DNA from: Minisyncoccota bacterium
GTDB taxonomy: Bacteria > Patescibacteriota > Minisyncoccia > Phycocordibacterales > JAACPR01
Direction of reading: 5' to 3'
DNA length: 36,873 nucleotides
NCBI GenBank assembly: GCA_043728995.1
Contig: JAYTLZ010000016.1
Coordinates: 1 to 36,873, forward strand
Below the pieces are notes generated by a model. It was not told where the DNA came from, ran no database searches, and was given only the letters and a program-made list of their open reading frames with translations. This document shows, piece by piece, positions 1 to 36,873 of the stretch (positions are counted from its first letter, which is position 1; each line of letters begins with the position of its first letter). A program made the translations under genes and the position numbers.

Positions 1-1087
1 TCGTGTGACACTTGTAACACACGACGAGGGTTGCGTTCGTTACCCCACTTAAGGGAACAATTCAAACCACGAACTGACGACGGCCATGCATCACCTGTCT
101 ATGCGTCCGAAGAGGGACTACGTTTCTGTAGCCTTTCGCATAGATTTCTAGCCTTGGTAAGGTTCTTCGTTTATCGACGAATTAAGCCACATGATCCACC
201 GCTTGTGCAAGTCCCCGTCTATTCCTTTGAGTTTTAACCTTGCGGTCGTACTACCCAGGCGCCTGACTTAACGCGTTAGCTCCGCCTCTTGAGGGGTCGA
301 TTCCTCAAAAAGCAAGTCAGGATCGTTTAGGGCACGGACTACTGGGGTATCTAATCCCATTCGCTACCCGTGCTTTCGTCCCTGAGCGTCAGGAATGTGC
401 CAGTATGTTGCCTTCGCATTTGGTGTTCCCCATGATATCAACGGATTTCACCCCTACACCATGAGTTCCACATACCTCTCACATCCTCAAGATCTACCGT
501 TTCCTATGCGTTTTCCCAGTTAAGCCGGGAGATTTCACATAAGACTAATAGTTCCGCCTGCGGACCCTTTACGCCCAATAATTCCGGATAATGCTTGGGG
601 CACTCGTATTACCGCTGCTGCTGGCACGAGTTTAGCAACCCCTTATTCCTAGAGTAACGTCAATAAACTTCCTCCTCTAGAAAAGATCTTTACATGCCGA
701 AACACTTCATCAATCACGCGACATCGCTCCATCAGGCTTGCGCCCATTGTGGAAGATTCTCGACTGCGGCCACCCGTAGGTGTATGGTCCGTGTCTCAGT
801 ACCATCGGTGGGGGTCAGCCTCTCAGCTCCCCTAGGCGTCATTGTCTTGGTGAGCCATTACCTCACCAACTAACTGATACCGTGCAGGCCTCTCCTCAAG
901 CGCATACGCTTTACCCCGTAGGGACTATCAAGTATTAGTCCGTCTTTCGACGGATTATTCCTGACTTGAGGGCAAGTTCCCACATGTTACTACCTCGTCT
1001 GCCACTCGGCTCTAGGCCTCGTTCGACTTGCATGCCTTATCCATGTCGCCAGCATTCATCCTGAGCTAGGATCAAACTCTGAAATTA
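1..1087 (-). rRNA. rrs: 16S rRNA gene, 5' ~1.09 kb only (3' part lies beyond the left window edge)
   Basis: Reverse complement of 1061-1080 is AGAGTTTGATCCTAGCTCAG (27F site). Reverse complement around 607-628 is GTGCCAGCAGCAGCGGTAATAC (515 region). The window starts at the ~1100 region (AACGAACGCAACCC). Confidence 0.95.
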
Positions 1088-1247
1088 AACTTTGATTTGC
1101 ATCAATGTTTTGGAAATAAACGGAACAAGAAAAAGAAAATTAACAATTTGTTTTTCTTGCACAAACTTATTTTGTTTGGAAGATCGTACCCTTACATGCA
1201 TTCTGCGGGTATTCCACCGCAGACCTCAACACGTAAGAGTGAATGCC

Positions 1248-1275
1248 ATTATAGTTTTTTCAGGGGATAAGTCAA
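1248..1275 (-). promoter_or_regulatory. Near-consensus sigma70-type promoter for the 16S gene
   Basis: The minus strand reads TTGACT (1275-1270), a 16-nt spacer, then TATAAT (1253-1248). It lies ~160 nt upstream of the 16S 5' end. Confidence 0.7.
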
Positions 1276-1406
1276 GCGTTATATGCCCTGTCAGACAGGG
1301 GCCATCCGAGCCTTATTTACCAAGGGTATATGAGGGGTCCAGGCAGATTGACTATGCCCGTATCCTGTTGTATTTTTAAGCCAGGTTCTTTACTCTGATT
1401 ACTGAC

Positions 1407-2033
1407 ATGACAATAACCCACCTCAGCATCAAGGAGCAGGTACGGCGCTTGCGCGAACTGTTCCCTACCATCGCCCGATTGGGGCCGAGAAAGGTCGTAG
1501 GCAAGCTGCTACGCGGCCGCCACGGTCTCTGCATCCCCCGCTGGGAATGCATTGCTCCTACGTACAGTGAGGCACTGCGAATCGTGCTCAACAAACTGCG
1601 CCAGCAGCTTGAGGCAAAGTTCGGCAAGCCTTATGATCTAAAACCTGAGAGTTCCCAACTGAATCTGGGTGACCAGACACAAAGGCTCTATCAGGAACTG
1701 CATGAAATGCAGCCTGGAGCAGACTTGCTCCTGGTACCTGCGGAATTCGACATATGCAACCCATCACCCCAAGCAGGAGACGCAAAAAAGATGTCCGAGC
1801 ACGGTGTCAAAATGGGTGCATATGCGGTCTGTGTCATGCTCCTGACCCATGTCGAGCTGCTCGACGAATACACTGATATCCAGGTCAACATCGAAGGAGA
1901 CGAGCATGCCTTAGACGACGAAGACCAGATTTGCAAATACATCTCCTTATTTGTGCGAAATGTGCACGATCCGGCCTGGTACAGTCCGAACATGGGATAT
2001 TGGGGATTCGCAACGGCATTGCCAGCTGCGTGA
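1407..2033 (+). CDS. hypothetical protein (208 aa), no family recognised
   Basis: Longest ORF in the region, divergent from the 16S promoter. A strong hairpin plus T-run at 2062-2096 follows it. No clear SD sequence. Confidence 0.55.
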   Translation: MTITHLSIKEQVRRLRELFPTIARLGPRKVVGKLLRGRHGLCIPRWECIAPTYSEALRIVLNKLRQQLEAKFGKPYDLKPESSQLNLGDQTQRLYQELHEMQPGADLLLVPAEFDICNPSPQAGDAKKMSEHGVKMGAYAVCVMLLTHVELLDEYTDIQVNIEGDEHALDDEDQICKYISLFVRNVHDPAWYSPNMGYWGFATALPAA

Positions 2034-2061
2034 CTCGTCACCCTCGTGTTCAGTATTCAAC

Positions 2062-2096
2062 AAATCCGCAGCCCTTTCGGGGCTGCGGATTTTTTA
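2062..2096. terminator. Bidirectional intrinsic terminator (convergent hypothetical gene and secF)
   Basis: AAATCCGCAGCC-ctttcgg-GGCTGCGGATTT followed by a T-run, with an A-rich 5' flank. Confidence 0.8.
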
Positions 2097-2111
2097 ATAT
2101 GAAACAAGAAG

Positions 2112-3011
2112 TTACACCTCTTTCTGCGGCCTGTTGAAGTAGGTCAGAAGCGGACTCGCCACAAAGAGCGACGAATAGGCACCTGAGATCATTCCGACAA
2201 GAAGCGCGAGCGCGAACTGCTGGATAGCCGGCGGGGTCATGACGTACACGACGATCAGCGAGATGATAACGGTCACGGACGTATTGATGGACCGGACGAA
2301 TGTCTGGGACAGACTCTGGCCCACAATTTGTTCAAAGTCCTCGGCCCGCTTCTCCTCAGGCGTATTGCTGAGGTTCTCACGGATACGGTCAAACACCACG
2401 ACGGTGTCGTTAATGGAATATCCGAGAATCACGAGTATCGCACTCAGAAAGAGCGAGTCGATCTCCACTCCACCGAAGTGTCCCAGTACGGCAAAGACTC
2501 CGACCGTGATCAGGATGTCATGCAGCAATGAAACCATGATAACAAGACCGTATTTCCAGGACGATACGGGGGCGGAGACATGCCTGAAGGCGTACGCGAT
2601 ATATAAAGTGATGGCAATGACGACAAGCGCAATCGAGAAGATCGCCTTGGACCGGAGCTCGCTTCCAAGGGTCGGTCCGATGGTCGTGAACTCCTCAACC
2701 TTGATCAGCTCCGGCTTGTTGCCAGACAGCGTGGAGAGCATGGCAACTCGTTCCTGCTCGGAAAGTGTCTCGGTTCGGAGGGTAAAACCCGATCCGTCAG
2801 CTTGCAGCGTATACTCACCGTCATATCCGGCAGTAAGACGTTCTCGCAGCACGCTCTCCTCTACCGCCTGATCCGTCGAGAATCGAAGGAACGATCCTCC
2901 GACATACTCGATCCCCAAGTTGAGGCGAAACAGCGCGATGGCGGCCACGGAGGCAAGCATCAGAATTGCCGCAATTGCTAGAAATATCTTTTTGTATTTG
3001 ATAATGAACAT
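2112..3011 (-). CDS. secF: protein-export membrane protein SecF
   Basis: SecD/SecF-type C-terminal TM bundle (LLHDILITVGVF, YSINDTVVVFDRIRE). Start trimmed to the ATG at 3011 (MFIIKYKK), 4 nt after the secD stop; the longer track ORF overlaps secD. Confidence 0.9.
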   Translation of the reverse strand: MFIIKYKKIFLAIAAILMLASVAAIALFRLNLGIEYVGGSFLRFSTDQAVEESVLRERLTAGYDGEYTLQADGSGFTLRTETLSEQERVAMLSTLSGNKPELIKVEEFTTIGPTLGSELRSKAIFSIALVVIAITLYIAYAFRHVSAPVSSWKYGLVIMVSLLHDILITVGVFAVLGHFGGVEIDSLFLSAILVILGYSINDTVVVFDRIRENLSNTPEEKRAEDFEQIVGQSLSQTFVRSINTSVTVIISLIVVYVMTPPAIQQFALALLVGMISGAYSSLFVASPLLTYFNRPQKEV

Positions 3012-3015
3012 GTGA

Positions 3016-4383
3016 TTATCGCTTAATGTTAGTAATTCCCTTTGAGTACAGGAATCGTCCTGCCTTTCCGAGCGTACCCTTGGACAGACCAAGGAGAAGT
3101 GTCTTGGAAACCGTTATGGCGCTCAGCATCGATACGATGATTCCGATCACAAGCACGAGGGCGAATCCCTTCACCAGCGCCACGTCAGTAGTCCAGTAGA
3201 GAATGGCTCCCGCGATGATTCCGGTGATGTTTCCATCCCAAATAGAGCTCCATGCGCGACCGAATCCGTCTCTGATCGCCTCAGCAAGTTCCTTGCCCTT
3301 GTCGAGCTCCTCCTTGATACGCTCAAAGATCAGCACGTTGGCGTCCACGGCCATTCCGATAGAAAGGATAAGTCCCGCGATACCGGCAGCAGTTATCACA
3401 ACAGGAATCAGCTTGAACACGGCAAGCATTGTAACCGAGTAGAACACGAGCGCGACGACAGACACGACTCCTGGCAATCGATAAAAGAGGATCATAAAGA
3501 GCGATACTGCCGCAAGAGAAATGAGCAGCGCCTGCGTTCCGAGCATAAGCGTCTCCTGGCCAAGGCTGGCCTCGACCGTCTGGGTACTCAGAAGCTCAAT
3601 CGGAAGAGGCAGTGCACCGAAGTTCAGGTTGTTTACCAAGTCCCTGGCCTCTACCGCGGTAAAGTCCCCGTTGATCTGGGCAATTCCGCCCGAGATCGCC
3701 TGCTGGATTACAGGATTTGAGATCAGCTGCCCATCAAGGAAGATAGCGAGCTCCTTTCCGATATTGTCGCTTGTTACCTGCTCAAAGATCTCGTTACCCT
3801 CATCGTTAAACTCGATAGAGACGAGCGGTTGCCGGGACGTAGGATCAAACACGAGATTCGCCCGCTTTAGGCTTCCTCCAGTCAGGACAGGTTCCTGATA
3901 TGCGGACAGCACGATCATCGCAGCTAGCTCAGGTGTCGAGCTCGCAGCCTCAAGCTGCGCTTGTAGCTGTGCAATATCGATATCCTCCCTGAGCAATCTG
4001 AATTCTAGAAGTGGTGTTTGACCAATGTCGGCAACGGCCTGCTCCAGGTCAGTTACGCCCGGTAGTTCCACAACCAGTCTGTACTTGTCCTTCTCGTCAG
4101 CGAAACTGCTCCCCGTCTCAGTCCGAACGACAGGCTCTGATACGCCGAACACGTTCACACGCTTCTCGATGGTCTGTCTCAGTACGCTCATAGACTTGTC
4201 AATGTCCTCCTTAGGAATTCCTGCAACGTCCGCACGATACACCAGCTGACTTCCCCCGTTCAGATCCAATCCGTACTTGAACTTGTGTCCTGACTCAGGC
4301 GACATCTCACTTGAATACACGAAGTATCCGATACCTGCTCCGATAAGGAGCACGGCAAGTGCCCATATTCTATATTTCATCAT
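3016..4383 (-). CDS. secD: protein-export membrane protein SecD
   Basis: N-terminal TM helix, periplasmic domain (LGLDLNGG, LEFRL) and C-terminal SecDF TM domain (GMAVDANVLIFERIKEE). Immediately upstream of secF. Confidence 0.9.
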   Translation of the reverse strand: MMKYRIWALAVLLIGAGIGYFVYSSEMSPESGHKFKYGLDLNGGSQLVYRADVAGIPKEDIDKSMSVLRQTIEKRVNVFGVSEPVVRTETGSSFADEKDKYRLVVELPGVTDLEQAVADIGQTPLLEFRLLREDIDIAQLQAQLEAASSTPELAAMIVLSAYQEPVLTGGSLKRANLVFDPTSRQPLVSIEFNDEGNEIFEQVTSDNIGKELAIFLDGQLISNPVIQQAISGGIAQINGDFTAVEARDLVNNLNFGALPLPIELLSTQTVEASLGQETLMLGTQALLISLAAVSLFMILFYRLPGVVSVVALVFYSVTMLAVFKLIPVVITAAGIAGLILSIGMAVDANVLIFERIKEELDKGKELAEAIRDGFGRAWSSIWDGNITGIIAGAILYWTTDVALVKGFALVLVIGIIVSMLSAITVSKTLLLGLSKGTLGKAGRFLYSKGITNIKR

Positions 4384-4418
4384 ATCGAAACATTATACTC
4401 TTTTTATTTAAAATGTAA

Positions 4419-5762
4419 TTACTTGCCTTTGCTCAGAACTAGTGTCTTAAGTGTCTTGAGTGCAATGATGGCATCCAGGATGATCGAACGGTTCTTTACG
4501 TAAAAGAGGTCGTACGAAAGCTTCTCGCTGGTTGCATCCACGTCGAGACCGTGATGCGGATGATTGTCGTGATAAATCTGCGCCCATCCGGAGAGTCCGG
4601 GCTTGATCAGGTGCCGGACGTTGTAATACGGAATCTGATCCATATAGGACTTCACCGCAAGGTCAAACTCGGGTCGCGGACCGATCAGCGAGATGTCGCC
4701 TTTGAGCACATTCCAGAGCTGTGGCAGCTCGTCGATTCGAGTCTTTCGCAGGAAGGCGCCCACGCGCGTGACCACATTCTTCTTCCCCTCCTCTTTCCAT
4801 CGTCCGCCGTCGTTGGCATACGTCATCGTCCTGAACTTCAGCATCTTGATGATTTTGTTGTTCTTGCCGACGCGTTCCTGTATGGAAAAGAGTCCCTTAC
4901 CGTCGTCGAGCTTGAGTGCGACATACACGAAGGGGTAAAAAACTAGTGATGCCAGCACAAGGAAAAACGAGACGATCATGTCCATAGCCCGCTTGAAGAA
5001 GTCATACAAGGCATGAGGCTTCGACTTCACATTCTCCAGGAACCAGCCATGCTTGACGAGCTGAAGAGGAACTTTATTGTAGACAGCCTCATATACGTCA
5101 GACATCTCGACGAACTGCACGCCCGAGAACATCAGGTCATAGAAAACAGGCAGAATGGGCAGGATCGCGTCATCCTTCGTATCGACAATGACAAAGTCTA
5201 TATCGTCTACGTAAATATTCTGGATCAGCTTGTCCACGTCGACGCCGTCACAGTCCAAATCAAGGAAATACTTTACCTCAAATCCTGACATGCCTCCCGC
5301 AAGATCCTGGCACAGCTGCCTCGCCTCCTCGCCACGACCCACCAGTGAGACTGACCGGTTCCTGCGGCCTGCAAGCAAGGCGCCAGCATACCTCCACAGG
5401 CACAGAAGCACCACCGATATCCCGAGATAGATGAAGAGGTTGGTCTTTGGGGCAATCTGCGTTACCGGAGAAAAGTAGAAAAAAAGCACCGCAATGATCG
5501 AGTTCACTCCCTGGATCTTGAGAACCGACACCAGAATGTCCTGCTTGCTGAAGGATATCCTCTTTTCATACTGGCCGGACACGAAGAATACGAATATCCA
5601 GATCGCAAAAAGGAGCGAGAACGGCACAAGGTGGGTTGCCCAGATCTCATCAGTCGGGAGCCCCAGATACCTGATGCACAACACCAGCCAAAGAGAGGCG
5701 TACAGAACGAGGACATCTCCCAAAACATGCAGAACGGATTCTTTTTTGGATAGCAGATTCAT
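4419..5762 (-). CDS. polyprenyl-phosphate sugar phosphotransferase (bacterial sugar transferase, WbaP/EpsB-like)
   Basis: Multi-TM N-terminus plus a C-terminal bacterial sugar transferase motif ([24 protein letters not shown]). The ATG at 5762 is preferred; an in-frame GTG at 5795 is possible. Confidence 0.85.
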
Positions 5763-5773
5763 ATTGCGTTTAG

Positions 5774-5799
5774 ATAGGTGTAGAGTATCATACACCTAT
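5774..5799. promoter_or_regulatory. 9-bp inverted repeat in the divergent glycosyltransferase intergenic region
   Basis: ATAGGTGTA (5774-5782) and TACACCTAT (5791-5799). The right arm overlaps the first 2 nt (5798-5799) of the ATG of the GT4 gene (5798). Confidence 0.35.
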
Positions 5800-6943
5800 G
5801 TCAAATCAAGAACATGTCTGCATCGCAATCACCAAGTCGAACATGGGGGGAGCGCAGAAATATGTCCTCACTCTCGCGACGGAACTCAAAAATCGTTGTC
5901 ACCGTGTTACGGTCATTGCAGGTGGAGACGGAGAGCTTTTCCAAAATCTCGATCACATAGGCATAGACTACATAAGACTGAGCAACAGCCAGCGTGATAT
6001 TTCTATTTTTAAAGAATTCAAGTTGCTTATCGAGCTCTATCGAATCCTCAAGGGTCTTCGTCCTGATATCCTGCACCTTAACAGTTCCAAGATCGGGGGG
6101 ATGGGCGGCGTCGCAGGCAGATGCGCAGGCACTGGGCGGATTATCTTTACAGCACACGGGTGGGCATTTAATGAGAATCGGCCGAAATGGCAAAAGATTG
6201 CCTCATACTTTTTCTACTGGCTCATAATTCAATTGTGCGACAGGACCATCTGTGTCTCAAAAAAGACGCGCGAGCAGATTCTTGCGCTTCCGTTCGTAAA
6301 AAACAAAACATCCATCGTCTACAATGGCATTCCCGTTCCTGATTTTTATACCCGAGAGGACGCGCGCACGAAGCTTGCTGCGCAATTCCCGTTTTTGGAT
6401 CTGAATAAAAAGTGGATTGCCGTTCTCGCGGAGTTACACCCGGTAAAGGGACATGACATTTTGATTGAGGCACTTTCCGACATGCACACCGAGACCACAG
6501 GATACCAGGTGCTATTTCTGGGATCTGGACAGGCAGAGCAGGACCTCAAAATGCTCGTCTCCCAAAAAAGCCTTACTACGCAAGTCTTTTTTGCGGGCTT
6601 TGTCGAGAACGCGTCGATGTATCTCAAGGCGTTTGAGTTGAGCATCCTCCCGTCCCGCTCCGAGGCTATGCCTCTTGCAGTGCTTGAGTCAGGCCTGGCA
6701 GGAACTCTCGTCATCGCAAGCGAGGTGGGCGGAATTCCTGAGATACTTACCAACGGTGAGACCGGGTATCTTTTTGCAAAGGAAGACTGTCATATGCTGG
6801 CGGACAGACTGAGGACTACCTTCGCACTTTCACCAGAAAAAAAGGCGACAATCAGCAATCGACTAGCAGAAAAGGTGCGTGGCACATTCTCCGTCGAAGA
6901 CATGACTACTCAGACTATCGCTGTGTACAAACATCGTCCATAA
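5798..6943 (+). CDS. GT4-family glycosyltransferase (glycosyl transferases group 1)
   Basis: GT-B architecture with a C-terminal PSRSEAMPLAVLESGLAG...VGGIPEIL motif typical of GT4 enzymes. Divergent from the sugar transferase. Confidence 0.85.
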   Translation: MSNQEHVCIAITKSNMGGAQKYVLTLATELKNRCHRVTVIAGGDGELFQNLDHIGIDYIRLSNSQRDISIFKEFKLLIELYRILKGLRPDILHLNSSKIGGMGGVAGRCAGTGRIIFTAHGWAFNENRPKWQKIASYFFYWLIIQLCDRTICVSKKTREQILALPFVKNKTSIVYNGIPVPDFYTREDARTKLAAQFPFLDLNKKWIAVLAELHPVKGHDILIEALSDMHTETTGYQVLFLGSGQAEQDLKMLVSQKSLTTQVFFAGFVENASMYLKAFELSILPSRSEAMPLAVLESGLAGTLVIASEVGGIPEILTNGETGYLFAKEDCHMLADRLRTTFALSPEKKATISNRLAEKVRGTFSVEDMTTQTIAVYKHRP

Positions 6944-6970
6944 TTAATCATCATACGGTATACTTTGATT

Positions 6971-7471
6971 ATGAAATCAAAAGGCTTTACGCTCATCGAG
7001 CTGCTCGTCGTGGTAGCAATTATCTCACTCCTCTCGTCCGTCGTGCTGGCAAGCGTCAGAGAGGCACGTGACAAGGCGAAGCTGACTGCATTTAGACAAG
7101 AAGTAAGTGAGTACATAAAGGCGCTTGAATTGTACCGAGTAAATAATAATGGTGAATTGCCAATAGGTGCTGTGTATATGCAAAGCAACTGGATACCACC
7201 AGATGAAACTGAGGTAACCAGTAGTGGTATAACACCCCTTGCAGCCCTTGAACCCTACATTAAAAAATTTCCTAAGCCACCATTTACAGGAGGATTCGGG
7301 TATTTTGGTGGAAATTGGGACGGCGTCACTGATTATACGTGCGGATCTTCAAATTATTTTATCCAAGTAGAAGGAGTTGAAAACATGAAGTATTTTGAAG
7401 ATTGGATAGACGAAGACACTTATTTTTATGAAGAGGATTATGGAACGCAAAAATGTTATCCCTTAAATTAA
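6971..7471 (+). CDS. type IV pilin / pseudopilin-like protein with prepilin N-terminal cleavage-methylation motif
   Basis: MKSKG|FTLIELLVVVAIISLL is a class III signal peptide with conserved E5. The track ORF starts at TTG 6965; ATG 6971 is preferred. Confidence 0.85.
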   Translation: MKSKGFTLIELLVVVAIISLLSSVVLASVREARDKAKLTAFRQEVSEYIKALELYRVNNNGELPIGAVYMQSNWIPPDETEVTSSGITPLAALEPYIKKFPKPPFTGGFGYFGGNWDGVTDYTCGSSNYFIQVEGVENMKYFEDWIDEDTYFYEEDYGTQKCYPLN

Positions 7472-7576
7472 GGGTGATCGGGGTTTAGAAAGTAATCGAG
7501 TCAGGCTCAATTCTCATACGCACTAATCATGTACAATAAAAGTAACGGACCGAATCATAACTTAGACAATAGATAC

Positions 7577-8713
7577 TTACACCCCCAAGAACTCGTTTTT
7601 CATGCTGTCCTTGTGAACTGAGCTTGAATAGCGCCTCATGGACATCAGGATACCGAGTGCCATGAACGTCACCAATAAGTGCGAACCTCCATAACTCATG
7701 AACGGAATCGTAATACCCGTTACTGGCATCACGCCGACATTCATACCAATATGCACCAAGAGGTGCGCGATGAACATAATCGTAATACCCACGCCGAACA
7801 GGATCTCAAAGTTTGTCGCGCCATTCATGGCAGTGGTCAGTATGCGCCACAAGACAATCGCGTATAGCGATATCAAGAGCAGAACCCCAACAAAGCCCCA
7901 CTCCTCCGCAAACGCCGCGAAGATAAAGTCCGTCTGATACTCAGGCAGGAACTTCAGACGTGACTGGGTTCCGTATCCCAGACCCTTCCCTAGTATCTGT
8001 CCGGAACCGACGGTTATCGTGGACTGGTAGGCGTTATATCCCGCACCGCGGATATCCTCCAAGGGATGGATGAACGTCACGATTCGCTGCTTCTGGTACT
8101 CATAAAAGACGAAGTTCCACAGGATTCCAACGACCAGCGCGACCAGAGTAAACACCAGAAGGAGATGCTTCTTTGAGATTCCGGACACGAGCACCATACC
8201 GAACCAGATCGAGAATATGATAAGCGCGGATCCGAAGTCGGGCTGCAAGGCAACGAGTACAAATATGATTCCCGCATAGGCACCGGATACCAGGATATGC
8301 CTAATGTTTTGGATTTCCATATGCCGGCGGGAGAAATATTTTGCCAAGAGAAGAATCAAAGCAAGCTTTGCAAACTCAGACGGCTGAACAGAGAACGCTC
8401 CGAGGTCAAACCACCCCTGCGCACCTTTCGTGGCAGTAGCCAGAAGAAAGAGCAACATGAGCACGATTACTATTCCGACATACGAGCCGAACACGATCCC
8501 TGTCTTGCGCAGGAATTTGAAGTCGATCGTGCTGAAGAAGAAGAAAACGACAAGCGATACGATTATCCAGACGACCTGCCTGTTAAAGAAGATGTTCGAG
8601 CTGGAGAACGAGTTCATGGTAAAAAGACCCGCAAGCATGATTGGCACGATTGCGGCAAGCAGTCCCCAGTCGATTGAGGGTATTTTGTTCAGGATTGTTC
8701 TAATTGAAATCAT
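7577..8713 (-). CDS. SEDS-family peptidoglycan glycosyltransferase (FtsW/RodA/SpoVE)
   Basis: About 10 TM helices with family motifs (QPSEFAKL, TDFIFAAFAEEWGF, GITIPFMSYGGS). Confidence 0.9.
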   Translation of the reverse strand: MISIRTILNKIPSIDWGLLAAIVPIMLAGLFTMNSFSSSNIFFNRQVVWIIVSLVVFFFFSTIDFKFLRKTGIVFGSYVGIVIVLMLLFLLATATKGAQGWFDLGAFSVQPSEFAKLALILLLAKYFSRRHMEIQNIRHILVSGAYAGIIFVLVALQPDFGSALIIFSIWFGMVLVSGISKKHLLLVFTLVALVVGILWNFVFYEYQKQRIVTFIHPLEDIRGAGYNAYQSTITVGSGQILGKGLGYGTQSRLKFLPEYQTDFIFAAFAEEWGFVGVLLLISLYAIVLWRILTTAMNGATNFEILFGVGITIMFIAHLLVHIGMNVGVMPVTGITIPFMSYGGSHLLVTFMALGILMSMRRYSSSVHKDSMKNEFLGV

Positions 8714-9458
8714 ATACGGGTATCACTTCCAGGCGAACGACGTCCTCAGGGAACGGCTGCGGCCAGGTAAATACGATATCCCTCACCTCTTCGGACGCCA
8801 GGCTTGGCACATACGTGCTGGACGTACCGAGCACGTTGTCGAACACGTCATATGCGATCACGATCACATCTATCTCGCGCAGGTTCTGCAGTGAGATGTT
8901 CTGGATCTTGGCATTCACCCTTGGTGCTGTCTGCTCGTCCACTATCTCCTCATCCTTGATCACGACGAGTGCGTCCTTGGGATCCTTCTTTTCAAAAACA
9001 AACTCGCTCAGGAACTCGAACGATACGCGTGTCGGAACTTGCTTGAAGGTCTCAATGCCCGTCTCAATGATCGGACGAACGGACTTTGGACCAATGGTCA
9101 CAACACCGGTCTTCTCGCCGATAAGGACGTTCTCCGCGTTGTACAGCTTGAACGAGTACCTTGTGTTTACCACCTCCGCGGTCGGATTAGGATTCTCGAC
9201 ATACGCAAGCATGTTATACAATCCCTCGTCTACCAGGAAGTATCGCTCCCAGAGCACGACGGGATCATATGCCTGTGTCGTACAGACTAATTGGCACGAC
9301 CCACCGCAGTCCACGCCCGACTCGTTCCCGTTCTGCTTGGCGTCAAAGCAGGTAGGCGGATTATAGAAAAGAAGGAAGGCAATGAAGGCGATCGGTATGA
9401 AAATAATAAAAAAGGTAGTTAAAAGTACCGCGTTTCTTCGATTGGTTCCCCATGACAT
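8700..9458 (-). CDS. membrane-anchored hypothetical protein (N-terminal TM helix, Cys-rich segment, beta-rich ectodomain)
   Basis: 252-aa ORF that overlaps the SEDS gene start by 14 nt, suggesting an operon. Composition looks coding, unlike the S/T-rich antisense ORF. Confidence 0.7.
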   Translation of the reverse strand: MSWGTNRRNAVLLTTFFIIFIPIAFIAFLLFYNPPTCFDAKQNGNESGVDCGGSCQLVCTTQAYDPVVLWERYFLVDEGLYNMLAYVENPNPTAEVVNTRYSFKLYNAENVLIGEKTGVVTIGPKSVRPIIETGIETFKQVPTRVSFEFLSEFVFEKKDPKDALVVIKDEEIVDEQTAPRVNAKIQNISLQNLREIDVIVIAYDVFDNVLGTSSTYVPSLASEEVRDIVFTWPQPFPEDVVRLEVIPVYDFN

Positions 9459-9494
9459 AGTTGTATGATATCAAAATACTGCGATAATGGGTAT

Positions 9495-9980
9495 ATGAAA
9501 TTTCAAAAGGGATTTACGCTCATCGAGCTCCTTGTCGTCGTGGCGATTATTAGTTTGTTGTCGAGTGTGGTGTTGGCGTCACTCAGGGATGCGAGGGACA
9601 GGGCGAAGCTGACCGCTTTTCAACAAGACGTAGAGCAATTTATACTGGCAGCTGAATTATACAAGACTGATCACGGAGGAGAGCTTCCTGCCGTTGTATA
9701 TTTTGGAAGTTCTGTTGACAACCCTGATCCGGGTGCAGATTTTACAAACAATTTCGGGCAGTATATTTCGAAGTTCCCCGTACCACCGTTTCCTTTGCCT
9801 AATGATGAATCACTGTATTACGTTGGAGAAACTTTACCCGCCTTGTGTGGCGGTGTTGAGACATACCATTATCTCGTTTTGAATTATAATTATAGCGTTA
9901 GTACAGCCTATGATCCTTTAGAAGAGTGGGGTTGGACTTTTTCTAACAATGGACTCGGTCTGCCGTGCATACCACTTTAA
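9495..9980 (+). CDS. type IV pilin / pseudopilin-like protein, paralog of 6971..7471
   Basis: MKFQKG|FTLIELLVVVAIISLLSSVVLASLRDARDRAKLTAF. The first ~45 aa are almost identical to the other pilin. The ATG at 9495 gives a typical short leader; ATG 9465 is an alternative. Confidence 0.85.
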   Translation: MKFQKGFTLIELLVVVAIISLLSSVVLASLRDARDRAKLTAFQQDVEQFILAAELYKTDHGGELPAVVYFGSSVDNPDPGADFTNNFGQYISKFPVPPFPLPNDESLYYVGETLPALCGGVETYHYLVLNYNYSVSTAYDPLEEWGWTFSNNGLGLPCIPL

Positions 9981-10020
9981 GTAAAAGGTAATAGAATCGG
10001 ATACAGTTTCTTGTACAAAA

Positions 10021-10052
10021 GCAAAGGCCGCACATCACTGTGCGGCCTTTGC
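10021..10052. terminator. Bidirectional hairpin terminating the pilin gene (+) and the 23S-5S unit (-)
   Basis: GCAAAGGCCGCACA-tcac-TGTGCGGCCTTTGC, a 14-bp perfect stem. Confidence 0.7.
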
Positions 10053-10072
10053 TGTAACAAAAAATCCAACCC

Positions 10073-10189
10073 TCTGTCTTGGCGACTACCTACTCTCGCC
10101 CTGAAGGACTACCATCGGCGCTGACAGGCTTAACTTCCGAGTTCGGAATGAGATCGGGTGTACCCCCGTCGCCAAATCACCAAGACAGA
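10073..10189 (-). rRNA. rrf: 5S rRNA
   Basis: The reverse complement reads UCUGUCUUGG...CCGAACUCGGAAGUUAAGC...GCGCCGAUGGUAGU...GAGAGUAGG...CCAAGACAGA. Helix I closes, and a flanking ATCCAA/TTGGAT pair extends the stem. Confidence 0.93.
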
Positions 10190-10264
10190 AGATTGGATCT
10201 TCTGCTTCATTGTATTAAATATTGAGAAAACGTAAGCTCAAAGCACAAAAAGTCTAAATGGTGA

Positions 10265-10566
<302 letters not shown>

Positions 10567-10871
10567 CATCTACTCAACTTCATGGTTGCGTTACAGCCAT
10601 GAATGATTTCACACATTACTGTGTGGATTGGACTATATCTTCATCACGCGTTCATCTGTGATGGTTAACGTGTAGTCTCTACGGGTCACTGGAATTACTT
10701 CGCAATGTTCCCTCGGTATTGCCCTCTATTGCTAGATAGGGTTCCACCGATATAGTTAACTTGTCTACAACTGCTTGTTATAGCCGCCGTGTCTTTGTTT
10801 GTCTCGCCTCTTTGTCACGGGTTCAGACTGTTCAAAATCCAAATGCATGCTTGCGCATCTTTCGATTCTCA
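10567..10871 (-). mobile_element. ORF-less ~305-nt insertion in 23S at the L2593-type site, group I-intron-like
   Basis: It interrupts the conserved GAxCGU|CGUGAGACAG sequence. The 5' exon ends in U and the insert ends in G (..GAGUAGAUG|CGUGAG). A 13-nt insert segment (10819-10831) is complementary in 12/13 positions to the 5' exon end (10872-10884). Confidence 0.7.
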
Positions 10872-11535
10872 ACGGTCTGAACCCAGCTCGCGTACCTTTT
10901 TAATTGGCGAACAGCCAAACCCTTGGGACCTTCTCCAGCCCCAGGATAAGATGAGCCGACATCGAGGTGCCGAACACTGCCGTCGCTATGGACGCTTAGG
11001 CAGTACCAGCCTGTTATCCCCAGAGTAACTTTTATCCGATAATCTCGAGCACCATCTAATGGTAACTCTCGGTTCACTATGCTCCACTTTCGTGTCTGCT
11101 TGACTTGTACGTCTTACAGTCAGGCTCCCTTTTGCCATTACACTATCGGCACGGTTTCCATTCGCGCCTAGGGAACCTTTGTAGGCCCCTCCGTTACTTT
11201 TTTGGAGGGTAGCGCCCCACTAAAACTGCCCACCAGATACTGTCCCAATAGGGTTTTTCCCTACTGGTTAGATTATATCCCCTCAAAGGATAGTATTTCA
11301 CTGACGACTCCATGTTCCCCGGAAAGAACACTTCAAAGTCTCCTACCTATGCTGCGCAGTGAGGACATATAATCAATACCAAGATGCAGTAAAGCTTCTG
11401 GGGTCTTTTCGTCTATTTGCGGGTAGCCGGCATCTTCACCGGCACTGTATTTTCACCGAGCAAGTCTCCGAGACAGTTCCCCCATCGTTACGCCATTCGT
11501 GCAGGTCTGAATTTACCAGACAAGGAATTTCGCTA

Positions 11536-12399
<864 letters not shown>

Positions 12400-13206
12400 C
12401 AGGGCTTATACAGCGCCAGCCCATAAAATAAATCATGGACCGACCATATTTAACCTTCTGGCATTGGTCAGGCGTCACCCTCTATACATCATCTTACGAT
12501 TTCGCAGAGAGCTGTGTTTTTGATAAACAGTCGCGGGGGAGTCTTTCGCTGCGGCCCATATTGCTATGGGCAAGCCTTATTCCGAAGGTACGGCTGCTTT
12601 TTTGCCGAGTTCCTTGGAGACCTCTCACTCGTTCGCCTTGGTCTGCTCGACCTGACTACCTGTGTCGGTTTGCGGTACGGGTTCGATATAACTAACCTTA
12701 GAAGTTTTTCTTGGACATGTGCTCCCGAACATTTGGATACCCGAAGGCACCATTTTCGTTACGCTTGGAATTGGGTTGCCCCGACTGCCGGATTTGCCTA
12801 ACAGTCTTCCTCACGGCTCGAACGTAAATCCAATAATACGCGTTCAGTACAACTTGCCGTCACTCCATCGAATTATATCGAAGTTACGGAATATTAACCG
12901 TATGTCCATCGGATGCGGATTTCTCCATTTCCTTAGGCCCGACTAACCCTTCGCTGATTACCATTGCAAAGGAAACCTTAGTCTTTCGGCGTGCATGGAT
13001 TTCACATGCATTGTGGTTACTTGTGCCAACATTCTTACTTCGCAACGCTCCACTATGGGTCACCCCTTTAGCTTCGACGCGGTTACGAATACTCTCCTAC
13101 CGCTAGAATCTCCCTGAGGATCATCTAGCCCTAAACTTCGGTATCATGCTTGAGCCCCGATTATTTGCGGTGCAGGATCTCTGAATGAGTGAGCTGTTAC
13201 GCTTTC

Positions 13207-13238
<32 letters not shown>

Positions 13239-13811
13239 TCATTGTCAGAGAAATCCCACCTCCTTAAGTGCACTTAGCATGAATTTTGGGACCTTAATTG
13301 TAGATCTGGGCTGTTTCCCTTTTGACCAATGGAGCTTAGCCCCCACAGTCTAACTGCCAGACTATTAACTTGCGGTATTCGGAGTTTGATAGGTCTTATG
13401 AGATTGCTCCCTATTAAGACCTTCCAGTGCTCTACCCCCACAAGGAACATCTGACGCTAACCCTAAAGCTATTTCGGAGAGAACCAGCTATTACCAGATT
13501 CGATTAGCTTTTCACTCCTTACCACAGGTCATCCGAAGGAGTCGCACGACCAACCGGTTCGGGCCTCCTCCTGCCTTTCGGCAGGATTCACCCTGCCCAT
13601 GGTAAGCTCATCTGGCTTCGGGTCCAATATATACTACGAACGCACTATTCATACTCGGTTTCCCTACGGCTTCACCCCTTCAGGGCTTAACCATGCAATA
13701 TATATTGACTCGTTGGCTCATTCTTCAATAGGCACGCTGTCGAGGATCAAGTCCTCTTCAACTCCTTGTAAACATATGGTTTCAGGTCTATTTCACCGTC
13801 CTTCCGGACTA

Positions 13812-13851
<40 letters not shown>

Positions 13852-14541
13852 TTCTAGAGTATTTAGCCTTACCAGTTAGTTCTGGCAGATTCACTCAGGC
13901 TATTCATGTCCTGAGCTACTCAAGAACAATAAAAATGGTTGATTCGCTTTCGCGTACGGGACTATTACCCTTTAGAGTCGTTCTTTCCAGAACGTTCCAC
14001 TAGCTAATCATTTTGTAACCATTATCCAGTGCTGTATCTCTGTCTTCACTTTCATGAAAACAGAGAAGAGCACTGGAAAATTTATCGTCTTACAACCCCG
14101 CCCGTATAAATACGCACGGTTTGGGCTCGTTCCTTTTCGCTCGCCGCTACTTAGGAAATACTTCGCTTACGCGACTTTTTTTCTTTTCCTCCTGGTACTG
14201 AGATGTTTCACTTCCCAGGGTTCGCTCCCGCTCTCTTTACAAGATTGGGTAACTGAGGTTTGCTCAGTTGGGTTGCCCCATTCGGACACTTCCGGATCAA
14301 AGGTTATTAGGCACCTCCCCGAAACTTATCGCAGCCATATCGCGTCCTTCATCGCCTCTAGAAGCCAAGGCATCCACCATATGCTCTTAAATTTCCTATT
14401 AGGAAATCTAAAAACCACTTTTTAACTTTTTTTGCAGACGTATCACCGTCTGCACTCGTTGAAAATATTTTTCAATTGACTACTTTGACTCTTACTTATT
14501 TCTCAATATTTAGTTGTCAATGAACCCACGACATCTCGTCT

Positions 14542-14568
14542 AAAAAAGACCGCGGGAAGCGGTCTTTT
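14542..14568 (-). terminator. Intrinsic terminator between the upstream promoter and the 23S 5' end
   Basis: The minus strand reads AAAAGACCGC-uuccc-GCGGUCUUUUUU: a 6-bp GC stem extended by A/U pairs, followed by a U-run. Confidence 0.7.
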
Positions 14569-14642
14569 GAAGTGAGTTGAAAACCCTCTTTAGTAGACCA
14601 CTACCTTTGATTCTTTCTTAAACTTAACATCGTGTAGTGACC

Positions 14643-14670
14643 ATTATAGTCAGAACCAAACTAAAGTCAA
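14643..14670 (-). promoter_or_regulatory. Near-consensus sigma70-type promoter upstream of 23S, same architecture as the 16S promoter
   Basis: The minus strand reads TTGACT (14670-14665), a 16-nt spacer, then TATAAT (14648-14643), followed by GG as at the 16S promoter. Confidence 0.7.
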
Positions 14671-14690
14671 CACCTTACGGCCCTTTATTG

Positions 14691-14803
14691 GTAAGGCCAG
14701 GAATATAGTCCGATGCTGCGCGGGACAGCGGTCGGGATTACACCTCTTTCCCAGGGAAGTGACGCGTCCCTGGGCGCGCATTCGGACATATTCCTGGCCT
14801 TAC
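14691..14803. ncRNA. 113-nt highly structured element: 16-bp perfect arms plus nested stems. Candidate ncRNA or insulator; strand undetermined
   Basis: Outer arms are GTAAGGCCAGGAATAT (14691-14706) and ATATTCCTGGCCTTAC (14788-14803). Inner pairings are GTCCGA/TCGGAC, GCGCG/CGCGC and a CCCAGGGA-N9-TCCCTGGG hairpin. Confidence 0.45.
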
Positions 14804-14808
14804 AAAAC

Positions 14809-14834
14809 AAAGAAGCCCCTTTCGGGGCTTCTTT
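14809..14834 (-). terminator. Intrinsic terminator of the TM-helix-repeat protein gene
   Basis: AAAGAAGCCCC-tttc-GGGGCTTCTTT; on the minus strand it is followed by a U-rich tract. Confidence 0.8.
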
Positions 14835-14856
14835 CAAACAGTACTATATAAGAGTA

Positions 14857-15540
14857 TTAGCCCTTGATCTCGTTTCGCATGTCCTCGATGATGTCCTTGG
14901 CTGCGTCTCGGCCTCCTAGACCAAACGACAGACCAAGTGCAAGTGACATTGCCACCACTACTCCCGTGAAGAGAGTCTGGATGAACGTCGCAGCGATATT
15001 AAGCTGGAACAGTGCGGCCAGGATCGCGAAGATCCAGATAGACCACTTGGTTACTGAACCAAGAAGACCTGCCTTTCGAAGTCCTGCAGCCTTAGCTGAT
15101 GCGACTACCAACTTGCGAGTTACGTCGGCAAGCACGATAGCAACCACCAGGATAAGGATTGCGATGATAACCTGAGGAAGGTATCCGATCACGATTCCCT
15201 GAAGGAAGAACGTAACCTCGGAAAGTCCCAGGATACTCATCACCGTAAGAAGTGCCACCAATACGATGAACCACTTCACGATCTCTCCTACGAACCGTCC
15301 AGAGTTCAGTCCGAATCCTGCCTTGTTTACAAGCTGCCGTGCCCCGGCTGCCTCAAGCGCAGAATCAACTCGTAGAGTTTTGAAAATTCGACTAATCAAC
15401 TTCGAAACCAACGCACCAATCACCCACCCCAAAATAAGTATAACGATAACCACTACCAGTCGCGGAAGAAATCGTATCACTCCGTAAAACAGATCTCCGA
15501 AAGCGGCCATCATTGCGACCCACAGGTTTTCAAACACCAT
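14857..15540 (-). CDS. integral membrane protein with repeated conserved-TM-helix segments (mechanosensitive-channel-related family)
   Basis: 227 aa with several long hydrophobic helices separated by short K/R-rich linkers that repeat a similar pattern. Confidence 0.7.
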   Translation of the reverse strand: MVFENLWVAMMAAFGDLFYGVIRFLPRLVVVIVILILGWVIGALVSKLISRIFKTLRVDSALEAAGARQLVNKAGFGLNSGRFVGEIVKWFIVLVALLTVMSILGLSEVTFFLQGIVIGYLPQVIIAILILVVAIVLADVTRKLVVASAKAAGLRKAGLLGSVTKWSIWIFAILAALFQLNIAATFIQTLFTGVVVAMSLALGLSFGLGGRDAAKDIIEDMRNEIKG

Positions 15541-15582
15541 ATATTTATATAATTACTAATAACCCTTTAATTATAGCAACAT

Positions 15583-16191
15583 TTAGACTCCAATCCTATC
15601 AAGGAAGACCTGGTGTGGATAATCCAGGACGTCCCGGACCAGCTTGTCATAGACCCCGAGGCGGTACTTGAAGTCCGCTACGGGCAGCACCGCATAGCGC
15701 AATTGGCGTCCGATCTCTGATTCCAGGACCGAAATGGTGTTCTTGAGGGGTGTTTCCTTGATATCGTCCCCTACAATAAGGAGATCTACCCTACTGTCAG
15801 GGTTCTGGATAAAGACTCCGGCAGCGATTACCAGCTTGATCTTGCCGTGCTTGGTCAGCCTACCGACCAGTGAGTTTGATGACATTGGGCTGTTCTTGAC
15901 GAGCAGGCTCTGGAGCGCGGAGAACAGCTTGAATTCCACCACGGTCTCAAAGCCACCCTTTCTGGTCTTCTTTACCTTGCCGTTTTTCAGATGTGTCACC
16001 TTGATGAAGTTCTTCTTTCGGATAAGGTTGATCTTCTCAAGAAGGTTGAGCTCCTTCTGAAGGATACGCGGGGAGACCTTGGTCCGTGCCGCGATGGTGT
16101 CCTTGTCGAACGCCTCTCCTGTATTAAACAGAAAGAACTTCAATATCTTTACACGTGCATTGCTACCAAAGAGTTTGTCGAGTGCTTCCAT
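15583..16191 (-). CDS. winged-helix (ArsR/MarR-like) transcriptional regulator with uncharacterised C-terminal domain
   Basis: The N-terminus GSNARVKILKFFLFNTGEAFDKDTIAARTKVSPRILQKELNLLEKINLI is a typical wHTH. Confidence 0.65.
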   Translation of the reverse strand: MEALDKLFGSNARVKILKFFLFNTGEAFDKDTIAARTKVSPRILQKELNLLEKINLIRKKNFIKVTHLKNGKVKKTRKGGFETVVEFKLFSALQSLLVKNSPMSSNSLVGRLTKHGKIKLVIAAGVFIQNPDSRVDLLIVGDDIKETPLKNTISVLESEIGRQLRYAVLPVADFKYRLGVYDKLVRDVLDYPHQVFLDRIGV

Positions 16192-16240
16192 AAATTCAGG
16201 CCGTTAGTACTGTTAGTGGTAATGGTAATGATTGCCGTAT

Positions 16241-16258
16241 GTCGGAACATGTTCCGAC
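16241..16258. promoter_or_regulatory. Perfect 18-bp palindrome ~50 nt upstream of the wHTH regulator start; candidate operator
   Basis: GTCGGAACATGTTCCGAC is perfectly self-complementary. No T-run follows on either strand, so it is not a typical terminator. Confidence 0.4.
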
Positions 16259-16311
16259 AAGTTTCTTAATCATTCACTTATTATAGCAAAAGGTGACACT
16301 TTGGACATCTC

Positions 16312-17163
16312 TTATGACTTACTTCTTCTTTTGCTTGGCAATTTTTTGCCCTGTTCCAACATATTTTCCGCAGTTATAACTCGACTTCCCGTTTTATGCT
16401 CAATTTCCCTGCGAGCATTGCCCGATATTCTGCCACCACTCTTTGCATCCTTTCGAAGTGCGGAAAGTCCTTTCGAGTCTCTGCTGCGGGAAATCTCCGT
16501 CGTCGTCGCCTCGCCCAGCATGGTAAGAATAAGCTCAAGCTCATTCATGTGGTCTCGAACATTGTCTTGCTTGGATATGTTCTTATAGCCTTTCATTTCC
16601 TGAGCCGTCATCTCAAAAACACCCTTGTATATCTCGTTTGTAAGTATGGCAAACTCGATACCCTCCTTAACATCTCTGTTTTTCCATTCGTCCGTGAGAG
16701 TATTGCGGATATTAATGCCTCGCATCCTTTTGGTTACCCAGTCCTTATCGTGGCCTTTTTGTTCGTAGATGTTCTTTGCCCTTAGTACTGCCCTTTCCGG
16801 ATCTTGAATTTCCTCTATTCGTTCCTGTCCAACCTTTGCGAGCCATTGCTTGAATGGCTCTGCTTTTGGGGACGGTATGGACTGAATAATCCTGAATATT
16901 CCTGACAGATTTGAGCAATTTATCTTCTGAGCGCCTCCTTTTGTCATTATGGAAAGGGGGGTGGCAATTTGCCCCCACCCTTTTGACAATTCGTCATCCC
17001 TTCTACGCATATCCTTTATATATCCTTCAGGTTGGCTGGAATCTGTCAAAATCCTTATAACATCAACGACAGCAAAATACCACTGCCCATTGTGCCATGC
17101 ACGGCGAACTTCATTCTCTTCAAAAGAAACTGCCTGTTTTGTAGTATCAGCGTTGTGTTTCAT
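16312..17163 (-). CDS. Bro-N domain / DinD-like (DNA-damage-inducible protein D family) protein
   Basis: N-terminal Bro-N-like segment (FEENEVRRAWHNGQWYFAVVDVIRIL). The C-terminal part resembles DinD (..VRDHMNELELILTMLGEATTTEI..). The gene looks more AT-rich than its neighbours. Confidence 0.7.
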   Translation of the reverse strand: MKHNADTTKQAVSFEENEVRRAWHNGQWYFAVVDVIRILTDSSQPEGYIKDMRRRDDELSKGWGQIATPLSIMTKGGAQKINCSNLSGIFRIIQSIPSPKAEPFKQWLAKVGQERIEEIQDPERAVLRAKNIYEQKGHDKDWVTKRMRGINIRNTLTDEWKNRDVKEGIEFAILTNEIYKGVFEMTAQEMKGYKNISKQDNVRDHMNELELILTMLGEATTTEISRSRDSKGLSALRKDAKSGGRISGNARREIEHKTGSRVITAENMLEQGKKLPSKRRSKS

Positions 17164-17165
17164 TA

Positions 17166-18398
17166 CTAGTTGCTCGTATCCGCGTATTGTACCAAAATTT
17201 GTGCCAACTTCTTACTTTTACACACAACGGGCGGTTTTTCCTTAGCGCAGTACTCTGCAACTGCCCCGTATAAGTCGGACCGCGGCTCCAGAACGAAGTA
17301 GGTTTTGCCATTTGGATACTCGACTGATTCCAAAATCTCTTCAGGTCGCCTGGTCACGGTTATGCTATCCCCTCCCTTGATCAGAGTGTTCTCTGGAATC
17401 ACCCTGAATCCCGAAATGAACTTCAGGATAAAGCCACCGATGTTCACCTCCTTCTTGAGTTTGTTAAATATGGACAGCGTTCCCGTCGCCTGCTCAAAGG
17501 CAAGATCAGGCTCATACACCGTTACCTCCGTGCGTGATACTGCTGTATGCTCGGACGTCTTTCCCTCCAGTACCACCTGATAGGTTCCGGCGTGTTCATA
17601 TATATGCTTGACGGCACGCCCGGTGTCCGTCTCCAGATCGCCAAAATTCCATGCCAGTTTGGGCTTTACGTCCTGCTTTGATACTTGGGCCTCAAACTCG
17701 ATCGGCGTGTTGATAAGCACGGTCCTGGTGCGTCCTGCGCCAAGCTTGAAATCTGCGGTTGGCGTATAAGTCGTAGCTGCAACCTGCTGCTCGTGTGAGG
17801 ACGTACCGCCTGATGATCCGGTGGAGCCCGACGATCCCGAGCCCGATTCGGATGGCGTACTCGTAGCCGTCTCTTCTTCCTTCTCAGGAATCTCCGACTC
17901 AGTCTTGTTTGCGGTACCGAAGGTCGGACCGGCAGTCACTACCTTGCCGTCAGTGATCTGGAGCGAGTTGCCATCGCCGGCCGCACCCATGTCAGCGGTA
18001 TACGCGAAGCTGTCCACAGTAACCTTTTGGGCATCTGCCATGACAAGCGGCTCGCCCGTGTTGTTGAGTGAGAATGTACTGTCAAAGATAAGGCCGGCGA
18101 AACCCGTATAGTCTGCCAACACCTCAGCCACAGAATCGACAATAATGGCATACGATCCAGACGGCAGCATGCTGCCCGCCTGAGCAACCAGCCTATGGAA
18201 CACATTATTCTCGTGGAAAAAATACGTGCTCAGATCAACGGAGGCTGCACCCGCATTAAACACCTCTACCCACTCACGCTTGGTATCCGATCCTGCGGGA
18301 TCGTACATGATCTCTGATATCTTGACCTGTGCGCTCGCGAGGAACGGGATAAGTAACCCAATAATGAAACTGATAATGAAGGCTTTTTTGATAGACAT
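17166..18398 (-). CDS. secreted protein with lamin-tail domain (LTD) and PKD-like domain
   Basis: Signal peptide MSIKKAFIISFIIGLLIPFLASA. LTD signature ISEIMYDPAGSDTKREWVEVFN. S/G/T linker. PKD-like WNFGD...HIYEHAGTYQVVL. An alternative upstream start lies at 18425. Confidence 0.8.
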   Translation of the reverse strand: MSIKKAFIISFIIGLLIPFLASAQVKISEIMYDPAGSDTKREWVEVFNAGAASVDLSTYFFHENNVFHRLVAQAGSMLPSGSYAIIVDSVAEVLADYTGFAGLIFDSTFSLNNTGEPLVMADAQKVTVDSFAYTADMGAAGDGNSLQITDGKVVTAGPTFGTANKTESEIPEKEEETATSTPSESGSGSSGSTGSSGGTSSHEQQVAATTYTPTADFKLGAGRTRTVLINTPIEFEAQVSKQDVKPKLAWNFGDLETDTGRAVKHIYEHAGTYQVVLEGKTSEHTAVSRTEVTVYEPDLAFEQATGTLSIFNKLKKEVNIGGFILKFISGFRVIPENTLIKGGDSITVTRRPEEILESVEYPNGKTYFVLEPRSDLYGAVAEYCAKEKPPVVCKSKKLAQILVQYADTSN

Positions 18399-18444
18399 GC
18401 CAATACTATACGAATGACTGGTCATGGAACTATTAAGAAATACT

Positions 18445-18478
18445 AAAGACCGCCCGGCAGATCTGCCGGGCGGTCTTT
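18445..18478. terminator. Hairpin terminator after the small secreted protein gene
   Basis: AAAGACCGCCCGGCAG-at-CTGCCGGGCGGTCTTT, a 16-bp palindromic stem. Confidence 0.7.
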
Positions 18479-18489
18479 ATATTCGTCGA

Positions 18490-18924
18490 TTATTTCCAAG
18501 TAAAGGCCTGCCTTTCTGTATTAAGCCACGTACCGTTCACGTCATACGCCTTGAGCTTGAAGGAGAACTTTTTAGTGTCACTTGTTGCGTTATCGTACCA
18601 AGCCCTGAACGAGTTACCTGGCAAGGTGTTCATCCGCACCGCCTTACCACAGTCGTCCGTGCTGGAAGCGGTCACCCCAACAGTCATCCCCTTGTCGCAA
18701 TATGACCTGACCTTCCAATAGGCAATCTTCTGGGGATTTTTGATATCCGTCACCTCAAACGAGAAGCGTACGTCACCCGTTGCTGCTGATCGAACGATAT
18801 CCTTTGTCTTGAACGTAAAATCTACCTGGTTTGACATTTCAATTACCCCTATAGTTGCCGCATCTGCAATCAACGCAGGGAGCAATAAGGTGAGCGCAAA
18901 CACGGTGCTGAGTATATATTTCAT
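18490..18924 (-). CDS. small secreted hypothetical protein (~144 aa)
   Basis: Signal peptide MKYILSTVFALTLLLPALIADA from the ATG at 18924. The longer track ORF adds a Cys-rich, non-signal extension. Confidence 0.65.
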   Translation of the reverse strand: MKYILSTVFALTLLLPALIADAATIGVIEMSNQVDFTFKTKDIVRSAATGDVRFSFEVTDIKNPQKIAYWKVRSYCDKGMTVGVTASSTDDCGKAVRMNTLPGNSFRAWYDNATSDTKKFSFKLKAYDVNGTWLNTERQAFTWK

Positions 18925-18982
18925 GTCTCTATTATATTTTTTTACGCCAATAACGCAACCGCACCTAACACAATGGCAATAC

Positions 18983-19008
18983 AAAAGGCCCCCTTGCGGG
19001 GGCCTTTT
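18983..19008. terminator. Intrinsic terminator after the acidic surface protein gene
   Basis: AAAAGGCCCCC-ttgc-GGGGGCCTTTT. Confidence 0.8.
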
Positions 19009-19057
19009 GCTATCTAATTCTAACTACGTAGCAGTTCGAAGTAGCGTATTACACAAA

Positions 19058-20884
19058 TTACTGTGCGTTTACGTACTCAGAAGATGATCGGTATGTAGAC
19101 TCAGGTACAAGCTGGAAGACAGTGTCCTCGTTCGCAGCCTGGTCGTTGTGGTTCACGCTGTAAAGCTGTGCCCGGTACGTTCCAGATGTTGCGGCGTCGA
19201 AGAATACCTCTACAGTAAACTGTACAGTATCCTCGCTACCAATCTCAACGAAGTTGTTGTTGTCCTCATCCTCGTCAGCCGTAACTGAGAAGGTTGTTGT
19301 TCCAGTTGTAACTAGAGCGTTAGATCCGTCGAAGATCGCAACGCTGAATCCTACGTCTGAGTTAGTTGTAGTTCCTCGTGAAGCTGCAAGCTCTACGAAG
19401 GCCTCCTCCTCGAACGCAGTAATATCAACTACGAATGTGTACTCTCCAACAGTATCGTTATCTCCTGAAGTATCAGACTCCTTTGAAGATAGCTCAGCTG
19501 TAAGACCAGCGATTGCAAGTGTGTGCTCGTCTCCAGTAGCTGATCCGTCTGACGTTACGTCATCCGCACCCTCTCCGTCGATAGCTCCAGTCTCAATGCT
19601 TGCCTGGATAGTCTCGCCAGATGTGGCGAAGTTTGTTCCGTTAGCAGCCTTGAACTCAGCGATAAGCACAACTGCAACCTCTGAGTCAGCATCTAGAGTG
19701 TAGTCACTGTCGATGTCGAACTCAATTGTAGCTGTTGTTGTAGCTCCATCGTCATTGTCAACGAATGACCAGTCATCGAACTCCTCTCCGTCGATCTCAA
19801 GAGTAAACTCTGAGACAACATCGATTACGTCCTCTGTACCTGTCTCGATCTCAATCAGAACAGTATCGATCTCGATGTCTGATTCCTCAGCCTCAAGGTC
19901 GAATACGAAGATTGAAGCAGGATCTGACTTACCGTCGTCCATAACCTCTAGGGTCTCAGACTCTGGATCGTCATTTGAAGAGCTTACGTTAAGCTCCTCT
20001 CCGTCTCCCTCAACCTCGATTGTGAAGTCAACCTCATCTGAAGCCGACCCAGTGTACTGCTGGATTCCCTCAGCGTCAGTAACTCGGATTCCCTGAGTTC
20101 CATCAACTGAAATTGTCCAATCTGCAGCATCTGCATCTGCTCCATCAACTGAGTTCTGAGCAGTAATCTCAATCATGATGTTTACTGTCTCACCCTCTCG
20201 TACGATGTGATCGATTCCAGAAATTCGGATTGTTCCATCATCCTCATCAAGGTAGTTATCCTCGTCTGAAAGATCGGTCTCTCCAATCTCCTCACCGTCA
20301 ACTAGAAGTCGAAGTGAGTCGAATGAATCCCATGGATCCTCCTCCTCGTTTCCTGAATCAGCAACTAGAGCTAGGTCGACTCGGTCGATTGAGACGTCTC
20401 CGTCCTCAACGTCGAACTCGATCTTTGCGATCTCTGCTGAAGCACCCTCCTCTACATCAGAATCATCTCCTGATGAAAGGTCGAACTGCTCAAGTGATGC
20501 CTCTCCTCCTGAAAGGTCATCGTCGTTGTCTGTATCACTGTCGTCATCGTCGTCACCACCGTTTGCTGGAGGTGTTACTGGAGTTGTATCCATAGCAACC
20601 TTGGCTCGTGTGATTGGTCCGAAGTATCCGACTGCTGGAGAAATTCCAACTGAAGCCTGATATCGTGCAAGTGCTGACTGTGTTAGAGCTCCGAAGTATC
20701 CCTTTGAGACTCCCGCAGGAATCATAAGCATACCCTTCATCTCCAACCATGTCTGCAACTCGATTACGTCTGCTCCAGTTGATCCCAATGTAAGGTCTCG
20801 TGTGAAGGCAGCGTTTGCTGAAACTGCTGTAAGAGCGAATGCTACTACAGCGAAGATCCCAGCAATTTTAACTGAAAATTTCAT
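19058..20884 (-). CDS. secreted, extremely acidic protein with N-terminal peptidoglycan-binding domain (PG_binding_1-like) and repeated beta-rich modules
   Basis: Signal peptide MKFSVKIAGIFAVVAFALTAVSANA. PG-binding-like LGSTGADVIELQTWL...GYFGALTQSALARYQ. The remaining >450 aa are dominated by D/E/T/S. Start trimmed to the ATG at 20884. Confidence 0.8.
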   Translation of the reverse strand: MKFSVKIAGIFAVVAFALTAVSANAAFTRDLTLGSTGADVIELQTWLEMKGMLMIPAGVSKGYFGALTQSALARYQASVGISPAVGYFGPITRAKVAMDTTPVTPPANGGDDDDDSDTDNDDDLSGGEASLEQFDLSSGDDSDVEEGASAEIAKIEFDVEDGDVSIDRVDLALVADSGNEEEDPWDSFDSLRLLVDGEEIGETDLSDEDNYLDEDDGTIRISGIDHIVREGETVNIMIEITAQNSVDGADADAADWTISVDGTQGIRVTDAEGIQQYTGSASDEVDFTIEVEGDGEELNVSSSNDDPESETLEVMDDGKSDPASIFVFDLEAEESDIEIDTVLIEIETGTEDVIDVVSEFTLEIDGEEFDDWSFVDNDDGATTTATIEFDIDSDYTLDADSEVAVVLIAEFKAANGTNFATSGETIQASIETGAIDGEGADDVTSDGSATGDEHTLAIAGLTAELSSKESDTSGDNDTVGEYTFVVDITAFEEEAFVELAASRGTTTNSDVGFSVAIFDGSNALVTTGTTTFSVTADEDEDNNNFVEIGSEDTVQFTVEVFFDAATSGTYRAQLYSVNHNDQAANEDTVFQLVPESTYRSSSEYVNAQ

Positions 20885-20957
20885 AGTTTGGTAAGTGTTT
20901 GTCGTTAAGCACATGCGACCGGTTATTATAAATTCGCTCACACATGCTTTACTGATA

Positions 20958-20979
20958 AATTAATAATTAATTATTAATT
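20958..20979. promoter_or_regulatory. Perfect 22-bp A/T-only palindrome ~75 nt upstream of the acidic protein gene
   Basis: AATTAATAATTAATTATTAATT equals its own reverse complement. Confidence 0.35.
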
Positions 20980-21502
20980 CAAATTGTCGGTACAACTTAA
21001 ATCGTTTTTTTGTTTTTGGTTGCGGACGTACCCCGCAACCCTTGCCTACCGAGACAAGTGGCTTGTATCTCTACTCGCCTATATATTCACCAATTCAGGT
21101 TCTCCGGAAGAGAGCTCCTGAAATCAGCTTCAAGATGGTATGTCTGAAGTTCAATCTTTAACTAATCGTTACTGAATGAGTCATGCAGATTATCCTAAGA
21201 TCACTTGGCAAACTGTTTTGAGAACTTTGCATGTCTAACACTATATATGCGACATCTGCACAAGGCACATGTCTCTATATAGTGAACTGCTATTAAGTTT
21301 TCAAAGTTCAGTCGTGCGGTCGTATTCGATCTCGGGATCCCCTCATTATATATGTCAGTTGCCTGACCTCTATACAAAGGTTGTGTGGAAAACTCATAGA
21401 GTTTGGCCACAAGACATATAATATGAGGTTTTGGCAAAAAAGTCAATGAAACAAAGGGTCAAATCAAATAGGTCTGGCCGCGCAGGCCTGACCAATTTGA
21501 GA

Positions 21503-22312
21503 CTACACGAGCTTGTATTTTGCCCACCGTCGCTCACCTTCCTTCCTAATTTGTCCTTTATCAATGAGGGTCTGAAGGGTACGCTGAATGGTCTTCTCGC
21601 TGCAGTCATAGATGACCGAGGATATGTCCTTTATGGAAACGGTTCCCTTGTCACGAATAACTTCAAATATCTTTTCCTCACGGTCTTCCTTTGGCATTTC
21701 AGTCGCTTTTGAAATAGCTGTCAAGTGCGGCTTTTGGGCCGGTTTCTTGTCCTTTATAAAGGACATCTTGACCTGCGGCTTGGATGGACTGTCCTTTAGA
21801 TGAGACGGGTCAGCAGCCTCCTGTTTCGGCTTGGTCTGCATGCCTCGAGCATGCCTGCTCTGACCTACGACAAACATGTCCTGCTTGACCTGGAGTTGCC
21901 CAGTTTCTGATACCGCCTTTGTGGATAACTCCTCGACATGCTTATGCAGGTAGTTGATCTCGGTCTTGAATATCTCGATATTGGACTCTGATATATAGCC
22001 AGATATGCAAGAGAGTGACAAAAGCGAGCTGAGGTACTGCAAGTGCGCATGGATCTCGTCTATGTGTGAGGTCTTGATACCAGTCGTCTGTGGAAACTGG
22101 GTTGTCACACGCAGGAGCGCGTGGGATGTCTTTTTGAGATCACCATGAAGTGCCTCTGTCCTTGGGATGAAGTTGGATAGCACGTAGACACCGTAGACGA
22201 TGCGCTCTGTCTTTTTTATTACAAACTCTACATGCTTGTCCTTTATGAAATCCTTATATTCTATGAATCGATTTACGAGGCTTGTTTCCTTTTCTAAATG
22301 TCTTTTATCCAT
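21503..22312 (-). CDS. hypothetical protein with C-terminal DeoR-like winged-helix DNA-binding domain
   Basis: The C-terminus EEKIFEVIRDKGTVSIKDISSVIYDCSEKTIQRTLQTLIDKGQIRKEG is wHTH-like. The start could be the ATG at 22312 (MDKRH) or further upstream at 22384. Confidence 0.6.
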   Translation of the reverse strand: MDKRHLEKETSLVNRFIEYKDFIKDKHVEFVIKKTERIVYGVYVLSNFIPRTEALHGDLKKTSHALLRVTTQFPQTTGIKTSHIDEIHAHLQYLSSLLSLSCISGYISESNIEIFKTEINYLHKHVEELSTKAVSETGQLQVKQDMFVVGQSRHARGMQTKPKQEAADPSHLKDSPSKPQVKMSFIKDKKPAQKPHLTAISKATEMPKEDREEKIFEVIRDKGTVSIKDISSVIYDCSEKTIQRTLQTLIDKGQIRKEGERRWAKYKLV

Positions 22313-22477
22313 ATATGAGAGTGTGTCTTTTATAAATTCAAGAGTGATATATAGGACATTATATCTTTTCCACACAGAAAGCAACTTATGCGATGTCTTT
22401 TATGTTTTACCCTTATTTTTCAATATGTATGTGGGATTTTTGTGATAAAATAAGCGCATAACTTATATACAGACATA

Positions 22478-24718
22478 ATGGGACGAAAGAAGAAGACGGA
22501 AGCAAAGGAAGAGGGCTTCCAGAAACATATCAGTACAGAGACCAAGGAAACAATTTGGGCAATCGGCTTCTTTGTCGTTGCGACCTTCCTGGTACTTATT
22601 GCCTTTGGTGGTGCATCGGTAGAAAGTGAGAACGGCTCCGTCGGACGTGCGATCTTCCGTGCCCTCAAGTATCTCTTCGGGATCGGCTACTATCTTCTCC
22701 CTCTTATATTGGTCACTCTCGGTATTTCATTTCTTAAGGAGATCAAGAACAACCTGGCGTGGCCCAAGGTACTCGCGTCAGCAGTTCTCTTTATCTCGGG
22801 ACTCGTATTCGTTAGCCTCCTCTCTATCCAGGCAAACTTCATCAGCGGCGGTCTGGTCGGATCACTTATCGCACGTCCTCTTGTGAGCATGTTCGACTTC
22901 TGGGTCAGCCTCGTTCTGACACTCGGCGTCGTTCTGATTTCTACCATCGTCGTACTCGAGGCCAAGTTCAGATTGCCAAGCTTCCAGAAGGCACCCATCG
23001 ACCCTGAGGAGGATAAGAAGTTCAAGGAGGCACAGGATCTCAAGACCAACATCCCGATGGACATGGATGACGAGGATGACAAGCCTGAGGAACCACTCAA
23101 GGCGGACCCGAGAAGGAAGCCTGACCTAGAGGACGAGGAGGAAGATGACATGGCCCCAAAGAAGTCGAGCGGACTGATCTTCTTCCCTGGTTCAGCATCT
23201 GGAAAGGAATTTGTCGCACCTCCACTTACCCTCCTAGAGAAGGACTCCGGAAAGCCCGGCGTCGGAGACATCAAGGCGAACGCCAACATCATCAAGCGAA
23301 CGCTGTTCAACTTCGGCATCGAGGTTGAGATGGATGAGATCTCGATCGGACCGTCAGTTACCCGGTATGCCCTCAAGCCTGCCGAAGGAGTGAAGCTTGC
23401 CAAGATCGTCGGACTGCAGAACGACCTGTCGCTAGCGCTTGCAGCCCACCCGCTTCGAGTAGAGGCCCCTATCCCGGGTAAGTCACTCGTAGGTATCGAG
23501 ATTCCGAATACGACCAAAACAAAAGTTGGACTCGGATCGCTTCTGGATGCCAAGGACTTCAAGAATATGGAGAAGCCACTTTTGACCTGTCTTGGAAAAG
23601 GCATCACCGGCCAGGCAATATTCAGTGACATCGCAAGGATGCCACACATGCTGATCGCCGGAGCAACAGGATCCGGAAAGTCAGTGACTATCCATGCCAT
23701 CGTCGCTTCCCTCCTCTACCGAAACTCGCCGGACAACCTCAAGTTCATCATGATCGACCCGAAGCGAGTTGAGCTCACTTTGTATAATAAAATCCCTCAC
23801 CTGCTGACGAACGTGATCACGGATGCCAAGAAGGCCATCCTCTCACTGAAGTGGGCGGCAAAGGAAATGGATCGACGATACGACATCCTGCAGAAGTACG
23901 CCGTGCGAGACATCAAGTCCTACCAGGACACGATTGTGAAGCCTGCCGTTGACAGTGCAAAGAACAAGGTCATCGAGGAAGACCAGCTCCCTCCAGCAAT
24001 GCCGTACATCATGATCATCATCGACGAGTTGGCGGACATCATGCAGACATATCCGCGAGAATTGGAGGCCGCCATCGTTCGTCTGGCACAAATGTCACGA
24101 GCCGTGGGTATCCACCTTCTCCTTTCAACACAGAGGCCTTCGGTGAACGTTATCACAGGACTCATCAAGGCGAACGTCCCTACCCGACTGGCGCTCCAGG
24201 TGGCATCCCAGATCGACTCGCGAACGATTCTCGACATGCCAGGCGCCGAAAAGCTCCTTGGAGCCGGAGACATGCTCTTTATGTCAGGAGAAATGGCCAA
24301 GCCTATCCGAATCCAGTCGGCATTCATTACAGAAGGTGAGGTCAAGAAGTTGGTGGACTGGCTGGCAAGCAACTATGAGGCAGAGCTGTCGAGTCTCAAC
24401 CTCGAAGACCAGACCGGAACGGCCTCTATCCTCGCCTCACTTGATGGGGATGACCGAAACGAGGATCTGGACGACATGTTCGACCAGGCCAAGCAGGCGG
24501 TCATTTCAGCCGGCAAAGGCAGCACCTCATACATCCAGAGAAAGCTCGGCGTGGGGTATGCACGTGCGGCTCGCCTTATGGACCAACTGGAAGAGCAAGG
24601 CATTGTCGGACCAGAGAACGGCTCCAAGCCTCGAGAGGTACTCGTTGGCGGAGGTAACGGCGGCGGTTCAAACGAATATACGCCCGAGGATAACCAGCGA
24701 GGACTTAATTCACTGTAA
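22478..24718 (+). CDS. ftsK: DNA translocase FtsK/SpoIIIE
   Basis: N-terminal TM segments, acidic linker, motor domain with Walker A GATGSGKS and Walker B IIIDELAD, and a C-terminal gamma wHTH (YIQRKLGVGYARAARLMDQLEEQGIVG). Confidence 0.95.
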   Translation: MGRKKKTEAKEEGFQKHISTETKETIWAIGFFVVATFLVLIAFGGASVESENGSVGRAIFRALKYLFGIGYYLLPLILVTLGISFLKEIKNNLAWPKVLASAVLFISGLVFVSLLSIQANFISGGLVGSLIARPLVSMFDFWVSLVLTLGVVLISTIVVLEAKFRLPSFQKAPIDPEEDKKFKEAQDLKTNIPMDMDDEDDKPEEPLKADPRRKPDLEDEEEDDMAPKKSSGLIFFPGSASGKEFVAPPLTLLEKDSGKPGVGDIKANANIIKRTLFNFGIEVEMDEISIGPSVTRYALKPAEGVKLAKIVGLQNDLSLALAAHPLRVEAPIPGKSLVGIEIPNTTKTKVGLGSLLDAKDFKNMEKPLLTCLGKGITGQAIFSDIARMPHMLIAGATGSGKSVTIHAIVASLLYRNSPDNLKFIMIDPKRVELTLYNKIPHLLTNVITDAKKAILSLKWAAKEMDRRYDILQKYAVRDIKSYQDTIVKPAVDSAKNKVIEEDQLPPAMPYIMIIIDELADIMQTYPRELEAAIVRLAQMSRAVGIHLLLSTQRPSVNVITGLIKANVPTRLALQVASQIDSRTILDMPGAEKLLGAGDMLFMSGEMAKPIRIQSAFITEGEVKKLVDWLASNYEAELSSLNLEDQTGTASILASLDGDDRNEDLDDMFDQAKQAVISAGKGSTSYIQRKLGVGYARAARLMDQLEEQGIVGPENGSKPREVLVGGGNGGGSNEYTPEDNQRGLNSL

Positions 24719-24719
24719 T

Positions 24720-25265
24720 ATGACCAGAACACCACTCAGCCTTAAGACCATGATGATAGGAACACTTGCCCTTTTGATCGTCGGATATGCAATTTTCAAT
24801 ACGCGCTTCTTGATCCGCGGACCAGAGATCGTGCTCGAGAACGTCGAGGACTCGATCGTTACCGAGGAAAAGACCCTCTCTCTGACCGGAAAGATCCTGC
24901 ATTCGTCATTTATCTCTATCAACGGACGTCCTATTTTCATAGACGAGAACGGTAATTTCAACGAGAAGTTGTTGCTTTCCAGCGGCGTGAGTATAATTGA
25001 TATATACGCCAAGGATAAGTTCGGAAAGGAAGTACGGCGAAAGATCGATGTTCTTTATCGGGGACAGACCGAACCTGTTGATTTTGGAAAGGTTGCGTTG
25101 GTTACTACTGCGGAAGCGAACGGGACATCTACCGAGATGATGCTCGTTAACAGAGTGTCGGATGACGAAACGATCGCAACAGAAACCGCGACTAGCACTT
25201 CCCCCCAGGATTCGGCAACCATGACCCTGATGACACCTGCGACGACGACACCAGCAGGACGTTAG
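24720..25265 (+). CDS. membrane-anchored hypothetical protein (181 aa)
   Basis: The ATG at 24720 follows the ftsK TAA by one nt. TM helix MMIGTLALLIVGYAIF, then a beta-rich domain and a T-rich tail. The longer track ORF (from 24258) overlaps ftsK out of frame. Confidence 0.65.
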   Translation: MTRTPLSLKTMMIGTLALLIVGYAIFNTRFLIRGPEIVLENVEDSIVTEEKTLSLTGKILHSSFISINGRPIFIDENGNFNEKLLLSSGVSIIDIYAKDKFGKEVRRKIDVLYRGQTEPVDFGKVALVTTAEANGTSTEMMLVNRVSDDETIATETATSTSPQDSATMTLMTPATTTPAGR

Positions 25266-25310
25266 AAATTTTTAATAGAATTATCAGGACGAATACATAA
25301 CAATACGGAC

Positions 25311-26348
25311 ATGCAAAAGAAAAAAGCAAAAGCGAAAGCAACAAAGACAATTAGCTCCGAGAGCACCATTGAGGAGACACTGAGAGAGATCAAGACAAAG
25401 TTCGGCGAGGAGGCGATCATGAAGCTTGGCGACAGGCCGAAGACGAGCGTTGACGCTATCCCCTCTGGATCAATCGGTCTGGATGAGGCACTTGGCGTTG
25501 GAGGATACCCACGAGGACGAATCATCGAGGTATTCGGACCTGAGTCATCGGGTAAGACGACACTAACCCTGCACGCGATTGCAGAGGCACAGAAGAAGGG
25601 CGGCGTGTGCGCGTTCATCGACGCGGAGCATGCACTTGATCCTGAGTACGCCAAGAGGCTTGGCGTAAAGCTGGACGAGCTTCTCATCTCGCAGCCTGAC
25701 ACCGGAGAGCAGGCGCTTGAGATCGTTGAGAGTTTGGTTCGTAGCGGTAAGATCGACATCGTAGTCATCGACTCCGTTGCGGCACTTACTCCAAAGGACG
25801 AGATCGAAGGAGACATGGGTGCTCACCACGTGGGTAAGCAGGCACGACTGATGTCGCAGGCTCTGCGAAAGCTGACCGCGATTACCGCCAAGAGCAAGAC
25901 CATCGTGATCTTCATCAACCAGATCCGAATGCAGATCGGCGTGATGTTCGGTAACCCTGAGACGACACCAGGAGGAAAGGCGCTGAAGTTCTATACCTCA
26001 GTACGACTCGATATCCGACGAATCGCCCAGATCAAGAAGGGTGAGGAAATCATGGGAGGACGAGTTCGCGTGAAGGTCGTAAAGAACAAAGTTGCTGCCC
26101 CATTCCGGGCTACCGAGTTCGATCTGATGTACAACGAGGGCATCTCACTTGAGGGTGAGCTGATCGCGCTTGGAGAAAAGTACGACATCATCCAGAAGTC
26201 AGGAGCGTCGTACGCGTTCGGCGAGTCCAAGCTGGGACGAGGATATGACGCCACTCGGCAGTTCCTGAAGGAGAATCCGAAGATTACAAAGGAAATCCTT
26301 ACGCTCATCAAGAAGAAGTTCAAGGACGAGGCTGACGCTGCTGCGTAG
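25311..26348 (+). CDS. recA: recombinase RecA
   Basis: Walker [27 protein letters not shown] and [22 protein letters not shown] motifs. Confidence 0.97.
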
Positions 26349-26361
26349 TCTGTAGCTTCCA

Positions 26362-26470
26362 CAAGAACACCAATAGAATAAAAAGGCACGCCGTATTTTT
26401 CTGGGGAAAAATCGGCTGGTGCTCGGGCCGTCGCCCTCCGCAACGCCTTTTTATTCTATTGGTGTTCTTG
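26362..26470 (+). repeat. Long-arm hairpin element, copy 1 (26-bp perfect arms, 57-nt core)
   Basis: Arms CAAGAACACCAATAGAATAAAAAGGC (26362-26387) and GCCTTTTTATTCTATTGGTGTTCTTG (26445-26470). The core plus 3 nt of each arm (26385-26447) recurs reverse-complemented at 29805-29867. Confidence 0.85.
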
Positions 26471-26542
26471 CTTTAGCGGCAGCACAACTCACCAGATACG
26501 CGGGGTTCCATTTTATGGATATTTTGATAGTATGTGGGAACT

Positions 26543-27136
26543 ATGTCTATATTGAATTACAATGAAATCAAGGAGCGAAAGTACATCGTACTGGACGGAG
26601 ATCCATACGAGGTGCTGGAATCTCACGTATTTAGAAAGCAGCAGCGAAAGCCCGTTAACCAGAGCAAGTTGCGAAACTTACTGAACGGATCCGTCCGACA
26701 GGAGACGTTCCATGCCAACGACACGGCTGTAGAGGCAGATATTAACAAGACCAAGTACGTCTTTACATTCATGAAGGCAAACCGACAGACGGGTGTGGAC
26801 GAGTACTGGTTCCACGACAAGGCCAACCGGTCTAACCGGTCTATGGTATTGCGGTCTGTGATCGAGGACTCAGCCAAGTACCTGAAAGAAGGTGCCGAGG
26901 TAGATGCGATGATCTTTAACGACGTGCTGATCGGAATCACCCTCCCAATCAAGATGCAGTTCAAGGTGACCGAGGCTGCACCCGCAGTTAAGGGAAACAC
27001 CGCCAACGGAGCAAGCAAGATCGTGACGATCGAGACGGGAGCGAAGATTACGACGCCGATCTTTATCGTCGAGGGCGACGAGATCATGGTGAACACGGTT
27101 GAGAACAGCTACGTCGAGAAGGCCAAGAGCAACTAG
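26543..27136 (+). CDS. efp: elongation factor P
   Basis: EF-P fold pattern (YIVLDGDPYEVLES...; C-terminal OB domains with VETGAKITTPIFI). The ATG at 26543 is preferred over the track GTG at 26534. Confidence 0.85.
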   Translation: MSILNYNEIKERKYIVLDGDPYEVLESHVFRKQQRKPVNQSKLRNLLNGSVRQETFHANDTAVEADINKTKYVFTFMKANRQTGVDEYWFHDKANRSNRSMVLRSVIEDSAKYLKEGAEVDAMIFNDVLIGITLPIKMQFKVTEAAPAVKGNTANGASKIVTIETGAKITTPIFIVEGDEIMVNTVENSYVEKAKSN

Positions 27137-27181
27137 GCACAGCGTAGTGAAGACTGTTTGAGTCGAGCATACAATTAAGAG

Positions 27182-27215
27182 ACGGCGGAGCACTGCGTGC
27201 TCCGCCGTTTTGTTT
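27182..27215 (+). terminator. Intrinsic terminator of efp
   Basis: ACGGCGGAGCAC-tgc-GTGCTCCGCCGT followed by TTTTGTTT. Confidence 0.85.
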
Positions 27216-27239
27216 ACATGACCTCAATGGGTCCTATGG

Positions 27240-27425
27240 TTACATAATTCTCATGAACCGCGCCTCGTAGTATGCCGTGACCGCGTCATGCATCTGGGCA
27301 TGCTCGCATTCCATTTCATACAGCACGCGATCACGATCGATCTCTGGAACCAAGGGGTCGATCAGGACCGACTTGGTATCCCGCTCCCAGGCAGCAAGGC
27401 TCTCATCCGGATTGGTAATGTTCAT
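27240..27425 (-). CDS. small hypothetical protein (61 aa)
   Basis: ORF only, no recognisable motif. Composition resembles the flanking chromosome. Confidence 0.3.
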   Translation of the reverse strand: MNITNPDESLAAWERDTKSVLIDPLVPEIDRDRVLYEMECEHAQMHDAVTAYYEARFMRIM

Positions 27426-27579
27426 ACGTCCCCTACTTTAGCAAGACGACCTAAAGGAAATATAAAGAAATACCGCATTCAGTTTCCCGAAATACAGCCT
27501 GGAGGGATTTAAGTGCCTGGTCACAAGCGAGAGCTTCATGTGTATTTTGCATCTGCTATCGTAATTAGCACATAGATAA

Positions 27580-28059
27580 TTAAAACCCTATGCCTCTCAA
27601 AAACACCTCAGGTCTAGCGACAAGCTTAACACCCAAGGCATTACACGTATCAGGTATTTTATATCTAGTATCACCCTGTTTCATTGGAAATTCTCTAGTA
27701 AATATTCCGTAGCCGTTATTCTTTGCCTGGGCAATTATTAACGGATCACCGCTCGAATTGAAACTGATGGGATCAACCATGGGATATGTTATGTTAATGG
27801 TGAGTGCGTCCAACTTATCCTTAGACGTAAGAGGAGTGACAAGAGAGGCATTTTTTTGTTTTTTACACCAATCCTTTAGTTCCCTTGGGTGGGTTATCTC
27901 ATCAAACACCACCTCACTTAGTATCCATTTTCCATCCTGAAGCGCCTTCTCAAGTTTATCCCAAAACGGCTTACTTATGGATAGACCTATTGGATTCCAA
28001 AGATGAAAACCGATTAGAGTGTTTGAATCCATTATGTAAATCAGTGCCGGAGTTGTCAT
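27580..28059 (-). CDS. DUF4411-family PIN-like protein (putative nuclease/toxin partner of the ImmA/IrrE gene)
   Basis: The N-terminal YIMDSNTLI and C-terminal YKIPDTCNALGV patterns resemble DUF4411. The start overlaps the upstream gene stop by 4 nt (ATGA). AT-rich. Confidence 0.65.
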   Translation of the reverse strand: MTTPALIYIMDSNTLIGFHLWNPIGLSISKPFWDKLEKALQDGKWILSEVVFDEITHPRELKDWCKKQKNASLVTPLTSKDKLDALTINITYPMVDPISFNSSGDPLIIAQAKNNGYGIFTREFPMKQGDTRYKIPDTCNALGVKLVARPEVFLRGIGF

Positions 28060-29183
28060 ACTTTTTCAACAGAAAACTTAAGGATATTCGAAGCCTCGGT
28101 ATACCCGATTTCATTATTTAAATATGCACCTGAAACAAGCCTATTCAAAAGACCACCGTTAGAATCACGCATATTGTTGTCGTGTGATCCACCTTTTCTC
28201 ACCTCAAGTTTCTTAAGCTTAAGATTCTCTTTCGTCTCATTAACGGCTCTTTTTTCAAACTCGGCGGAATCTACATATCTGATTCTTCCAAGTTCCTTGA
28301 GCCTGTAGAAAGTAGCAAGAACGCTAGTCTTATAAATTTCTGAAATTGCAACAATGTCATCGTAGGATGAAATGTTTTTCTGCAAATCAGCGCTTGGGAG
28401 CAATAATTCCGCAGCTACTCTGTTACAAAAAACTTCTTCAGGAGCGAGACGTCCTTTTGGGTCCCTGAAGTCAGGGTTATTTGAAATCGCATCACTTCTT
28501 CTAAAAAAATGAGCGAGTTCGTGAATAAAAGAAAATATCTGCGCAGAACGCGCATCCTTTCTGTTTATTATGATAAACGGTGCGTAATCATTGGATATAA
28601 ACATTCCTCGCATGTCATCAACTTCTATATTGTGACTCGATATTGTCTTGCCAACGAATATGCCATGCCGCTCGGCAAGTGATATCAAATATTCTAGTAC
28701 TCTTTTTTTTGCATCCGCCCTGTTCTCATTCTTAATGTAGCCCAAGTCAATGTTCAGACTTTTAGCAATATGAGCAGCCAATTTCTCAGGAGAATTTATA
28801 TTTCTTCCACTTCCCTGCAGTTTAACTTTTTCAAATCCTTCCTGCTTAAGCCTTTCCTCAACCCAGTGCTGCCTTCTAATTACAAGATTCACGAGCTTGT
28901 TAACGCCAACGCTGTCATCGATGTTGTGTCCAACTCTATAATCTGGAATGACCTTGTGTTGAGGTATCTCTTGTTCTGAAAAAAATAGAAGGAATGGTAC
29001 CTGATAAAGTGCGGCAATGTTCTCAAGCTGGTTCCATGTAGGCACCGTTTTTCCATCTTCCCATTGGCTAACAACGTCCACATCTTTGGACGTAATTTTC
29101 TTTGAGACATACGAAGTAGAAAGTCCAGAATTTAGTCTCGCATTTTTCAGGTTAGACCTGTTGAGAAGGTTGGAGTAGTCCAT
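28056..29183 (-). CDS. XRE-type HTH fused to ImmA/IrrE-family (COG2856) zinc metallopeptidase
   Basis: N-terminal HTH (LKNARLNSGLSTSYVSKKI...VSQWEDGKTVPTWNQLENIAALYQVP). HEXXH motif in FSFIHELAHFF. A TATAAT lies ~20 nt upstream of the ATG. Confidence 0.8.
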   Translation of the reverse strand: MDYSNLLNRSNLKNARLNSGLSTSYVSKKITSKDVDVVSQWEDGKTVPTWNQLENIAALYQVPFLLFFSEQEIPQHKVIPDYRVGHNIDDSVGVNKLVNLVIRRQHWVEERLKQEGFEKVKLQGSGRNINSPEKLAAHIAKSLNIDLGYIKNENRADAKKRVLEYLISLAERHGIFVGKTISSHNIEVDDMRGMFISNDYAPFIIINRKDARSAQIFSFIHELAHFFRRSDAISNNPDFRDPKGRLAPEEVFCNRVAAELLLPSADLQKNISSYDDIVAISEIYKTSVLATFYRLKELGRIRYVDSAEFEKRAVNETKENLKLKKLEVRKGGSHDNNMRDSNGGLLNRLVSGAYLNNEIGYTEASNILKFSVEKV

Positions 29184-29397
29184 TTACTTATATTATAAAT
29201 TATACACGCGACAACGCCAGCGACATACGGGCATAATCCACATCTTACAGCAAGCTTGGCACTCATATCACGCCTCGTCCTGATCTGCCTCTGGTGACAT
29301 TGTGATTATGTCGACCTTACCACCGTAGCCAATACATGTCCAATTCCGCTTAAATACCCATCATTCTTCGAGTGAATCTGTATGTAAATGTAACTGA

Positions 29398-29763
29398 TCA
29401 AAACTTCAGCTTATCCCTAAAATACTCCTTCTGCGAGTACGCGATTGCGCCGAGCGAGATCATGAGCCCCGCTAGCAGGCCAACGTCGCTGTGCGCGTTC
29501 ACCATAAGCCGCTGCAAGGATACGATTGAGATGACTACCATGGCAAAGACGAAGAACGGCGTACGCCAGGACTTGTTCTGGTCCACATAGAACCAGACGA
29601 CGTACAAGCAGAAAATGGTAATAGTAATATGCGCAGATGCATCGAAGCGTATTTCCTCACCAAAAAGCTGCATCGGAATCAGCTTGAACAGAAGAAGTCC
29701 AAGTACCATGAGACTTCCCGCTCGCATCAGGGCACTTAGTTTCTTGTACGTTACTTTTCTCAT
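29398..29763 (-). CDS. small integral membrane protein (121 aa, ~4 TM helices)
   Basis: ORF with four hydrophobic segments. The start lies 19 nt downstream of hairpin element copy 2. Confidence 0.6.
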   Translation of the reverse strand: MRKVTYKKLSALMRAGSLMVLGLLLFKLIPMQLFGEEIRFDASAHITITIFCLYVVWFYVDQNKSWRTPFFVFAMVVISIVSLQRLMVNAHSDVGLLAGLMISLGAIAYSQKEYFRDKLKF

Positions 29764-29781
29764 GGCTGAATTATATCAGAA

Positions 29782-29890
29782 CCGCAGGAAATATTTGCAG
29801 GGAGGGCGTTGCGGAGGGCGACGGCGCGAGCACCAGCCGATTTTTCCCCAGAAAAATACGGCGTGCCCTTGCTGCAAATATTTCCTGTGG
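29782..29890 (-). repeat. Long-arm hairpin element, copy 2 (same core as copy 1, unrelated arms)
   Basis: Arms CCGCAGGAAATATTTGCAGGGAGGGC (29782-29807) and GCCCTTGCTGCAAATATTTCCTGTGG (29865-29890) pair at 22 Watson-Crick positions plus one G.U of 26. Positions 29805-29867 match the reverse complement of 26385-26447 at 62/63 positions. Confidence 0.85.
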
Positions 29891-29910
29891 CTCTGAAGTA
29901 ATAACATATA

Positions 29911-29949
29911 GCAAAAGCCGCGAGACAGAATATGTCTCGCGGCTTTTGC
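29911..29949 (-). terminator. Intrinsic terminator of the rpsF-ssb-rpsR operon
   Basis: GCAAAAGCCGCGAGACA-gaata-TGTCTCGCGGCTTTTGC, a 17-bp stem just downstream of the rpsR stop. Confidence 0.85.
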
Positions 29950-29955
29950 CTTGTG

Positions 29956-30162
29956 TTAGTTCTTGAGGTACGGCATAAGTCCCATGAACCGAGATCGCTT
30001 GATAGCCATGGCTACCTTGCGCTGGTTCTTGGCGTTAAGGCCTGTTCGTCGTCGTGAAAGCATTCGTCCGAATGGGTTCACAAACTTCGTCAGGATCTCA
30101 ACAGCCTTGAAGTCTACATGCTTGATCTGATTCTCCTCAAAATAATCGCTCATTTTGCTCAT
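29956..30162 (-). CDS. rpsR: 30S ribosomal protein S18
   Basis: 68 aa with FVNPFGRMLSRRRTGLNAKNQRKVAMAIKRSRFMGLMPY, typical of S18. Confidence 0.93.
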   Translation of the reverse strand: MSKMSDYFEENQIKHVDFKAVEILTKFVNPFGRMLSRRRTGLNAKNQRKVAMAIKRSRFMGLMPYLKN

Positions 30163-30193
30163 AGTACTGCTTTAACGGTTAATAATTATGCAA

Positions 30194-30652
30194 TTAGAAT
30201 GGAATGTCCTCGGGGTTGATGTCGTCGGCTGGATAGTCGATCGATCCTCCACCCATCTCTGGAGTGTCAGTAGGCTCGGACGGTCGTTCCTGTGCGGGTG
30301 ACCCGCCCTCAAACGCTGTTCCTCCCGTCTTTGGTCCGAACTGGAAGCTGTCTGCAACGATCTCCGTTCGATACTGCTTCTTGCCGTCCTTGTCGTCCCA
30401 GCTCCGTGTCTGGATTCGTCCTTCAACGAATACTGACTGTCCCTTCTTGAGGTACTGCGCGGCAGTGTCAGCCGGCTTACCGAAGAGTACGATGTTGTGA
30501 TAATCGACGTTCTCCTGCTTCTTGCCGTCCTTGTCCTTCCATGTTCGGTTGGTCGCGATGCTGAACGACGTTACTGTCATTCCTGATGGTAATGCCTTCT
30601 TCTCTGGATCCCTTGTTAAATTCCCTACCAATATTGCTTTGTTTATATACAT
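30194..30652 (-). CDS. ssb: single-stranded DNA-binding protein
   Basis: OB fold NKAILVGNLTRDPE...NIVLFGK...VFVEGRIQTRSWDDKDG, a Gly/Pro-rich linker and an acidic C-terminal tip DIPF. Confidence 0.93.
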   Translation of the reverse strand: MYINKAILVGNLTRDPEKKALPSGMTVTSFSIATNRTWKDKDGKKQENVDYHNIVLFGKPADTAAQYLKKGQSVFVEGRIQTRSWDDKDGKKQYRTEIVADSFQFGPKTGGTAFEGGSPAQERPSEPTDTPEMGGGSIDYPADDINPEDIPF

Positions 30653-30719
30653 GTCTTTATGTTCTCAAACGCCCATCCAATAGTCAATCAAAGGCTTTAT
30701 CAAGCCTTTAGATTTCCTT

Positions 30720-31268
30720 TTATACGAGCTTATCGATAGCCTCGTCGACCTTCTGGTCGTTGGCCTTTTCGTCAGCAGGAACCTCAGCCTCTACGGCCTC
30801 AGCAGCCTCCTTAGGTGCCTCCTCTACGGGTGCAGCCTCGACGACCTCCTCGAAGGCAACATCATCCTCATCGCCGGCCAAAGCCTTGGCAACGTCAGCG
30901 GATGATACTGGCTCCTCGTTCTTAGTGATAATAAGCAAGCTTCGAAGGATATCCGTTCGGAGCTTGAGTTCCTCTTGTACATTCAGGATCTGCGCGCCTG
31001 TAGCCTCAAGAATAATCCACGCGAAATACGCCTGGTTATGCTTGTACTTCACAGACTCGACGGTTATCTCCATCTGGTATGCAAGGTTTAGTAATGCGGG
31101 TGCACTCTCGTTTTTGATAGTAGCCCCAGAAGCGATGAATTCATTTTTTATATCAGTAAATGTCTTGAGCGCCTCCTCCTCTGACATCTTTGGAACAATA
31201 TGAAAGGCATACTCGTATACACGTGCCTCCCTCTCATCTTGTACTGATTCTATTACTTTTTTAGCCAT
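30720..31268 (-). CDS. rpsF: 30S ribosomal protein S6 with long acidic C-terminal extension
   Basis: S6-like N-terminal ~120 aa (YEYAFHIVP...) in the conserved rpsF-ssb-rpsR order. A ~60-aa E/A/D-rich tail follows. Confidence 0.8.
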   Translation of the reverse strand: MAKKVIESVQDEREARVYEYAFHIVPKMSEEEALKTFTDIKNEFIASGATIKNESAPALLNLAYQMEITVESVKYKHNQAYFAWIILEATGAQILNVQEELKLRTDILRSLLIITKNEEPVSSADVAKALAGDEDDVAFEEVVEAAPVEEAPKEAAEAVEAEVPADEKANDQKVDEAIDKLV

Positions 31269-31307
31269 AGGAGGTTACAGTATCACGATTTGGGGTGTGA
31301 GGCAAGG

Positions 31308-32081
31308 CTAGATGCCGAAAATCCTGCTTGTATTCGCCCTGACCACCTCTGCCAGCGCATCTGGCTCCAGCTGCTTGATTTGGGCTATTTTGGAGGCTAT
31401 TTCGATGACATTACGAGGGTCGTTGCGGCGGCCCCGGACGGACTTGGGGGCCACGAACGGCGAGTCAGTCTCGATCATCAGGGAGTCGGTCGGCACAAAG
31501 GACACCAGGTTCTCATAGTCCTTCACGAAAGTCACCACGCCCGTAAATGAGACCGTGAAGCCCAGGTCCAGGATGGTTCGGGCAGTGTCTATTGGTTCGG
31601 TAAAGAAATGGAAGTTGGCGCGCAGGCCGGGGTGCGACGTCTTGTATGAGCGCAGTACGTCGAGCGTCTCGGGATATGCCTGGCGACAGTGGATCATCAG
31701 GGTCTTGTCGTGCGCGATGGCCAGCTCGATCTGCTTCTCAAAAAACGAAAGCTGGAGTGCCTTGGTCTCGCCATCGTTGGCGTCACGAAAGAAGTCGAGT
31801 CCGCACTCTCCTATTCCGACGCACTTGGGGTGCGCAAGGAGCGATTCCATCTCGTCTATGTCAGAAAGCTGCGCTTCCTTGGCATGAACCGGATGTACAC
31901 CTACGATTGCCCAGATGTGCTCGTTTTCCTCTGCGAGCCTGATAGATGCCCTGCTCGAGTCCGGCGTCGTTCCAATATTGATTGAGCCAACACCTTGTGC
32001 CTTCATGTCCGCAATCACCTCCGCCCTGTCAGCGTCAAAATCCGGGAAGTCGAGATGGGCGTGGATGTCTATGTATTTCAT
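31308..32081 (-). CDS. tatD: TatD-family metal-dependent hydrolase/DNase
   Basis: IDIHAHLD start motif, GECGLDF, HCR and ETDSPF motifs. Confidence 0.9.
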   Translation of the reverse strand: MKYIDIHAHLDFPDFDADRAEVIADMKAQGVGSINIGTTPDSSRASIRLAEENEHIWAIVGVHPVHAKEAQLSDIDEMESLLAHPKCVGIGECGLDFFRDANDGETKALQLSFFEKQIELAIAHDKTLMIHCRQAYPETLDVLRSYKTSHPGLRANFHFFTEPIDTARTILDLGFTVSFTGVVTFVKDYENLVSFVPTDSLMIETDSPFVAPKSVRGRRNDPRNVIEIASKIAQIKQLEPDALAEVVRANTSRIFGI

Positions 32082-33512
32082 TTAGATGCGGTTAAAGATT
32101 GGAGTCTCGGGTTTCTTGTGATCCTTGATTGCCTCAAGAATTTTTTCAGCTGTCATAGGAAGAAACGGTCGAAGCATCAGAGCAATCTTGCAGAGCTCCA
32201 GCACGAGTTCGATGATTATTTTTTCACCTGCATCCTTGTCAGTCTTGATCAGCTTGAACGGCTCCGTCACCTGGATCTTTTTGTCCAAGTCAGAAATATA
32301 CTGCCATACGATGTGGGATGCGTTATGCAAATCCAGCCCCTGCATAGCCACGTCATATTCAGCAGGAATATCAACCGACAACACAATCATGTCCTGTGGC
32401 ACATTATCTTCTGCCATCTTCAAAATTCGATTTGTCAGGTTACCGATTCCATTTGCAAGGTTCGCATTGTACGCCTCCTTGAATCTATCAATATTAAAAT
32501 CTCCATCCTCATGCGGACTCAGTTCGCGAATCGCGAAGTATCGCAGCGCGTCAACGCCGTACTCGTTCACGATCTCGACCGGGTCAATCACGTTACCGAG
32601 CGACTTGGACATCTTCTGTCCATCCACCGTGATGAATCCGTTTATCAAAATATGCGATGTGTGCGGAAGTCCCACCGAAGCAAGCATGGCCTGCCACATC
32701 GCAGACTGCTGACGCAGGTTGTCCTTTCCGCAGATCTGCACGATGGTCGAGTCCTCATTGTTCCAGAACGTCGTAAAGTCCTCGCCATCTGGCCATCCAA
32801 GTGTAGAGATATAGTTCACGAGCGCATCGAACCACACGTACATAACCTGGGTATCGTCCCCAGGCACGGGGATTCCCCATTCCATCTTTTCCTTCACGCG
32901 CGAAATGCTGAAGTCTTCCAGACCGTCCTTGATCTGGTTCTTTATCTCGTTGAGGCGAAACTCTGGAATCACGAAGTCCTTTTTTTCATACAAGGAAAGA
33001 AGTTGCGTCGCGAACTCGGAATATTTGAAGAAATAATTCTCCTCGGAAATTTCCTCAAGTGTCATGTTCGGATGGTCGGCGCACTTCCCGTCTACCAGAT
33101 CACGTCCGGTCTTGAACAGCTCGCATCCCTTGCAGTACAGACCGCTGTAGTTCTTCTTGGTGATGAATCCTGCGTCGGCACACTTCTTCCAGAATTGTTG
33201 GGCAGCCTTCTCATGCCGGTCGTCTGTCGTTCGGATGAACGCGTCGTATGAGATGTTGAGAGAATCCTTGAGGTCCCTGAATGCCTGCGAGTTTCGGTCG
33301 CATAATTCCTGTGGGGTGATCCCTTCCTCCTCTGCTTTCTGCGAAATCTTTACGCCATGCTCGTCTGTTCCCGTATTGAAGAACACGTTCTTGCCGATCA
33401 GTCGCTGATAGCGTGCGATCGCGTCAGCACGAATAATCTCGATGGCGAATCCGAGATGGGGCTTTGCGTTCACGTATGGCAACGTGGTCGTAATGTAAAA
33501 GTTTTTCTTCAT
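32082..33512 (-). CDS. metG: methionine--tRNA ligase (short form without C-terminal tRNA-binding domain)
   Basis: LPYVNAKPHLGF (HIGH-type), a Cys knuckle (CKGC...CADH) and KMSKSLGN. Its stop abuts the tatD start. Confidence 0.93.
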   Translation of the reverse strand: MKKNFYITTTLPYVNAKPHLGFAIEIIRADAIARYQRLIGKNVFFNTGTDEHGVKISQKAEEEGITPQELCDRNSQAFRDLKDSLNISYDAFIRTTDDRHEKAAQQFWKKCADAGFITKKNYSGLYCKGCELFKTGRDLVDGKCADHPNMTLEEISEENYFFKYSEFATQLLSLYEKKDFVIPEFRLNEIKNQIKDGLEDFSISRVKEKMEWGIPVPGDDTQVMYVWFDALVNYISTLGWPDGEDFTTFWNNEDSTIVQICGKDNLRQQSAMWQAMLASVGLPHTSHILINGFITVDGQKMSKSLGNVIDPVEIVNEYGVDALRYFAIRELSPHEDGDFNIDRFKEAYNANLANGIGNLTNRILKMAEDNVPQDMIVLSVDIPAEYDVAMQGLDLHNASHIVWQYISDLDKKIQVTEPFKLIKTDKDAGEKIIIELVLELCKIALMLRPFLPMTAEKILEAIKDHKKPETPIFNRI

Positions 33513-33536
33513 ATCTTCTTTAGGAAAACCGGAGCG

Positions 33537-34622
33537 TTACTTGTCGTTGAGCATCTCGAGCTCCTTCACCTTTGACTTCTCGACGTCTGCCAAGAACTCC
33601 ATAAGAGCTGCCGCAACGGGAACCGCAATGATCATACCGAGGAATCCTGCGAGCTGCGCTCCAACGATCAGGGCAAGGATGGCAAGGAGCGAAGGGATTC
33701 CGATAATCTTCTTTACTACCATCGGGTGGATAAGATGGTTCTCAAACTGCTGAATCACGAGGTACAGACCAAGCGTCAGAACTCCGAGAGAGAATCCGTC
33801 CTGGATAAGTGCGACTCCGACTGCAGGAATTGCGGCAAGGATCGGTCCAAAGATCGGGATCAGCTCGAAACATGCCGCGAGCAAGGCCAAGAGAAGCGCG
33901 TTGTTTACGCCGAGAATAGAAAGTCCGAGATAGGTCAGCACTCCGACGATCACGCCAAGGAGAAGCTGTCCCTGCATCCAGAGACCGATCTTTCGCTGCG
34001 AGCGCTTCCATAGGTCGATGATGTACTTCTCATGCTTGACCGGAGTCACTACCCGCAGGAAGCTGGCTACTCCGTCCTCCTGTACCGCAAGATAGAACGA
34101 GATCACGATGATCAGCACGAAGCTGAAGATTCCTCCGAACACCGTTCCGGCCGTCTGGAAGAATCCGAATGTCGCCTGCCCTGCATATCCCCCGACCTGT
34201 CCGAGGAGGTTTCCGCTTGAGACCTGCTCGCTGAGCTGGTTAAAGATGATCGACAGTCCAGGAATCTTCTCAAGATCTGCAGCGTCTACTGACTGGATAT
34301 ATTGAGGAATCGTGTTGATGACACTCTTTACGTCAGACGCGAGCGGAGGAAGTACGATGGTCGTAACCGCTCCAACCGCAACAAGAATCGACAAGTACAG
34401 CGTAATAACTGCGACTGGACGAGGAATCCTGTGCCGCATGAACCACTTGGTAGCAGGCTCAACCGCAGATGCGATAACAACGGACGTTAGGATCATAAGA
34501 AGCAGGTCTCGCAAGAGATATGCCAGATATGCCAGGAATAAAATAACAAGTGTCTTCACTACGGCGCCCGCCGTAAACTCAATTGCAATGGGCTGGTTTA
34601 ATTTGTCCTTCATATAATCCAT
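33537..34622 (-). CDS. AI-2E family transporter (PerM/UPF0118 permease)
   Basis: Multi-TM protein with ELIPIFGPILAAIP and a conserved C-terminal helix pattern. Start trimmed to the ATG at 34622 (MDYMKDK). Confidence 0.85.
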   Translation of the reverse strand: MDYMKDKLNQPIAIEFTAGAVVKTLVILFLAYLAYLLRDLLLMILTSVVIASAVEPATKWFMRHRIPRPVAVITLYLSILVAVGAVTTIVLPPLASDVKSVINTIPQYIQSVDAADLEKIPGLSIIFNQLSEQVSSGNLLGQVGGYAGQATFGFFQTAGTVFGGIFSFVLIIVISFYLAVQEDGVASFLRVVTPVKHEKYIIDLWKRSQRKIGLWMQGQLLLGVIVGVLTYLGLSILGVNNALLLALLAACFELIPIFGPILAAIPAVGVALIQDGFSLGVLTLGLYLVIQQFENHLIHPMVVKKIIGIPSLLAILALIVGAQLAGFLGMIIAVPVAAALMEFLADVEKSKVKELEMLNDK

Positions 34623-34737
34623 ACTATCACAGAGTTTGCGGAGTTCAACAAGGAAAATAAAGGGCGTTTGCCGCACCACCCTCTTTGACAAAGTACACAA
34701 AGAACGTTACTTTGAAGATTGCGCTCTTTTTTGAACC

Positions 34738-35247
34738 ATGAATACTACTCCCATCCCGCCAGAAGAAAAAGCAACATTGAAGCGTCTCATCCAAACCGGG
34801 AGAGATCTCATCCGTTACTGCAACCGAACCACTCCCAGCATCGCGCAGATCGCGAGCGCCTCGATTCATTCCAACGTGATCGAGAAGATCAAGAAACGTC
34901 CTGATTTCAAACCCGAGGACTTGTACGTCCTGGTATATGACGAGTGTCGCTCCCGCAAGGATCGCCATCGTCAGCCAACTAGCCCAAGTGATGACCCAAA
35001 TTCTGACCATTCGAAAGCGACTTACTTGGCTGTCTACGGATTTGCCGACATGGTCATGGAATCACTCGACGGATTCAACCCGCTCATGCAGGATGGGTCC
35101 GAGGAATCGCTTCCCGACTACTACCGCGACATCATTTGCCTTCAAACCTGCCTGGTAAATCTGCATCGCATGCAGATCCATGCCGACAAGGCCGTTCCGG
35201 TGGAAGAGAAGGAAAAGGAGAAGAAGAAACTTCTTACCACACACTGA
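34738..35247 (+). CDS. hypothetical protein (169 aa), no family recognised
   Basis: ORF with ATG start followed by the hairpin terminator at 35262-35301. Lys/Glu-rich C-terminus. Confidence 0.5.
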   Translation: MNTTPIPPEEKATLKRLIQTGRDLIRYCNRTTPSIAQIASASIHSNVIEKIKKRPDFKPEDLYVLVYDECRSRKDRHRQPTSPSDDPNSDHSKATYLAVYGFADMVMESLDGFNPLMQDGSEESLPDYYRDIICLQTCLVNLHRMQIHADKAVPVEEKEKEKKKLLTTH

Positions 35248-35261
35248 ATCATTCAAAACCA

Positions 35262-35301
35262 AAAGGGTCCGCAGCACTTGTGCAGCGGACCCTCTTTTTT
35301 T
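35262..35301. terminator. Bidirectional terminator between the hypothetical gene (+) and the M16 peptidase gene (-)
   Basis: AAAAGGGTCCGCAGCAC-tt-GTGCAGCGGACCCTCTTTTTTT (one internal mismatch). Confidence 0.8.
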
Positions 35302-35317
35302 ATATACTTCAAAAATT

Positions 35318-36589
35318 TTAAATCTTCAGCAGCTTCTCAAACGACTTCGCCTCCTTCTCCTCGAACGGGCCAATCAGCGCGAGGTTAAGATTCTTTTCCT
35401 GCATGATTTCCTTCATAACCTTCTTGATGTCGGCTGCGGTCACGGCCTGGATCTTCTTTACATAGTCTGCTGGTTTGAGGATGTCCTCATGCAGCAATTC
35501 CTGGAATCCGAAGAAGTCCGCAACGTCCTCAGACGTCTCGAGACCGATCGAGAAGTTTCCGATCATGTAGTCCTTAGCCTTCTTGAGTTCCTTTGGCGGA
35601 ATGTCCTCAGTTAGGATCTTCTTGTACTCTGCCATGATGACCTCAACCGCCTCATGCGTTCGGGCATTCGTCACGCCTGAGCGGACGAGAAATGCTCCTC
35701 GGTCGGTGTAGGCGTCGATCCCTGCCTTGGTGTAGTAGCACATGCCGAGCTCGTCTCGCATCTTGGTGAAAAGTCGCGAGCTGAATCCCTGACCGAGAAT
35801 CGTCGCGGCAACCTTAAGCGCGTAGTTCTTCCTGTTGTGCTGGTCGAACGACCTGAATCCGACGATAAGGTGCGTCTGGTCAGTCTTCTTGTACGTTACC
35901 TTTACCTGCGGCTTTGTCTGCGCGAACTTCGTCTTGGATCGCTTGGCGATTTTCTTGTTGATCGCTGGTGCAAAGGCCTTCTTCAGCTGCGAGATTATTT
36001 CCTTCTCATTAATATTCCCTGCAACGACAAAAACCGTCTTGGCAGGAACGTAATGCAGGTCATGATATGCCACGAACTCCTTCTGGTTAAATGCGAGGAT
36101 GTTCTCCTTTGGACCGATGGTTGGTCTACCCGCGGATGTCTCCGGATAGAGAAGTCTCTGCCAATGGTCGACAACTGTCTGCTGAGGCAGATCCTCATAC
36201 ATATTGATCTCCTCGATGATCACTCCCCGCTCGATGTCGATGTCCTTCTGAGGGAAAGTCGGATTGAGATAGATGTCAGAAACGAAGTCGATAACCTTGC
36301 CGATCTTGGACTTGTGCGCCTTGGCGTAGTAGCCGGTAAACTCGTTCGAGGTGAAGGCGTTAGCAGATGCACCCATGCCATCGATTTCGACCTTGATCTG
36401 GTCGCCAGTTCGATTGGTCGTCCCCTTGAAGCACATATGCTCGAGGAAGTGCGAAAGACCATTGAGCTCCTTTGACTCGTAGTCAGAACCCGTCTCAACG
36501 AGTACCATTCCGATCGCGCTCTGGCTCTCGGCAAGTGGAATCGTGATAATTCTCATGTCGTTTGGCAATACGGTCTTTTTGTATTTCAT
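35318..36589 (-). CDS. M16-family (pitrilysin/insulinase-like) zinc peptidase
   Basis: Inverted zinc motif HFLEHMCFKGT (HxxEH) near the N-terminus. The 423-aa two-domain length is typical of M16B. Confidence 0.9.
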   Translation of the reverse strand: MKYKKTVLPNDMRIITIPLAESQSAIGMVLVETGSDYESKELNGLSHFLEHMCFKGTTNRTGDQIKVEIDGMGASANAFTSNEFTGYYAKAHKSKIGKVIDFVSDIYLNPTFPQKDIDIERGVIIEEINMYEDLPQQTVVDHWQRLLYPETSAGRPTIGPKENILAFNQKEFVAYHDLHYVPAKTVFVVAGNINEKEIISQLKKAFAPAINKKIAKRSKTKFAQTKPQVKVTYKKTDQTHLIVGFRSFDQHNRKNYALKVAATILGQGFSSRLFTKMRDELGMCYYTKAGIDAYTDRGAFLVRSGVTNARTHEAVEVIMAEYKKILTEDIPPKELKKAKDYMIGNFSIGLETSEDVADFFGFQELLHEDILKPADYVKKIQAVTAADIKKVMKEIMQEKNLNLALIGPFEEKEAKSFEKLLKI

Positions 36590-36644
36590 ATGGGGGTATT
36601 ATACATAAATAAGGGTGCGGGTGAAGCAAAAGCCCATGACCTTA

Positions 36645-36851
36645 TTAGCGAATTGTCGGAAGTTCGAATGCCTGTGCCAGCTCATAAATTGGCTTCGTTT
36701 GCAAAGTCAACTTTGCATCAAGTGAGGATTCCATGGAGAATTCATCTACATTAGCTAAAAACCCTCCCTCGCCCAAAAGCCCCTCAATCACGATTGCTGC
36801 CGCCTGCCAGCGATCGTGTTGCTCAAGAATTTCCGTCTCTGGCGCAATCAT
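36645..36851 (-). CDS. small hypothetical protein (68 aa)
   Basis: ORF only, close to the window edge, with no motif recognised. Confidence 0.3.
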   Translation of the reverse strand: MIAPETEILEQHDRWQAAAIVIEGLLGEGGFLANVDEFSMESSLDAKLTLQTKPIYELAQAFELPTIR

Positions 36852-36873
36852 AATAAGTTCTTTATCTCCATTG

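Follow-up and report, generated by a model that had tools for sequence, protein, structure and literature searches.

The hairpin downstream of recA in the window (the whole stretch of DNA analysed, 36,873 nucleotides in length) belongs to an intergenic repeat family, conserved in structure and not catalogued before, which is present in a subset of Patescibacteria. The element takes the form of a nested hairpin of 110-165 nt, in which an outer stem of approximately 18-45 bp, near-perfect and mostly locus-specific, encloses a double-hairpin unit of 52-72 nt. The copy located between recA and efp (copy 1) and its context are as follows.

25311..26348, plus strand: recA (context, upstream of copy 1); Pfam RecA, E = 7.7e-138.
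26362..26387, plus strand: copy 1, 5' arm of the outer stem; locus-specific and AT-rich, 26 nt long, pairing without mismatch with 26445-26470.
26388..26444, plus strand: conserved core of copy 1; 57 nt, forming the apex of the three-way junction and scoring 81 bits under family model R2.
26390..26416, plus strand: copy 1, hairpin 1; a 7-bp A/U stem with a UGGG loop, separated by a bulged U from the lower stem GCCG/CGGC, present in both the MFE and the centroid fold.
26420..26442, plus strand: copy 1, hairpin 2 and base helix; UGC-UC-GGGC-CGUC-GCCC-UCC-GCA, with the conserved CUCG motif directly 5'.
26445..26470, plus strand: copy 1, 3' arm of the outer stem; perfect complement of 26362-26387.
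26543..27136, plus strand: efp (context, downstream of copy 1); Pfam EFP domains, gene called at the same position in L001.

An earlier reading made from the sequence alone (the sequence-only reading) had described a perfect 26-bp inverted repeat enclosing a 57-nt core at this site, and both a repeat search and direct reading of the sequence returned it at the same coordinates with 100% complementarity. The 5' arm begins 13-14 nt past the recA stop (26348) and is AT-rich, with no more than GGC at the junction with the 57-nt loop. The 126-nt region containing copy 1 folded at -63.8 kcal/mol compared to -32.1 +/- 3.4 kcal/mol for 200 dinucleotide shuffles (z = -9.3), with 0/200 shuffles as good, and the predicted fold is a three-way junction in which the long stem bears an A/U-rich hairpin and a small GC one. 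The loop had been described as itself structured; the hairpin concerned, CCG-U-AUUUUUC-UGGG-GAAAAAUCGG, was present in the predicted fold together with a second hairpin, GGGC-CGUC-GCCC. A guide-like role for the arms was considered and set aside, as the arms match nowhere else in the window (up to 3 mismatches allowed for the 5' arm of copy 1).

It had also been noted that the core recurs approximately 3.4 kb away inside a different hairpin, and this was borne out by a 56/57 match on the minus strand (copy 2), the arms of which have only GGC/GCC in common with those of copy 1.

29910..29950, minus strand: canonical rpsR intrinsic terminator (context, outside the element); 18-bp stem with 10 GC pairs, 5-nt loop, T-rich tail.
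29865..29902, minus strand: copy 2, 5' arm; 38 nt, its outer end overlapping the tail of the rpsR terminator.
29808..29864, minus strand: copy 2, core; 56/57 identical to copy 1, 71 bits with R2.
29770..29807, minus strand: copy 2, 3' arm; its outer end holds the TGATATAAT extended -10-like box.

The arms of copy 2 are 84% complementary over 38 nt, and the single core difference (G to C at core position 39) breaks one hairpin 2 pair. Copies 1 and 2 have 66 nt in common (GGC, core and GCC), beyond which the arms are unrelated. Copy 2 lies between the canonical rpsR terminator and the -10 box of the next gene; this box stands 6 nt ahead of the start codon (ATG) of a PAP2-like gene, the distance at which copy 2 itself ends, and was also found to be kept in the element-free S18-PAP2 spacer of relative L003 (TGATATACT). 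The two copies are separated by a DUF4411 / IrrE-M78 gene pair in a stretch of 39% GC.

A third left flank was identified on contig L171, in which the 3' end of a sigma-70 (rpoD-like) gene and the new flank downstream of it are joined to the core and right flank of copy 2. Either the source genome holds at least three copies, or the join reflects recombination between copies or an assembly jump across the 66-nt repeat. When the 88-amino acid sigma factor fragment of L171 was used in a protein search, the matches were all fragments, at most 89% identical, with no intact third copy, and the rpoD neighbourhoods of the relatives contained ordinary terminators instead of the element. Directly 5' of the core, the three copies of the source genome read GGC, GGC and GGT, and these bases vary in other genomes, while the arms of copies 1 and 3 have a single 8-mer in common, AAGAACAC (p about 0.06).

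When the whole window was screened against Rfam 15 at the gathering score, only rRNAs and a group I intron were reported and no family was found at the element, the families covered including hammerhead, twister, pistol, hatchet, Y RNA, SRP, 6S and STAXI; the rRNA genes are a 4.1-kb 23S gene bearing the group I intron, a 5S gene and a partial 16S gene approximately 9 kb away. At E<=10 the element itself gave only noise of 12-16 bits, against thresholds of 45-160, and three other loci carrying five copies gave only sub-threshold hairpin noise. With no Rfam match, and with no published description of the element found in the literature search, the view that it belongs to no described RNA family, MITE, attC or REP type was supported. 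Several specific candidates were also rejected: hammerhead and other ribozymes (no CUGANGA/GAAA core and no Rfam match), a CsrA site (the window copies do not preserve an ACGGAU motif), a pseudoknot in which the 5' ACG would pair with CGU in loop 2 (unsupported in members with a CGAC loop) and TIGR-Tas arrays, the units of which reportedly form tandem arrays, as opposed to the dispersed single units seen here. The literature search had brought up TIGR-Tas arrays through PMC12045711.

As had been proposed in the sequence-only reading, a covariance model was built from the two window copies (R1); it was followed by models from 12 (R2) and 20 (R3) sequences. Besides the third flank in the same organism, 18 homologues were identified in 13 Patescibacteria loci outside the source organism, which with the window copies makes 20 copies, spread over 14 of the roughly 120 recA loci of Patescibacteria, and the three successive models settled on the same set, with nothing further below E = 0.1. 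The homologues were detectable solely by covariance model: blastn-short of the core against 1.75 Mb of related loci gave no match, and neither did exact-pattern scans with core fragments in viral contigs, GTDB genomes and JGI metagenomes (collections in which the source organism is absent). Scans of viruses with hairpin-2 patterns gave 7 chance 18-mer matches, none of which fold like the element, in one case and 0 matches in the other.

Members of the family are built to a common plan. A 5' junction of (C)AC is followed by hairpin 1, with a lower stem of 3-4 bp, a bulged U, a mostly A/U stem of 7 bp and a U(G/A)CU loop (expanded in both L095 copies), then by a linker ending in a near-invariant CUCG, by hairpin 2, with a 4-5-bp GC stem and a CGUC/CGAC loop in which C-G-N-C is near-invariant, and by a 3' junction of UCC. 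Conservation among unpaired nucleotides extends to ACG, CUCG and UCC and to the two loops, U(G/A)CU and CGUC. Across the alignment of 20 sequences, 85.9% of cells pair, compared to 56% in shuffles, and the compensatory base changes that are generally looked for in a structured RNA were found, with double changes at 25/26 pairs and a covariation score of 0.71 (0.20 in shuffles, 0/500 of which scored as high). Hairpin 1 pairs in 93% of cells with double changes at 10/10 pairs, and the 4-bp stem of hairpin 2 is 96% paired, again with covariation; control structures slid by 1-3 columns scored far lower. This alignment was fitted to the model and so favours the structure, but the result was similar in a MAFFT alignment made independently (A2). 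A subfamily is formed by five members, which come from four genomes, and has an extra outer module, AAAAYTCTTTTTCGGCA ... TGCNCTCAACGARTTTT, which consists of an outer helix and a conserved, asymmetric 7x7 internal loop of constant polarity relative to the core. A fixed arm length was considered on account of three copies with exactly 26 bp, and rejected as the family spans approximately 18 to 45 bp.

The RecA relatives of the source organism are all Patescibacteria of the Paceibacteria type, the closest being JAULZV010000044 (L003; 91% RecA identity), and the loci have in common the gene block g269(-) / FtsK(+) 171-aa gene(+) RecA(+) EFP(+) / S18(-) SSB(-) S6(-) TatD(-). The element occupies five different spacers of this block, between tandem, convergent and divergent genes, as listed below with the strand of the element.

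g269/FtsK spacer (divergent genes): L104 plus, L103 plus, L110 plus (truncated), L112 minus, L100 minus.
171-aa gene/RecA spacer: L005 plus, L142 plus.
RecA/EFP spacer: window plus, L032 plus, L034 plus, L095 two copies plus, L113 minus.
EFP/S18 spacer (convergent genes): window copy 2, L146, L113, L110, L103, L106 and a weak relative in L020; all sense to rpsR.
S6/TatD spacer: L100 plus; antisense.

The density in positive loci is approximately 1 copy per 10 kb (20 copies in 213 kb, recA neighbourhoods only). Occupancy was found to vary among relatives, a comparison which had been suggested for the recA-efp spacer: L003, the closest, carries no element in either of the spacers occupied in the window, L110 lacks the RecA/EFP copy present in L113, and decayed or truncated copies were observed at L110:5065 and in L106. 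The core may have been inserted into the loop of an existing hairpin, as the sequence-only reading had raised, but no bare hairpin without the core was found. The S18-PAP2 spacer of L003 is empty, and at approximately 72% DNA identity L003 is too diverged for insertion boundaries to be defined.

Orientation is mixed between genomes at the same spacer, with a bias towards sense: 7/7 copies at the EFP/S18 spacer are sense to rpsR and approximately 8/10 copies between tandem genes are in sense (neither count being phylogenetically independent), and all three source-organism copies follow a gene in sense. Clear antisense copies occur at L113:1623 and L100:11973, and five copies sit between divergent genes, where transcription is not required. 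In 15/19 occupied spacers there is no other terminator-like hairpin, so it is probable, judging from the arrangement of these spacers, that the element doubles there as the 3'-end hairpin of the neighbouring gene, for example of recA in the case of copy 1.

Cores and arms were found to have different histories. Core identity within a genome is 0.98 in the window, 0.97 in L113 and 0.93 in L103, compared to a mean of 0.47 between genomes, while the paralogues of L100 (0.69) and L095 (0.57) have diverged in sequence and kept the fold. In the window copies the identity boundary falls exactly at the junction, GGC|core|GCC. The L113 paralogues have the inner 15 bp or so of their arms in common, and in the L103 pair the arms are common throughout, with compensatory changes, the outermost inverted termini of approximately 17 nt being identical and flanked by TA/TG. 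In the orthologous EFP/S18 copies of L113 and L110 (approximately 82% DNA identity) the arms differ by mirrored multi-base changes; these, together with the compensatory changes in L103, indicate that arms stay self-complementary while drifting. Two further notions about the arms were examined and dropped: an origin from the local flank, as the window spacers do not align with those of L003, and insertion of the core into a terminator loop, as the arms are without the GC-rich inner stem typical of terminators in this lineage.

Base pairing was also examined for strand asymmetry. The 254 cells of hairpins 1 and 2 (20 sequences, many of them related) comprised 245 Watson-Crick, 4 G·U and 5 A·C combinations, and the outer arms comprised 502 Watson-Crick pairs, 18 G·U and 12 A·C. 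The marked excess of G·U over A·C expected for a strand-specific RNA was seen in neither the hairpins nor the arms, which suggests that the pairing constraint acts at the level of DNA or on both strands. The tRNAs of the loci, considered as a control for G·U frequency, were too few for this purpose. We propose that recognition of the conserved core as single-stranded or extruded DNA would keep the helices strictly Watson-Crick on both strands.

The reading which we tentatively favour, and which in our estimation approaches an even chance of being correct without quite reaching it, is that the element is a lineage-specific, REP/ERIC-like dispersed palindromic repeat of Paceibacteria-type Patescibacteria which is recognised in single-stranded form and is often the sole hairpin at the 3' end of the upstream gene. 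A putative host- or element-encoded protein would bind the conserved core when the DNA is single-stranded or extruded, and the family would persist through duplication and turnover among intergenic spacers. Cores may be homogenised within a genome by gene conversion limited to the core or by mobility at the level of the core, while templated correction from arm to arm could keep the arms self-complementary; where transcribed, the element might act as a 3'-end hairpin in termination, RNA stabilisation or as an RNase III site. The multiple copies in five spacers, their mixed orientation at the same spacer, the decayed copies and the presence that varies among relatives all fit such a repeat, as do the concerted evolution of cores in the window, L113 and L103 genomes, the MITE-like termini flanked by TA in one genome (L103), the Watson-Crick constraint without strand asymmetry and the copies which require no transcription (copy 2, with a terminator on one side and a -10 box on the other, and those in divergent spacers). 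Against it, the genes of the 43-kb contig include none for a transposase, a RAYT-like protein or an integrase, and no clear direct repeats flank the window copies that would demonstrate a target-site duplication; the sense bias is unexpected; the unrelated arms of the window copies depart from the conserved terminal repeats of MITEs and from the whole-length conservation of ERIC; and the order-level structural covariation, the conserved loops and junctions and the conserved asymmetric internal loop of the five-member subfamily are more typical of a functional RNA. The G·U argument is moreover drawn from only 20 sequences, many related, and the genome-wide copy number is an extrapolation.

On this reading the element resembles REP/BIME, ERIC and Correia repeats in kind. 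ERIC/IRU elements of enterobacteria are likewise imperfect palindromes (approximately 110-160 nt) which are intergenic, lie in either orientation, vary in copy number, are conserved across fairly distant genomes and have no known associated transposase gene. Transcribed ERIC forms long RNA hairpins able to affect mRNA fate. In ERIC, however, sequence is conserved along the whole length, whereas here it is conserved at the apex only (and at the outer termini in some members), and ERIC has no sequence similarity to the element and belongs to a different host phylum. REP/BIME repeats, which are mobilised by RAYT/TnpA-REP, are also dispersed extragenic palindromes in which the hairpin rather than the duplex sequence is conserved; they often lie at gene 3' ends and between convergent genes and evolve in concert within a genome, and recognition of single-stranded DNA, as in their case, would explain covariation restricted to Watson-Crick pairs. 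REP units differ in being 20-40-nt palindromes with a conserved 5' GTAG, of which no GTAG-type motif was seen in the alignments, and in not being nested in long variable stems. Correia elements of Neisseria (CREE/NEMIS) and other bacterial MITEs are similar in size (100-160 bp), have inverted ends of approximately 26 bp, form long transcript hairpins and are intergenic in both orientations, and the TA flanks of the L103 copies recall them; in MITEs, however, the termini are conserved and the interior is free, while the window copies have unrelated arms and an interior that is 98% identical.

Patescibacteria have very small genomes and short spacers, so neutrality is unlikely for an element of 110-165 nt that distant genomes keep in many of their spacers. 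Should it indeed be a repeat recognised in single-stranded DNA, a structure-specific enzyme new to these organisms would be implied, as would a route by which long perfect palindromes arise and survive.

A second reading, which we regard as a genuine possibility and nonetheless as doubtful, is that of a dedicated structured RNA family, either a cis-acting module of 3'-UTRs and intergenic regions or a small RNA gene with several paralogues per genome. On these terms the three-way junction would bind a protein or signal processing, and the long stem would close it as a generic helix, perhaps one cut by RNase III so that the core is released or protected. The strong covariation of both hairpins, the conservation of unpaired nucleotides and the 7x7 internal loop with the same polarity to the core in all five subfamily members would be natural in an RNA, as would the bias towards sense described above for rpsR, tandem genes and the source organism; the L100 and L095 paralogues, diverged in sequence with the fold kept, look as if they had been under long-term structural selection. 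G·U pairs, however, are nearly absent and no commoner than A·C, the five divergent-gene copies and copy 2 need no flanking transcript, two copies are antisense and orientation is mixed at the same spacer, and no conserved promoter was seen upstream of the element. Copies have also been decayed, gained or lost among relatives, and near-identical cores beside unrelated arms point to a process at the level of DNA. To our knowledge almost no regulatory RNAs are known in the phylum, and if this reading is true the element would constitute a new multi-copy structured RNA class; it may, alternatively to an exchange of cores as DNA, be a new and widespread RNA class of the candidate phyla radiation with a protein partner.

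The identical cores and unrelated arms of the window leave room for a mechanism of core exchange or fold-back, and we consider it unlikely, while worth stating, that the element represents a nested class in which the double-hairpin core is an independent unit set atop locus-specific palindromes. Cores could be exchanged without their arms through pairing of the complementary hairpin-tip loops of inverted copies, or by a structure-specific enzyme, and long perfect arms could be regenerated from the local flank by fold-back (snap-back) synthesis, which would be possible because the folded junction places the 3' end of the core beside its own 5' flank. Repeats would then spread, and palindromes arise, in a way that is undescribed for bacterial repeats, and this would happen in minimal genomes. 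Double-hairpin elements (DHE) occur in chytrid mitochondria. Like the present element, mitochondrial DHE and repetitive hairpin elements are short, mobile-looking intergenic repeats with two adjacent small hairpins conserved in structure, but they are organellar, unrelated in sequence and not nested in perfect outer stems of 20-45 bp. Repetitive hairpin elements have been reported in sponge mitochondrial DNA (PMC2800124). The T- or Y-shaped terminal hairpins of parvoviruses (AAV ITR) are alike in architecture only, with a long stem that closes a three-way junction of two small internal palindromes; they are the ends of linear single-stranded DNA genomes which undergo rolling-hairpin replication, whereas the element is an internal chromosomal repeat, and neither homology nor a common mechanism is implied.

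It is improbable that the element is an ornate variant of an intrinsic bidirectional terminator, with the arms as the usual terminator stems of Patescibacteria and the core as an inherited apex without a separate role. The sequence-only reading had held that copy 1 is not an ordinary terminator; this stood in so far as no canonical terminator (a GC-rich stem, a loop of 3-8 nt and then a U-tract) is present there, the terminator scan giving no terminator-like site in 26250-26600, and fell as regards stem length, since ordinary terminators with perfect arms of 19-27 bp are normal in relatives (L016, L010, L011 and L004). What sets the element apart is not the long perfect stem but the branched core, which is conserved, and the lack of an inner stem rich in GC. 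A terminator would agree with the element being the only strong hairpin in 15/19 occupied spacers and with the AAAAA...GGC / GCC...UUUUU that flanks the junction in copy 1, L034 and L095, and use from both strands would explain the strict Watson-Crick pairing. Most copies, however, have no U-tract directly after a GC-rich stem, copy 2 and L095:3973 adjoin separate canonical terminators, five copies occupy divergent spacers, which call for no terminator, and both the conservation of core loops and junctions over large distances and the homogenisation of cores would be left unexplained.

Very improbable, finally, is a substrate for a single-strand-specific recombinase or transposase (attC-like, or an IS200/IS605 or REP-type end pair), in which the 57-nt core would be the mobile unit and would land in, or create, palindromic flanks. 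The identity boundary exactly at GGC|core|GCC, the pairing restricted to Watson-Crick and the conserved bulged base of hairpin 1 are consistent with it, the imperfect palindromes bound by IS608 TnpA also carrying a bulged base, and the flank swap through the core in L171 could be recombination rather than mis-assembly; the same junction, however, is equally explained by assembly through the 66-nt repeat. The duplicated unit includes the arms in L113 and L103, the 43-kb contig yielded neither an integrase gene nor one for a Y1 transposase, and the neighbours of the window copies are recA, efp, rpsR and the PAP2-like gene, with no integrase or cassette array. attC sites have a similar size range, act as folded single strands with structure conserved over sequence and may have a branched apex, but in them the stem-base boxes (R''/L'' and L'/R') are conserved and the apex is variable, which is the inverse of the element, and the R''/R' consensus, RYYYAAC / GTTRRRY, is not matched by the ends of the core (ACGCC... 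and ...CCGCAAC). The ends of IS200/IS605 are similar to each other, whereas hairpin 1 is A/U-rich with 7+3 bp and hairpin 2 is a GC hairpin of 4 bp.

The element was also observed to break metagenome assemblies of its carriers, where it can create chimeric joins, and the model would aid genome finishing and annotation. Contigs of the same organism from other samples break inside or at the edge of the core, L002 ending at core position 41 and L166 beginning 3 nt outside it, on the 5' side; a Logan contig (k=31) of the same organism spans from core to core.

Independent assemblies of the same organism were found to be interrupted within the 66-nt stretch shared by both window copies (GGC, the core and GCC), namely at the end of L002, at the start of L166 and at both ends of L167; in practical terms, the element causes assemblies of this organism's genome to fragment. 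On another contig of the organism, L171 (positions 1-379; ENA ERZ27315170, k141_5630627), a new 5' flank, together with the end (3') of a sigma-70 (rpoD-like) gene, is joined to the core of window copy 2 and to its right flank. This junction represents either a third genomic copy combined with a chimeric assembly or a genuine recombinant between copies.

The inverted core copies of the window flank the following gene pair:
27580-29183, minus strand: DUF4411 (PIN-like) gene paired with an IrrE/ImmA M78-peptidase gene, in a stretch of 39% GC
The pair is inserted at the point at which EFP directly faces S18 in relatives, and probably represents a toxin-antitoxin or defence cassette that was acquired.

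In one subfamily of the element, a conserved outer module is present in addition (5' AAAAYTCTTTTTCGGCA ... TGCNCTCAACGARTTTT 3'), consisting of an outer helix and a conserved asymmetric 7x7 internal loop. Its members, in loci of other Patescibacteria, are:
L100, 11930-12095
L113, 1590-1735
L095, 3940-4105
L095, 4535-4695
L005, 5860-6000
Both clearly antisense copies of the family (L113:1623 and L100:11973) belong to this subfamily.

Two copies of the element (5035-5190 and 9665-9820) are present on the 588-kb contig L103. Their outermost inverted termini, GAGCATGTTTGAAAACC ... TTTCAAACATGCTC, are identical between the copies, have TA/TG on the flanks and look like those of MITEs. The differences between the two copies in the mid-arm segments are compensatory.

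The recA-efp spacer of the relative L110 (9018-9547) holds a different insert of approximately 500 bp, bordered by GC-rich inverted repeats (CCACCTCACCCC... / ...GGGGGTGAGGT), in which a small minus-strand ORF appears to be present when the sequence is read by eye. At the EFP/S18 position of genome L020 (5246-5335, minus strand), a long-arm hairpin encloses two inner hairpins, the first similar to hairpin 1 of the element family and the second a canonical A-tract/GC/T-tract terminator hairpin; this structure scored only 18.6 bits and is possibly a relative, either a distant one or a hybrid.

The rRNA genes of the window are unlinked, with the 23S-5S pair approximately 9 kb away from the 16S gene:
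1-1087, minus strand: 16S rRNA gene
10077-10184, minus strand: 5S rRNA gene
10274-14403, minus strand: 23S rRNA gene, 4.1 kb long
SecD/SecF, sugar transferase, FtsW and pilin-like genes lie between the 16S gene and the 23S-5S pair, and a group I intron match was identified inside the 23S gene (10609-10844).

A further long-arm hairpin (14688-14806; 19-nt arms, 95% complementary) is positioned upstream of the 23S gene, approximately 290 nt from its 5' end. Its branched 81-nt loop is unrelated in sequence, and it scored only 16.7 bits against R1, the covariance model built from the two window copies; possible identities are a structure for processing of the rRNA leader and a different nested-hairpin element. 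This genome seems to tolerate long palindromes: a branched hairpin with imperfect 33-nt arms was observed downstream of the 269-aa gene (21341-21428), as was a perfect 36-bp palindrome without a loop (18444-18479).

Follow-up and report, generated by a model that had tools for sequence, protein, structure and literature searches.

A small T-shaped palindromic intergenic element of Parcubacteria with a conserved tip on a stem of free sequence

How can two intergenic sequences share a nearly identical core when the arms on either side of it are unrelated from one copy to the other and still pair with each other? This question is raised by a locus on contig JAYTLZ010000016.1 of a Minisyncoccota bacterium (assembly GCA_043728995.1), the 36,873 nt of which we analyzed and refer to here as the window. 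The locus, copy 2, is one of two copies in the window of a small T-shaped palindromic intergenic element. Its family is known to date from Parcubacteria alone, within the candidate phyla radiation (CPR), and spans several candidate orders there. The element inverts the usual pattern of repeats, with a conserved tip and with arms that may take any sequence as long as they pair. Beyond the first-pass annotation of this DNA, the present analysis describes a covarying two-hairpin fold of the core, a fixed strand polarity, homogenized cores, and a Parcubacteria-specific family. Genome size in CPR bacteria is about 1 Mb, and little has been written on their repeats. A conserved junction of three helices that covaries and is borne by a stem of free sequence would be new in one of two ways, as a structured RNA or as a DNA repeat recognized by its structure, and either reading implies a trans-acting partner in organisms that have so far not been grown alone.

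Two copies with one core and unrelated arms

When 29805-29867 is reverse complemented, 62 of its 63 positions agree with the core at 26385-26447, as first annotated, and the match extends to 66 nt at 97% identity (26382-26447 and 29805-29870). The lone difference, at 26426 (G versus C), appears as a C.C mismatch in the inner stem of hairpin P3 (P3b) of copy 2. With this mismatch, copy 2 resembles an intermediate on the way from one common allele to the other (GGGC/GCCC and GCGC/GCGC). The arms of copy 1 (26362-26387 and 26445-26470) pair at 26 of 26 positions. Those of copy 2 (29782-29807 and 29865-29890) are self-complementary, as had been reported, but we count 23 Watson-Crick and 2 G.T pairs over these 26 positions rather than 22 and 1, and the full palindrome is longer, with 38-nt arms that are 84% complementary (Table 1). 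Compared in the same polarity, the arms of the two copies are identical at 11 of 26 positions including the common GGC, a value near chance that agrees with the earlier view of them as unrelated. Folding of both copies, proposed earlier as a check, gave z scores of -8 to -10 relative to shuffled sequence on either strand.

We use "model strand" for the strand reading CCGTATTTTTC (also given as ACGCCGTATTTTTC), which is the minus strand for copy 2 and the plus strand for copy 1. A covariance model recovered only these two elements from the 36.9-kb window, the remaining weak matches being ordinary terminator hairpins. Two sub-patterns of the core, searched with up to 3 mismatches, occurred twice each in the window, compared to 0 occurrences expected from shuffles.

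Table 1. Coordinates of the two copies and of the neighboring terminator
Feature	Position	Strand	Evidence or remark
Copy 2, whole palindromic element	29770..29902	- (model strand)	Inverted repeat, covariance-model match, fold energy (-68 to -75 kcal/mol, z = -8 to -9.5)
Copy 2, covariance-model match	29791..29877	-	88.6 bits, E = 1.6e-23
Copy 2, P1 5' arm (model strand), ATTACTTCAGAGCCACAGGAAATATTTGCAGCAAGGGC	29865..29902	-	Inverted repeat; centre CACAGGAAATATTTGCAG identical in L083
Copy 2, 57-nt conserved core	29808..29864	-	Order: junction AC, P2, junction T, P3
Copy 2, hairpin P2, G-CCG-(T bulge)-ATTTTTC, loop TGGG, GAAAAAT-CGG-C	29836..29862	-	Pattern match, fold
Copy 2, hairpin P3: P3a (G.TGC / GCA.C), internal loop TC/TCC, P3b (GCGC / GCCC), loop CGTC	29808..29834	-	
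Copy 2, P1 3' arm (model strand)	29770..29807	-	Outer part overlaps extended -10 TGATATAAT (29770-29778), promoter of the PAP2-like gene
Bidirectional intrinsic terminator of rpsF-ssb-rpsR	29910..29950	both	Terminator scan; kept in relatives; outside the element
Copy 1, whole element	26362..26470	+	26-bp perfect stem; inverted repeat 100% complementary; covariance model 97.7 bits
Copy 1, 57-nt core	26388..26444	+	
Copy 1, hairpin P2	26390..26416	+	
Copy 1, hairpin P3	26418..26444	+	

Architecture and covariation

An alignment of 47 family members (A1) describes a three-way junction in which a long stem, P1, carries two hairpins, P2 and P3, which together form the conserved tip of about 57 to 60 nt. 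P1 is usually 20 to 36 bp long; its core-proximal part is semiconserved and consists of an A-run or T-run followed by GG/CC, and the remaining 15 to 30 bp may be of any sequence, with pairing retained. The first-pass annotation had pointed to GGC/GCC at the junction of core and arms in both window copies. Across the family, the stem-closing GG/CC is indeed conserved (G12 in 43 of 47 sequences), but the third pair varies. P2 is an A/T-rich hairpin that reads G-CCG-(bulged T)-ATTTTTC, a 4-nt loop, and GAAAAAT-CGG-C. P3 begins with an outer stem of 4 pairs (P3a) that includes a conserved purine.A mismatch, followed by an internal loop, TC/TCC, an inner 4-bp stem (P3b), and the loop CGTC.

Paired cells in A1 amounted to 90.5%, compared to 39.7 to 49.4% when 3' partners were slid by 1 to 3 columns, and the covariation score fell from 0.462 to 0.10 to 0.16 with slid partners. 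Among the 47 members, two-sided changes were found at all 13 of the P1 pairs examined, at 3 of 4 P3a pairs (the exception being one invariant C-G pair), and at 4 of 4 P3b pairs, where the alleles include GCGC/GCGC, GGGC/GCCC, AGCT/AGCT, GCAC/GTGC, GCCT/AGGC, and CCGC/GCGG. The earlier suggestion that the stem is selected as structure is therefore supported by two-sided changes, by the collapse of pairing in slid alignments, and by compensatory changes at the same site among relatives (L011 compared to L019, and the Kaiserbacteria locus between rpmE and prfA). Since P2 served as the search key, it could not vary in the alignment beyond its closing G-C pair, which is replaced by A-T in 4 sequences. 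Among diverged copies found with the covariance model, however, the sequence of P2 varies while its pairing and a TGCT loop are kept. A likeness of P2 to domain V of group II introns (GAGCCG..., a bulge, and a tetraloop) was considered and rejected, given that Intron_gpII was unmatched, the loop is not GNRA, and domain VI is absent.

Strand polarity of the fold

On the model strand, mismatches in the stem were A.C in 34 cases and G.T in 9, and the 13 stem pairs closest to the core had 40 A.C compared to 11 G.T. Mismatches in P3 were divided 5 sequences (4 of them independent) to 0, with four misaligned sequences set aside. An excess of A.C on the model strand means G.U (or G.T) wobbles on its complement, so that copy 2 has its wobble-tolerant strand on plus and copy 1 on minus. 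The A.C:G.T bias was 23:5 where genes run with the model strand and 10:2 where they run against it, and since its direction is the same in both gene orientations, transcription-linked mutation bias is not the explanation. With related loci collapsed, the polarity count stood at 8 groups to 2. We regard this trend as consistent but not overwhelming, and with that strength it indicates that the fold is under selection in one particular strand, regardless of the direction of neighboring genes. As to a possible control of orientation by replication direction, GC skew in the window simply tracks the gene strand, and the two copies, 3.4 kb apart, are oppositely oriented.

The strand test does not separate RNA from single-stranded DNA (ssDNA). 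Features of the wobble-tolerant strand bear on this point. There, 14 of 19 unpaired consensus positions are purines, the internal loop of P3 reads GGA/GA, the loops are GACG and ANCA, and the bulged base is an A. Furthermore, stems often end in or are interrupted by TC...TC on the model strand, which corresponds to tandem G.A on the complement (9 of 30 loci). Purine-rich unpaired positions and tandem G.A motifs are typical of structured RNA.

Distribution of the family and relation to described sequences

We searched metagenomes with an exact 25-mer of P2 in which the loop was left free. The search returned 51 metagenome loci, about 28 of which are true homologues; about half of the metagenome pattern matches, those with the loop GATNG, were dropped as an unrelated, conserved, protein-coding-looking sequence of soil organisms. 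In metagenome-assembled genomes (MAGs), the same pattern identified 26 stretches in 16 MAGs, with 1 to 4 exact-P2 copies per MAG. The carriers include Candidatus Niyogibacteria, Kaiserbacteria, Nomurabacteria, Harrisonbacteria, Giovannonibacteria, and Parcubacteria. Closest protein homologues of window proteins also bear Parcubacteria names. A covariance model (R1) added more diverged copies, including four copies within 14.7 kb in L030. The window's exact P2 22-mer, with the loop TGGG, had no match among species-representative genomes, and so either the window species is missing from the representatives or the TGGG loop variant is private to it.

BLASTn scans against phages and plasmids, together with scans of viral contigs, produced no match to the core, which is thus no known phage or plasmid sequence. 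A scan of the window against Rfam 15 at gathering thresholds returned rRNAs and a group I intron but left the element unmatched (the intron lies in the 23S rRNA gene of the window and is accompanied by a LAGLIDADG ORF). E-value scans of 26200-30100 and of L062 6515-6660 likewise gave no credible Rfam family for the element. Matches to microRNA-precursor families were rejected as artifacts of the long stem, and a sub-threshold His_leader match was rejected because it rests on the neighboring terminator. A full-text search of the literature found no description of the element.

Gain, loss, and homogenization among relatives

We asked whether the element occupies the same sites in related genomes. 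Orthologous loci were retrieved via the PAP2-like protein and EF-P, with BLASTn segments mostly at 77 to 93% DNA identity to the window. The site of copy 2, between rpsR and the PAP2-like gene, is filled in the window, L083, and L085 and empty in L036, L086, L087, L089, and L092. In the empty sites, the rpsR terminator leads straight into the promoter, and no palindrome matching the arms of copy 2 is present. L036 reads GCTATAT-AAT at this site. Relative to the window, it lacks the block flanked by two ATAT repeats, and what the two genomes differ in is therefore the complete hairpin with its arms. The site of copy 1, between recA and efp, is filled only in the window and L036, and lacks the element in L082, L084, L091, L093, L094, L087, and L089; in the first five of these, the spacer is 39 to 81 nt long, with a plain terminator hairpin in 4 of 5.

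These comparisons bear on a second suggestion of the first-pass annotation, namely, that the core unit had moved into the loop of a pre-existing palindrome. For copy 2 this is unsupported, since none of the five empty sites has a matching palindrome. For copy 1 the picture is ambiguous, as the outer 10 bp of its arms resemble the ancestral recA terminator stem and yet a remnant of the right half of that terminator persists downstream. We also considered whether the outer 5' arm of copy 2 could be an inverted duplicate of the ancestral PAP2 promoter (11 of 14 matches). This idea is weakened by the empty site in L036, from which only TATAAT, and not TTCTG, need be ancestral.

Sites in Kaiserbacteria display a wider range of states. 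Between prfA and rpsB, L026 has an element, L030 an enlarged form of it, L003 a decayed remnant without arms, and L044 a hairpin without the core, and the site is empty in L066. Between rpmE and prfA, on the other hand, the element is retained in at least 8 Kaiserbacteria contigs, across species. Across the family, core identity outside the searched 25-mer falls with host distance from 100% to 42%. This distance-linked divergence of the core fits long vertical residence and purifying selection, as expected of a functional RNA.

Turnover of the arms looks episodic in these alignments. At copy 2, the 18-nt center of each arm in L083 is identical to that of the window, yet in L085, where the core is the same, the arm middle has been replaced. 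In this case, and in the window compared to L036 at copy 1, the middle 6 to 14 bp of both arms have been swapped in step and the outer and inner parts of the arms stay. Meanwhile, both window copies share the P2 loop TGGG, where all relatives, even those that carry the element at the same sites, have TGGT or TGCT. The cores of one genome are thus kept alike despite unrelated arms, and the window's loop variant points to homogenization of the core. Other assemblies of the window's organism break within the core. Niyogibacteria carry the entire unit, about 146 nt in length, at unrelated sites, and there its terminal inverted repeats (TAGAACTCATTTCAAAA) are conserved and flanked by TA, as would be expected of a classical miniature inverted-repeat transposable element.

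Genomic neighborhood and transcription

The element was intergenic in every case. It usually begins 1 to 20 nt past a stop codon and ends about 25 nt ahead of the next start codon, and within this short gap an extended -10 box (TGnTAnAAT) lies 6 to 7 nt before the ATG, a spacing that suggests leaderless genes. The neighbors of copy 1 are recA (25311-26348) and efp (26543-27136). Copy 2 lies past rpsF-ssb-rpsR and its terminator and 6 to 18 nt before the gene for a PAP2-like membrane protein (29398-29763, minus strand). This gene context is as originally annotated, including the common polarity of the two copies relative to their neighbors. The common polarity holds for the window, but in only about two thirds of loci elsewhere. 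Among the loci tabulated for orientation, the model strand is codirectional with both neighbors in about half. In about 10 loci it is opposed to both, about 10 elements lie between convergent genes (in L016 and L062 the element occupies the entire gap), and three lie between divergent gene starts. From translated N termini read by eye, the neighbors include rpmE, prfA, rpsB, tsf, lepA, gyrA/B, topA, ruvC, smpB, nusB, and rnc, and no functional theme was found among them. The order in L030 is rpmE, element, prfA, element, rpsB, element, tsf.

As copy 2 is placed between a bidirectional terminator and an extended -10 promoter, neither neighbor should transcribe it much, and we predict that it is probably little transcribed. 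The TGnTATAAT box before the ATG of the PAP2-like gene is conserved in relatives that are free of the element. A search, in part by eye, for a promoter of the wobble-tolerant strand found nothing convincing upstream of copy 2 or at the Kaiserbacteria locus.

Comparison with known classes of repeats and folded DNA

Several known classes resemble the element in part. Like the miniature inverted-repeat transposable elements (MITEs) Correia/NEMIS, ERIC/IRU, RUP, and BOX (see PMC3184786, PMC2229807), it is noncoding, dispersed, intergenic, and about 100 to 150 bp long, the whole unit forms a long hairpin that is gained or lost between relatives, and its ends may overlap promoters. The Niyogibacteria units share terminal inverted repeats and TA flanks with MITEs as well. 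In MITEs, however, terminal inverted repeats are conserved and the center is variable, while here the center is conserved across candidate orders and the arms usually differ within a genome. Terminal inverted repeats were conserved between copies in the Niyogibacteria and WY3 MAGs but not in the window (11 of 26), L009, or the JARIGM01 Kaiserbacteria MAG. Copy number is low, and there was no consistent target-site duplication across the family, the best flanking direct repeat averaging 3.8 nt compared to 3.5 nt at control positions. Isolated flanking repeats included ATAT at copy 2 (compared to L036), GCTTCGC between rpmE and prfA, and TA in Niyogibacteria. We detected no transposase, HUH nuclease, or recombinase within the window, and none consistently beside copies in the 8-kb genome pieces analyzed. 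In L045, a transposase-like ORF of 395 aa without a Pfam match adjoins one copy.

The element also shares features with REP/BIME/REPIN sequences, which are mobilized by RAYT (Y1 HUH) transposases (see PMC3733652). Such sequences are extragenic and palindromic, follow genes, have a conserved structure with a defined strand polarity, are thought to act as folded ssDNA, and evolve in concert within a genome. REPs are simple hairpins of 20 to 40 nt that carry a conserved GTAG or CGTC tag at one end and number tens to hundreds of copies. In contrast, the element is a three-way junction of about 100 to 130 nt on a stem of free sequence, with few copies (2 in 37 kb) and with CGTC as the P3 loop and not as an end tag. 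IS200/IS605-derived palindrome-associated elements would have two similar subterminal hairpins and a fixed target of 4 to 5 nt at the left end; here, P2 and P3 differ in sequence from each other and the only fixed flank is GG...CC.

Integron attC sites are recognized by shape as a single active folded strand; they are imperfect palindromes with extrahelical bases, and their sequences vary between copies. The element is similar in its presumed recognition by shape over sequence, its presumed one-strand activity, its extrahelical bases, and its copy-to-copy variation. However, attC sites have conserved boxes (R''/L'' and L'/R') at the stem base and a variable tip, which is the reverse of the pattern seen here, and they flank gene cassettes near intI, whereas the element lies between housekeeping genes. 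T-shaped terminal hairpins of parvoviruses and ssoA-type single-strand origins of rolling-circle plasmids are functional only as ssDNA of one polarity. They recall the element in combining a long stem with two small hairpins, or a conserved loop with a variable stem, but they are found at genome ends or on plasmids and rely on a Rep protein or on priming by RNA polymerase, while the element is dispersed in the chromosome. Phage, plasmid, and viral collections gave no match, and the resemblance is one of shape only.

Possible nature of the element

We tentatively favor, at a probability of roughly 45%, a structured DNA repeat of the REP/MITE type that works as a single strand folded on itself. 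Multiple copies beside unrelated genes, gain and loss of the whole hairpin, assembly breaks, homogenized cores, and the Niyogibacteria subfamily place the element near small structured intergenic repeats of the REP/BIME and Correia-type MITE kind. Since the fold is strand specific and ignores gene direction, and since there is no room for a promoter, we infer a folded ssDNA recognized by shape. Recognition of folded ssDNA by its shape is the working mode of attC sites, REPs, and IS200/IS605 ends. According to this model, the element would sit in unused sequence, after a stop codon or terminator and ahead of the next promoter, would be gained and lost between related genomes as a whole hairpin, and would have its cores kept alike within a genome by gene conversion or copying. 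The active form would be a folded single strand, most likely ssDNA during spread or maintenance, and a trans-acting protein would recognize the conserved tip and the shape of the stem rather than the stem sequence. Any effect on transcription termination or insulation would be secondary. The arms speak against this reading, as they mostly differ between copies of one genome, unlike those of a classical MITE with its conserved ends. Further points against it are the failure to detect a transposase, HUH nuclease, or recombinase, the inconsistent target-site duplications, the retained loci and graded core divergence, the RNA-like purines and tandem G.A of the wobble-tolerant strand, a strand test that does not tell RNA from ssDNA, and a polarity count of only 8 groups to 2.

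A less probable alternative, although one we take seriously, is a structured noncoding RNA transcribed from the complement of CCGTATTTTTC (the plus strand at copy 2 and the minus strand at copy 1). Function would reside in the three-way-junction tip, as a module for protein binding, for instance, and the stem of free sequence would protect the RNA or serve as a stalk for processing by RNase III; each genome would have several copies of the gene in concerted evolution. We keep this alternative in consideration because of the purine-rich loops, the tandem G.A pairs at stem ends, the wobbles on one strand only, retention at the same locus across species, and the graded divergence of the core. Covariation in P1 and P3 is likewise in its favor, as is the presence of RNase III in these organisms, one neighbor of the element (in L074) reading as rnc from its N-terminal sequence. 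However, the candidate strand is antisense to both neighbors wherever the model strand is codirectional with them, that is, in about half to two thirds of loci. Flanking gaps of often about 25 nt or less are too short to hold a separate promoter for this strand, nor is one conserved. Past the stem there is no U-tract, with 1.5 T per 8 nt on the candidate strand and 2.7 on the other. Furthermore, the element is tied to no gene class, its sites are gained and lost between relatives, and Rfam families are unmatched.

It is improbable, in our view, that the element is an elaborate intrinsic terminator or insulator with the conserved tip as a lineage-specific decoration of the loop. Such a hairpin would stop read-through from upstream as well as antisense transcription from the downstream promoter. 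The usual position shortly past a stop codon would suit this function, as would the elements that fill convergent gaps, the terminator-like outer arms of copy 1, and the stem base of one subtype, A-run-GG...CC-T-run, which resembles a bidirectional terminator (copy 1 reads AAAAAGGC...GCCTTTTT). In the Kaiserbacteria subtype, however, the polarity of the runs is opposite (TTTTTCGG...CCGAAAAA), such that no U-tract follows the hairpin on either strand, and the outer stem has no U-rich tail. Copy 2 lies downstream of a complete canonical terminator, and a terminator scan called that neighboring rpsR terminator but not the elements. Nor would a terminator be expected between divergent gene starts, or need a covarying two-hairpin tip with a polarity that is independent of gene direction.

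Slightly more doubtful still is the possibility that the T-shaped tip is itself a self-contained propagating module of a new kind, a folded single-stranded nucleic acid copied or converted between sites without its arms that then rebuilds the stem locally. Adjacent sequence might supply the stem, perhaps through snap-back synthesis with priming at the GG/CC junction. A module of this sort would explain identical cores on unrelated and near-perfect arms, the in-step replacement of arm middles, the one-strand wobble bias, and the missing target-site duplications. Should this hold, the element would seed palindromes, a behavior without a described bacterial counterpart.

Finally, we consider it very unlikely that the element is a site in double-stranded DNA, either an operator with palindromic symmetry or a cruciform, bound by a dimeric DNA-binding protein or a nucleoid protein with P2 (ATTTTTC-N4-GAAAAAT) as the recognition sequence. 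The 7-4-7 inverted repeat of P2, the part best conserved in sequence, and the placement of copy 2 directly upstream of a promoter would agree with such a site, but the compensatory changes in P1 and P3 and the strand-specific wobble bias are not expected of it and the invariant bulged base in P2 breaks its symmetry. Independent of its nature, the element is a place where assemblies break, at the core, and where strains differ by rearrangement, which matters for the reconstruction of MAGs.

Variant copies and hairpins without an intact core

Copies of the element at two of the compared loci (L009 5521-5610 and L016 597-724) carry an additional hairpin of ~40 nt nested in P3, one of the two hairpins of the conserved core. 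The Niyogibacteria copies (L052, L057, L061, L065, L072, and L077; alignment A3) constitute a subfamily resembling MITEs, ~146 nt in length, that has TAGAACTCATTTCAAAA as its terminal inverted repeat and TA at either flank. At L045, one copy adjoins a 395-aa open reading frame (ORF), which by eye looks like a DDE transposase and returned no Pfam match.

Immediately 3′ of recA in L036 (~4620-4680, minus strand) lies a perfect 19-bp palindrome that encloses a loop of 17 nt and lacks the core; its outer stem agrees with the ancestral recA terminator. Coreless hairpins in this lineage thus also enlarge through palindromic additions at their tips. In the rpsR terminator of L086 (2405-2482), a 23-bp stem closes a 28-nt loop. 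Because a segment of this loop, GCGACTCCG, is similar to the 3′ half of the element core, it may be a decayed element copy within the terminator. In the window, an Rfam His_leader match at 29842-29952 scored below threshold (40.8 bits versus a gathering score of 49) and was rejected as spurious, being built on the rpsR terminator hairpin and part of the element.

Genomic context of the element

Contigs L079, L080, L082, and L085, which come from independent metagenome assemblies, all terminate within the element core; the repeat breaks up assemblies of these organisms. In the window, copies 1 and 2 flank a low-GC island that is missing from all relatives examined (L036, L082, L084, L087, L089, and L092).

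Extended −10 boxes (TGnTAnAAT) lie 6 to 9 nt upstream of ATG at 29770-29778 and 26526-26534, and likewise in Kaiserbacteria loci such as L026, L037, and L063. Given this short spacing, and since no Shine-Dalgarno sequence was found at the ATG starts behind these boxes in the window or in such loci, the arrangement suggests that leaderless mRNAs are widespread in the window's genome and in Kaiserbacteria genomes.

rRNA genes of the window

The standard rRNA operon layout is absent from the window: the 16S rRNA gene lies on the strand of the 5S rRNA gene and starts ~9 kb downstream of it, and the interval is occupied by protein-coding genes. The inverted repeat on both sides of the 23S rRNA gene is probably its processing stem.

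Low-GC island and rRNA features of the window
Feature	Position	Strand	Remarks
16S rRNA gene	1-1087	minus	
5S rRNA gene	10077-10184	minus	
23S rRNA gene	10274-14403	minus	4130 nt versus 2925-nt model
Inverted repeat, 39 nt	10247-10285 / 14394-14432		
Group I intron	10609-10844		Inside 23S rRNA gene; covariance-model scan of window
LAGLIDADG endonuclease ORF	11570-12184		204 aa; inside 23S rRNA gene, separate from intron
Low-GC island	27580-29183		GC 0.43; encodes DUF4411 (PIN-like) and Peptidase_M78/ImmA-like protein
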